Of a DNA stretch of 64,000 nucleotides, positions 1-64,000 are shown piece after piece. The translations under genes were made by a program, and so were the position numbers. Location: the NCBI RefSeq assembly GCF_001194135.2, contig NC_068981.1, forward strand, positions 52,830,207 to 52,894,206, given 5' to 3'. Each line of letters starts with the position of its first letter. Position 1 is the first letter of the stretch. This DNA is from Octopus bimaculoides. Taxonomy: Eukaryota. Under the pieces are notes generated by a model. The model had not been told where the DNA came from, did no database searches, and saw nothing but the letters and a program-made list of their open reading frames with translations.

Positions 1-685
1 TTGTGAGGTTTCACTGAGCTTTGTAGAATATTACTAATTTTGGGGGGATGAAGTACTTTTCTGTAGAAGGTAAACAACTGATCAGGGTTAAAGTACTTTG
101 TTGATTTAAAGAGGAACCTAGTCTTTGAGATGCAGTTTTACTAATGTTATAAACATGGAGTTGCCATGACAGATACCTGACTTCAGAATTTTTTGTTCAA
201 ATGGTACTGACATTCTGAATCTGTTATAAATACAGGCTGATATTATTTCTTGTACTGACAAAAGAGTATTAATTTTGTGGGGCTTTTTTCCTTATTTGGA
301 ACTGTATCACATTTTCATAGGAGTTACAAGCCATAATCAAAGCATTTTTGTTGGAAGAACTTTACATGTTATTTTTGAAATGTCTAATGTTATATTTATC
401 CTTTTTGAAATCAGTCATGAAGTGACTCACTACAACAAATAGTGCTGTACAAACCAGTGGGAAAGCCTCTTCTTGGTTGCTGCACCCATTAGAAATAGCA
501 AACAAATCTCATTTAAATCACACACTTTTCTCATTTAAAAGTATAGGACATACTAGGTAATACAGTCTAAGATACACTATGTGAATAGAAGGTAGTACAA
601 CCAAAAGTAGAAAGCCTTTGATCATAGCTTTGTTTGGCCTTAGTTGATCTGAAGTTAAATCATAATTGATAACATAACATTGTGC

Positions 686-742
<57 letters not shown>
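686..742. repeat. (TG)(TA)n(CA) microsatellite
   Basis: Visible dinucleotide run. Similar runs occur near 7600-7697, 17096-17180, 19898-19977, 40055-40092, 51684-51724 and 63920-64000. Confidence 0.95.
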
Positions 743-743
<1 letters not shown>

Positions 744-3700
744 TATAAAACATTCAGGAACACTGATTTAATATAACTTAAGCACCGTAGACAGTTACAT
801 ACAGCAATGGGCACCTGGACATGATTCTTTGGCACCTTAAATATAATTCTTTGCATTTGTGATGCCAGTGTTTTACTGTCCTATCAACATAGTAAATGCT
901 ATTTTGCTGAACTTCCACCTCTGCTAATTAACAGGAACTTATAAATTTGCTATTGGTTTCATAATTATTGTGTTTGTTGAACTTGATTGTTGTGCTATTA
1001 TCACACACCATATTACCTAAAACTCAGTATTTACAATATATATTTGTTGCTACATCTATTGGGCATGATAAACTCATCTTGCAAGCCAAAAATGAACTCG
1101 TTAATTCTGTAATAGTATTCTTGCTATTTACAGAAATTTACAATTTGGTGAAGTGAGCTACCAAAAACTAAATGCCTTTGTCAAAGACAATAGTAACTTC
1201 AGAAGCACTGACCCTTTGGCTTGTCAAGCACATTACAACTGGTTCAGCTTCAACTACCAATTGTCATTCTTGAATTCTCTTCAAATATTTAATATTACAT
1301 TTTAACTTACATATAGCATTAATTATTGTTAATGCTAGTCAGATTACTCTACTCAACTTGTTTAATATTCTTTGCGATTATAAACACCTGAACTGAAGTG
1401 ACAAAAAATTCTTTTAAATATTTGATTTAAAAAAGATTTCTATGAAAATTTATCATAGAAAATATTGCTTGTTAAAAATCCATTATGAAATTATTGCCAA
1501 AGCAGTTTTGAGTAAAATAACTTGAATAATATTGTCAATTGATGTCTTCTTGCATAATAGGATAACCTTGTATGACTTTGACCAACAATAAAATTCATAA
1601 TTTTAAATGTTCAAGTAGTTTATTCAGTGAGTAAAAGAAAAGTTTTATCATAGGCCAATATTTTATTATTAAAATAAAAATTAAGTATTGCTTCCAATTT
1701 TAATATTTTTAATTTGCATTTCATCATTTCAACATTAACCAAGATTTTTCTCTTGCCTGTTCTGTGGCACTTAATTGGATAGGGGGTAATTTAAGTGGTT
1801 TGCCAATAATAGAAATGTTGCTAGTATAGCCATGAAATCATGATTCTCCAGCAAAAATAATTGCATTTTATTCACGTAATCATTGTGATTTCTCATCATT
1901 TAAATGTTATAACAGTATATTCTCTTATTGTTGAAGAGCTGATAAAATATCAATATCAAGCCAATATGATAGTTTAAATTTACAACAAAAAGAAATGACA
2001 TCTATTCTTATTACCTGTTATGAATCAACATCAAGGATTTAATGTGTATAGTTTCAGGTTAAACTCTCTGTATTGCATATTTTGATGAGAGATGACTCCT
2101 AATGACTGAAATAATTTGTTTTAAACTGTTTATGGTATCTAAAATATACTTTTTGTTGCTTTCTAAAATATTTAATGTCTAAATTGAGTTGATCATTTTT
2201 AGAGAGTAGTTGATGTTTTGGATTAGTGATTGAGTTGTAATAAATCGCTTGTTTTGTGGACATATGAAAATTGAAATTGCAAATTAAGGATGAAAGAAAA
2301 CGTGCAAATCTGAAAATAACATAACCTTTGTTTCAATATAAATTGTTCTTTACAAGTACAAAATAATGATAATAATAATAATAAAAATTCATTGTTTTAT
2401 TTATTTTCTTTGTAATTTCAGATTTATAGTAATTATCTTTGATGTCAACTCATTTTTTTTATTTTTGAATATATGATTTTATTAATTTGTTTTCATTTTA
2501 TTGCTTCAATCGTATTAATTCATGTCATAAAGTATCCCATTTGGTTGCTTATTATCTTTCAGTTCTATGTGTATGCATTTTCTCAGATTTAATACATCTC
2601 AAGTTTATAGTAGCAATATCATTGTAATAAATGATTTTTATTGATGAATTGGTAAGGAAAACCTGGAATTAATTGGATATGAGTTGTTGGTTGTACAATG
2701 TGAAATAAATTAGGTACAGAAGTGTTGAGAAAATTATTGACTACATTTTAAAATCACTAAGTTTCCTTATTTAATAGTTAAGGGGTAAGTTCATTTTTCA
2801 GTTATAAAAAAAAGTGAATGCACACAGAATGAGTGAACTTTGAGAAATAACTTTAAAAAAGATGCAATGAATTCTACTAAGAGAAGTATTGCAAAGTTGG
2901 CTCAAAATAGAATAAAGTAAACAATCTCTGGCTGATTGTTTGAAAGAGAAGAAGCTGCTTTATACAAAGCTGAAACAAAGAAATGAAAGCTTGGAATAGC
3001 AAACTTCGAGTGAAACATTGCCTATTTGAGTTTTACTATGTAGCATCATAGGCAACATAGTCATTTGAACAATTATATTTTGCATAAAAGAAAAAGTTGA
3101 GGTATAAACTAAATATTATTTTAATGATGCAACAAAGAAGTAACGTATATTAATATTAAAAGCTTCATGATATTTCAAGTGAACTGGCAAAAACATTCAA
3201 TGTCATCAACTGGAGCAGGAGAAGCACTAAATTTAAGTTCATGAGTTGCTGCTATGATTTCTCATAAATTAGTTTAGTTATCTAAGCAATATGTTCAATG
3301 TTGAAGCAGAAACCAGCATATTAATATTAATGTTAAACTGGTTAGAAGAAATCTAAAGACTTGGCCTTTTCATTCATTACTAACAGGTTTCTCATCTTTT
3401 TTTTCTTTTTACAAAAAGTTGATTGTATAATATATATATTGGAAGTGTGATGTCTCATAGTTGGGGCAGGTAGCCAGTAAGACCTAGTTATAAGAAAACT
3501 ATTGCAGCATAATATGATAGCTTTATAATAAAGAGGGGAGGAGGAGTATCTTTATTGTGTTATCTACAAAGAAGTCGTTTTTAAAATTTAGATAAATTTA
3601 CTTTCAATTAATGAAAGCTGAAATCATCAACAACCATTTTTAATGAAATAAATTTTGTTTTTGTTCTATTTTCAGTTATTTATGGAGTATCTAAAATCCT

Positions 3701-3849
3701 TCTAATTCAAGTTCTCTCCTTTTCTAATTTGTTATTTAAATTTCAATAAAGTTAAGAATTATCTATTTATTTTCATATGCTATTAAATATTGTTATAGCA
3801 AAAAGTGAATCACAAAGACCGATCTCTCCATTTAGTCTCAAAATACTTA

Positions 3850-4240
3850 ATTCCCCCCCCCCCCAACTACTAATGCTCTACAAAGTCTCATAATTGAGTG
3901 CTATATCTATATTTGGAATGGTGCTGTTCTTACACATACGGACATCCTAGATCACATAATGAAAATCACATACAGTTTCCTATCTCTGCCTTTTCTGCCA
4001 ACAACAAAATGGCCTTTGTTCTTCAGAGCTGAAAGTTTCATATTACCTTAATTCAGACACTTCTGATTCTCTTGTCACTAATGCTGTGTCCACCTGCAGG
4101 CTTTGCAGTAACCAACATGCTCTGTCTTTCCTATAAAAATCTCTGGAGTTCTATATCTTACCCATGTTTTCCCTGTAGCCATCAACCTAAAACTGTTCAA
4201 GAAGAACTTTAATTGCATCATTCTTGCTAACATCAGAGGC
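3850..4240 (+). mobile_element. Decayed L2/CR1-like LINE, RT C-terminal/3' fragment
   Basis: Broken translation resembles HIWNGA... and LW...VFP...NLKLFKKN of L2-type RT ends. Related pieces at about 6150-6700 (+) and 27900-28120 (-). Confidence 0.4.
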
Positions 4241-7200
4241 CTTACAAAGACTTTCTCTTGAACCAGAGTAAACTAATGAGAAACAAATTAGCTAAAATTA
4301 ATTACTGAGTTAATTGAATTAACTATGCTCACTCAAAAATTTGTGGTTTTATGCAAAAGTTAAAAATCATTATTTTTATTTAAAATAATTTTTATTAAGA
4401 TGTATTATTTTTATATTATTAGTGTGGTAGACTAGCAGAATTGTTACAGCATTGGACAAAATGATTTTTATTTAGTTTTATCTGTTTGTGTCCTTAGCTC
4501 AAATGCCATTCAATTTGACTTTCATTCTTTTGGGTTTGATCAACAAATACCAGTCAAGTATTGAGGTCAGTCTAATCAACTGTGCTCCTGCTAATATCAC
4601 TGATCACTTATTGAGGGGTAACTTTGATCACTGAAAGCTCAAGCATTTGACTCTAATTACCAACAAGTAGTGTCTGAGATAAAGAGTAGTAAGTTAGTTA
4701 ATTATATATGTGTTTCTTGGTAGATGGACTTACATTTTTCTTGCTGGTTTTGCTCATTTAAAATATGATAGGCTTTTTTGAGCAATGGTGAGTAGATTTT
4801 TTTTAAAGTTTTTATTAAAAAATTTTATGTGTGTTACTTTTTTGATTTTGGAAAAGGTTTCCTCTTTCTCTGATTTAAGATATAAAAAAAAGTGTACAAA
4901 TAAAAGTAATGATTTTAAAAATATTACTTGATGATAAGTGAAAATAATTTCTGATATTGTTTGAGATGAATGAAGTTTTACAAATAAATTTGCTTTTGGT
5001 ATTGCCTTCTATGTCTTTGAAATGCACATCAAACTATACAAATTGGAAGGTGTTTTAGTAGCTAATTTTAGATCTTAAATTCTCTTACAATAAAACTATG
5101 TTCCTGTATGAAAAGCCACTTGGTATCAATTTGCTTTCCAACAGACATAGGTTGATAAAATAAATACCAAAAAGATAATGAAATTTTTTGTCTTTCTACT
5201 ACAGAAATAGCCTTTTGCTCAAGACTATAAATAAGGGCTCACATAAGACTGGACTAGTAGTAGAATTTAGACTACCAAACTAGCTGCCTTATAATATTTA
5301 GTTTTTGATACATGCCATACTGCTCAGAATTTTCTGAATTCTTGTTTGGTTTCCACCTGGAGGGTGGAAAGGTAAATCTGAAACCAAAGAATCTGATCCC
5401 CTGTCGTAAATTTATGGCCTTGTGCAATGTAAGAAATTAAAGTTGGACAAAATGTCTTGTGGTATTTGTTTACTTTTGTTTACATTCTTATTTTAAATCC
5501 CACCAAGATCAGCTTTGCTATTTATCCCTCCTGGGTTGATAAAATAAAGTACCAGTTTAATACTGGCATCAATGAATTCTCCCTTCAAATTTTTAGCCTT
5601 GTATCTATTTGAGAAAAAATTTCTTGTTCTAGAGAGAATTCTGAAAACTGACATTTAATTCTTGGAAATAATGGAGTAAAAATTTAAACTCTTCCTGTCC
5701 TATCTGAAGAATAAATGAGAAAGACTAAAAGTATACAACTATTCAAGTTTTGGTAAAACTGAAGTGAAATATATTATAAAGTAACAACACAATATCAAAC
5801 TATCATGTACATTGGATATCAAACTGTTGTGTGCACTTTCAAAAGTGAATTATAATAAACTGTAACGTGGTTAAAGAAATCATTATTATTTCTCTTTGCT
5901 GATGGCTTTGCGTTCCGGCTCTAAAAAACATATGTAAGTCTACTTAAGAAGAAAAGTTAGAAATATAATTAATTTTGATTCTTTAATTATCCATTCTTTT
6001 TGAAGTAAAGTAAATATGGTAAACTTAAGTTAAATATCAAGGAAAACTTTTGAAATATATGTAGATAACCTTGAGTTCAGACTAGTCAAAGTAAAAATAA
6101 CTGATTATAATTTGTGACTACACCAAAAAGAGAGCAACTTCTTTGACCCTACAAACTTCTGATCTATCATACTTATTTCCAGTAACTTAATGCTAATATG
6201 AACAGTTGTCAAGTTTATCTTCACCACTTCAAGTCTCTCTCTGCCTCCTCATTGAACATTGGTATGGCTTCCATAGAACCACATCTACCAGAGACTTACT
6301 TTTCTGTGTCACTCATTTTGCAACCGTTGATTGGCATAAAATCCTACTAGTTAAGTCTTTGTTCTATAACCATTTATCATGCATAAGATCAAAAGCCTTG
6401 TTGGATACATCATTACAGTCTATACTGTTAGCATTAGATTATTCTTCAATTACAATATTGTTGTATTCAACAAATCAAAGACTCAGTTACTCTACATGTC
6501 AAAGAAACACTCTTGTGCCTTAAACTTTGTAGTCATGAATCACAGGCAATTTGAACAACCAAAGTTACTCAAATACTTGGCCTTCCAATCTCTGATGATC
6601 TTGCATGGCAGCTCCATAGAAAAGACATTGCTGAAACTTCATCACAAAGATTGAGTTTCGTTTTTAGAGTGTGAAATACTTCAGCCCAATTGCTCAGCTT
6701 CTACAACACTCAAGTAATAACTGCACAGCAGGATTTTTCTGTTTCTGCACATACTAACACTCTAAACAGAATTTTGAAGAACGTCAACTGGACAAAGAGT
6801 CAGTGATGAATATGCATTTTTTCTTCTCTGCTTGTTTGATTGAAATTAAGTAGCTGCATACTCTGTCTACTCAAGCTTACTTGTCCAACCTATTTTTCCC
6901 ACTTCTCTTACTCTTACAGAATGAAACTTCTTGCCCTTCACATTAAACTCTTTAACTAATAATTCATTCCAGGACAGTAAACTTTTGGGATTTCTGCCAA
7001 TACTTTGCCAACAAACACCAACTGATGTTCAAACAGATCATCAATCACATACATCTTGTTAACCTGGAAGAATATTGAATAGTTATGAGCACTACTCCTC
7101 TGACTGTCATATTAAATAAAAATACAGTGCTGGTTGCTTTCAAGAAGCAAAACAGGCTTTGGTTACGAAGTTCATTTTGCAGTCATGTGGTTCCTGATTT

Positions 7201-7699
7201 GGTCCCACTGTCTGGCACCTTTGACAAGAGTCAGCTCTGGGTTGAGCCCTGTTTTCTTAGTGGAACTAGTATGCAGAAATTGAAAAGCCCTTTGTGTGTA
7301 TGTGTGTGTGTTTTATTCTGTTTTTAATTATTTGAATTCTTCCTTTGAAGGAGATAGTTTCTGACAAGAATAATGTCACATCTTAAACTTGAGGGAAATC
7401 TTGCATATATTTACTGTTCCAGTTACAGATTGTATTTGTAGTATGTGAATTAATTGGTTGATTTATTTTTCTGAAAACCCTAGCTTATCTAGATTATCAC
7501 TTAAGCACAAAACCCAAGTGCACCAACTATTTTTGGTATAAATGTGAATTTATAATCTGGATACAGAAGCTGGAGGTTTCAAAGCAGTTGTACATAGTTA
7601 TATGCACGTATGTATTCATGTGTATATATGTGTGTATATTTTTGTATGTGTATGCATGTGTACATATGTGTATGTATGTATATATATATATATATATGT

Positions 7700-8630
7700 C
7701 ATTATTCAGTTTTATTTCAAGATTTCTTGCCAATAAAGAAAGAGCCGGTTTCTAACCTAGATTCAAGGCTCCTTCGGTGAAATTTCAACATCAACAACAG
7801 GGTATTTTTGTATGTATATATATGTGCAGATTTGTATGTTTTGTTTTATGTATGTCTTCTCATGCATATATTTTGCATGTCGAGACACACTCATATATAC
7901 TTAAATGATAATCTTCTGGAAAGTTTTACAGATTTTTACAGTTTCAGTGATGGCTTGGATTTGTAATCTTTGAATCAACTTTCTCCTTTCTGGTTTTGAG
8001 TTGCCTAATTTCTCAAGATTGGTATTTAGGCAGTGTGTTGCATATCCCAGTGCCTCGATCATTACAGCTATAAACCTGAACTTGTAATGTGGATAGAGTA
8101 ACTGCAGATTTCTCAATAGTTCAGCATATTCTCTTTTTCATTGACCTTCAGCTTATGTTAACATCCTCTGGGCAACTGTACACAATTTCTCCTCACTGTC
8201 CCAAATCATTATATCAGGTGTATCATGTATACATTTTATTGAGTTTTTTACTGGGACATTTCACCATACTCCTTTTTATTATGAGAGGCAATGGCTTCCA
8301 CCATACTGTGGGTTCTTATTTCTTTGTCCTCATGATTATCCTTCCGATGGATTTCATTATATAGTGTTCTAGTTACATCATGTTTCATTGGTAAATAATA
8401 CTGTGATGATATTTTCAGATAACTGGTTATAATGTGGGTGATACTTTCAGTGTTAACTCCACAAAGTCTGCACCGGTTGTCACATTTTACTGCTTTTCCT
8501 ATATCTCTGTCTCCTTTGTGCATTAGGTATTTGGTTGATATTTCCTGTTCCTGGATTGAAAACTCATACCCTGTTAAGTGGGAGGTAGTAATCTGGATAG
8601 ACTGCTTTGATGATCAATGTTACTATCATG
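7700..8630 (-). mobile_element. 3' fragment of an R4/Dong-like non-LTR retrotransposon with restriction-enzyme-like endonuclease
   Basis: ORFs 8248-8523 (CRLCGVNTESITHII...HD zinc knuckle) and 7901-8116 (IAVMIEALG...LQIQAITETVKICK C-terminal motif). Confidence 0.68.
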
Positions 8631-10027
8631 TTTGTATGTATGTATGCATACACACACACACACACATATATTATCATTTTACATCTGTTCGCCATGTTAG
8701 CATGAATGGAATGGTTTGACAGGAATCAACATGTCAGAAGACTACGTATCAGAAATAATATGTTGCCCATTTTGACAATGCCTCCAAACCAGAATGGCTT
8801 GACTTTGCATAAGAGTGTGTGGATGCTAGTGAACATTGCACAATTTGAACACCTCAGTGTCTGAGACCTCATCTTGCCAGTGAATGGACAGTATTTTACA
8901 AATTCAGTTTAGGTGGAATTTAGCTAGTTCTTTTTTTCTTTTTTTTTTTTGCTTATGGTTAACCCTTTAGCATTTAAACCAGTCATATCCAGCCCAATTA
9001 TACTCCTTGTTTTATGTTCAAACCAGTCAGATCTGGTTTTTCATACCAACCCTACAATCGCATCATCAAAATCTCAAAGTTACAAGGTAACACATGATTA
9101 ATTTCAAATTATGTGGATGAATAAATATTACATTTGACAGAAAAATTTGAGTGCTAAAGAGTTAACAGTCCATTTCTAATTGGCATGCTGCAAATTTGGC
9201 AGGATAATGACTCTGCAGAACTACAGTTTGGTTTGGAGTGTGTATCCTTCTTCCAGATATTCTTCTAAAGTCTACTGAATTTAAATCCTGCTATTGACTT
9301 TATTGGAAATCTTGCTATTGACATTATTGTAGATGTAGATGATTTTTGAGATAATACTGCTGAGGTATGTGAGCCTGTCAGTGGCTTCTAGAGTCTGATC
9401 TTTGATTTTGATAGCAGTCTCCATGTACATTTTGTGATAGGATGGTTGGTACATGACTTCTTTGTTCTAATGGTGAGGCTGAAGTTATTGTAAGTGAATG
9501 AGAACCTACTCATGCACTATTGCATTCTAAACTCAAAGCATCAATAACAATTTCAAGGATTGAATGATTTCTTCTCATAAATAAAATATCAATTATAGTA
9601 GTATAGTATCATTGAGGACTCTGTCATGAGATTTAGTTGGGTTCCTGGCAGTAACTATTGTCAATTGTTAGTAGTCTATCTTTTATCTTCAGCTGTATGC
9701 AGGCTTTGTAGAGTAAAATAAGGTATTTTATGCCAGAATATGAAGAAATTGAAAGTGAAAAGCATCAATCCTCGCAAACAAACCATTATAAAATATAGAT
9801 TTTAAGGAAGAAAAAAGAAACAAATTGCTTGTAACAAAATTAAGCAATTTAATATCATTTTCAGTATTCTTCCTGTCTATATTTATTTACTTATGAAATG
9901 TTTTACAGTTGCCAAGTCATTTGAAATTAATAAAATTGACTGAAAATTTCCAGAAATACATTTAATTTATAATGTAATAAAAGTGGATTGTATGTTTAAT
10001 TATGTACTAATCCCCATATCATTTCAG

Positions 10028-10191
10028 ACAAGAAAACATCCTAAATTTGTTGTTAAAGAAATGGAAAGTATGTACATAGATGAATTAAAATCAGCCATAA
10101 ATCTCTTGATGGCAAACTTGGAGAGCTTACCAGTATCAAAAGGTAGTAATGAAACGAAATATTCACTCAAAAAATTTCAAAAATATAACAG
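10028..10191 (+). CDS. CADPS: CADPS internal exon ([39 protein letters not shown]...KYNR)
   Basis: tttcag|ACA acceptor and AG|gtaaga donor; 164 nt, phase 0-2. Matches the CAPS motif [34 protein letters not shown]. Confidence 0.95.
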
Positions 10192-10599
10192 GTAAGACGG
10201 CTACATATATCATCATATTTGTCAATGTCATAACCACCTTATTTATCTATTTATATATGTTAAGTCTGCAGTTAATATTTCACTTAATTTATCTGTTTAC
10301 TTCATATTTTAAAGGGTTCTTTGAACATCGCAACCCAACTACTATATTGCAGCATTTGGCAGTATTTGATAAATGTCAATTAAAAATATAGTTTTCAGTA
10401 TGCATTTGGTTGCAATATGATAAATGTTGCTCATTATTTATTCTTGGAGAATTTCTAATGTAGGATTTTTTTTTTTTTTTTCTGTTTTTGTATTTAGGTT
10501 AGAAAACAAATTGAGTACACATAATTGTAAAAAAAAATCATACAATTGTTGATATGCATATGGTTAGTGTTTGTTAAAGGTAAAGCTGTTATAAAAGTA

Positions 10600-11330
10600 A
10601 TGCTTTCATTTATCTTGGCTTCACAGTGACAAATGATGCTAAGCTTGGTATAGAGATTGCAAAGCGTGTAGAAAAAGCAAGCACACCTTTTAGTAAAGTC
10701 TGATAGGCTATGGAATACCCATGGTGTTTCAATTAAAACAAAAGCTTGAATTATAAACAGTTGTCCTCACCACTCTGTAATACAAAGCTGAGTTTTGGAC
10801 ATCTTATAGTAAACATATCAATTAACTGAATAACTTTTGCATAATGTCCCTGAAATGAATATTCAAGACCAAATGGGAAAACAAAGTGAAAAATAGTGAT
10901 ATTCTGTCAATGGTATTGAAACCTTCCAAATCAGGGCTTAATTGAGGTGATGTGACCTTATTTTACAAATGAGTGATGATAAGATTCCAAAGCAAGTATT
11001 TTGAGGGCAGCTTGATATTACTCAGCAGTGAGTTGTTTGGCCACCACTATGATATAAAGACAAATCAAGAGATAACCTAAAATACTTGAACATGAACGTA
11101 CATTATTGGGAAGATGTTGCAATCAGTCAGAGGGACAGGAGTAGCCAATGTTATATAAAACTTGCTAACTTTGAGGCACAAAGAGTTCTTTGTCATAACA
11201 TGCTGCTTGAAAATAGAAAACAGAATCACCAAAATGCTTATATTTTGCAAATTATCATTGCCCTAATTCTGATTTTGCAGCCAGGTCGAATGCTGGCTTA
11301 AGTAACCATCTATAAGTCTATGCTGCTTAA
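10600..11330 (+). mobile_element. Decayed RTE LINE, RT C-terminal fragment
   Basis: Translates with breaks to TVTNDAKL.IEIAKRVEKAST.FSK...LWNTHGVSIKTK, typical of the RTE thumb region. Confidence 0.65.
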
Positions 11331-12520
11331 AATAACATAAATTTGACATTTACCATCTGAGTCATCTTTGCAATGCATTTGCAGGTCTAAAGATACACAT
11401 GTCATAAAGTTGAATAGATAAATTTTTGCATAACTATGTTGTAAATAATAAATGAAAAATAAATTACATTATGTTTTAATGAATGTTCTTTTTCCTTCTG
11501 CTTTGACACTTCCTCTTAGTTCAGTAATTCCTTTTTTATCTTCCAACTCCTCTCCCACCTCATCTTTTTTCTGCTATCTTTATTTTTTTCCTGGCTACTC
11601 CCTGTTCTAAGTTGAGAAAGCTTTTTCCTGTCCTGCAAGTTTTTGGGTGACCTCACTAGTGCTGGTAGCATAAAAAATGTACCCAATACACACTGTTGAG
11701 TTGGTTTTAGGAAGGATATCCAGCTATAGAAACCATACCAAAGCTGACATTAGAGCTTTGGCACAGCCCTGTGGCTCTCCAGATCCTGTGAAGCCATCTA
11801 ACTTATATTAACATGAAGAATGAACATTAAATGATGATAATGAAATGTGTGTGTGCACGCATGCACACACATGCAATAGAAGCAGTATTAAGTTAAAACA
11901 ACCATGTATGAAGCATACTTAATGTAAATATATCATTGTAAGGTGAGTTACTGCACTGTTTGTCCAGAGATAACACCCTGTGTTGATGTGCTGTGTTTAA
12001 AAATATAATATATGTATTGCAGTGAGGTAAAAATCATCCCACCAGCAGCTAGTGAGAACACCAATTGCATTTTGGCCCTACTGGGGCATATCTGTGGTAT
12101 GTACTCTCTGCCAGAAATATGCTTAGACAAGATTTGTTGCCTCTTATATATAGGAAACAATGAATAAAACATTCAATGATTTTGTGAGTAGCCACCTAGT
12201 TGAATTCAAATTTGTTATATACAATAGAAGCTGTTAAATTAAGGAGTATTTTGCTTGAACTAGATCACATATAAATATTAATAACTTATGAAGATAATGA
12301 TATGAAATTTTATTATTCTATATTTTTTTGATGTATGTTATTATTTTTATTGTTGTCGCTGTTGTTTTGCAATCCTAATGCTTAGTTAGTTAATTTGCAT
12401 CTTCCTGAAAATTTATATCTGTGTTGTAGAATTTAATTCCATGTGAGATTTTATGCATAATTGAGAAATTATTGTTATAACTTGGGTGATAATAACACTG
12501 ATTGTTTTTGTTTATTTAAG

Positions 12521-12614
12521 GACTCACCACTCCTCAATTTCCAAGTTAGATGTATCTGAAGACAATGAGCCTGGCCTTTCAAAACTTGATGTTGTTCTTA
12601 CTTTTACTCTTGAG
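12521..12614 (+). CDS. CADPS: CADPS exon (THHSSISKLDVSEDNEPGLSKLDVVLTFTLE)
   Basis: ttaag|G and GAG|gtttgt; 94 nt, phase 2-0. Matches CAPS ..ENQLSKSDVVLSFSLE. Confidence 0.92.
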
Positions 12615-12772
12615 GTTTGTTCACTTTTTTTTCAATATTTTTGCTTGTTACCTCGGTAAAGAAAAGTACTTGTAATTTGTTATATATTATTTTATAAGTG
12701 GAATGTTTGAATATTTTATTATGTGGGAAGCATAATTGAATATTTTATTATGTGGTTACATGACTTTCTTTC

Positions 12773-14040
12773 AGAAAGTCATGTAACCACAATCCAAGTT
12801 TTCTAGCTATGACAAGATCATGCAGTTTGTGGTATATCATACCATGATCCAGTTTATCAACAGGTTTTGCAAAGTCAAGGTCTATTACATCCATATTTGA
12901 GTTGTTGAGTAACTGTCTCAACATCCAATCATAGTGCTGTAGGAACTGGGTCAGGCAGCTCCTACCTGGTCAAAAACCATGCTGGGTATCACTCAGCAAG
13001 TTGTTTTCTTCAAGGAATGCGATTAGTTTCCCTCTGACTTTGCTGGATTAGTTTCCATGACTTTGCTGATGTGTGAAGTCAGAGAGGTAATCCTATAATT
13101 TTTGGCTTCTGCTCTGCTTCCCCTTATATGGATTGGGCATATTGTTCCCTCCTTCAGTTTTCTTGGCAGCTTGCTATTTGCAAGAAAACTCTGGAAGAGA
13201 ATCTGTAGTGGTTTCGCCAGGGTATGTTTCCACAATTTGAGGAGGATTGCTGGGAAACCATCAGGGCCAGCAGTTGAGTTTGCATCCACCTCATCTATGG
13301 CTAGTATTATATCTTCTTCACCAATGTTGATATAACTGGTTATAGGTAAGGCAGCAAAGAAATCCACTGGTTCATTCACTTGTTTGTGTTCCAACACGGT
13401 GGTAAAGACACTTTTGAACCGATCCTGGTTGGGTTATCTGTGAGGGAGCCATCCTTCTGGAAGAGAGGTCCTATTTTGCAGCGTACTGAGGCTGTTTCTT
13501 TGGCATAATGAAAGAAGGCCTTTGGGTTTGACTTGATGTTTTTTATAATCCAGGCTTCTTTGTCTGCTCTCTCCTTCATAAAGGATTGTTGCAGGCTTTT
13601 TTTCAGTCTCCATCTGAGCTGTTTTTAGGCCGGGATGTTGGTTGAAGCGATTTGTAATCTTCATTCATTGTCTCATGAGAATCTTCCTTTCCCTTGAAAT
13701 TTTGTTCCTTTTTTTGTTGGCCTTGTGCTCTGGCATATGGTTTGCATAACAAACACAATATATTCTAGTTTCATGCCAATATCTGCTGTGGAGAGACATT
13801 TCGGCCAGCCCTATCTGAGGATCTCTTTTTGGATTGATTTCCAGTCTGCTTTGTGGAAGTTCAGAATGGAAAGGTTTTGGGTGCTTCTTTTAGGCTGTAT
13901 GTCTCTGGCTACTTTTGGTCCATACATAGACAGCTCTATTATGTTGTGATCTGAAACTAATGTCCATATTGTTTGTGAAGCAGAGATCCAGTATGTTATT
14001 TGCACAATTTGCTTCATGAAAAGGGCAATATCTGTATAAA
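12773..14040 (-). mobile_element. CR1-group LINE fragment (endonuclease end, tether, RT start)
   Basis: Minus strand gives IKSNPKAFFHY, AGPDGFPAILLK, KNYRITSLTSHISKVME, LLSDTQHGF.PGRSCLTQ and LDFAK..DKLDHG. Confidence 0.82.
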
Positions 14041-16033
14041 AAAACAATAGTTAAGTTAGTATTAACATATGTAAGATAAGGAATATAAAAAATCCAATTA
14101 GAAATGAAGCAGTGAGAAAAGAATTCTTAACTCAATAACTAATTACTATTTTAATAATTATACCGTGCACAAGAGATAATTCTAAGTATGTTTTGGTCTA
14201 ATAATAGCAGTCATTGCACTAATGTTATATTTTCCTGACTGTGTAAAGCATTTATTAGATTTCTTGTGCTCACTGTATTAAATGTGTTAAAGTTAAGTGA
14301 ATATCTTTCATGTAAAATGCAGTAAAAAGTCACCTTGAAATAATCAAACAGTAAAAAAAAAAATAATGTTAGTGATTAGTAATATTTCAGTTATTTCACT
14401 AAGTATGGGAGGCATTACAGACATGCTTTGGTTTTAATATGATCTATCCAGTAAAACATAGATTAACTAAAGTAATATTGAAAAAATTACTAAGTATGAG
14501 ATTGTTCAGTTGGTTGGTATAAACAAGAAAATTGAATTGTTTTGAGGATAATTTACTCAGAATTGCTATCCTCATATATAGAATTATAAAATGTTACAAA
14601 CTGGAATTATATTATCCAAGTTACAAAGTGTGTGGTTTTGTAAAAATTATTTAAATTTACAAGTTGGACATTGTGTTAAATTACAAAGTGTCTTCCCCTA
14701 AAATTGTATTAGTCGTATTGTAAGTAATTAGAGTATTTGCCTCAAGCTCATAAGGTTGTGAGATTGATTCCCAGTGGTGTAATGTGTCCCCAAGGACACT
14801 TTATTTCACATTATTCCAGTCCACTCAACTGGCAAAAATAAGTCGTACCGATAATTAAAGGGCCAGCCTTGTCACATTTTGTGTCACACGGAATTTCTCT
14901 GAGAACTACATTCAGGTTACATATGTCTGTTGAGTGCTCAACCACTTGCACGTTAATTTCATGAGCAAGCCATTCCATTGATTGGATTAAGTGGAACCCT
15001 CATCATCATAATCAACAGAGTGTCAGTTATTAGTTGTATTTTAATTATAGTTAGAGATAATGTTTGTAGAAGGTGTGAAATTATTGAAAATTGAATTTAT
15101 ATTGTGCTTTGAGTGAAAAAATGTCAGTTGTAATATGCAGAAATAGGTCAAGTTGTTTTTAAAATAAATTTCTCTAAAAGTACTATATTTATAAATATTT
15201 GGTGCCAAATGCATTCTTTCAAGGCATAATAAAAATGAGCTGGTTGGTTTATGAGCACTATAAAACTGAATGTTTCATTTGCTTACAGTGCCAAGTTACT
15301 TTAAACTGATACTCTTATCAAAAGTGAAAGATAACTCTCACCTGGTTAGAAAGCTAATATTAGCTCTATTACATCTTTACTATATTAAACGCTTCACCAA
15401 GATAATATATAAAGTCAGTGATCAAATTAAATTTATTCTTTTTTTTTTTCCAATGGCCCAAGCAAGTGTCTGCAGGTGTGTGGGTTTTACTCATAAGAAA
15501 TGAATGATTGGTTGTTTAAATGACCTATTTCCTATACACACGACAATTATTTCTTCTAAGTAGGAAAATATATGACTAGTATTTATTTCACTTAGTCTAC
15601 TGACGCAATAGTCAGGATTTAAACCCAAAAACATGAAGTATCAAACAAGATAATGTAAAGTTAGTCAACATTTCTGCCATATATATTATCCCGAACACTT
15701 ACTACAATAAATACTATTCTTACCAGCCTATTGTATTCAGTTTTCTTAGCAGTTAAATATGTTCCATTGTTTAATGAAATGATTAAATTATTTCAAACTT
15801 ACTCTCAAAAAAGGTCTGTTAAACCAGCTTTCTAAACCTATAAAATAAATTTAGTTACATAAATTTCAACAAAGGTGGTTGCCCAGTTATATTTTGTTCT
15901 AATAATCAAAATACTTAGTTATAATAAAAAACAGTTGATTAGATTATAATTTAACATAATTGTTCCTAAATTGAATTCTATAAAGTATTCATGTTTATTG
16001 TCATAATGTAATTATAATAATTATGTTTTCTAG

Positions 16034-16155
16034 GTTCATGTAATTGAAGTTAAAAATCTCCGCTCTTTAGCTCCGAATAAAATTGTTTATTGTACGATGG
16101 AAGTTGAGGGTGGAGAAAAACTGCAAACTGACCAAGCTGAGGCCTCCAAACCTTG
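16034..16155 (+). CDS. CADPS: CADPS C2-domain exon ([40 protein letters not shown])
   Basis: ttctag|GTT and TG|gtaaag; 122 nt, phase 0-2. Near-identical to [32 protein letters not shown]. Confidence 0.96.
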
Positions 16156-16355
16156 GTAAAGATACTTTTGAAATTCATAACTATTTTTTGTTTTCTACAA
16201 TTAATTCTAAATAATACCACTAAATAATATTTTTTACTAGACATAAAACATTTATTTGAAATGGGAAGTATGTTGTTGATTAACTTCACTCCTGTATTAT
16301 TGATGTTCTGATCTTGATTCCAAAAGGATGATAGGCAAAAATCACTCCATGGATT

Positions 16356-16930
16356 CATCATCATCATCGTTTAATGTCCGCTTTCCATGCTAGCATGGGT
16401 TGGACGATTTGACTGAGGACTGGTGAACCAGATGGCTACACCAGGCTCCAATCTGATTTGGCAGAGTTTCTACAGCTGGATGCCCTTCCTAACGCCAACC
16501 ACTCCGAGAGTGTAGTAGGTGCTTTTTACGTGCCACCGGCACGAAGGCCAGTCAGGAGGTACTGGCAATCGCCACGCTCGAAATGGTGTATTTTACGTGC
16601 CAATTGCACAGGAGCCAGTCCAGTGGTACTGGCAACGAACTCGCTTGAATGTCTTTTCACGTGCCCAAGTGCTAGGAAGGCGATGTTGGTAATGATCACG
16701 CTCAAATGGTGCTATTTATGTGCCACCGGCACGGAAGCCAGACAGCTGGTGCTCTGGCAACGATCATGCTCGGATGGTTCTCTTAGTGATTTACTGGTAC
16801 GGTGCCATTACGATTTCGCTTTCGCTTGCTCCAACAGGTCTTCGCAAGCCAAGTTTAGTGTTCAATGAAGAGATGTTGGCATGGGTGCCAGTCTACAAAT
16901 TTAGTTCGATTACGATTGCCTGAACAGGTC
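16356..16930 (-). mobile_element. (GAT)n-tailed SINE/RTE-tail repeat copy
   Basis: Starts with (CAT)n-cgtttaatgtccgctttccatgctagcatgggttggacg. About 90% similar to the copies at 19978, 20398 and 26591. Confidence 0.8.
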
Positions 16931-17593
16931 TTTGCAAAGGATTGTTTAAACATTCAAGGGATAGGCTGAAGTGTTTAAGCAACCAGTGCACTCCTAGAGA
17001 TTACTTATAATCTCCACATAATTAATTAAATCAATGGCTAACTAGCGCAGTTGACCTACTTCTTCCTGTGTTTGTTTCTCCATTCTCTACATGATTATAC
17101 ATATATATATATTTATATATATGTATATACATATATATATATTTATATATGTGTATATACATATATATTTATATATTGTGTATGTGTATTTATATTATTC
17201 ATACATGTATTTTCACTGAATAAAGAATGATTTAGTAACTTTATTGTCTTCCTGCTGCAATGGAGACCTCTATCACCCTATGACACCTATTTATGTCTGG
17301 AAGCATAGAGATATTTTTACCTAAGTGTCTTGGACATGACATAGTACACCATGAGTAAGAGAATGTAAACTGCTGACTTATCAACTTGGTTATCTGATAT
17401 ATTTGCAATACTGGTGGCTGCTGTTATGTACTGTGTGCATGTATGTATTTATTAGAAGAAAGCAGGTCATGTAGATTTAAATTTTGCTGCATACAGTGAA
17501 TCCTAAAAACTTTATCATTTCTACTTCTAAAAACCTGCAGATATGTATATGTGCTCTAGCTAACTGGTAAATTTCCTTTTCTTTTTCTATTAG

Positions 17594-17705
17594 CTGGGAT
17601 ACTCAAGGTGATTTTACAACCCCACACCCCTTACCAGTTGTTAAAGTTAAATTGTATACAGAAAGCTCTAAAGTACTAAGTTTAGAAGATCGCGAATTGG
17701 GAAAA
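17594..17705 (+). CDS. CADPS: CADPS C2-domain exon ([38 protein letters not shown])
   Basis: attag|C and AAA|gtaagt; 112 nt, phase 2-0. Matches [24 protein letters not shown]. Confidence 0.95.
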
Positions 17706-18029
17706 GTAAGTATTTCTCATACTTTCTAATTTCAATTTTATATATTTTGCTTGTGTATTGTTATTGCAAAACAATAACCCAAATATTTAATTAATATTTA
17801 ATTCATTATTATATGAATTTTGTTGCCAAGTACTCTTATGTTGAAATAAATGAAATTTTAAAAAAAGAATTTTAATTAGTAAAGTGAATTGCTCTGACAT
17901 AAAAGAAATGTGTAAGTCAGTTATAAAAAAAAGAAAAAATATTGAAAGAAGAAAATAAATTTTAATTCAAATGTAACACATTTTAAATATCAAAATATGT
18001 TTATGTATGTAAGTATGTATGCATGCATG

Positions 18030-18060
<31 letters not shown>

Positions 18061-18479
18061 ATAAGTAAGAGGGATTAATGAATCCAAGTAGATGTCTAGA
18101 AAGCATTCAGTAGTTAAGCAACCTTGCTTTACTACATCAAACAATCTGATACCAATGAATTCAAACAGAATTATCATCTAAGGTAATTCCTTGGATATGA
18201 CAAGTAAATAAAATATATGATGATGATGATAACATGAACAAGGAGATATCACATCTTTATTTGATGATTACACCACACAGGACTGGCAATCATTTCTGTT
18301 GTGCCAGCATATTTAGATATAGAAAAAGTGATACAAAATACTGGTCAAACCAGTATATCTGAAAATTTATGTTAACACAATGTTACCAAGGTAACCTGAA
18401 GGTAGCAGTGGCATGCAACTCAAGTCAAAAGACAAACCCTTAGCTTCAGTTTTAATCAAAGGTTAATTATGTATGTATA

Positions 18480-19330
18480 TGGTAGGAGGAGTGCAGCATG
18501 CCAGAGAATAAGCCCAACATTTCCTCTGCATGTCGTAATAGACGACTAAAAGAAGTTGAGGTAGGACTTGCACACCATCCTCTTAAAACCTTCACCAGTA
18601 ATGACTACTCAATCAAACTCATGAAGTTCTCTCCTCCAGGGAAATACCTTGACTGCTGATAAAACAAGTCATATGAAACAGTTTGAGAAAAGTCACCAGG
18701 ATCTCCATCCTTTAAATGGAGAAAACACTGAAGAAAAGGTTGGGTTGAAGGGTTGTTGCCTGTGTTGTGCAAATGTGTCATTCATTCAGAGTTGAAAACC
18801 TCAGTTAACTGATGGAGGCCTGTTTAGGTGAGGGCTTGGAATGTTCTCTCTTTGAGGGATGGCTCCCATCTGCCCTTGATGTTTTTGGAACTCAGCCATT
18901 TACAAGTCACTGTGGCAGCCCTATTGGAGGTGTATTGGCCAGGCAGGGGCAAAATCTCAACCGGTGGATACACCTATTACTGGTTTGAATGCTCTGATGG
19001 CTGACATGTTGGATGTAACACCTGTTAATAAGTGTATTTATGCCGCCTTTCCTTAGTTGCAGTGTATGATCCAACTACTGGACCAATCTATTCTGAATAC
19101 CACAATGGCTTCAGTGCTGGTGACTGACTTGCCAGTCAGCTATGATCTGCCATCCATTGACAAGGTTTGAATATGGTAAATCAGCTAAAAAGTAGGAAGG
19201 CAGCTGGTGTTTGCAGCATCTATGTGGAGATGATCAAGAATTATCGTTCTTGTTTGTAGCAGATCATCTACTTGTTTTGAAGCAGTAGCATTGTACCACC
19301 TGACTTAAGAAGGGCATAATTATCCCTCTC
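18480..19330 (+). mobile_element. Decayed RTE element, 5' motif plus RT N-terminal remnant
   Basis: tgtcgtaatagacgactaaaag resembles the RTE 5' motif TGTCGTAAGAGGCGACTAAA. Downstream reads PSIDKV..NQLKSRKAAGVCSIYVEMIK. Confidence 0.5.
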
Positions 19331-19891
19331 GGAAAAGTAAAAACTCAATAGAATAAGAAAAGACACTATATTCATCCTAATCTAAACCACTGGAAACAGC
19401 AAAAATGAAAAAGATAAATCAAAAGTTGAGGCAATGAAATTTGAAGTCCGAACTTTAAACCATTGTGTGATTATACTTTTTTGACAGTATTTGTTGAAGT
19501 CATGCTAGGATTAACCAAGGATATTGGTTTTGGCTAAAGCTGGACTCACAGCAGAAAAAGAAAAAAACAAAAAACAAATGATGCTATTAAATAATCATCA
19601 GAAAAACAAGTGATGTTTGAAGGAAGTCAGCCAACTGGAACATTATACTGCTGTCAGACAAAAATAAATTGGCAGGATATGTGATAAACAAATAGCATTT
19701 ACAGATAATTAACCAGTCAGAGTACTGGACTACTTTTGGGTGGAATTAAGAAACTAGAACATGATAAATAAATGAAATACTCAGGCAATCAGCCAATCAG
19801 AATGCTAGACCACATGCAGACAAAAACAAGTGTAGTATTTGAATAAAAAGCCAATCAGGACTTGAACTGGCATCTTAAAACCTACATTTAT

Positions 19892-19977
<86 letters not shown>

Positions 19978-19979
<2 letters not shown>

Positions 19980-20321
19980 TCATCATCATCGTTGAACATC
20001 CGCTTTCCATGCTAGCATGGGTTGGACGATTTGACTGAGGACTGGTGAACCAGGTGGTTACACCAGGCTCCAATCTGATTTGGCAGAGTTTCTACAGCTG
20101 GATGCCCTTCCTAACGCCAACCACTCAGAGAGTGTAGTGGGTACTTTTATGTGTCACCGGCACAAAGGCCAGTCAGGAGGTACTGGCAACGTCCATGCTC
20201 AAAATGGTGTCTTTTACGTGCCACCTACACGGGAGCCAGTCCAGCGGCACTGGCAACGATCTCGCTCGAATGTCCTTACACGTGCCACCGGCACAAGTGC
20301 CAGAGCACCGGTGCCATCATG
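19978..20321 (-). mobile_element. (GAT)n-tailed SINE/RTE-tail repeat, left arm of an inverted pair
   Basis: Same family as 16356; ends at the 76-N gap. Confidence 0.8.
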
Positions 20322-20397
20322 NNNNNNNNNNNNNNNNNNNNNNNNNNNNNNNNNNNNNNNNNNNNNNNNNNNNNNNNNNNNNNNNNNNNNNNNNNNN

Positions 20398-20629
20398 CAC
20401 ATAAAAGACACCATTTCGAGCGTGGCCATTGCCAGTATCGCCTGACTGGCCTTTGTGCAGGTGACACGTAAAAGCACCTACTACACTCTCTGAGTGGTTG
20501 GCGTTAGGAAGGGCATCCAGCTGTAGAAACTCTGCCAAATTTAGATTGGAGCCTGGTGTTGCCATCCGGTTTCACCAGTCCTCAGTCAAGTCGTCCAACC
20601 CATGCTAGCATGGAAAGCGGACGTTAAAC

Positions 20630-20665
<36 letters not shown>
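20398..20665 (+). mobile_element. (GAT)n-tailed SINE/RTE-tail repeat, right arm of an inverted pair
   Basis: Reverse complement of the 19978 copy at roughly 90% identity; long (GAT)n tail. Confidence 0.8.
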
Positions 20666-22264
20666 ATATATATATAGTTCAAAGATGGGAATCTGATATT
20701 CTCCATACAGAATACACTTAATAGTGCTCATGAGGTTTACACTTGAGCAGGCAGAGGAATAAAATGTAAGGACAAGCAAGTTAGGCAGGTCGATATACAA
20801 AGAATACTAAATACATTAAATGCAAAAGGTCTGGCTTAGATTAAAAATGATATCAAGAATTAAAGGGGTTGAAGTAGAGTTTTACAAATCCAACTGCTGT
20901 TTCTGGGGGCTCAGTGGTCCAAAATAATGGTTGTAAATTGATTCATTCGTCAGATGAAATGAGCCTTCGTCTTCAGGGAAGAAATCTTACATTTGAGATG
21001 TTGACAGAAAGGAGATTAAAGATGGAAAAATTTTTTAGTATTCTTATTAATCCCTAATGCTTGAAATTTATTTTCTTGCTATTCTCTATTTGAATACCTT
21101 GCTTATTCCCCACTCTAATGCACTTGGCTCTCCACAAAATCCTTGTATCTTTAATCTCCTTTCTATCAACACCTCCCCTGAAGACGGAGGTTGTTCCATC
21201 TGAAGATGGAATCAATTTATAATCATTATTTTGGACCATTGAGCCTCAAGAGACAGCTGTTGGATTTGTAATACTCTTCTCCAACCCCTTTAATTCTTGA
21301 TATCATTTCTATTCTTTGTAGGTCGAATCTTTTGCATGGAAACATATATACATTTTTTGTATTTAATTTATTTAATATTCTTTGTATTTCGACCTGTTTA
21401 GGAATTGATATTTGGTGCATGAGAGAGTTTCATGCAGCTAACCTCATCTACACTCTGGCTGCAAAGATTGTAATTTTACCAAGTAGTTCGGTGTGTTAAA
21501 AAAACCATTATCGGTAATATTATATAGACATACACCGAAATACTTGGTAAAATTACTAATTATTTATTAATTATTAATTTTTGCCCTATATATGTAAGAA
21601 TTTATTTACTCCCTGATAGTAAACTGCAGTTTCTGTAGGATTACTCATAGCGTATGTGGGTAATTGAGGAATGATACGATTTTCTTACTCGTCTATATGA
21701 ATGCGGAAATGCTGTTCCTAGATCATCGTTTGATGTCGCCTGATCAAATAAATTATTCTTTTATTAGCATTCACTGATTTATAATTTTGAAATACTATAC
21801 TGATGAAGGAAGTAAGTTCGGGTAATATAATTTACACCTCTTTAATCCTGAAATGCATATACAGTCAATCAAAGCCAGGTGGATTCGTTATATTTTCTTT
21901 TTTGCCTGTGTTAAGTCGCGAGTATTGCTGTCTGGGAGTTATATTTTGGTAAAGAAATAGTAGTTTTGACTGTTATTTCTAATTTTTGGTGTGTGGTGAA
22001 GCCATTCTTGCTGAACCCTAATTTTGATTATGTCTATATAAGTTTACCGATAATGGTTTTTTTAACACACCGAACTTCTTGGTAATATTACTAGTTATTA
22101 ATTAATTATTAATTTTTACCCTATATCTGTATATATTTGTATATATATACATATAAATATATTTTTTTTATATATGTGTGTGTGTGTGTGTGTATCATCA
22201 TTACTTTTTAACATCTATTTTCCATGTGGGTTGATATATATTTCTTTTTTTCCTTGTTTTGTAG

Positions 22265-22404
22265 GTTGTGATTCGGCCCACTGCAAGCAGTAGCCGGCAA
22301 CCAGAATGGTTTCAAATGCAAACCATTAAAAAAAATTGCCCCGATGATTTACGTATTAAAATAGCTGTTCGAATGGATAAGCCACAAAATATGAAACATT
22401 GCGG
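22265..22404 (+). CDS. CADPS: CADPS exon, end of C2 ([18 protein letters not shown]...[19 protein letters not shown])
   Basis: ttgtag|GTT and GG|gtaatt; 140 nt, phase 0-2. Contains the [12 protein letters not shown] motif. Confidence 0.95.
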
Positions 22405-24059
22405 GTAATTGCTTTACATTGAAAATTTCTAAATATGTATTATTTCTCATTAATCATTGTATTCATTATTATTTTTATGTCCTTATTTCTTTTAGTGACA
22501 AATTATTTGCTTTTGTTTCATTAAAATTTTGATTTTATTACAGCCAATGTTGATTACATTTTAATGTAAATACTTATTATGAACCAATAACTAACATCTG
22601 AAATAAAAATTTTCTGAAACATTCTATGATTGCATACAATAATTTGCGATTGAAGAAACACTAAGCCCACTAATTAGAATTGAAGTACATGTCTTTCACT
22701 TACAAACACACTTGTATATTATACATATTTTTTCTTATTTTATCAGCCTTTAAATAAGCTGATAATGTTTAATGCACTTCCAATATATGGTGTTTGAAGC
22801 ACTATATGTAGGCCCACAAGCATGTTTTTTTAAAATATTTTTTTTATATGTGTATGTGTGTTGCTTAACATAAATCCAGTGTATGGTTTTCAAAACCATT
22901 ATATTATGCAAATGTGTCTATATATGTTTCTGTTCTTAGAGTTATCATATTTGCTGGCACATAAGATGTACCGTTATTTTACAAGTTTATTTTGTGGGAA
23001 AAATATTTAATGTTTCATCATACACTTATTGAAAGATATTTTGAAGTGATCTTGTAGGGGAAGATATATGATTCTGTGCATGTTAACACGATGCTGTCAC
23101 AGTATACTGGAATACAGTATGAAAGTATAAATTTATAAATAAACTACTGGATGTACTGTTTGATCTTTCTGATCAGTGGTAGAGTTGTTTATATTTTAGT
23201 TGAGAGAGTTGCTATTCAGATAGTAAAACGTGTATTTTTGGCTATGGTGTTTTGTGTAACTGCAATCAGCTATCAGTGTGGTGCATAACTACTATAGTTT
23301 TGTTGACATCCACTTTCTGCAAATAGCTGACAGGCAGATGAAAGTTTAAAATTCTTTTCATCTTTCTAGGAGAATTTTCATTTAGATAATAAAAACTGTT
23401 TCTTAAACATTACATTGTCATTAAATGATATATGACACATATCGAGTGTAGGCTATGCATGCTGAAGAAGGAGGAATAATGAGACGATGTGACCTCTCCC
23501 CCATAAGTGCTGATGAACCATAAGTAATTATTATTTGGAACATTTTGTGGTAATTTTTACACATTTTGAAACAATGAATTAAAGGAAAGAAAACAAAAAT
23601 CTCTTTATTGCAATTTAAAACAATTGCCAACTAGTATTTCCCACCTGTGAACAATTTCAACAGTTTTAGCATGAATATATAGATTAAAGATGTTTATTTT
23701 ACTGTCATATAAGCTGTGAATCATTCACATATGACCATCTCATGCTGAATAATGCATCACGTTTATTTACATTTTATGCGAACAATTGCAGAATTACAAG
23801 TGTTTTGTGTAACATTTGTTTTATTTTTTAGCTTTTTAGATGGTCATTGAGACTGTAATAGGAGTAACAGAATGGGGCTAATACAGTTAATTTCCTGTGC
23901 TGTTTGTTATACTTTTTGTCCCAATGATGTTTTAATCTATTTTCTAGCTTTATATAAATATTTTAACCCAGTCCTAAAGTAGCCTTCATAAATTGACCAT
24001 GCAGGATGCAAAATAAAACATCAAAGACTGAATGGGGATTATTGAATCATTAGTTAAAA

Positions 24060-25385
24060 GATGTAAATGCTGGCCAGAGTACAAGATAGTAGGGAGACAT
24101 CTGACCCTTTTGAAGTCACAAATGGAGTGAAACAGGGGTGTGTTTTAGCTCCTACCCTGTTCTGTCTCATGTTCTCTGCAATGCTGACAGACGCTTTCGG
24201 AGACGCTGATGTGGGTATTGGAATCAGGTACAGATTTGATGGATCAGTTTTCAACCTCAGGAGGCTACGAGCAAAATCCAAAGTTACAACAGACACTATC
24301 AATGACTTCCTGTTTGCTGATGACTGTGCCCTAAACACTGCCTCTGAGGCGGACATGCAACGCAGTACAGACATATTCTCGGAAGCTTGTAACAACTTTG
24401 GTCTCACAATCAGTACCAAGAAGACCGAGGTGATGCACCAACCCGCTCCAGGAAAACTACATGTAGAACCCAACATTTCCATCAACGGGCAAAGATTCAA
24501 TGCGGTTGACAAATTCACCTACCTTGGCAGTACACTTTCCCACAATGTAGTCATTGATGATGAGATCAACACCAGACTCGCCAAAGCAAGTGNNNNNNNN
24601 NNACAACAGACACTATCAATGACTTCCTGTTTGCTGATGACTGTGCCCTAAACACTGCCTCTGAGGCGGACATGCAACGCAGTACAGACATATTCTCGGA
24701 AGCTTGTAACAACTTTGGTCTCACAATCAGTACCAAGAAGACCGAGGTGATGCACCAACCCGCTCCAGGAAAACTACATGTAGAACCCAACATTTCCATC
24801 AACGGGCAAAGATTCAATGCGGTTGACAAATTCNNNNNNNNNNACTACTTGGCATAAGCTGGCAGGAAAGGATACCAGACACAGAAGTCCTCACACATGC
24901 CGGGCTCCCAAGCATCCCTACCATCCTGATGAAAACTCAGCTTCACTGGGCTGGTCATGTAGCCCGCATGCCAGACTACAGAATACCCAAGAAGCTTCTG
25001 TTTGGTGAGCTCCAGCATGGCAAGCACTCCCATGGTGGCCAGAGGAAACGGTTTAAAGACAGTCTAAAGGTATCACTGAAGGCCTTCAACATTGACCCGT
25101 CATCATGGGAGCAGACAGCTTTAGATAGGACCAACTGGCGGGCCGCTGTTCACAACGGTGCTAATATGAAAGTGACAGGAAAGCTGCTGCAGAGAAGCGC
25201 AGGTAGAACAGAAAGAACAATGCTTTGAAGCCCCCGATACCTGCTACCATTCCCTGTCCCTACTGCAGCAGATCTTTCCAAGCGTGGATTGGGCTTATCA
25301 GCCATCTCTGCGCTCACCGATGATGACCTCCTCACCCTCCTCTAGGATGATCAGATGGTCCTCGTCGTTCCGACAGACGAACAAC
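24060..25385 (+). mobile_element. Young 5'-truncated RTE (BovB-like) LINE
   Basis: Open RT frame with NGVKQGCVLAPTLF, GIRYRFDGSVFNLRRL, FLFADDCAL and FTYLGS, followed by HWAGHVARMPDYRIPKKLLFGEL. GC is much higher than the flanks. Confidence 0.9.
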
Positions 25386-25890
25386 TTTACTTAGTTTTAA
25401 ATTCAAATCTCACTAGACAAACTTTGCTTTTCACCCTTTAGGTTTGATGAAATTTGATTTAACTCTTTATACACCAATCTGCCTGAGATCGACTCTGGTT
25501 CAATGATACAAATTTACTGTTTCTAAATTATAGCCTTCCACCAAAATATCATATTAATTTATGTTCAAAACACTAGATTAATAATGACAAAGTTATTTTA
25601 CTAAATTCTTCATTATTTTAAAAATCAATTGAAACAGTGTGTATTTCAATAGAAATATGCTTTATATAATATTCTAATTTGTGTAACATTTTAACATTTC
25701 TGTGTAAATTGGTGAGTTACCCTTCATAAAGAATCCTATCTCTTTAATTCATTTATGTAATGCAAATATTTCTTTTACAAACAGATTTTGTTTTTCTCTT
25801 TTAACTTTGATCTTAAAGATATTGATTTGAAATATACTAAAACTGAAGATTACAATGTATAAATAATATAAGATATGTTTAAATTAGTAA

Positions 25891-26590
25891 NNNNNNNNNN
25901 NNNNNNNNNNNNNNNNNNNNNNNNNNNNNNNNNNNNNNNNNNNNNNNNNNNNNNNNNNNNNNNNNNNNNNNNNNNNNNNNNNNNNNNNNNNNNNNNNNNN
26001 NNNNNNNNNNNNNNNNNNNNNNNNNNNNNNNNNNNNNNNNNNNNNNNNNNNNNNNNNNNNNNNNNNNNNNNNNNNNNNNNNNNNNNNNNNNNNNNNNNNN
26101 NNNNNNNNNNNNNNNNNNNNNNNNNNNNNNNNNNNNNNNNNNNNNNNNNNNNNNNNNNNNNNNNNNNNNNNNNNNNNNNNNNNNNNNNNNNNNNNNNNNN
26201 NNNNNNNNNNNNNNNNNNNNNNNNNNNNNNNNNNNNNNNNNNNNNNNNNNNNNNNNNNNNNNNNNNNNNNNNNNNNNNNNNNNNNNNNNNNNNNNNNNNN
26301 NNNNNNNNNNNNNNNNNNNNNNNNNNNNNNNNNNNNNNNNNNNNNNNNNNNNNNNNNNNNNNNNNNNNNNNNNNNNNNNNNNNNNNNNNNNNNNNNNNNN
26401 NNNNNNNNNNNNNNNNNNNNNNNNNNNNNNNNNNNNNNNNNNNNNNNNNNNNNNNNNNNNNNNNNNNNNNNNNNNNNNNNNNNNNNNNNNNNNNNNNNNN
26501 NNNNNNNNNNNNNNNNNNNNNNNNNNNNNNNNNNNNNNNNNNNNNNNNNNNNNNNNNNNNNNNNNNNNNNNNNNNNNNNNNNNNNNNNNN
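25891..26590. other. Assembly gap (700 N); smaller gaps at 20322-20397, 24593-24602 and 24834-24843
   Basis: N runs in the sequence. Confidence 0.99.
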
Positions 26591-26960
26591 TCATAGGATT
26601 TTCGAGCGAGATCGTTGCCAGTGCCCCTGGGCTGGCTGTTGTGTGGGTTACACGTGAAATTTTTCGAGCGAGATCGTTGCCGGTGCCCCTGAACTGGCTC
26701 TTGTGCGGGTGACACATGAAATGCACCATTTTGAGCATGGCCGTTGCCAGTACTACCTGACTGGCCTTCGTGCGGGTGACACGTAAAAGCAGCCACTACA
26801 CTCTCGGAGTGGTTGGCGTTAGGAAGGTCATCCAGCTGTAGAAACTCTGCCAAATCAGATTGGAGCCTGGTGTAGCCATCTGGTTTCACCAGTCCTCAGT
26901 CAAATCGTCCAACCCATGCTAGCATAGAAAGCGGACGTTAAACGATGATGATGATGATGA
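26591..26960 (+). mobile_element. (GAT)n-tailed SINE/RTE-tail repeat copy
   Basis: Same family; the left end is hidden in the 700-N gap. More diverged copies at about 11620-11840, 42543-43260, 46567-46690 and 50040-50285. Confidence 0.8.
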
Positions 26961-27720
26961 CTACTATTTGGAATTTGTATAAATTAAAATTTCAGATCTA
27001 GATATGCTTAATATGAGATTTGTAATTGGAATGCTAAAGAATGGCCAGATATACATTTCATTCACAAAAACCATTGATACACCAATATATTTCATAATTG
27101 TATTAATAAATTCTACATTGTTAAATATGAAAAAATACCAAAATATTAGTATTAATACCAGAAGGCAATCTTTGTATCCTACTTAACTTGGATGTGTGTT
27201 AGAAAATAGAACACTGCATTATTTACCTTGAGAGGAACTCAAGATGAATATTTATATCAAAGTAAATAATGCAGTATTCTGTGTTCAAACACAACTTCCA
27301 AGTTAAGATGGATATAAAGATTATCTTTTGGCATTAATACTGCTTCTGTTGCTATTATTTAGTTTTAATAAGCCTGCTGGCTATTTGCAACATCAGTGTC
27401 TCAATAGACACTGAAATTCTATATATTGTTAACAGGAAAATTTGGCTATTATATTGCTATCGGACATCTACCACTGAGGAGCCCAGGCAGGGCAAAATCA
27501 TGTGATCTGACAATTCTGGTGACCATAGCAGATGGTTCTCATCTATTATCAATATAAATATGAGTGCTTTTATGTACCATGATGAGAGGTCTTCTCAAGG
27601 TAAATAATGCAGTATTCTGTGTTCTAACACAACATCTAAGTTACGTTAGATATAAAGATTGCCTTTTAAAATGTTGTTATAAATATACTATACCTTTCAG
27701 TTTATTTTTTATAATTGTAG

Positions 27721-27787
27721 ATACCTGTTTGCTTTGGGGAAAAACGTTTGGAAAAAAAGCAAAAAAAGATATTTTGTTTTAGTTCAG
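27721..27787 (+). CDS. CADPS: CADPS PH-domain exon (YLFALGKNVWKKSKKRYFVLVQ)
   Basis: ttgtag|A and CAG|gtatat; 67 nt, phase 2-0. Matches GKNVWKRWKKRFFVLVQ. Confidence 0.95.
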
Positions 27788-30049
27788 GTATATTACTTTT
27801 TGTTATTACTTTTAACCACTTTTCAGTTGACCATATTCCTCCCTTATAAATTCATAATCTTGTACCTTTGTAAGAAATTATCTTCATCATTATTTAGTCT
27901 AGAGAGAAGTGTGTCAGTATCCATAGCCCTTCCAAGCCTTCACAGACTTGTGAAGTTAATGCAATAGATGTTTTACAGGTTGATGACCAGAGGGAAACAT
28001 AGATTGGGAGTGAGTTCCAGAAAGTAGCACTTCTAGGCAGGAAGGAAAAATTAGGTAAAGTGTTTTGTATGGAGTTATTGAGTGAAATACAGTAGGGAAA
28101 TATCAACAAGAATTTTGCTAATAAAAGCCTGATAATATCTGAAATTCATGAGATAAAAATGACTAAATGTTGCAAAAAAATGCTGCATGTGTGTCTCTTA
28201 TTTATATATTTTATCCCCTTTTAATAAGAGAACCACATCTACTCAGAGATTCAGTGCTAACTGTAATGAAATGATCCCTTTAAAGAAAAATTGCTTTTAT
28301 TATTTTTGTGCAAGCAGTAAGAATTATGATTCTCAGACAGTATAAAATTATGCTGAGGAGGATAGCAGCAAAAGAATGAGTTATGGTAACCTGTTGTATA
28401 AATGAATTGCTTTTTACTAATATCATATATTACCTGTTGCATTTAGCAATTCTGTTAATAAAGGCCCCTTATGTGATATTGCATAAATAATTTTTCTCAG
28501 GGTTCATTTGATGTTTTTTTTAGCCCTAAAACATCTCTGATCAAACAGGCCTATGATCAAAGACATTTTAGCTGTGACCTTCCCACCATTTATTGCTATT
28601 CTTACAGTTTTAAATAATGTCAGCTGTGATTCAAGGGATTTTTGTCTGCTTTTTTCATGGCACCAGCACTAGTGAAGTCACTATGCAGCTGATAAGAGTA
28701 AAACCCCTTTAACTGAGTGTGGATACAATTGTGAAGCAACATTATGCTAGGAGATGAGGATCTAAAGTATGAAAGAGGAGGTCAAAACAAGTTTTTTTTA
28801 TGTAGAGGAGCTGCATGGCTGCTCTCATTATAACAGAAAAGGTGGAACTAACTGAGGTGAAGATAGAAATAGATAAAAATACTGGTAAGGAAGTGAGTAG
28901 AGACAGAGAATAGGAAGCATATATGAATAGAGATTGCAAGGGTTATAAGAAGAGTGAGAGATGATTAAAGTTAGAGAATGGGTGAGCAGATGAATATAAT
29001 GAAGAATAAGTGTTGAGGAATAAGTAGGGAAGATTAAGTGACAACTGCAGAAATTAGTTTGGGTTGAGGGATGGGTGTAATGACTTGTGGATAAAGAGTT
29101 GGAGGTGACTTACGATACATATCTTTTTGGGAGGTAGCGGAGAACAGGGGATGATTGACAGTTTGTAAAAACAGGTGAAATGAAGAGCAGCAGAATCACA
29201 ATAATGATAGTGTAGATAGGGAAAGGAAGAGAGAGAGAGAGAGGGAGAGGGAGCTGATCTGTGGTTGAGTAGTTTCATGAAGCAGTGTTGGATAAAAATA
29301 TAATCATGTACAACCATATTTAACACATTTCATGTCATACAATCCAATGATTCAGATCATAAATCATAGTGGAATGTATCTTCGCACATTTTGTCTGTTA
29401 AGAAAATTTTTTCTGAGACTGTTTCTGCAACAAATGGTCTTTCCACGTTCAAATGTACACAAATTTGTTAAATATGCTTGTATACACTTATATTTTATTT
29501 AGTGCTGCTTAGTATACTTCTAATTATTTAATTCTCACTTGACCAAGCTTTACTGTTTTTATAATTAAGAATTATCATTCTTGTAGAGCTCTAAAAGACA
29601 ATTCAGTATTCTTAGCTGACAACATTATTCATAGCTAACATATGGTAATATTCATAAGTGTTTAAGTAATGTTACAGATTGTTTCCAGTTAGTTTTGTTG
29701 TATACTATTGAACAGGTATGGTTGTGATATATCCACTGAAGAGAAATTTTGTCCTAAACTATACATCTCAGCCATGTTTTCAACTTTAAGCATTTCATTT
29801 CAATATTAAATTTTAGTTAATCTCATAACTTTAGTCTAAAGATGATAGTAGGACCTCTACATTTTTGTTGACACCAAAAGTCAGATAAATAGCAATTGCT
29901 CTCAAAATAACTCAACCAAATTCCAAAATTAGGCTTTTTACACTCTCTTTAAAGTTATTTCAAGCTTCATTAGTTTTCTTTTTGTTTTTTTTTGTTTTGA
30001 ACTTCCAAAAAGTTGGACATTCCGTTAATAATTGTTAATTGCATTTTAG

Positions 30050-30158
30050 GTATCTCAATACACATTTGCCATGTGTAGTTACAGAGAAAAAAAACCTGAA
30101 CCTACAGAAATGATGCAACTTGATGGATTTACGGTAGACTACACTGAGCCCCATCCTG
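30050..30158 (+). CDS. CADPS: CADPS PH-domain exon ([36 protein letters not shown])
   Basis: ttttag|GTA and CTG|gtaaat; 109 nt, phase 0-1. [15 protein letters not shown] is identical to CAPS. Confidence 0.96.
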
Positions 30159-30829
30159 GTAAATACTACTATAATTTAGAATTAAAATTATCTTGTTTAT
30201 TTATTTACTTAATATTTTTTGTACCTACTTAAATTGTATGGATCTAACTGGTATCAGAAGTCAGTTTGATTCTGTATTTGCACCTTCTTAGTCTTTCCAC
30301 TACTTTATATTTTGGTTTTCTTCACTCTAGTTTTCAGCATATAATAATTTATAGAATTTATTCAGTTTTCACTCACCTCTTTTTATTAGGCTATGCCACT
30401 GTATACTCTTTTGTGAACTGGGTTGATATCATTTGTTTTTGTCATTTGTCTTAATGTTGTACTTCAAGTAAGTCACTTGTAGCTAATCTTGATTCAAGAC
30501 ACTTCATCTTATATTTTCATTTCATAAACGAGTCAAAATTTTCAAGATGTTCTCTGCTGACTCTACTTATTCATTATACTCTCTAATCGCTATTCTCAAC
30601 TCTTAAACGATAAAGATATCTCTTGATTCAGGGAATACACCATCAACATCCACACATCATTTGTACAACTAGTTTTGCTAATGAAGTGTTAGCCTAAAGT
30701 GCAAGTCCTTCTTCAGACTACTTTGAATCCACAGGGTTTAGAGTAGATACTTTTATACAATTTCTGCTTTCACTACTTACTTAATTTTGAGTCGAATTTA
30801 ATCTCTTTCTACATACTAAATCAAGGTCG

Positions 30830-30980
30830 CTATTTAGATTTTGCTTTATTTACTTTTTTTTTAAACTCCAAACACATTTTCCAAGTTTCCAACTTCTTCT
30901 GCATTTCCTCTAGGGATTCATTGATGAGAACCAGGTCACTTGTATATAGAAGTTGCCATGGGAATTCTGATGAAAGGGCT
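30830..30980 (-). mobile_element. RTE RT remnant
   Basis: PWQLLYTSDLVLINESLEEMQKKLETWK resembles PWELLYADDLVLIAESLEEL. Confidence 0.5.
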
Positions 30981-31481
30981 TCAATATCTGGAAGAAAAGT
31001 TGTGGGCTCAGAACCAAATTTTGGTGAATGTAGAATTCTTCTAAACAAGTTACTAACCCTAGCCTGGCTTTTTGAATTTTAACATATTGATTTTTAGTTC
31101 ATTTGTCCAAAAATAACTGTACTATAAAAATTGTGCAGTTTTTCTATTGATAGTTTGGTATTTCTCTTGTTGGCTCAATAGCAACATAATGTTTTTAGTT
31201 TATTCATCAATTCTATGCTTTTAGCATGCTGTAAATGCTTTAAAATCATCCTTTGTGTGATTAATTCAACTAAATCTATTATCATCCCTTGTGACTAACT
31301 AACACTCATAGAAATCTAAATTATTGTTTAAAAAGGTACTGAAAATTGAAGACAATAATTCTGAGAAAAATATTCTAATGATTTTATTACGTATAAGCCA
31401 AAAAAAAAAAAACTAATGAAAATGATGGCTAAAATCCTTATTTTCCTAAATTAAATTTCAGTAAATACAAAATTTTTCAAG

Positions 31482-31511
31482 ACAGTGTAAAACGGAAACT
31501 CAACGTCGTCG
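31482..31511 (+). CDS. CADPS: Candidate 30-nt alternative microexon in the PH domain (DSVKRKLNVV)
   Basis: tttttcaag|AC and TCG|gtaata; phase 1-1 with no stop. A CpG-rich stretch in AT-rich intron. A competing acceptor at 31461 would give a 50-nt exon with a stop. Confidence 0.5.
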
Positions 31512-31655
31512 GTAATATTACTTGTAGACTGAAGCAGTCATCATAATTTTAGTTGTTATTGATGTCAGTGAGGCTGCTGTTACAGTCATTATCATCAACA
31601 TATTCATTATTATTGCTTTCTTTTTCTTTAATTTTTTTCTATTTATCGCCTCTTT

Positions 31656-31687
<32 letters not shown>

Positions 31688-31741
31688 ATACTACTACTAC
31701 TGCTGCTGCTGCTGCTACTACTGCTACTACTGCTGCTGCTG

Positions 31742-31784
<43 letters not shown>

Positions 31785-31808
31785 CACCACCACTGCTACT
31801 GCTGCTGC
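31656..31808. repeat. Composite triplet microsatellite (CTA)n/(CTG)n/(CCA)n
   Basis: Directly visible. It produces the spurious poly-L and poly-V ORFs. Confidence 0.95.
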
Positions 31809-33854
31809 ATTATAATTTCTGCCTTAGCAATGGTTTATGTTCACTGATAACATTTGGTTATTTTTACAAAATAGCTTCCCTTTTTTGCTTCTTTTGTAAA
31901 TTTAAATATCCTAAGTAATCCTACTTGTTAGAGGAGGGAAGGGATATACTGTTTTTCTGACTTTAAATTACAACTAGAATTTCTTCCTATCTATCTATTT
32001 TGTAGCACTTCCATACTACCTTAATCTCTTCAAACAACACTTATCCTTTAATTTGTTAGCTCACTGAAACATTGCTATCCTTTAGAATTAAATACTTGAT
32101 ATTTTTAGGAGATAGCAGTTGTATCATTTCTCTATAATCATCATAAATTTCATTTTAATTTTTTATATTTTCTGCCAAATATTGTGTTTTTTTTTTGCTC
32201 TTTACAAGAAATATATTTTTAAATTGTTCTCTATCTTTCATAATTTTAGTTATTATGTTGCCTTTCGCTCTTACTTCACTGATTTAAATTGTGAGTTTTA
32301 TCTGTGATATTGATGCACTTAGTGAAATGGATAATGCAAATATATAAGAAATATTAATTGCTGTAGATCAAGGAAATGAGTAGATATCATTATGTAGAAA
32401 TTCAGCAATACTAAGCAATGTCATCAGCACAATTAATAGCATATACCTAGTAATTTGATGTATGATCTGTAGATCAAATGTACAACCTCAAAAGGTAAGC
32501 AGATAAATAAAAATGAAGGCTAGTAATAAATGTCATTGATGTTTATAATCTGTAACAATATTTCATGGGCAGTACAAGAAAATTTCAAAGATGAACTTAG
32601 AATTATTAATAATAATGAAGTTTATGATGTTAAAGGATTTTCAACAGAGCAGAACTTACATATATAAAACAATTGCTTTCCTTAATAATTTTATGGTACT
32701 CAGATGTTTCCTTTCTAATCTGCTATATTACTCATTTGAATTTTTGCAAATAGCTACTCACTGAAGGTGAAAGCTGTTCAACTTGTTTGTCCACTTGTGT
32801 ATTGATCAGTACAAGTTAGCTATATTGAATTAAAAAGTGATAAATGTTAACTGAATGATTAAGTATTAGGTTTTGTCACTGGTTGACAGTTAGTTACTAT
32901 CTAAAGATGATGTATGAAATTTATTTAATTGAAAAACAAATCAGACAGATTGATTAACTATATTCTTTGTCAACAGCAAGAGAATATTAACTGTTACTAG
33001 ACCATTTGTGTAATAAATTATGAAAAGAAAATATAATCATCAGTTATCAAACTTCAATAGATTTCCCTTTTTTTTTTCCTCATTTTAACATTTTAACAAG
33101 ATTATTATAACAGGCATCCATAAATGTTTGCATCTTTGAAAAAAAGCATTATTATACTGATACAAGCAACAGGGATCTAATTCTCATAAGAACGCATTCA
33201 ACACAATTTCTCAGTTCATTATTGATTCACTAGCATGGGAAAGAGACAAAAACCAAAACTCATTCTACTTTATTGCAAGGATATGACTTAAATTGTATAA
33301 CATATAAAGTATCTTAGATTAATATAATTTATGAATTGTCTTTAAAAAATTTACTCCTGGGTGAATAATCTACAAGAAATACATAACATAAAAAATGAAA
33401 ATTTATTATTCCCTTAATTTATGGAATGACTGACACATATGAAAATGGATGATATCCAAAGATTAGCAATATAAACTCCAGGAATTTATAGATGAAAGAT
33501 GAAATAAAAAAAGTAAAGAATGGTGTGATGAAAATTAGTAAGCATACATACCATAAAATTCATCTTTCCACCATAAAGAGCTGCAGTAAGAAAAAAAATT
33601 CAAAGATGTAATAAAGTGCTATAACCTGCTGAATAAATCCACCACACCTTTCAGTCCAGTATAACTGGGTGCTTTTGTGGAATAATTTTAAGTATCATTG
33701 AAATTGAGACTTGTGCTTTCTGAGACTTTGTTGCATTGATTAAGAGCCATAAACCACAAATCTTTGGGATTCTAATCTTATTCTAAAGAAATATGAATGA
33801 AATGAGAGAAAATACTGCAATCCTGATTTGATTTATAGAAAAAAGATTATGTAG

Positions 33855-34255
33855 CGTAGGAGTGGCTATGTGGTAAGTAGCTTGCTTACGAATCACATGG
33901 TTCCAGGTTCAGTCCCATTGCGTGGCATCTTGGGCAAGTGTCTTCTACTATAGCCTCGGGCTGACCAAACCCTTGTGAGTTGATTTGGTAGATGGAAACT
34001 GAAAGAAGCCCGTCGTATATATGTGTATATACATATATATGTGTGTGTGTATGTGTTTGTCCCCCCAATATCACTTGACAACTGATGCTGGTATCTTTAC
34101 GTGCCTGTAATTTAGCGGTTCGGCAAAAGAAACCAATAGAATAAGTACTAATAAGTACTAGGCTTACAAAGAATAAGTCATGGGGTTGATTTGCTCAACT
34201 AAAGGCGGTGCTCCAGCATGGCCACAGTCAAATGACTGAAACAAGTAAAAAGAGA
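33855..34255 (+). mobile_element. tRNA-derived SINE with an internal microsatellite
   Basis: A-box-like tggctatgtggt, B-box-like ggttcagtccc, cttgggcaagtgtcttct core and an internal (TA/TG)n tract. Confidence 0.7.
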
Positions 34256-34279
34256 GTAGCACTGTACTATTTAAGCATT

Positions 34280-34481
34280 CTTTTCTACTCCAGGCACAAG
34301 GCTCAAAATCTTTGGGGAGGGGGTCAGTCGATTAGATCAACCCTAGTATGCCACTGGTACTTAATTTATCAACCCTGAAAGGATGAAAGGCAAAGTCGAC
34401 CTCAGCGGAATTTGAACTCAGAACATAAAGACAGACGAAATACCACTAAGCATTTTGCCTGGCATGCTAACATTTCTGCCT
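34280..34481 (-). mobile_element. tRNA-derived SINE with a 17-bp target-site duplication
   Basis: TSD tgtactatttaagcatt at 34263-34279 and 34482-34498. Minus strand has gagttcaaattcc (B box) and gactttgcctttcatcctttcagggttgataaattaagtacc. Confidence 0.82.
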
Positions 34482-34926
34482 TGTACTATTTAAGCATTGA
34501 AAGCAGCAGTTTTATAGGAAATACAACATTGAGTAACTACAGAAAACTTTCTCATTATATTGTGCATTATGATTTGTCAGTCTGATGGAGTTCATCTTTC
34601 CTCAAGATACAACTACTGACTGAAATATCTGGAACAGGGAGCAACTGCAATGTCATAGTCTCAGTTTGTTGAGAGCTTCTCTGTTTTTTTGCAGCACTTT
34701 TTGCATTCCTTATATATATTCCTAAAGTAATACAGGTAAATATTACAAAGAAAAAAAATGAGTTTTATAATTTCACAGTCTTTTACCTTGTAGATATAAT
34801 GTATTCCAGACATGTAGATATCTACTTCAAGCCAAACAGAAAAAAATAATAAAATATCGATGTTCACAGTAATTTTCACACAAATTTTAATGCATTTGGT
34901 TATATTATTCTCTTGCTTTCTAACAG

Positions 34927-35124
34927 AATTCATGGAAGGGGGAAAATATTTCTTCAATATTGTGAAGGAAGGTGACACGGTAACATTTGCTACAGAAGAT
35001 GAAACAGAGCGTACATTGTGGGTTCAAGCAATATATCGAGCTACAGGACAGACACACAAACCTGTACCTCCTGTAATGCAAACTAATAAAATTAGCAATA
35101 CTCAGATATCAAGAATGCAAGGAG
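34927..35124 (+). CDS. CADPS: CADPS exon, end of PH ([49 protein letters not shown]...MQG)
   Basis: taacag|AA and GAG|gtaagt; 198 nt, phase 1-1. Contains the LWVQA.YRATGQ.HKPVPP motif. Confidence 0.96.
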
Positions 35125-35612
35125 GTAAGTTATCATACATACATCTATACCTACATACATATACACAACCATGCATTATGCATGCATGTTCTACTATAGT
35201 TTATATTTTCTAAGTAGGGGTAAAAATCAGATGTTTTTTAATGCTTTTTAATATTGATTTTTGTTTTTATTAATAACATAATTGAAAATTACATTTCAAA
35301 TAAATAACTGTGTAATCAGTTTTTACTTTTTGCTATTGCCTTGATTGTTCAACATTTGAAGTATGTGAATGATCATATATTTAAATTTTATTAATCATTC
35401 CCAGACATTTTATATTTGACTGTCTGGGATTGTGAACTTGTGTGTTGCACCTAAGCATTTGAGTTGCTGTCTTTGTTTGTATGTACTCAACCAGATATAA
35501 TCAGGGTTACTCAGCAGCAACAACAATCCTTAACCTATGTGTCAACAGTTAGGAATATTTTGACAATTTTAATTTCACTATTTTTATTTATTATTATAAA
35601 TTTATTTTCTAG

Positions 35613-35749
35613 ATGCAGATAGAGCCCGAAAACATGGATTAGATGAATTTGTCCAGGCAGATCCATGTCTCTTTGATCATCATGAAATGTTTAGCCTTCT
35701 GCAAAATTTATCTCTTGATTATAGATTAAATGATACTTACACTTCATTA
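35613..35749 (+). CDS. CADPS: CADPS exon (DADRARKHGLDEFVQADPC...RLNDTYTSL)
   Basis: ttctag|AT and TTA|gtaagt; 137 nt, phase 1-0. Matches ADRAQKHGMDEF...HRLNDSYSCL. Confidence 0.95.
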
Positions 35750-36290
35750 GTAAGTATACTTGAACTAATTTTTATGTTATTTCTATCTCGATCGATGCAT
35801 TTATACTAGCACTTTTTAACTGGTGATATTTACAACTTTATCTCAAGAATAGATTAAATCCATAGTTAAAAAAATACAAGTTGAATTAAAGATTTCTTTA
35901 TTTCAGTACATTTATTCAATACAATTATTCAATACAATTATTTCAACTCATTAACAATTTTTCAATAACTTTCTCTAAATTTATTTCCATGATTACTGTA
36001 AATCTTATTTCTGGTATAAAACCAAAAGAATATGCTTTTGATAAATATCTCTAGCAGTCATGGAGAATCAGTAAAGCCTTATTTAAAATCAATCTAAACT
36101 GTATACTTGCTTGTCTTGACAAATAATTTTCTTATATATGTGAGGTTTATGCTTAGGCTATTTTAATGTATCACTTTTGAATTCACAATGTTTAGTTATT
36201 CTTTCATTAATAAAATTTAATAAATCTACTTTAATCTGGTTTTGAGTATGTACCATTCCTATGTCTTTTGACTAAGTTTGCTGTTGAAGT

Positions 36291-36676
36291 GGAGGCGCAA
36301 TGGCCCAGTGGTTAGGGCAGTGGACTCGCGGTCATAGGATCGCGGTTTCGATTCCCAGACCGGACGTTGTGAGTGTTTATTGAGCAAAAACACCTAAAAG
36401 CTCCATGAGGCTCCGGCAGGGGATGGTGGCGAACCCTGCTGTACTCTTCCACCACAACTTTCTCTCACTCTTACTTCCTGTTTCTGTTATGCCTGTAATT
36501 CAAAGGGTCAGCCTTGTCACACTGTGTCACGCTAAATCTCCCCCGAGAACTACGTTAAGGGTACACATGTCTGTAGAGTGCTCAGCCACTTGCATGTTAA
36601 TTTCACGAGCCGGCTGTTCCGTTGATCGGATCAACTGGAACCCTCGACGTCGTAAGCGACGGAGTGCCAACAACAA
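36291..36676 (+). mobile_element. Full-length tRNA-derived SINE with an 11-bp TSD
   Basis: A box tggcccagtggtt, B box ggtttcgattccc, (CAA)n tail. TSD gctgttgaagt at 36280-36290 and 36677-36687. Diverged copies at about 14735-15030 and 44655-44980. Confidence 0.87.
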
Positions 36677-37456
36677 GCTGTTGAAGTAAGATGCCTTCAA
36701 TAGCTAATGACAGTAGATAAATACTGAAATAAATAAAAACAAAGATGTAGAAGCAAAAACATAAAAACTAATGAAAGATGTAAACAAAGATATTTATAAT
36801 TGAAAAATAGGATTTTCATATCATTCCATGAAGTGAGTTTATAATTTAACCAAAATTCCTTCAGCCTCTACCAGTAGCTCATCTTTTGCTTTGAGGCAAA
36901 TTTCTTGTTGCAGCAGCATTGGATTACCTTGAATTCCAAAGTTTGTTTGAGACAATGTAGTAACTTAATTATGGGCATAGTCTAGGCATCACAGAACAAA
37001 TGTCTTTCACAAGACTAACATGGTTTGCTTCTTAGGTGTTTAGTTTTGGGTTTAGTCCCACTATGTAATACCTTGGAAAAGTATCTCCTTCTATAGTCCA
37101 AAGGTGACTAATACTTTGTGAAGGAATTTGAAAAACTGGAACTGAAAGAAGTCTATAGTGTGTGTGTGTGTGTGTGTGTGTGCACGTGTGAATGCTTACA
37201 AAGTATGCTGAGCTTTTGTGCAACCAGTGATGTCCTTTGTCTGCTATTTCTATGCTTTTGAATTCTTCTAGACAAAAAAAAAAAAAATCACTTGCTTGTA
37301 AAACAAGTAAGGATTGACTTGATAAAGAATGTATTACACCTTTATATGTAAAGAAACTATTTCAGCTATTATTAGCCATGAAAATATACATATAAGTGTC
37401 CTTTCTACTCTTTCACATTACTCTTTTATGTTAATATTGTGTATTCATTTATTTAG

Positions 37457-37644
37457 GGTTGGTTTAGTCCAGGCCAAGTTTTTGTCTTGGATGAATATAC
37501 TGCTCGTTATGGTGTCCGGGGTTGTCATCGGCACCTTTGTTATTTGAATGATTTACTGACTCGGGCTGAAAAAGGAACAATGATTGACCCAACCTTAATT
37601 CACTATAGTTTTGCCTTTTGTGCATCCCATGTTCATGGAAATAG
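37457..37644 (+). CDS. CADPS: CADPS exon ([30 protein letters not shown]...[21 protein letters not shown])
   Basis: atttag|GGT and AG|gtaaga; 188 nt, phase 0-2. Highly conserved CAPS segment. Confidence 0.97.
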
Positions 37645-38619
37645 GTAAGAAATTATTTTTCTTGTATCATTTTTGTTTTCATAAAACACATTACACTGGC
37701 ATTTTAAATTATGTAAATCATAATTTACTTTATAAGTTTTACTATTCAATGTATACACTATCAAAAACAATTAGGCACTGTTATTTTTGTGATATTATAT
37801 TTCTTTGATTGATTGATGAGTGTTTACTATCTCAAAAGCTAGGAAGTCCAATTTTTTATTATCAATTATAAACGATAATAATTATTACTGAGCAAAATAA
37901 GCATTTTTGTTTCCTTTTTAGATATTTTCTTAAAATGTTATTTAGATATTAAACATACAAGCCACCTGCATTCAGTATATAATATGATTGCAAAAAAAAA
38001 ACGTACAATAAAAGTACATTCTTATTCAGAGGTACATAACAATACAAATTCTTTTAACTATTAGTTAGTATAATAGTAATGCATGGCACATTCAAATAAT
38101 CTTAATCTATGAATAGATGTTCTAAAGCAGTTTTATATATATATAATTGAATACCTGCTTTATTACAGTTGAATCTCATTCAGAAAAATTCAGTAGTAAT
38201 GATTCACATTTAAGAAATAAGAAACTTAGCTCAGAAAGACTGAAAGATATGGGACTATAAAGTGCAATCAGTATCAAGTAGCTGGAAGAGAGGATACATG
38301 TTAGTATACATAACAAAGAAGGAAGTTGAGAAAAAGAGGGTTACACATGTTCTATATCATGAAAATCAGAAGTATGAGGTATTTCATATTGCATTGCTAT
38401 ATACCAGAAAATTGGGATATTGGGAATTACAAATTTATTATTTCAATAAGATACAGTCACTTTAAAATTTAATAAGAGTTACTTCCCTGTGATATTGGAA
38501 ACAATGAAGTTGGTCGTCATTTTCAATACAGCTGTTTCACTTTTACATGACTAAGAGTTGTTACATTAAATGCTAGCATAACATGTTTTTAGTTAATAAT
38601 AAAGTTTAAGTAAATCATT

Positions 38620-38910
38620 GATAAAGAAAAAAAATTATGTTGAAGCTTTTGATGAAAAAGAGGAGGATATAGCATCACATAATGTGGAGGACAACTGGAG
38701 GTTCCTAGGGGACAACCAGTTGAGAACTACTGACCAGATCTGTCACTGGTGCAAAGTCCCCACGCGACCTAAGGTAATGTGGTGGTGGAACAAGGTAGAT
38801 GACTGGGCCATTAGAGAAAAGAAACAGGCATGGAAGGACTGGAAGTGTGGTGATAGCAGAGAACTGTATCAGATCACCAGAAGTGAAGCTAGGAGACAGG
38901 TTTACTTATT
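38620..38910 (+). mobile_element. RTE-family LINE fragment (tether region)
   Basis: WCKVPTRPKVMWWWNKVDD.AIREKKQAWKDWK...RELYQI; homologous to 43860-44040 on the minus strand. Confidence 0.7.
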
Positions 38911-38999
38911 TTGACAGCTATGCTCTCGGAGCATCCACCTCCGCTTCTAACTTGGTCACCTAGGTAACAGAAGCTACCTACTACCTTTAGTTTACCCCC

Positions 39000-39960
39000 A
39001 TGGCAGTTGATGTACATTTTTGGTGTTTACTGTACCTGTGCACCTAATACGCACAAAAGCTATTTTCTATGTTAACCTTCCTCTGATATTGCTGCACTTT
39101 TTATGTGTGCAAACCTTAAACTGGGTGCATCTTACTGAGTTACTACCTACACCTTTTCTACAGATCGAGCAGGGCCATCTATCTGAAGGGACTTGTGATT
39201 TGTCTGCCTTCCTACTTACTAACAGTTTGAATTTTGCTAGGTTAACTCTAAGGCCCTTTGATTCTAGACCTTGCTTCCATATCTGGAACTTCTTCTCTAG
39301 TTCTGGTTGTGATTCAACTATAAGAACAAGGTCATCAGCATAGAGGAGCTCCCAGGAGTAGCCTGTCTTGAATTCCTGTTATTGCCTGGAGGACTATGAT
39401 GAACAAGAGTGGACTGAAGACTTATCCTTGGTGAACCCCTACTTGTATCCTGAATTCTTTGTTGTACTAATTGCCAATCCTCACCTTACTGGTAGCATCT
39501 TTGTACATGACTTGTACAGCTCTCACCAGCCACTTGTCTATTCCACATTGTCTACCAGATAAGAGATCAAAAGCTTTCTCCAAGTCAACAAAAGCTAAGT
39601 ACGGAGGTTTATCTTTGGCTAGGTATTTCTCCTGCAGCTACCTTACCAGAAATATTGCATTAGTGGAGCTTCTCCCTGGCATAAAACCAACCTGCATCTC
39701 ATCTAGACTAATTCTCCCCTAATTAGTTGAGCTATGACTTCCATAACATTCATCACCTGATCCAACAATTTGATACCTCTGTATTTCTGTCCAAAGCATC
39801 ACCTTTACCTTTGTAGCAGTTGACTATGTTGCTGCTAAACCAGTCATTAGGTATGACTCCTTTGTGAATTACCTGATGTATAATACAGGTGATGAGACCA
39901 TAGCCTACACTGCCAGATATTTTAAGCATCTCAGAAGTGATCCCTGAAGGGGATACAATC
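39000..39960 (-). mobile_element. RTE-family LINE RT fragment
   Basis: Minus strand gives MQVGFMPGRSSTNAIFLVRQLQEKYLAKDKPPYLAFVDLEKAFD and VGVHQG.VLSPLLFIIV. Confidence 0.8.
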
Positions 39961-40052
39961 AGAGGAACAATGAAAAATTGTTAGACAGTTCAGGGATTCT
40001 TCATTTGAGGATCCTGAATGAACATATGCACACAACAACATCTACATATGGA

Positions 40053-40095
<43 letters not shown>

Positions 40096-40772
40096 TAATA
40101 ATGAAACATACACACTTGTGTTTTGCTGTGATATGCAGACTCATGAGTGCAAGAGTATCCACATATACATATGCACAATGCACACATGTATGCATACATC
40201 AACCAATTCATGTAACAACAATCTTCAAAAGCTGTCTTGACTTTAAAAAAATGGGTAAAATAGGAACCTTGCAACTTTGTTAGTGACCAGCTTGAATTTT
40301 GCAAAGGAAGAAAAACTTAAAATAAATTCCAAAGTAAACATCTATCCATCAATCAATCAGTCAGGTGCAAGAATTGCTGTGTGGTTAAGAGGTGCTAATT
40401 AAGAAGTACAGGCATGCCAGGATGATTAACAAGTTTGCTTCATAACCATATGTTTGATCCTGCTAGATAGCATGTGTCTCTTGCATGGGCAAGTAGTCAT
40501 CTACTATACTTGTAAATATGTGTGTGTATGTGTTCCCATTTTATTAACATTGTTCATGTCTGCTGCAAAAATTGGCCTTTGAGAGATTTATTATTTGAAA
40601 GACCAGAAGAATAAGTAACTTATTTGTTGTAAGGGCTGTTGATAAGAAGGGCATCTAGCCATAGAAAAACTTCCTCAATTACTCTTGTTGATATAATATT
40701 TTATTACTTAAATATTGGTGTAAGGATAGCATTTCATAACTGTTTCTATGAGATTTTTTTTATATTTTGCAG

Positions 40773-40874
40773 GCCTGATGGCATAGGAACAGTTCTTCTC
40801 TCTGAAAAAGAGAAGTTTGATGAAATTAAGGAGCGATTGCGTGTACTATTGGAGAATCAGATCACAAACTTTAG
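40773..40874 (+). CDS. CADPS: CADPS exon ([34 protein letters not shown])
   Basis: ttgcag|G and AG|gtaatt; 102 nt, phase 2-2. Confidence 0.96.
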
Positions 40875-41518
40875 GTAATTTCATTTTTGCCATGTTTTTT
40901 TTATGCAAGTTGCTCAGATATTTAAATAAAGCCTCATGAATTATGTACAACTGAAGTTGTTATTAACATCAGCTGTTTAAGTTGTAAATTGTTACATATC
41001 AATAATATCATACTTTTGAAAACTTTAATGAAAACTTGTTTCTATGACCTCCTTCAATATATTCACTTTTCGGTTATTTATTACATGAGATCTTTAATGT
41101 TTATCTACTTCCATCAATAAGTTTATGATTAATTTACTAGTTAAATGCTTCTTAATTGCATCTAGAAGAAAAGATTTAAAATCAATATTGTTTATTAAAC
41201 AAGTTGCAAGAGAAAGAAAAGTGTAGTTGGTAGTAGAATCATTAGAGTGCCAGGTAAAATGTCTTGTGGTATTAAGTTATGTCCTGTTATGTTCTCAGTT
41301 CAAATTAGTCAACTTTACTTTTCCTCACTTTCAATTTGATAAAATAAGTAATGGAAATAAGTATTGAATGTTAGAAACCAGTATAAAAGAAGTAGCAAAG
41401 TTATATATTTTTACTAAATATTAGTAAATGAGATGAAATTATTTCGAAAATTAATTGCATGTGCGTATTGTATATCAAATTCGTTTATGAATATTACATT
41501 TGTAATTTTATTTTGTAG

Positions 41519-41582
41519 ATATTCCTTTCCATTTGGAAGGCCTGAAGGTGCTCTGAAAGCTACTTTATCTTTGTTAGAACGC
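41519..41582 (+). CDS. CADPS: CADPS exon ([21 protein letters not shown])
   Basis: ttgtag|A and CGC|gtaagt; 64 nt, phase 2-0. [19 protein letters not shown] is identical to CAPS. Confidence 0.97.
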
Positions 41583-42363
41583 GTAAGTAATATGAGATTC
41601 TTATTAGTTTTTGTTTCTACAACTAATTCAACTTTTTCTTCAAAGTTTGAATAAAAATACAATTTTAAATAACTTTTTAATGTGCATTACTTATTAGATT
41701 GCTCTCATTTAATTAAATTTAATCCAAGACAATAATTCATGGGAACTACACAATGAGAATCAATTACAAGCAAGAGATTAACACAATATCTTTTAGCTGT
41801 ATTTTAAACTACTATTTCCATTGACTTGATATGCAAGAAATTATAAAAATTTTAACTTTTTATCATAATTTTAGTTAGAGAACTGTGTAGTTATAATAAA
41901 AGATGAACACTTCTCATTTGATATCTTGTATTTTGTAAAAGCAAATGAGTATACATTTCTTAAATATATATATATGCTGTAGTTTTCTATCTTGTCATGA
42001 ATTGTTTCAATTGTTATCATTAAATATTTGTCATATTAGACAAATTTTCATATCTCTTTGGAAATGTTCAACTTATTTAATAATTATTTAGCACTATTTA
42101 ATCTGTGTCATATAACTCAACTACATCTTTCTTAACATTATGTATTACAAGTCATTCTCTCTAAGGCTAAATACCATGGCATTCTTCATTGTTATGTCCT
42201 TCTTGTTCTCTAAATTTAAAATAACTTAAAGATGTTACTGAATGAATCCACTCAGTTGAACTCCTTTATAATTGCTTACTGTTTTATTTGTCAGCAATAA
42301 GAAAAAGAAAGCTGAGGTTTCATCAGTGAGACCTATGAAGTAAATTTATTACTTTGGTTCTCA

Positions 42364-42423
42364 ATTTTAGAAATTTGTTTCTTATTTTAGAAATTTGTTT
42401 CTTATTTTAGAAATTTGTTTCTT
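42364..42423. repeat. Perfect 3x 20-bp tandem repeat (attttagaaatttgtttctt)
   Basis: Three identical adjacent units. Confidence 0.95.
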
Positions 42424-42984
42424 AGATAACCTCATTTTCATATTTCTCAGGACCATATTGTTACTTCTGTTCTTTAATATGTTTATTATTTAAGTTGCAT
42501 AAAATAAGCATTTTGTCTATTTTACAAAGAAATCCCCTCAGGTCATCATCATCATCATCATCATTTAACATCCTTTTTCCATGCTGGCATGGGTTGGAAG
42601 GTTTAACTAGAGCTAGTCAGCTGTGGACCAGACTAGGTTCCAGTCAGATTTGAATTCTATGGCTGGATGCCTTTCACAGTGCCAACCACTTTACAATGTG
42701 GTGGGTGCTTTTTACATGGCATCTGCACAAGTGCTCTTTACATGGAACCAGCGTTAGTGCTTTTTACACAGCCTGACACAAATGCTTCCTACATGTCCTA
42801 ATATAGGTGCTTTTAATACGACCTGGTTCCTGTGCTTTTTGCATGACACAGGCATAGGTAATTTTTACATGATACCAGCATGGGTGCTTTTTATGTGGAA
42901 CTGGCATAAGGCTCTTGTAAGGCAAAAACCCTTTCAGCTAAAGGGGAGAATTAACTATCCTTCTGTGGTACAAAATAATATTCT

Positions 42985-43017
<33 letters not shown>

Positions 43018-43489
43018 CATCATTTAATGTCTATTTTCCATGCTGGCATGAGTTGAATGATCTGACAGGAGCTGGCAAGCTGGAGAGCTGCACCAGGTTC
43101 CAGTTGTCTGTTTTGGCATAATTTCTACAACAGGATGCCTTTCCTAATACCAACTACTTTACAAAGTGTACTGAGTGCTTTTTACATGGCACTGGCACAT
43201 GTGCTTTTATGTGGAACTAGCACAAGTACTTTTTATGTGGTACTGGCACCAATGGGATTTCCAAGTAACTTACAAGACAAAGACCTCTTAGTTGAAAGAG
43301 GGAGTGAAACTGAGGGAAGTGGCTGTGTGGTAGGCAAGAGGTTAGAGATAGTTGTCTTACTATAGAGAAGAGACTTGGACAGTAGGACAAGGAAGGAGAA
43401 GATGGGAAGGAGTTTGAGAGAAAGATAGAGAGAGAGATGGACACCCTGATTAACTGTACAAGTGACTAACCGATATCCCGCTTTGCCAG

Positions 43490-44260
43490 ATATTTAAGCA
43501 TCTTGGCAGTGATTCCTCTCTTCAAAGACTGATTTACCCTATCTACCAAACTACTGTGGATTCAGTTAGCTGGTCCCTCTGTTGGGTTCACATTAGGCAG
43601 ACTCTCCTTCTCACATGCATTCTCTATATTTAGCAGCTGTTCATAATGGCACTTTCAAGCCTCTTTCTTTGCAGAATCGCTAACTACAAGTGAACTGTCA
43701 TCCATGCAAATGCACTTCTCTCCTACAATATTGCAATTTTCTCTAACACACTGTCTTGCAATCCAAAACATCTCAAGTCTCTGCTTCTCTTGTCGCAGAA
43801 CATTGACAAACTTCTTTTTTGCTTCTCCCCTAGCTAAATATACCTGTCTCCTACTTTTAATTCTAGCAACCTGATACAGTTCTCTGCTACCACCTCTCTT
43901 CCATTCTTGTTTCTTTGTTCAAATGGCCCTATCTACTACACTGTTGCACTACCTTGACACCTTAAGTCTGAATGGGACTTTGTATCAGCCACAAATTTGG
44001 TCAGTGGCTCTCATTAAGTTGTCCTGTGAGAGCTTCAAAATGACCTCAATATTATATGTCACTATCTCCTTCTTGCCAAATGCATCAATTAGAATGTCTC
44101 TAAATTTCTGACTATTCAGAGGAGACTTTCTCTTCCAGACTGGTTTGCTTCTTGGAATCCCTCTAGTCTGAAATCTGAAGTTATTTCTTCCAGTCAATTC
44201 ATATATTACTTTATTTTGTCCAAATTTAGCAATAACAAGAAGTATACTTAGTGTTTGCAT
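43490..44260 (-). mobile_element. RTE-family LINE fragment
   Basis: DNLMRATDQICG.YKVP and GGSRELYQVAR...RRQVYLARGEAKKKF on the minus strand. Confidence 0.72.
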
Positions 44261-44383
44261 TATTAAAAATTAAAATTCAGTTTGTTACTAATAACTTGGA
44301 TTTACAATCTCTGAATTTGAACAAATAATTTATTTGTGAATTTAATTTCATTCAACATATATATGTATTTTTATTTATTTTAG

Positions 44384-44507
44384 GTTCTGATGAAAGATAT
44401 AGTGACACCAGTCACTCCTGAAGAAGTTAGGAAAGTTATTAAGAAATGTTTGGAAAATGCTGCGTTAGTTAATTATACTAAGATATCTGAATATGCAAAA
44501 ATTGAAG
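44384..44507 (+). CDS. CADPS: CADPS exon ([41 protein letters not shown])
   Basis: ttttag|GTT and AAG|gtaggg; 124 nt, phase 0-1. Confidence 0.96.
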
Positions 44508-45715
44508 GTAGGGTTTTCTTTATTTTCCTTTATGTGTTCCAGCCTGAAGGCTGTAGCCATGCTGGGGTACTGCCATTTTTAAGGGCTATTAAGAAAGTCT
44601 TTAGACATTGTATGAGCTTGTTATTAAGTTTTTAGCTATTTCACAGAAATTGTGAAAGTGCATGGCTTAATGGTTAATGTTTTCAGCTCACAATTGTAAG
44701 TGCATGTATTTGATTCCCAGTGGCATGTTGTGTCCTTGAGCAAGACACCTTATTTCATATTGCTCCAGTCTACTCAACTTGTAAAAATGAGTTGTACTTG
44801 TAATTCAAAAGGCCAGCCTTGTCACATTCTGTGTCACACTTAATCGCCCTGAGAACTACATTAAAGATACACGTGTCAGTGGAGTGCTCAGCCACTTACA
44901 TATTAATTTTATGAGCAGGCTGTTCTGTTGATTGGGTCAACTGAAACACTTGTCATCATAACTGATGGAGTATCAGTTTTTATTTCACAGAAACATATTT
45001 GTAATGACTAATGCAATATATTTTCTAAATATGAAAAGAATTTGTCTGTTATTTAAGGTAAAAGAAATTTTTTTTATTTTTAAAATTGAAATGTTAAAGG
45101 GATTTTTAAAAAGATTGAAACAGACAGTTTTAAAGTGATTTTACCAGAAAATATATCTTAAATTCTGTCCAACCTATGTGATGGTGATGATTTGTATCTA
45201 TGTGTATACACACGGACACACAGACATGTGTATACAGACACACAGATACAAAAACATCTGCACACACATACACACCAGTTTTCTTTCAGTTTCTATCTAC
45301 CAAATCCAGTTACAAGGTTTTGGTTTACCCAGAACTTTAATAAAAGACACTTACCCAAGGTGCCATGCTGTGGGGATGAACCTGAAATTATATGATTGGA
45401 AAGTAGGCTTTGCAGCCACATAGCCATGCCTACATCTGCTGTTTCTATTATTTACATAATTCTGTAAAATGTGGAGTGGACTTGCAGTCCAGTAATTATA
45501 CTTTGTATTGATCCTAATTAATAACTTATTAATAAACTTATAGCTTTTATTTATATTACTATGTTATTATATATCACATCCTACTCATTTTCCTCCTATT
45601 TTCATTTTGAAAATAAACCCCTTCATCCTACTTTCCAGGTTCTTAGACATAAACTTTTAATTATATTTTAAAAAGTTTTTACTTATTTCATCTAATAATA
45701 CATCTATCTTTACAG

Positions 45716-45733
45716 CAAATGAACGTGCTGCTG
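45716..45733 (+). CDS. CADPS: Candidate 18-nt microexon (ANERAA)
   Basis: ctaat branch-like motif at 45692, tctttacag|CA acceptor, CTG|gtatga donor; phase 1-1, open frame. TGCATG at 45784. Confidence 0.72.
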
Positions 45734-47149
45734 GTATGAAAATGTTCATATATTTGTTGTTTCTGTTTTGTGTTTAGTTTCAGTGCATGTTATTGTGATG
45801 CAGTTGTCTTTAAAATTAGAATTAAGTTGATGTCCGTGTTGTTGCTTTATATATATTTTGAAAAAAAAAGAATAAAGTTATTGTAATTTGTGGTTCATCA
45901 TCATCATCATCATTGTTTAATTTCCGCCCTCCTTGCTAGCATAGATGGGATAGTATTACAATTAATTATATCTATTATGTTTCTTAAATTCATTTATGTA
46001 ATCTTTTAATTCTTTTACTTATATCTAACAATTATAGTTATATATATATATTTAGATTCTAATTTCTGCTTGTTTAATTTGGGAACAATTATTTTCCTGT
46101 TGTAATCTATGTATTAGTTAAACTTAATATCTGTATCAACTTTATTTATCCATCTTCCTTTATTTAGATAAATGAAAACAAAAAACTGCATGAAAAGTTT
46201 ATGAAGATTGATAGATCTTATAATTTTATACTAGTTGTTTAATAATGACAAATATATATAAAACACACTAGTAAATGTAATTGGTTTCAAAATATCACTT
46301 TTCTATGATGATGGTTGTCATTTAAAACTTATGACTTAACCTTCCTGTTGACATGGAAATGTTGATGTAAAATGATGTCATTAGAACTACCAGATACATT
46401 TTAGTATTTCCTTATAACTTGTATTCAATTTAGATAACAATGGTGTCATGCTGGTGTTGAAAGAGTTGATGTAGGATGATAGTATATTATCCTTGATTAT
46501 TGTGTTAGACTTTCAATCTTTTCAGCGAGGTATCCTGATGCCAACTTTCACCTGTTTTCAAACATGAAACAGGTGAGATTTGGCATCAGGAAGTGCACCC
46601 AGTTGTAATAAACTCTGCCCCAACATAGTTTCATCAACCCATGCAAGCATGGAAAAGTAGGCATTAAGATGATGATGATGGATGATGATGTATGTATATA
46701 TGTATGTATTTGTGTTGTGATTTATCTGCATATAATCATTCTGTGTTTCTCTCCTGGTATGTGGCCTTTCTTGGATGAGAAGACTTGCTTTTGAATGTGT
46801 AATACTACCCCAGAATCTACAGATAAGATTATCTCTAGACCCTCTACTACTAAGAACATCAACAGCCTGCAAGTTTTACACATATTTCACTATTTAATGG
46901 GCAGTTTGATTTTTCTTGAATTGCAGGCTGTACTTCCTAGTTATAGAAGTACCATTTACTTCTATTCAGTGCAAGATGAATCTTAGCCGGTATACCATCA
47001 GCACCTGGTGTGTTTTTCTGATTTGACCTATTTGATGACAGTTTTGACTTCCTCTATATTAGGATTTTTACCCATTTCTTCTATATTATAGTGCTGCAGT
47101 AGATCTTTTATGACATTCTCATATGTTATGGATAGATTGTAGAAAAGAA

Positions 47150-47760
47150 CTGTGAAATGCTCTAGAGTAGATAACAAGTAATATCTAAAAAGGTTTGTCA
47201 GTCAGCCTCATGGACAAAATGGAAAAAGGCATTGTCCCAGAGGATGGTAAGGGAGATGTGCTGCAACAGCCACTCTGACACATGGGGCTTGCACTTGTGG
47301 ATAACCATCTCCACCTCAATAGCAGTGAGCAGGGATGTGGTCTAGGCTCCAAGAATGCCAGAGGTCTCTACTGCTACAGACTCAACGACAAACCTGTTAG
47401 AGAGTAGCCAATACTTAAATAGTTTGCCCTTCTTGGCCTGTTGAGCAGTGAACCCTGGGCTGGACACTGAACACATCTATTACCACTAGAGAAGGTGTTA
47501 AATTATGTGGTATCCACAATGAGGGGGGGGGCCTACAACCATGGAATGGGAAAATTGTCATACCGTCAAGCCGTTTACTGTCCCTTTCGTCTAACTCCAT
47601 TGGCTCAAGTTGGGAAGGGAAGCCTGCAATGTTCAGGCCATGTTTTATAATCTCATTGAGAGTAGCATGGTATGGAGGGCAGCCAGTACTATAATGGCAT
47701 GACAATAAGTGAGGTTGAAAGAATCCACAGTAGATCCACAGCAGCATTTGTGAGGCTTAC
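47150..47760 (-). mobile_element. CRE-like non-LTR retrotransposon, C-terminal REL endonuclease remnant
   Basis: HLLSCHYSTG...HATLNEIIK...AGFPSQLEP.ELD..DSKRLDGMTIFPF resembles RH..LNDII.RAL..AG.PS.LEP.GL.R.DGKRPDG.T. Confidence 0.62.
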
Positions 47761-47819
47761 AGATCTATTTGGCAAATTGCTTATGTCAGGCATAAGATTT
47801 TTCAGGTTTTAAAGCAAAG

Positions 47820-48670
47820 AAAATTCAATATCATTTTTAATTCTCTTTACAATTAATGAATTGTTTTCCCTCTGAACAATGTTGCAACGATTTGAAAAGG
47901 TGACAGCTAGATGGAGCATGGTCAGGAGAATAAAGAGGATGAAGCAAAAGTTTCATAATTAGTGCCATAAACATTTCCTGAGTGAATTGAGTAATATGTA
48001 GTCTACATGTGAACAACATCCCTTAATGTTTGACCAATAATGGGAGTATTTTCTGCAAATTTTTGTGCAATGCTTCCAATTCATGACAATATTTGTCTTT
48101 ATTAACTGTTTTATTTTGGTTTAACACTTTATGGATAAACAACAACCTTCATAACCCTATCAAACACAGAGCATAATGTTTTGGGGTGTAGTCTTGGTTT
48201 GAGAATGGATTCTCCTTTTTCATTGGATACTATCCAATGTTGTTTTCATTGAATATGATTGTTTTCACCCCTTCTGATGATTCTATCCAGGAAAAGTTTG
48301 GTAGCAAGTCTACACTTCAGTGACACTCAGAAGACAATTCTTTGGTTAAACTGAGAAGCAGTCAGATGTTGATTGATCCACAGACCAAGTCGAGACACTT
48401 TCTCTGTTTGTGAAGGTGCCTTATGATCAAAGTGTGTCTTGAATTGAACTGTTTTGCTAATTTTTGTGCAGTTTGCTTTGGATTTTCCTCAATTACGGTT
48501 TTCAGAACCTGAATATTGACAGAATTGGTCATCCAGAATGAGGGAAATCTGTGAGAGAAAAATTTCCTGAGCAAAACTGGCCAAACCATCACTGGTTTGT
48601 CTGGACACTTAAAACTTCATTCCCACAGGCAGTATGAATATTTCTTATTGTTTCTATTGCTGACGAACCC
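47820..48670 (-). mobile_element. Degenerate mariner transposase
   Basis: LLHPLYSPDHAPS..HLFKSLQ (YSPDLAP motif) and LKTVIEENPKQTAQKLAKQFN...IIRHLH (HTH region). Confidence 0.78.
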
Positions 48671-49031
48671 CTTTTGAATTCATATAGCATGTGGTGTCTA
48701 ATATGAATCTGATCTAAACTCATTGAAAAGAGTAAAATCAATACACATTTAACCATTCTGGTAAAAAGTAATCTGCTAAGAAAGAATAATACATTAGAAT
48801 GTAAAAATTAATGCATATTTTACCATAAATATTGGAAATGTTCTCTCAAAGTGATCATGTCAATAAACGCAACAGGACTTTCTTTCCATTCTAATACACA
48901 CATGTACATGTATGTATATGTTTATCTATCTGTCTCTCTCTCTCTCTCTGTCCATGTGTGTGGGTGCATGTGTGCGCATGTATATACACACACATATATG
49001 AATGTGTTGTGTTTGTATATATATATGTATT

Positions 49032-49069
<38 letters not shown>

Positions 49070-50358
49070 AATACACATATTTTTACATATTTGTCAAATT
49101 TAATTCAAATAATGTTTATCTAAAAGCCTCATTCTCATTATTATTTTAGTAATTGCAAATAGATGATAGCTTTCAAACTTTTATTTCAATAATGGGAGAA
49201 ACTAATAGGAGTATTGATGAGATGACTGTGATCCTATAATCCATTATGACAATGGCATAACACTGCAGGTGTTGTACTCATGTTGTGAAGGTTACATTGC
49301 AAGATTGCATTCTACTGCAGACTTTACCCACATGTGTAATTGAGTGAATTATTTGTTAACACTGTTACTGCTTATTGTTTTGAATCATTTCTTATTAGCT
49401 GTACCTATTCTCAGTTATATGTATTAGACCATATATGAGTTAAATACTGGCCAAAAATGCATCTCTATGCAGATAATAGTACATGAATATTAGTTGTTTT
49501 TTTTAATTGTTGCATGTTTAATGTAGAAATATGTTGTAAAAATATTTTACACTTGAGAATATATAGTATATCGCATGAATAATAAATAGAACAGTAATAT
49601 ATATTTAGAGCAGCTTTCTTTTTTTATAATGCTGTATAGTGTTTGTGGTAATTAGTTTATAAATGCTAATGTACTTTTGTTTTATTAAAGCACAATAAAG
49701 GACACTATTGAGCTATTCAAATACAGTTCCACTATCATTGTCATATGCCAATATTAATGCAAAGACAAATGCTAAAGAGATTGTGGCACTAACTTCTCAA
49801 TAGTGGATTATGTGTTGTGAGAGTATATTCATAAAGTTGCTTTTTTTCAAAATTTCCGTTATTTCCAAAAGTATTAGATCTTTCTCTCTCCGGCCGGGAA
49901 ACTTTGTATTTCCTCTTCAGCAAGACACCTATATCTGTTTCACTGTAACCTTTTCATCATCACCATCTCCAATGCCACCTCCTCTCTTAAAAGTTTTTGT
50001 CTTTCAAGTACTTGTTGACCTTGTCAGTACAGATGCCACTTAAAAGCACCCAGTCCACACTGTAAAGTGGTTGGTGGTTCAGAAGGGCATCCAGCTGTAA
50101 AAACCTTGCCAAGACTGACCTCGCTTGTGCTTGTGCCACATAAAAAGCACTACTCACCTCACCTGTGCTTGTGCCTCATAAAAAGCACTAAGTCCACTCT
50201 GCTGAGTGGCTGGTGCTGTAAAAATCTGGTGCAGTACCATTCCACTTATGTTAGTATTGAACATGGATGTTAAATGATGATGAGATATCATATGTATTGC
50301 TGCAACTACTTTGTGTGAGTCAGCATTAAACAGGATTGTTGTGAAATACATGAAATTA

Positions 50359-51132
50359 CCATAAATCCTCGAGTATAATCCGCATTTTTCCCCCAAAATT
50401 TAAAGGTCACAATCCCTAGTGCGTACTATATACAACGTTAAAAATGAAAAATATTTTCTAAGCAATATCCAAGTCACTATTTGCTGTCCGGCAATGTTTA
50501 TCCAGATGCATTTTGTGATGTCGGGCGTGAAAATACCTTAAGCTAAGCCTGAAAGCAATGAAGTCATGAAAGAATCATACATAACTTGCAGTAAGCAACA
50601 TATATTAAAATAGAAGTGTTGTATATTGTCTGCACTGGATGGTACTCAGGATGACATTGTATAGAAAGATGAAATAAATGAAAGTGAATCTTCTGATGTT
50701 GACTATGAATCTGACGATGACGGAGATTTATACTACAATGACGCTGACATGTTTACGGAGGAACAAATGGAACAGTTATTTGATGCTGAAAGTGACGTTG
50801 AATTTGAAGGATTTGAATAAATGTTTTTGCTTTTGTAACTGATAGTGATAAATATGTAAAAGCAATTTACTTAATATTTATTTTTCACTGACGTTACTAC
50901 TGTTATTTCTTTATTTTCTACAAACAAAATGTACAAAAAGGCTACACGTTTGCATTATGCTATATATACAATAATAATAAAGGACGTTACCGTATATATA
51001 TTTACAAACCAAGGACGTTATATAGACCTCTTTGACTCAAGTTAGAAAAGGTTTAGGTTTTTCAGAGGTACAGCCCCCTAAAAATCCCCTGCATATTATA
51101 TTCAAGGGCGGACTATACTCAAGGATTTATGG
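50359..51132 (+). mobile_element. Non-autonomous pogo-like DNA transposon (MITE), 774 bp
   Basis: TIRs CCATAAATCCTCGAGTATAATCCGC and its reverse complement at 51108-51132 (2 mismatches); TA TSD. Internal acidic tail LDGTQDDI...LFDAESDVEFEGFE. Confidence 0.85.
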
Positions 51133-51674
51133 TAGGTATCCAAGAATGGAGATGAGATTGATGTAGTGACTAGTAAAAAGTCACATAAGTACTTACTATG
51201 ATATTTGAATCAGACACTTAGAGGTCAATAAGAAAGGGTGTAATTTTAGGAGCATCAGTATCTTATATACATAAATGGAGTTCTAGCACTATATTTACAG
51301 GTCAATAATGTTATAATCCAGCATTAATGCTCATGTTTTTAATATAATTTTAGAAATAACTGCAAGTACTACACAATGATATCTTATATGATTAATATAA
51401 TTAGTTTTTATTATTATCTCAGTATTGAGTCATTGATGGTGACAGCAGAATCAGTTGAGTCCCAGTCAAAATGATCTTGTGATATTTAGATATATTCCTT
51501 TACCTTCTGAGTTGAAATACTGTCATGGTTAGCACACCTTTCATCTCTCTGTGTGTCATTTAATGAGTACCAGTAATACACAGGTTGTCTATTTAATCAA
51601 CTTTGCTCATCTCTTAACAATCTGTATCATTGTGTTGGGTCAACGCATCAAATCAGTATTGAATTATTGGAGGT

Positions 51675-51728
<54 letters not shown>

Positions 51729-52339
51729 GTTCAAACAAGAAAAATGGCAAAAAAACAACAACGCAAGGACGTGATAGAGATATTGTGTTACTGGACGCTC
51801 AGGAAAGGAAAGCGGCCTTTCGACTGAACCTGGAGTACCTAATTCGCAGAATTCTTGTACCTTCGGATTACTGTTCCTACTCACTCGGATTATGCCATTT
51901 CTGCACCTTGATTATATATATATATATCAAAAGTACCATCAGAAAATATCTTGAATAAAAGATGACCACAGCATTATGTACATATAATTTTAAAATAGAA
52001 TATAGCTGTTTTCTTTTCTCTCAGCTCATTTGTACTCTATCATTCAATCATACTATTATTTCACATTCAATCAAGTATTGACAATAAATACTAAATATCA
52101 TAAACACTAAAACTGAACCCGGTGGTTTATTAAATGTAAAGTTGAAGCTATTAGAAAAACCATTTCTTATGATCCAATCTCCTTTTGCATGTTAAAAAGA
52201 ACAAAATCATTTAACTATAGAAATACAGGTACAAATATTCCTATAGAGAACAACTAATAGATTTAAATGACTCTTGTACTTTTTGTCTTCCATGGAAAAA
52301 TAAAAGGTTAAGGTGTCACCTGCAATATTTCTAATATCA

Positions 52340-52750
52340 GAAATGACAAGGGGCTTGCAGAGTTATGAAATGTGATTCTTAAGGAGAATATTGAGGATAG
52401 CATGGACAGACAAAATGTCTAATGAAGAAGTGATGACCCAGGCAGTGCTAAATAGGAAATTGCTTCATGAAATAAGGCCCTAGAAACTGAGCTGTTTTGG
52501 TCACATGATGAAGAAAGAGGGCCTGGAGAATTTAGCAATGACCAGAAAGATTGAAGGGAAAAGAAGCAGAAGAAAGAGAAGGACGATATGGATGTCAAGC
52601 TTGATGAACTGGTTGGAAGAAAGATGTGTTAAACATCAGGAAGTGGAACTGTTACAGAAAACAGAGAATTGTGGCAGGACATGGTCACCTATGTCCTACG
52701 TTCTGAACATGATCACCTATGTTCTACATTCTGGACATGACACCCAAAGA
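52340..52750 (+). mobile_element. RTE LINE 3' fragment
   Basis: RRILRIAWTDKMSNEEV...FGHMMKKEGLENLAMTRKIEGKRSR. Confidence 0.72.
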
Positions 52751-52999
52751 AAGAAAGAAAGGTAACTGATCATAGTAAAATTTCAGTAAAGGGAATTCAT
52801 CAAATGTTTGTTCTTGGAATATTTTTATTATGATAACATTGTTAAGAAAGAGACAAATGTCTCTGCTTCCCATTACTTTACCTTTATAATTATCATTGTG
52901 AATTGTTGATTCTGTTGAATATGTTATTGATTTTACTAAGATTTCAGTAATTAGGATTTCTAGCATAGGCATATAAGGTCGCCAATTTTGTGTATAGTC

Positions 53000-53034
<35 letters not shown>

Positions 53035-53329
53035 GCTGGAAGGATAGCAGTTGATCTTGATAGATTTGAACTGGGAAAAGAAAGGTACATAGCTAAATAT
53101 TGCAAGACATTTTGTCTGATACTGTACTGTTTCTGCTATAATAGAATACAAATATATTCAATTAATTAAACAAAATTTAAAGAAATATTTTTGAAAATTA
53201 AATATGTTCAATTTATATGCTTTTATTTTTTATAATTTATATTTCTAATACATATTTATTCATTAACAATTTCTTATTGTTGTATGATATTAATCTTTTA
53301 ACATTAGAATTCCCCCTTTTTTACTCCAG

Positions 53330-53362
53330 CTGCTGCCGCTGCTGCAGGGCTTGTTTCAGGTG
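53330..53362 (+). CDS. CADPS: Candidate 33-nt microexon (AAAAAGLVSG)
   Basis: tcccccttttttactccag|CT acceptor and GTG|gtaggt donor; phase 1-1, open frame, GC-rich relative to flanks. TGCATG at 53411 and 53570. Confidence 0.7.
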
Positions 53363-55559
53363 GTAGGTGCTACAAACTTATGCACTCTTCTGTTCACATA
53401 CTTTAATTTTTGCATGATATTTTGGTGGTATTGAATAGATGTGTAATCTTTTCTCTTTCTTCTATTATTTTGCACCTCAGTTACATTTCACAAAATATCT
53501 CATTTATATATTTTATATTTGTAGTAATTGAAGTATGAGTGTGTTTATGTATGCTTACATGTGTGTGTGTGCATGTTATTTATACATATCAACCAGTAGT
53601 ATAACATAATATGATCTTGATTCAATACTTTAAAAAAGCTCTTAATTTAATCAAGAACTTTTTAAGAACAAATTTTATGCAGAAATAAAGGTTCCAGTCA
53701 TAATGGAGTTAACAAAGTCAGTTTAGTTTATCATAGCTCTAGTTTAATTTGGTTTTCTGTGGACTTAAAAATGTTTAATATATATATAACAATAAGTTAT
53801 ATTTTCCTTATGTCGTTACTTAAAAATCAGTATATTTAAAAGGCAATTTCTTTTGCCAAATTTTGGGAAGTAATATTTTCTTTAGCATGTCATTAAAATT
53901 AGATTGACTTAAAATATTATCATAATTAATATTTACAACTTCTAAATTTGTTTGACAGTATCAATATGAAATTGTCTTTTTATATCAAGGCTGATTAAGG
54001 CTACTCAATAATAATAATGTGCATGCCCATACAATTCTCTATTCTTATCACTTTATTTAAATACTTTAGATTTATTCTTTAAAATATTATTTCAAAAAAT
54101 CTTTCTCTGCTTATGTTTTCAAATTACTTCATGTGTGTATGTGTGTGTGTGTGTGTGTATAAGAGAGAGAGAGTAAGAGAGAGAGAGTAAGAGAGAGTTA
54201 GAGTACATATTTTTCAAATGTGTAAATCATAAGAAATACTTCCAATTACCAGTCACTTTCCTTAATTAACTCAAAATCATTTGCTCTTACCTATCGCATT
54301 GATACTCTACATCATATCTGATCCTTTGGATTTTGTTGTTTAATCAAGAGCCTCAACCAAATTTTTTTGCTCTCCAAAATAACTTCCTTGAAGATGTCAA
54401 GATCTTTAATTTCTCTTGTTCTCCTAACTCATTACACAGGTACATCTGATGTGGGAACTCAGATCTTTATCATTAAAAAATTTGCCAACTAATCTTTTCT
54501 CCACTTTTTATATTTACAATTCTTCTCCTTAATCCTACTAACTCTTGATTCCTTTCTCATTTCAAAATTTACCTATATTTCTATACATCTAAGTTTCCTT
54601 TCAGTTATTCATTTGACCTCTTTCTCATAACCACCACTTACATAAGAGCCAAATAAACCCATCTGCACCTTGAATTTGCCTGCTGATAGTCTGCACCTTA
54701 GAAATTACCTTTACCATAAATAAGATGAAAGAAAACCCTGTTTGATATACATATTATTGGCTTATCATTTCCACATGCTGAGCTTCTAATCTGATGGTTG
54801 TAAATGATCACTTTCCTTACTAACTTAAAGCTGTTTCCCTCCTCATTGACTGCAAGTATATTTCTACAGAACAATATTAAATGGAGCACTTCTGTCTTAC
54901 ATCATATATTAGTGTTCTTTCATCTTTGAAAACTCAAGGTTGCTCAGTTTATTCATAATGTTAATTTTTTTAGTTCTACAGTAACGCGATTTAACGCCAT
55001 TATTTTCACATCTCTCTGAAATGTAAGAGCTTATTACATTAGGTAAATCATGTACATCATCAAAGGATTTTTTCATTGCAGGTTTAACCCTGATGCTTCT
55101 TAAATTAGACTTATAACTACTTTAACAAGATTCATTGTTGTTGTTTGTAGCCTCATTATGTGCCCATTTCAATTGGTACATGTTTAGGACTGATTTAGTC
55201 TACACAAACCAAATTTCTAATCCAATTCATTGTAATGAAAGCAATTTTGATTCCAATTTTTAAAGTTTGCAATTGCTAGTGTTGAACTATTATTTTCTTT
55301 TGTGTGTTCATCAATGAATCTGATATCCCATCAACTCAAAGGACTTTGTTATCTGAGCATGAAGAACAGTGTGATAGTTGAATATTTATTGAGGTAAAAA
55401 TGACTTCAAATTTTTCTCTCTGTTGGGAGAGTGTATTTGACACCATTTTAATTGTTTGCACCATATTTTGTGCAATTCAAAATTTTTGACATGCAAGTAA
55501 AAAGAAAAATGGAAATTACCATGGCACCTGCTTTAGGATACAGTGCTTTCTTTCAAGAA

Positions 55560-56000
55560 CACTTATAGCTTCCTGAAAAAGAATCTGTTATGATAAGCAG
55601 CAATCTAGTACCATTAATATGAATATGATCCATGTATACATGAATCCAGAGATCTAAATATTTGCGCCATGAATGGAATCTATTCTCTTGAAATTTTTCT
55701 TTTCTTTGCACATGGATATAATTCTCAACATTACTTGAATAGCCAGGCTAGTATGTCTCAAGTTGTAGGTGACATAGTTTACAATTGTCATTGTTGTAAC
55801 ATCCTTGATACATGGCATTTCTTGTATATACTTTAAATGAGTTTAATTTGTTTTAATTCTTTAATACCTAGGTCACATTGACCTCTTGCCACATTATTGC
55901 GGACTGAGTTGTTTGAACTCATAATATTGAGAATGATGCCAAAGTTTTATGATAATCTCGGATGATTTTTGATGCGGAGACAAATGTGGTTCCTTCAGCA
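55560..56000 (-). mobile_element. Possible Ty3/Gypsy integrase remnant
   Basis: Minus strand LETY*PGYSSNVENYIHVQRKEKFQENR...HVYMDHIHINGTRLLLIITDSFSG resembles the integrase zinc-finger (WWPG..DVE.YI..C) and the start of the core. Confidence 0.45.
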
Positions 56001-57045
56001 ACAATAAAATTCTTTTTGGGTCTCATATTATTTATAATATTAAAAATAAACACTTCAAACTGATGTATTGGTTAAAGAATTGAACAACTTATTTGATTGG
56101 ATCTACCTTTCAGTATTATTAAATCAAAATCCAGCCATCAAGGCACCCTAATATAGTTTAAACATGGGAATAAATGGTATACCATGAAAAAGAAGAGAAG
56201 TTTAATATTTCAGAAAAAGCTTTTCATGATAGAATTAAAATGCTCATTGTAGATATTTCATATTTCTCCAATGTCTTCTTTTCCTTGTGGCATAGTTCTT
56301 TGTGTTACTATTTACAGAACATTACTAGTTTCTTTGGATTATATTGTTTAACATCTTCATATAAAATAAACTGAGCTATAAGGTTTTTATTTTATGAAGA
56401 ATGGATTAGAGACTTTCAAACAACAGTAAATGTTCAACAAATGTGTGTACTAAGCCACTACTTTAAGAATATCTTATAACTATTTTATTCTTTACTATAA
56501 TGTTTTCATGCTCTTCCTATTTTGAATAAGATCATTTTCATTTAAATCACATATGTTTTGCATGCCATACTACTATATTTTACTGAAAGGGTAGAAATTG
56601 TTTTCCTTATTATGCTATCTTTAGAAATAGGTTATTCAAATAATAATTTTTACCATGTATCATTTTGAATTTTACTTGTGTTTTACTCATGAAATCAAAA
56701 TAAACAATTGAAAATGTTTCTTTTTTTTTAATTTCATTTTTTTAATTTATTAATTTTGCTTTTACTTTTTATGAGTTTTAAATACAGTTCAATATTTTAA
56801 AAGAAAAAAATTATGCAAACATTTTAAGTCCATTGCTCCTTTCTATTTAGTCAATATACATATATTTTTGTATGGTAAATCAAAAAATTTATACTCAGAA
56901 ATAACATTAAAAATAATCAAGTTTTTAATTGGTTACATGCAAATTACATATCTGTGTATAAAAATATGTATTGACATCTAAGCAAAATGACTGGCCTTTG
57001 GACTGTATTTTCATTTGATGTTGCTTAAATTATATTTTGTTAATT

Positions 57046-57586
57046 TTAGATAGATTTCATATCTGGTAAAAAAATCATAAACTTTGTTTTTAATATTTGC
57101 CAACCATTTTTTTTTTTTTTTTGACAAGCCTGAGAAATTGGAGCAATCAAATTAATACATGACAATTGATATATGGGCTCACAATGAGTGGCTTTGGTTA
57201 ACACACGGTGTGCAAGATAGTAGTTTAGCTCTGCTCTCATTTTTGCTGCTGTAGTTTGATGGTATTTAGACACAGTATGTTTCTTTAGTCTGCAGTTCCT
57301 CTCAGCAAGCTTTGCTTTCTGTCCAGAATTATGCTTGCCAGAGTCGCTTTTACCTTCGTTGTGAAATGCCAACATGATTTTAGAGACTGTACTGCTCAAA
57401 ACATTAAACAATTTGGCTGATTTAGATCCAGCCATTTGTACTCCAACATTTGTTCTCTTTGGAAGTCAGATATGTCAAGCATATACACACATATACACAG
57501 ACTAGAACAGTTCTGAATTTGTCATGTTGCCAATAAGAAAATATTTAAGTAAAAAGTGGTGTTTTCATTATTTTGACCAACCTCTG
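57046..57586 (-). mobile_element. Tc1-like transposon, 5' fragment
   Basis: Paired-like HTH AKLFNVLSSTVSKIM...KHNSGQKAKL...TTAAKMRAELN. TIR-like end TA-CAGAGGTTGGTCAAAATAATGAAAACACC at 57586. Confidence 0.75.
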
Positions 57587-58959
57587 TATTCTTCATTTTA
57601 ATTGTTTATCTCTCCGGTCATCAGTTACTCTGCTCTTGTATATAATTCTATCTTAGTCTGGTTCATACAGTACAATAGCCCTGTGTAGCTAAAAAACCAA
57701 AATCACCAAGGATGCAAGAAATGTTGATAACTGAAGTTTCTCCAGCAAATTTGCTTTCCATCTGCTATCCACTTACTTCATGGGATATTGTTTCTAAATT
57801 AGTTACAATTGGTCAATGATCAAGATTTTAAATAAAGGATTTTTGTTAACTCTCCTACCTGTAGTATCTAATTTGTAATGAATACTTGAATTATCTTTCT
57901 TTCAAGTCACCTCATTTTTATTTGTACATTCAGTTTATGTGAGAGTCAGAGAATAAGTTACTGAGAAAATGTACTTGTGGATCTGCATGAGAAAGCAGTA
58001 GTCAAATTGACACTATCATATTTAATGAATTAAGCATTAAAATGCCAGTTAGAAATAATAATGCTTTGAGAAGATAATATTAGTCAATGACTTATATTAT
58101 TTTAATTATTCTGGCAAATTTGGAAGATAACTTGGGATATGTTTCAGTCTCCTCACACTGCATTAAATGTATAGTAAATATGTAGTAAACTAACTTTTCT
58201 GAGAAGGTCTTATAAACATTGGTGTTGTCTCTGGTACTGACTGAATTTTTTTTTTTTCTTTTGTAAAAGTAATACTTGTTGTTGAACTCCATATATAGCT
58301 TCTCATACTGCCTTCAAGAATTCGAATTATATTTAGTATCTTTAAACGTTTAGTCAGAAAATAATCTGCATTACTATTCTATTTTTCATGAATAGTACCA
58401 AAATATTGTCCTTTCTGTATATTGGAAGTACCTTTGATAACATCTCAAAACATTTTTTGCATTCAATACAACTAATAAGATCTTCATTTTAGTACTGATA
58501 AATTCTATCACAACCATTCAATGTTGGAATCCTTTTAGACTCTACAAAGCAAATTTTCTTCACTTCAAAAATCGCACCAAATGATCATCACATTATTCTA
58601 GTCAAATTGCATTTATATCAAAAAGTGAAATTTAAATGATAGAACAGAAAATTTAATAGAAGTATTTATATTTACTTTTTATAAAAATCCACCTGCAAAA
58701 CTAATTGAATATTTCCTATAGAATCCAGAAGAAAACCTGATTCTGCTTAACTTCATAATGTTAAATTATGAAAGGAGAGTGGGAGGTGGAGAGGAGGGAA
58801 TATAGTGGGTGGACACAAACAGAAGGAGGGAGTGTTTGGAAGATATGTTGTGGAGAAGAGATTCTACTGGGACACATTGTGTGCTGGTAGGCTTGGAAGT
58901 GTGTGAAGGGAGAGTGGGGAAATAGAGAGGAAGGGAATACAGCAAGTGGTGAACTTGAG

Positions 58960-59760
58960 TGGAGGAATGAGGGAGGTGTAAGGAAGATGAGTTATGGGGG
59001 AGATGTTTGTTTGTGACAAACCATATGTAGGGGCATGGATACAAACATGTCTTTATGGCCTTGGTTTAACTTGGCTGGATGGCTTTTCTCAAGCACAGCA
59101 GATCGCCAGAAATCTTAATCCCTTGTTATCTCTGTGAGGCTCAACATCTGAAGATCATTTTTTACCACTTCACCTCACCTCTTCCAGGGTCTTCCTCTTC
59201 CACAGGTTCTCTTCACATTTAGAGATTTGCACTTCTTTATGCAGCTGTCTTCATCCATATATCATACATCACATGACCATACCAACACAGTCTTCTGTCT
59301 TGCACACAACACCTGATGCCTATTATACCCAATTTTTCTCTGAACATATTTACACTTTATTGTGCATGCACATTGACATTGCAGAACATACTGGTTTCAT
59401 TTCTTTTAAGTCTTCACATGTTCTCTGCTCACATTTCACTACCATGTGGTATTGCTGTTTCTTCATAAGCATCGTACAATCTGCCTTTCACTCTGAGGGA
59501 GAAGTCCTTTGTTACCAAAAAGTAGTCTCTCTGAACTTTGACCAGCCAGTTCTAATTCTAGTAACTACGTTTTCAGAGCATCTTCCTCCACTGCTGATTT
59601 CATCGCTTAGGTAATGGAAACTATCTACTACCTCTAAGGATCTCCTCTATTTCCTGTGTTCTTAGTGCTTATTGTTCATGCACTTCTGCCTCATACAAAA
59701 ACTACTTTCTTTGTTAACCTTCTGATTCCATTGCACCTCTTATGTGTCCAAAGCTTGCAC
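58960..59760 (-). mobile_element. RTE-family LINE 3' remnant
   Basis: Minus strand gives REKLGIIGIRCCVQDRRLCWYGHVM...GRGRPWK. Further decayed RTE-like pieces lie at about 60330-60960 and 61440-61900 (+). Confidence 0.65.
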
Positions 59761-60284
59761 TGGGTACACTGAATGGAATTTTGTAAAAAGTTATTCACTC
59801 TTTAGCAGAAAAAAAAAAGAAACAATTATTTTCTTATATCAAAAGAGGAGAAAATATAGTCTTTCTTCTAATCACTATCTACCAATGTTACAAAAATACT
59901 AATATGTATATTATATCTGTCCCAGTAATGATTAACCCCCCGCCCCCAAATATACACACACATATCTAGGCTTGCATATCTGTACAAACTAGATATAAGT
60001 CCATATCTGATGTAAAATGTTAACTGCCATTTCAAACTCCTCATCGAATATTTTAATAATTGATAAATGCACATGATTTATGCATAGATTACATACATAT
60101 AAATACACATGCTGTGTCAGGATGTGCTTAGAAGTATCAGAAAAGAATTAGAACTATTGATAAAGAAAGTTATTCTTTACTAAAGTATCTTTTCCTTCCC
60201 TCTAACCAGTAGAAGCCTAAAAATCCTAAGTCCTAGCCAACTGGCTCACAGTCCCTACCCCTGCATTAGTATATTTACACAAAT

Positions 60285-60319
<35 letters not shown>

Positions 60320-62719
60320 CACTTATAAAAGAATAGCAATATATAGAGATTGTGTAGGGTTTTGCCAATGTAAACTATGGATACACACAAAGTATAGTGG
60401 GATCACAGGCATGCTAATGGAGAAGACAGAATCTGTATGCAGCAGATTCTTTCAAATACCTGAAAATAGCTTATGGCTTCTCTTACTCAGGTGATCAAAT
60501 TTTTTGTGGAGTTGGGGTATACTGAAAGTATAGTAGTCAGAATAAGAACATGGTGAAAAATGTTCAGGGTGTCATTTACTCTGCAGGTAACAAAGGATCT
60601 CTCTAATAAAGTGAAGGACAAACTGTATCATGCTTGCATATGAAGTGCAGTGTATGCGGCAGTGAAACATGTGTCTTGAATGCAGAGGATTTGAAGATTA
60701 GAAAGTAAAGAAATGAACATGTTCCACTGGATCTGTAATGTTTGTGCGCATGAATGACACAGTAGAAATAAAGCTATGAGAAAAACTAGATATTTGAGGA
60801 GTCAGCTGTTGTGTGCAAATGAGAGGATTTTTATATCTGCTTTCCATGATGGTATAGGTTGGATGGGTTGTCTTTGTTTGAGGCTGCTGCTTCCATAGAT
60901 TCATACTTGTGTCATTTGGCTTGGTTTCTAATATTGGATGCCCTTCCTATTACTAACCATTTTACAGAAGGTTCTGAGTGTGTTTTCCATGATACTATCC
61001 CTAGAGGAATTAAATAAAGAAACCTCAGAACCCAATACATTCTCTGCTTAACTTGTGAACCATTTTACTAGGTATACTGGGTGCATTTTATAATACCAGA
61101 TCTTGAGAAATTGTTTCACTCACTAGTCATTTTGTGAAAGCATAAGTTATTGGCCGGCACTATTGCCAGAGGGATAGTGTCTTGCGCACAGAACAACATG
61201 GAGAATTTTCATTGCTCAGACATGTAGGAGGGAAGAGTGGTGGGGAATAGATGGGTAATGGATCCAGAAGTGAGTGAGTGAGGGAAGCAAGTAAGTGCCA
61301 AGAGTACACAATAACGTAGAGTGTGTGCATTTGTTCAGGTGACCAAGGAAGAGATTAGAAGAGAGAAAGTGATGATGCCAGAAAGGTCTAGATGCTTGGT
61401 GTATGAAAAAAGGAGCAGTAGTATAATGGAGCAGGAAATGCAAAGATCATAGCTGAAGTGGGCAAAAATATGGATGGGTTGATGGGATAAAATAAAGATT
61501 AGGGAATGACTGACAACAAGAAAAGTGAACAAAATAAGAGTGGACGATGGGATAGAATAAAGAATTGATGCTGGATGGTAGTAGAAGAGGCCCTAAGGAA
61601 GGATAGTGAATGTGATGACTGAGTAAAGGTATGCAAAAAGGAGTAAGGGAGATGCACTCGAGAGAAGGCACTATGGATGCATGTGGCTGGCCCAATGCAG
61701 TATCTTATACATTGGCCAAGTGAAGAGATGAGGGTGGACTGACACTGTCCCAGATACATGAGCCTAGTGAATCGTGGAGTCAGAGAGATGACAAAGACCT
61801 TGTGGAAGAATGAAAATGGATCAGTGGAGGGAAGAGTCAAAGAATTCAAAGATTGTATGGTGAGGGTGGGACAGCAAAATATATTTTGTATGCTTGGCAT
61901 ATTACAAAGTATCTTTGCCTCTAAGTACTACCTCATGTCAGAGTACATTTCACCACAGGTAGTTGGGTCTTCTGCAGCATCAGCAGCCTTCACCACTTCA
62001 TCCTCAGTCTTGCTTGTTCTCCCTCTTCTACAAGTTCTATCATCTTTGAGTCTTCAATATTTCTTTATGCAACAACCATCCTTAATCACATCACATTCCC
62101 ATGCAGTGCAACCATCTCTCTTGTATGCTACTTCTGATTCCTCTTATAGCCAGTTTTCTCTCAGCTTATTTCTAATCTGGTTTTCATGCATATCTACATT
62201 ACGCATCCATCATTTCTTTCTCGCATTCAAAAATCTTCTACAGACAAATAGTAAGTAGAAGCTTCATATGCTTCATCAAGTGTAAACTATGGATGCACAA
62301 CAAATGCTGTAGGATCACAGGCAGAATACTGGTAAAAGTCTACTTCATATATGACAGGTGCTTGAGAGCAGGAAATGCAAAGATCATAACTGAAATAGAT
62401 CCCCCTCAAATGCCCAAACAACTATCGAGCTGTAGAAGAAGGAGACTTAGGAAGACATGAAACTCAGTTTAGAAAAACTGATCCAAAGATGCTGAGCTTC
62501 ATGAAAAAATGACAAATTACTGCAACAGCAATATGCTGATTGTTGCAGTCGTTTGCAACAATAGGCAGTACTGGAGACCTACTGGCCCATGTAGGCATAG
62601 CAGAATGAACATTAAAATGGTGGCTAGGAGGTATTATAAAATGCTGAAAAGTTTATTTCTTTACCATTTCCATTATATTCAGAATCAAAGCTTATAACAG
62701 ACCATAAATATCACCATAT

Positions 62720-63900
62720 ATTTAATTGATCAGCAATTAAAATATCTTTTCCTACATTGCCGAACATAAGATCAGTTATCGCCGGCTCTAATAGATGAAA
62801 ACTTAATAATTATAAGCATAGTTCAAGAAATAATAACTACAACAATAATACTTGTAGAGAAATATACAATAGTCCTTGAACACAAAATAATACTCAACAT
62901 AATACTTGTTCAATAGATAACATTACAAGAATACATAGCAATACTATAACAGTAAGAAAATATCAGCAAAATTCCAATAATCATACATCTCAAAATATGC
63001 AATATGCTTTAGATAATCCAATACCACAATCTAATAACAATAATAACATACAAAAAAGTAAATATACCTAATTCTATTATAAATGATTCAACAAATTCAA
63101 ATATAACACCACACACCATGACAAATAATCCTAATAATATTAAATATTATACCACAGAACAGAAATAGACAACTAAATATTGCACATATAAGAATTTAAA
63201 AAATCATGTCCTTTAGAAGGCAAATGTAAAAGGTTCAACATGATATATAAGTTCACACAGTATGGTATATATAGGGAGTTCTATTAACTTTAAGCAAAGA
63301 TTTTTAGCACATATGCATTCATTTAAACTGAATATAACGAGTAACACTACTTCATTGGCTACATATATACATAAACTCAAACGAAAAAATGTTAACTATA
63401 AAATATTCTGGTCAACCATTGATTCAGCTACACCATATACACATAAACCTTCTATCTGTTGTCTTTGTACAAAAGAATCGCTATACATATTATTATATAA
63501 ACAAAATGATTTAATTAATTGCCAATTAGAAGCATTATCCACACCATCATCCTCAATCCTCACATCATCATCCTCACACCTACACATGCACACGTCAGGG
63601 TCACCAGCCCCCATCCACATGCATGCTCAGATACACATGCGTGCACCTTTGTTTTGGGATCACCACTACTTTATTATCTCCCATTCCTAGCTCTCCTGTG
63701 TGACTCCTCTGTCCAGCATTCGCCATGATAGATCGCTAGCCACTAAACCTTTTTTATTTTCTCTCCTTGTTCATTTCTGTGTTCCTTTCTGTCGAAGAGC
63801 GTAGGCTCAAAATGTAAAAGACTTTCTCACTTCCCGAGCATTAAACTAATACATCTGTTCATTGTTTACACACCCGTCTTTGTCTTCTGGTTTTTTTTTT
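62720..63900 (+). mobile_element. Penelope-like element 3' part (GIY-YIG endonuclease plus terminal repeat)
   Basis: YIGSSINFKQRFLAHMHSF...TSLATYIHKLK...C.LCTKESLYIL is typical of the PLE endonuclease C-terminus. Confidence 0.75.
63785..63820 (+). ncRNA. Degenerate minimal type I hammerhead-ribozyme-like motif in the Penelope terminal repeat
   Basis: cttt-CTGTCGA-A-GAGC(gtag)GCTC-AAAA-TGTA-aaag. Stems I and II pair, but the core deviates from CUGANGA/GAAA. Confidence 0.45.
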
Positions 63901-63932
63901 TGTAAATTCTCACTACATGTATATTTATATAT

Positions 63933-64000
<68 letters not shown>

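Follow-up and report, generated by a model that had tools for sequence, protein, structure and literature searches.

CAPS/CADPS is a priming factor for dense-core and synaptic vesicles, and in vertebrates the junction that follows its exon ending in ...EYAKIE is a splicing hotspot. CAPS1 isoforms read either ...SEYAKIE-ENQKDA-ENVGRL(I/V)TPAKKLED... or, when the six residues are skipped, ...SEYAKIE-ENVGRL.... Of the 120 CAPS1 sequences listed, 62 contain ENQKD[AT] and 37 lack it; the cassette e16a occurs together with QNQKDA in eight and alone in a further eight. At least four cassettes occur between ...AKIE and NVGRL in CAPS1 (e.g. in P0235, P0243, and P0395), namely e16a (69 nt), (E/Q)NQKDA (18 nt), GP[LVG]S[CS]TT (21 nt), and ASSVTLHFNSSSCTA (45 nt). 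The (E/Q)NQKDA exon lies downstream of the exon ending ...EYAKIE (mouse exon 16) and upstream of the one starting NVGRLITPAKKLED. These isoforms confirm what an earlier reading of our locus from its letters alone (the sequence-only reading) had said of vertebrate CAPS1, i.e. a six-residue ENQKDA segment and other alternative exons at the AKIE junction. CAPS1 also has microexons elsewhere in the protein, which encode SGLKD after ..ISQF and GKE or PHVDKGE after ..EEHHAE.

The position of this junction within the protein can be read from structural and domain data. PDB 6A68, the SNARE-binding DAMH domain of CAPS1, starts at ENVGRL, so that the crystallised domain has its N-terminal edge at this junction. 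In the CAPS1 sequence P0236 the insert comprises residues 827-832, ∼25 residues into the Pfam MUN model. The sequence-only reading had placed the insert in a 'linker entering the MUN region'. By both measures, entering MUN is a fair description; the linker part is an inference.

A published cassette at the junction itself is mouse Cadps e16a (69 nt, 23 residues, GKKREMYEHPVFCLASQVMDLTI), which lies directly after ...EYAKIE; it is enriched in nociceptors, couples CAPS1 to CaV2.2, and has a nociceptor-specific role (PMC13232204). Because e16a gives CAPS1 a nociceptor-specific function, insertions at the AKIE junction can carry physiological weight. Regulated microexons are also found in the MUN-domain genes of worm, fly, and mouse (unc-13, unc-31/Cadps, F54G2.1, and a 9-nt GLK exon in mouse Cadps) (PMC12287369). 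Like the candidate described below, these are tiny in-frame cassettes in vesicle-priming proteins, and they are regulated between neuron types. Unlike it, they sit elsewhere in their proteins; the worm regulators are EXC-7/ELAV and MBL-1/MBNL, and cephalopods fall outside the coverage of that work (PMC12287369).

A third relevant description is that of 'type I convergence', in which differing small neural exons occupy the equivalent coding position of bilaterian orthologues; the underlying data set includes Octopus bimaculoides (bioRxiv 10.64898/2026.09.05.749416). This is a scenario like the one proposed by the sequence-only reading, which had suggested an ancient or convergent microexon hotspot; the main text of that study makes no mention of CADPS (10.64898/2026.09.05.749416). 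Our literature search found nothing CAPS-specific on an octopus microexon or its peptide. Microexons in MUN-domain priming factors and a vertebrate splicing hotspot at this junction are thus known, and the candidate cephalopod CAPS microexon reported here appears to be new.

The octopus locus and its 18-nt segment

The window, by which we mean the whole 64-kb stretch of O. bimaculoides DNA that was analysed, is AT-rich (GC ∼0.32) and contains a collinear series of CAPS exons (Table 1). The spliced window model matches the Pfam families C2_CAPS (PF25341, E=2.8e-51) and PH (PF00169, E=2.1e-12), identifying the host gene as CAPS/CADPS. Most of the MUN region of this gene lies outside the window. 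The exon ending ...EYAKIE is constitutive. In a protein-level search, single-exon ORFs covering this exon and continuing past its donor were present in >150 animal genomes, which means that the position of the phase-1 intron following AKIE is deeply conserved. Up to base 64000 we found no match to the next constitutive exon (KKLED..LAEL..QQNEEHHAE). The 3′ junction partner hence lies beyond the window, and the intron is at least 19.5 kb long.

The segment begins 1,208 nt beyond the AKIE exon, in the context ...tctaataatacatctatctttacAG / CAAATGAACGTGCTGCTG / GTATGAaaatg. Together with the lone G left by the upstream exon it reads G-CA AAT GAA CGT GCT GCT G, that is, A N E R A A, without a stop and ending in phase 1. 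Its length is a multiple of three, and the frame handed on by the AKIE exon stays open through it; it lies on the sense strand inside the CAPS intron, between 3′ and 5′ splice sites that look functional. Since the AKIE exon and the segment both end in G, the split codon downstream is the same with or without inclusion. Direct reading of the letters thus bears out the earlier claim of phase 1-1 and an open frame. The CAG acceptor, branch-like motif, and GTATGA donor claimed with it are likewise present; the pyrimidine tract is moderate and the donor sub-consensus. The segment is unique sequence outside any repeat, the nearest dispersed repeat starting at 45895. An 18-nt exon placed 1.2 kb inside so long an intron is easy for gene predictors to miss.

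Table 1. Positions of the features of the octopus window and of the short candidates in other invertebrate introns
Feature	Position	Strand	Basis
13 collinear CAPS/CADPS exons	∼10061 to 44507	+	tblastn with CAPS fragments
Constitutive CAPS exon, 41 residues ...EYAKIE plus lone G of split codon	44384..44507	+	acceptor ttttAG, donor GTAGGG, ends phase 1
Branch-point-like CTAAT, 20 nt before acceptor, AG-free interval	45692..45696	+	consensus match only
Pyrimidine tract of moderate strength with CAG acceptor, acatctatctttacAG, 12/20 pyrimidines, score 1.9	45700..45715	+	crude splice score
Candidate microexon CAAATGAACGTGCTGCTG, 18 nt, phase 1-1, peptide ANERAA inserted after ...AKIE	45716..45733	+	read from sequence
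Sub-consensus donor GTATGA, score 2.0, weak end of the gene's donors	45734..45739	+	crude splice score
GU/U-rich tract atatttgttgtttctgttttgtgttt downstream of donor, candidate intronic enhancer	45750..45775	+	sequence
UGCAUG (Rbfox-type) hexamer, +51..+56 from donor	45784..45789	+	motif scan
AKHAGKS, 21 nt	L006:11945-11965, L007:11578-11598		crude splice rank
AKHGKQG, 21 nt	L014:12024-12044		crude splice rank
AAQSGKQ, 21 nt, and AVGRRRSQ, 24 nt	L013:8259-8279 and 14252-14275		crude splice rank
ARAVKQQGQ, 27 nt	L012:10260-10286, L016:357-383		crude splice rank and conservation pair
ARNVNK, 18 nt	L011:11996-12013		crude splice rank
ARSGKRQEST, 30 nt	L015:10516-10545		crude splice rank
VRNGKR, 18 nt	L017:13729-13746		crude splice rank

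The evidence that carries our interpretation comes from a distant relative, L004. Its AKIE exon is 89% identical to that of the window at the DNA level and differs in one residue, and the introns that follow cannot be aligned by blastn or tblastx. At L004:15525-15542, 5,408 nt inside the equivalent intron, stands ttttctttgttttccAG / CTGCTGAACGCGCGGCGG / GTACGA, which reads AAERAA. This counterpart has the same length (18 nt), phase, and intron as the window segment, and its acceptor (ttttctttgttttccAG) is strong. Twelve of the 18 bases are identical. Four of the six that differ are four-fold-degenerate third positions (GCA/GCT, CGT/CGC, GCT/GCG, and GCT/GCG), and the other two fall in a single codon, AAT to GCT, which changes N to A; first and second codon positions are kept at 10 of 12 sites. 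Concentration of the differences at third positions indicates that constraint acts on the peptide and not on an RNA motif. Retention of a peptide amid saturated synonymous sites and flanks is expected of a translated exon, and not of a pseudo-exon that arose by chance. Judged from this comparison, the pattern shows purifying selection acting on the predicted peptide between two deeply diverged genomes.

The conserved coding capacity is documented in this one informative comparator. In the closer relatives L001-L003 the intron is ∼82% identical, and the alignment ends at window position 44830, inside a dispersed repeat and short of the segment. When the complete window intron was compared with L004, at the nucleotide level and in six frames, no other conserved block came to light. 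A degenerate DNA pattern of the two exons gave three matches among metagenome contigs, none of them cephalopod-like. The matches listed by the protein-database searches were single-exon genomic ORFs, short fragments, or vertebrate proteins, with no cephalopod transcript or spliced protein among them.

Taken together, these comparisons mean that the segment is probably a true cassette microexon, lying within the large intron after the ...EYAKIE exon. We infer that it is spliced into the mRNA. Inclusion would add exactly six residues, ANERAA, and leave the rest of the protein unaltered. The insert would come just before the first helix of the SNARE-binding DAMH/MUN module, on its N-terminal side, where it could lengthen or stiffen the connection from the C2-PH-central part of the protein to the SNARE-binding helical domain.

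The window contains several further features. Among in-frame candidates of the intron after AKIE, the highest crude splice score belongs to cccccttttttactccAG / CTGCTGCCGCTGCTGCAGGGCTTGTTTCAGGTG / GTAGGT at 53330-53362, which reads AAAAAAGLVSG; no counterpart of it was found in L004, whose contig may stop short of that position. A dispersed short repeat starting (CAT)n lies at 45895-45950, 160 nt downstream of the candidate microexon, and has copies at 16355-16404, 19976-20026, 20594-20649 (−), and 26908-26960 (−). A second repeat spans 44709-44830, with another copy at 14764-14878; the homology with L001-L003 breaks off there. Farther upstream, an overlapping (U)GCAUG cluster, catgcattatgcatgcatg, occupies 35172-35192, ∼45-65 nt downstream of the donor of the exon at ∼34927-35126 (...ISRMQG). 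The vertebrate junction homologous to this donor (..ISQF/ADRAQ) carries the 9-nt GLK microexon; the window intron there is 480 nt long. Reverse-transcriptase-like ORFs are found in CAPS introns at 24067-25000 and 20035-20470, interrupted by N runs (assembly gaps). A 38-residue stretch, QLWSHNQYQEDRGD..., appears twice, at 24393 and 24710, on either side of a gap, and may be an assembly duplication.

Short candidates in other lineages and the origin of the probable exon

The described exon most like the octopus segment is the vertebrate CADPS (E/Q)NQKDA exon. The two belong to the same gene family and the same intron, share phase 1-1 and a length of 18 nt, and would each provide a clean six-residue insert at the DAMH/MUN edge with the downstream split codon intact. 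The bird locus L005 illustrates the vertebrate arrangement: the AKIE exon ends at 22594 and is followed by e16a at 24994-25062 and by the microexon at 25931-25948. That microexon, AGAATCAAAAGGACGCAG, is 18 nt long and of phase 1-1, has the donor GTGAAC, and ranks first by our crude splice score. The intron position, which the earlier reading had proposed comparing with vertebrates, therefore agrees between bird and octopus.

There are also differences. ENQKDA and ANERAA have the N and the final A in common, and L004 has A in place of that N. The vertebrate intron additionally carries e16a and other cassettes, for which we found no counterpart in the window intron. Like the octopus segment, e16a is a cassette in the equivalent intron directly after ...EYAKIE, but it is four times as long and has an unrelated sequence. 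Searches with e16a (tblastn) matched the bird locus and gave no hit to the window or to any invertebrate locus.

We examined the intron after AKIE in nine further invertebrate contigs. Seven of them also contain the next exon (..KKLED.IHLAELCIEVLQQNEEHHAE), which allowed their introns to be scanned in full. In all nine, a short (18-30 nt) in-frame phase-1 segment bounded by AG and GT stands at rank 1 or 2 by crude splice score (Table 1). The candidate peptides mostly begin with alanine and are rich in K, R, Q, and G. A top-two candidate starts with C, which gives alanine, at 9 of 12 loci, vs 3 of 12 on the reverse-complement control; C is the first base in 18% of all candidates. Among the candidates, which come from seven lineages, conservation supports only ARAVKQQGQ. 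Between L012 and L016 this segment differs at two bases, both synonymous, and is flanked by a conserved block with UGCAUG; the first ∼100 nt of the intron cannot be aligned. Unsupervised clustering of AG...GT candidates by peptide similarity at eight loci performed no better on the forward strand than on the reverse-complement control, and we dropped it. The candidates accordingly rest on splice rank, the alanine start, and the single conserved pair. In arthropod transcripts the AKIE junction has no insert.

These short phase-1 candidates, together with the several vertebrate cassettes, fit the sequence-only reading's proposal of a microexon hotspot at the AKIE junction. Our own reading is that the intron after AKIE is such a hotspot in many lineages. 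Two histories of the octopus exon then come into question. We give about an even chance to the first, in which the exon is real and independent of the vertebrate ENQKDA exon, having arisen by recurrent ('type I convergent') origin at the equivalent protein position. The similarity of the peptides is slight: NERAA scores 12 against NQKDA (P=0.04 by shuffling), and AERAA, the version in L004, scores 4, which is not significant. The candidates of the other invertebrates vary in sequence and, across seven lineages, in length (18-30 nt), and the arthropod transcripts without an insert point the same way. Recurrence is moreover reported to be common for neural exons (10.64898/2026.09.05.749416). Against an independent origin, the vertebrate and cephalopod exons agree in intron, phase, and 18-nt length, and nearly every lineage has a short phase-1 candidate, which one old origin with rapid sequence turnover would explain too.

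The second history, that of a single ancestral bilaterian microexon slot after ...AKIE at the MUN/DAMH entrance, we advance tentatively. Both length (18-30 nt) and peptide would have drifted by lineage within such a slot. Vertebrates would then have xNQKDA in the slot and cephalopods A[NA]ERAA, and the other lophotrochozoan-like genomes would carry peptides of the type A[KR]x..GK[QS].

Likely regulation and competing readings of the segment

Whichever its origin, the sequence around the segment offers some hints as to regulation. A GU/U-rich tract lies 20-60 nt downstream of the donor in both the window and L004. The 10-mer TATTTGTTGT is common to the two (+17..27 in the window, +27..36 in L004), a marginal match given a chance expectation of ∼0.1 in AT-rich DNA. 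The Rbfox-type hexamer downstream of the octopus donor recurs after ARAVKQQGQ (at +53 in L012 and +38 in L016) and at +101 in L014. TGCATG is absent within 300 nt downstream in L004 and absent in bird, which makes the hexamer a lead and not a finding; GCATG is expected by chance ∼0.3 times per 300 nt. Upstream, no TGC occurs within 60 nt of the segment in the window or L004, and the bird exon has one at −21. The SRRM4/eMIC signature is thus lacking from the octopus segment, which lowers the case for membership of that class only. Neural regulation by factors other than SRRM4/eMIC is possible. The flanking intron is not conserved, unlike that of typical vertebrate neural microexons.

Weak donors are usual among regulated exons, and the donor falls short of the consensus in the window (GTATGA) as well as in L004 (GTACGA), the two cephalopod-type genomes. 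Considering the vertebrate CAPS1 cassettes, the microexons of other MUN-domain genes, this weak donor, the GU-rich tract, and UGCAUG, we think that the segment is most likely an alternative, neuron-enriched, enhancer-dependent cassette. Used alternatively and enriched in neurons, its insert would be expected to tune vesicle priming instead of acting as an on/off switch.

A real exon could also be constitutive in this lineage and present in essentially all CAPS mRNAs, which we consider unlikely. In favour of constitutive use, the splice sites are about equal to those of the weaker constitutive exons: the gene's 12 constitutive exons in the window score 0.8-3.6 for the acceptor and 1.5-6.7 for the donor, and the segment falls inside both ranges. 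On the other side stand the vertebrate counterpart, annotated as both included and skipped, the sub-consensus donor of both cephalopod-type genomes, and the cell-type regulation reported for MUN-gene microexons (PMC12287369).

A more basic doubt about the cassette reading is that any long AT-rich intron harbours dozens of open 18-mers flanked by AG and GT that the spliceosome ignores, and the segment might be one of these chance pseudo-exons. The window intron contains 57 AG-18-GT segments, of which 41 are open. Ranked by crude splice signals among the 423 in-frame AG...GT candidates of 6-33 nt in this intron, the segment comes eighth, behind seven others. The splice signals alone make a weak case for it as an exon. 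It is the conserved counterpart in L004 that raises the segment above chance. AAERAA is found there at equal length and phase and between the same splice dinucleotides, with mostly synonymous differences, in introns that are otherwise saturated. Among 662 open AG-18-GT segments from the pooled loci, both strands included, only the window and L004 segments score ≥20 against ANERAA, the next best scoring 12. Just 2 of 24,778 pentapeptides of L004 match NERAA equally well. Markov shuffles yielded an open AG-18-GT segment scoring ≥20 in 0 of 5000 trials for the L004 intron and 0 of 2000 for the window intron. Within L004 the counterpart ranks second of 162 candidates of 6-33 nt by crude splice signals, and first if only those of 15-30 nt are considered. 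In light of this match we judge a chance pseudo-exon to be very unlikely.

Least probable of all, and by our estimate highly improbable, is a non-coding role for the conserved 18-mer as a regulatory element of the intron and not an exon, whether it silences or enhances splicing or binds a protein. Its intronic location would suit such a role, as would the YGCY/UGC-type motifs that it contains (in the window GTGCTGCTG and in L004 CTGCTG), a kind that MBNL-type factors bind. Against it, only 12 of 18 nucleotides are identical, four of the six third positions have changed but only two of the 12 first and second positions, and AG and GT stand exactly 18 nt apart in both genomes.

What a cephalopod CAPS microexon may mean

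A probable cassette microexon after AKIE would sit at a consequential point of the protein, as this junction is the doorway to the SNARE-binding domain of CAPS. Were the slot ancestral, it would be among the very few microexons common to protostomes and vertebrates, and it would point to a conserved requirement for adjusting the geometry of the membrane-binding half of CAPS relative to the SNARE-binding half. Cephalopods are the other lineage with large, complex brains. A peptide-conserved cephalopod microexon at this position would therefore provide a clean test of whether neural microexon slots date back to the bilaterian ancestor or are invented anew wherever the architecture of the protein permits.

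What the first reader, a model, noticed from the sequence alone, without database searches (positions are those of the whole stretch)
53330..53362. Poly-alanine microexon with several frame-preserving splice choices
Seen: a strong acceptor and tandem donors 3 nt apart (after 53359, gtggta; after 53362, gtaggt). There is an internal ctgcag acceptor at 53347. The options give 33, 30, 15 or 12 nt, all phase 1-1. With the 18-nt microexon this could make a combinatorial Ala/Gly linker (KIE-ANERAA-AAAAAGLVSG) of tunable length before the MUN region. The next constitutive exon lies beyond 64000, more than 19 kb from 44507.
Basis: partly seen in the sequence, partly recalled or inferred. Interest (0 to 1): 0.7.

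Follow-up and report, generated by a model that had tools for sequence, protein, structure and literature searches.

The report
Annotated octopus CAPS alternative microexon

Summary
The sequence is exactly as described. The window carries the CAPS/CADPS gene of an Octopus species on the + strand. Splicing 13 constitutive exons, the 18-nt exon (45716-45733) and the 33-nt exon (53330-53362) gives 557 residues. These are an exact substring of RefSeq CAPS1 isoforms of O. sinensis (XP_036356657.1) and O. bimaculoides.

The visible RefSeq isoforms show all four combinations after ...EYAKIE: neither insert, ANERAA only, AAAAAAGLVSG only, or both. Argonauta hians has the identical insert. So the microexon and its combinatorial use with the 18-nt exon are supported, and both are already in public annotation.

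The tandem upstream donor (after 53359) and the internal acceptor (53347) are not supported:
- No visible isoform uses them.
- Ten constructed variants are absent from the protein collection.
- They score 2.2 and -8.0 bits, against 6.6-11.7 and 5.0-18.6 for the gene's constitutive sites.

The same junction is a known alternative-splicing hotspot. It holds mouse Cadps exon 16a and a vertebrate 18-nt exon, and it lies immediately before the crystallised SNARE-binding DAMH domain.

AlphaFold2 predicts, at modest confidence, that the alanines extend the preceding helix and that GLVSG forms a flexible linker. This is an ordinary finding of low novelty.

The parts
44384..44507 (+). Constitutive CAPS exon encoding [41 protein letters not shown]. 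It ends in phase 1 (a G is carried over), with donor gtaggg.
   Evidence: tblastn gives 100% identity to O. sinensis CAPS1 X5 residues 577-617.
45716..45733 (+). 18-nt alternative microexon, phase 1-1, encoding ANERAA. Acceptor tttacag, donor gtatga.
   Evidence: Present or absent in RefSeq isoforms. Ranks 7th of 560 candidates. An orthologous 18-nt exon AAERAA is the top candidate at L004:15525-15542 in another cephalopod-like assembly. Four codons differ synonymously and one non-synonymously.
45784..45789 (+). TGCATG (Rbfox-type motif) 51 nt downstream of the 18-nt exon.
   Evidence: No regulatory role is shown, and the motif is not conserved in L004.
53310..53329 (+). Polypyrimidine tract and acceptor AG of the 33-nt exon (ttcccccttttttactccag).
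   Evidence: 17 of 18 pyrimidines. Matrix score 5.2 bits, at the low end of the constitutive range 5.0-18.6.
53330..53362 (+). 33-nt alternative cassette exon, phase 1-1, encoding AAAAAAGLVSG.
   Evidence: An exact part of XP_036356657.1 and other O. sinensis and O. bimaculoides isoforms, and identical in Argonauta hians. Ranks first of 560 candidates. 64% G+C in 25% flanks.
53342..53347 (+). Internal ctgcag proposed as an alternative acceptor. Best read as ordinary coding sequence (Ala-Ala codons).
   Evidence: Acceptor score -8.0 bits. No isoform uses it.
53360..53365 (+). Upstream GT of the GTGGTA (GYNGYN-type) motif. No evidence that it is used as a donor.
   Evidence: Donor score 2.2 bits against 8.3 for the used donor. 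No isoform reads GLVS|E.
53363..53368 (+). The donor actually used (GTG|gtaggt).
   Evidence: Every isoform that includes the exon reads GLVSG|E. Score 8.3 bits, within the constitutive range.
53411..53416 (+). TGCATG (Rbfox-type motif) 49 nt downstream of the 33-nt exon.
   Evidence: Only 5-7% of positions have such a motif within 100 nt downstream. Both microexons have one, against 1 of 13 constitutive exons.

Best explanation
Bases 53330-53362 are a real cassette exon of the octopus CAPS/CADPS (calcium-dependent secretion activator 1) gene.

Shown:
- The exon is spliced from the acceptor at 53329/53330 to the donor at 53362/53363.
- It inserts AAAAAAGLVSG in frame between ...SEYAKIE and ESLQAEVSPKKRLED....
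- It is included or skipped independently of the 18-nt exon ANERAA at 45716-45733. A further 12-nt insert (EEQQ) lies outside the window.
- The insertion point is the same exon junction that carries alternative cassettes in vertebrate CADPS. It lies immediately N-terminal to the SNARE-binding DAMH domain.

Inferred:
- ANERAA and the alanine run lengthen the preceding alpha-helix by about three turns, and GLVSG(+EEQQ) adds a flexible hinge.
- Exon choice would therefore set the length and stiffness of the connection between the N-terminal helices of the Munc13-homology region and the DAMH domain. This could tune partner binding (SNAREs or calcium channels) in different cell types.
- Inclusion may be promoted by an Rbfox-type factor binding TGCATG about 50 nt downstream of each microexon.
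For: - Gene identity: Pfam C2_CAPS, PH and MUN on the matching protein, and hundreds of CAPS homologues.
- The 557-residue translation of my splice map, including both microexons, is an exact substring of O. sinensis X5/X2 and O. bimaculoides X4/X6.
- All four inclusion combinations appear among the 15 visible RefSeq isoforms. Argonauta hians has an identical insert.
- Best-scoring candidate exon of 560 in the intron.
- The orthologous 18-nt exon in a second cephalopod-like assembly shows mostly synonymous change.
- The same junction is alternatively spliced in vertebrates (GKKREMYEHPVFCLASQVMDLTI and NQKDAE) and in many invertebrates. Mouse exon 16a at this junction changes CaV2.2 coupling (PMC13232204).
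- PDB 6A68 (CAPS-1 DAMH) starts at the exon that follows the site.
- The AlphaFold2 model has one helix over residues 588-628, which runs through ANERAA and five alanines. Residues 629-638 are coil, and pLDDT is below 50 at 634-643.
- TGCATG lies at +51 and +49 of the two microexons, against 1 of 13 constitutive exons.
Against: - I saw no transcript reads directly. RefSeq isoforms are automated models, and only 15 of the 42 cluster members could be viewed.
- The Argonauta model may be homology-projected.
- The AlphaFold2 model is of modest quality (mean pLDDT 67, pTM 0.44), and a helix is the default prediction for poly-alanine.
- TGCATG is not present downstream of the orthologous 18-nt exon in L004.
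- Tissue specificity and any functional effect are untested.
- Conservation of the 33-nt exon outside octopods could not be tested.
Confidence: 0.85

Rival explanations
1. The exon is a multi-choice exon. The tandem donors (after 53359 and after 53362) and the internal acceptor (53347) would all be used, giving 33-, 30-, 15- and 12-nt versions at meaningful levels.
For: The motifs exist and all keep the frame. GYNGYN tandem donors are a documented class (PMC1779574). By simple counting of U1 complementarity, CAG|gtggta and GTG|gtaggt each match 6 of 9 consensus positions (my reading of the sequence).
Against: None of the 15 visible isoforms from three species uses them. Ten constructed variants are absent from the collection. 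The upstream donor scores 2.2 bits and the internal acceptor -8.0 bits, both outside the range of the gene's 13 constitutive sites. Only 1.3% of human GYNGYN donors use both sites.
Confidence: 0.07
2. The exon is splicing noise or an annotation artefact. A (GCT)n-like microsatellite next to chance splice signals would be picked up occasionally, with no function.
For: The first 16 bases are an imperfect CTG/GCT trinucleotide repeat. The intron is rich in simple repeats and transposon remnants. I saw no read-level evidence.
Against: The peptide is identical in the models of O. sinensis, O. bimaculoides and Argonauta hians. It is the top-ranked candidate of 560. The neighbouring 18-nt exon is conserved at the protein level in a more distant assembly. 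The site is a conserved alternative-splicing hotspot.
Confidence: 0.04
3. The exon is real but acts as a simple tissue switch rather than a combinatorial length tuner. In this view it is always included together with ANERAA in neurons and skipped elsewhere, and the single-insert isoforms are minor by-products.
For: Microexons of MUN-domain genes are typically switched between neuron classes (PMC12287369). Both exons share a TGCATG at about +50, which suggests co-regulation.
Against: RefSeq models of both Octopus species contain ANERAA-only and AAAAAAGLVSG-only forms. No quantitative data are available either way.
Confidence: 0.3

Closest known systems
Vertebrate CADPS/CAPS1 alternative cassettes at the exon 16|17 junction: exon 16a (69 nt, GKKREMYEHPVFCLASQVMDLTI) and the 18-nt exon (NQKDAE)
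   Same: It is the same gene family and exactly the same junction, after ...SEYAKIE in phase 1 and before the exon that begins the DAMH domain. The inserts are frame-preserving and used combinatorially.
   Different: The inserted sequences are unrelated (Ala-rich ANERAA / AAAAAAGLVSG / EEQQ in octopods). The lengths are 18, 33 and 12 nt. No function has been tested in octopus, whereas mouse e16a was reported to enhance CaV2.2 currents (PMC13232204).
Microexons of MUN-domain genes (unc-13, unc-31/Cadps) regulated between neuron types
   Same: These are small in-frame exons in a vesicle-priming MUN-domain gene. [quoted passage not shown]
   Different: The worm and mouse examples studied there are 9-nt exons at other positions. 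Their regulators (exc-7, mbl-1) and cell specificity are known, and here nothing on regulation is shown. At 33 nt this exon is above the strict 27-nt microexon limit.
GYNGYN tandem donors (for example STAT3 GTAGTT)
   Same: The donor region reads GTGGTA, which fits the GYNGYN motif. Using both GTs would add or remove one residue (Gly).
   Different: There is no evidence that both GTs are used here. The upstream GT is much the weaker site.

Membership tests
CAPS/CADPS (calcium-dependent secretion activator) gene | C2_CAPS, PH and MUN (Munc13-homology) domains in this order | tested here: met
   Pfam on the matching protein: C2_CAPS 181-280, PH 285-385, MUN 593-981. The window's exons are 100% identical to that protein.
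CAPS/CADPS (calcium-dependent secretion activator) gene | Orthology to named CAPS proteins | tested here: met
   The 557-residue translation is an exact substring of XP_036356657.1 (O. sinensis CAPS1 X5). It is 82-85% identical to the best mollusc matches and about 60-73% to most vertebrate CAPS.
Alternative cassette (micro)exon | Canonical AG...GT borders and a length divisible by 3 with an open frame | tested here: met
Alternative cassette (micro)exon | Both inclusion and skipping isoforms exist | tested here: met
   RefSeq isoforms with and without the insert in two Octopus species. These are models, not reads.
Alternative cassette (micro)exon | Length within the microexon definition (27 nt or less strict; 51 nt or less broad) | tested here: inconclusive
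   33 nt fails the strict limit and meets the broad one. The 18-nt neighbour meets both.
Neural microexon programme | Neural-specific inclusion and dependence on a neural splicing factor (Srrm/eMIC, Rbfox and others) | not testable with these tools
   No expression data are available. The only hint is TGCATG at +49 and +51. There is no TGC within the 80 nt upstream of either acceptor, by inspection of the printed sequences.
Alternatively used GYNGYN tandem donor | GYNGYN motif at the exon-intron border | tested here: met
   GTGGTA at 53360-53365.
Alternatively used GYNGYN tandem donor | Transcripts or isoforms that use both GY positions | tested here: not met
   Only GLVSG|E is seen in the 15 isoforms. 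Six constructed GLVS|E isoforms are absent from the collection. The test is limited, since no reads were examined.

The most novel reading that the evidence does not exclude
Octopods would have evolved their own set of three tiny inserts (ANERAA, AAAAAAGLVSG, EEQQ) at the junction where vertebrates placed exon 16a. The inserts would be co-regulated by an Rbfox-type factor through TGCATG at about +50. Together they would form a graded helix-plus-hinge spacer in front of the SNARE-binding DAMH domain. That spacer would set CAPS coupling to SNAREs or calcium channels in particular neuron classes. This would be a convergent solution in an independently evolved complex nervous system.
Probability: 0.15. 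Interest if true: 0.45.

Novelty: already known. Interest (0 to 1): 0.15.

Why it matters
On its own it matters little. The exon is already in the RefSeq isoform models, and cassette microexons in vesicle-priming MUN-domain genes are well documented. The modest point of interest is evolutionary. The junction after ...EYAKIE of CAPS carries different lineage-specific inserts in vertebrates, molluscs, spiders, nemerteans and echinoderms. In mouse, one such insert changes calcium-channel coupling. Octopus offers an independent case in which to ask whether the length and stiffness of this linker, rather than its sequence, is what matters.

Tried and rejected
- I first assumed Munc13. The exon peptide matched CAPS instead, and I used a CADPS sequence recalled from memory only as a tblastn probe to locate exons.
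- The 51-residue junction peptide search returned only single-exon genomic reading frames that run through the donor, so it gave no transcript evidence.
- The protein search tool appears to return only hits of similar length to the query. I needed a chimeric 1277-residue query (Bulinus N-terminus, window exons, Solemya C-terminus) to reach the octopus isoforms.
- The related-octopod contigs L001-L003 are too short and diverge 320 bp after the exon.
- L004 ends 1.8 kb after its 18-nt exon, so the 33-nt orthologue could not be sought.
- The Argonauta gene spans 229 kb, so no DNA was returned. The O. sinensis protein was not on record for locus look-up.
- The EEQQ insert and the N-terminal alternative exons are not in the window. 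A 6-residue match (MSRSLI) at 54394 is in the wrong place and I take it as chance.
- Ten constructed alternative-site isoforms were not found.
- Seven of eight long intronic reading frames had no Pfam match.

Full report
**Observation**

A pyrimidine-rich acceptor (ttcccccttttttactccag, 17 of 18 pyrimidines) ends at 53329. The 33 bases CTGCTGCCGCTGCTGCAGGGCTTGTTTCAGGTG follow. GT dinucleotides lie at 53360 (gtggta) and 53363 (gtaggt), and an internal ctgcag ends at 53347.

The upstream exon 44384-44507 ends ...AAA ATT GAA G|gtaggg, which is KIE in phase 1.

In phase 1 the 33-nt exon reads AAAAAAGLVSG.

**What gene this is**

I had first assumed Munc13. The peptide [10 protein letters not shown]...SEYAKIE belongs instead to CAPS/CADPS, the calcium-dependent secretion activator (unc-31 in worms).

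A tblastn probe located 13 exons on the + strand between 10028 and 44507. Spliced together with the two small exons, they give 557 residues. These are an exact substring of O. sinensis CAPS1 isoforms X5 and X2 and of O. bimaculoides X4 and X6. The window therefore comes from an Octopus species.

Pfam places C2_CAPS, PH and MUN domains on that protein. The MUN model covers residues 593-981 and the insert lies at 618-634.

**Is the exon real and alternative?**

The 90%-identity cluster around XP_036356657.1 has 42 members, of which 15 could be viewed. After ...EYAKIE these 15 show:

| Form after KIE | Isoforms |
|---|---|
| ESLQ... (no insert) | O. sinensis X15, X20; O. bimaculoides X7 |
| ANERAA + ESLQ | O. 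sinensis X9; O. bimaculoides X8 |
| AAAAAAGLVSG + ESLQ | O. sinensis X6; O. bimaculoides X3 |
| ANERAA + AAAAAAGLVSG + ESLQ | several, including Argonauta hians |
| as the row above, plus a further EEQQ (12 nt) | some O. sinensis forms |

The EEQQ sequence is not in the window.

Independent of annotation, I trained splice-site matrices on the 13 constitutive exons only. With these, 53330-53362 ranks first among 560 in-frame, stop-free AG...GT candidates in the 19.5 kb of intron, and the 18-nt exon ranks seventh. The 33-nt exon is 64% G+C in 25% flanks.

In a more distant cephalopod-like assembly (L004, ENA ERZ21867824) the upstream exon is 89% identical. By far the best candidate there is an 18-nt exon encoding AAERAA, 5.4 kb downstream. 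Four of its codons differ synonymously from octopus and one non-synonymously, while the flanks have diverged. That contig ends too early to test the 33-nt exon.

**The proposed extra splice choices**

These are not supported, for four reasons.
- Every visible isoform that includes the exon reads GLVSG|E, which corresponds to the donor after 53362.
- I built ten isoforms on O. sinensis and O. bimaculoides backbones using either the upstream donor (GLVS|E) or the internal acceptor (KIE|GLVSG, ANERAA|GLVSG). None exists in the 15-billion-protein collection. This is a weak negative, because the exact combination with the other alternative events had to be guessed.
- The upstream donor scores 2.2 bits, against 8.3 for the used donor and 6.6-11.7 for the constitutive donors. 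The internal acceptor scores -8.0, against 5.0-18.6 for the constitutive acceptors.
- GTGGTA fits the GYNGYN tandem-donor motif, but only 1.3% of such human donors use both GTs (PMC1779574).

**Context and likely mechanism**

The junction is a hotspot for alternative inserts across animals.
- Vertebrate CADPS shows KIE|ENVGRL..., KIE|ENQKDAENVGRL... (an 18-nt exon), KIE|GKKREMYEHPVFCLASQVMDLTIQNVGRL..., and both inserts together.
- Other lineages carry their own inserts at the same point: GRKKGTG (Biomphalaria), GRGKNK (chiton), GREQGKK (nemerteans), AKHGKS and DHDLSSD (Mercenaria), and GTEAAKQQQ... (spiders).
- The mouse 69-nt exon 16a at this junction is enriched in nociceptors and was reported to enhance CaV2.2 currents (PMC13232204).

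The crystallised SNARE-binding DAMH domain of CAPS-1 (PDB 6A68) begins with the exon that follows the site.

An AlphaFold2 model of isoform X5 (46-sequence alignment, mean pLDDT 67, pTM 0.44) gives one helix over residues 588-628. This helix runs through KIE, ANERAA and five alanines. It is followed by coil at 629-638, with pLDDT below 50 at 634-643, and then by the first long DAMH helix from 647.

My inference is that the inserts lengthen a helix and add a hinge in front of the DAMH domain. The confidence is modest, because a helix is the default prediction for poly-alanine.

Both microexons have TGCATG about 50 nt downstream (+51 and +49). Only 1 of 13 constitutive exons has one within 100 nt, and the background is 5-7% of positions. 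This hints at Rbfox-type control. The motif is absent downstream of the L004 orthologue, so I treat it as a lead only.

**Novelty and verdict**

The exon and its combinatorial use are already in RefSeq isoform models of two Octopus species. The kind of feature, an alternative small cassette exon in a vesicle-priming gene at a known hotspot, is well documented. A text search for octopus together with microexons and alternative splicing returned one paper, and that paper does not mention Cadps. The function is therefore apparently unstudied, but nothing here would surprise a specialist.

Noticed in passing
window 45716-45733; L004:15525-15542: The 18-nt ANERAA microexon has an orthologue (AAERAA) in a more distant cephalopod-like assembly (ENA ERZ21867824). 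Four codons differ synonymously and one non-synonymously, and the flanks have diverged. This suggests purifying selection on a 6-residue insert.
   Followed up: partly
window 45784-45789 and 53411-53416: TGCATG (Rbfox-type motif) lies 51 and 49 nt downstream of the two microexons. Only 1 of 13 constitutive exons (34927-35124, at +55 and +59) has one within 100 nt. The motif is not present downstream of the L004 orthologue.
   Followed up: partly
protein level, junction after window 44507: The junction after ...EYAKIE carries different lineage-specific inserts in vertebrates, gastropods, bivalves, chiton, nemerteans, brachiopod, spiders, locust, hemichordates and echinoderms. Many begin with G followed by basic residues (GRKK, GRGK, GKKRE, GREQGKK), which may point to an old basic cassette.
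   Followed up: partly
outside the window (downstream exons of the same gene): RefSeq isoforms show further small alternative inserts: EEQQ (12 nt), LRDKSKLSPWESNYTS and KSSKKVEN after ...NEEHHAE, and RAWGSS (18 nt) after ...WDAQG.
   Followed up: no
window 48592-48807 (- strand): A reading frame matches the HTH domain of the Mos1/mariner transposase (PF17906, E = 5e-11). It is a transposon remnant in the intron between the two microexons. Seven other long intronic frames gave no Pfam match.
   Followed up: partly
window 20322-20397, 24593-24602, 24834-24843, 25891-26590: Runs of N (assembly gaps) lie within introns of the gene.
   Followed up: no
L001-L003 (Logan SRR11869384, SRR11869385, SRR11869394): Contigs from another octopod carry the upstream exon, about 82% identical over roughly 950 bp of exon plus intron. 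Similarity stops about 320 bp after the exon, perhaps because of an insertion or deletion.
   Followed up: no
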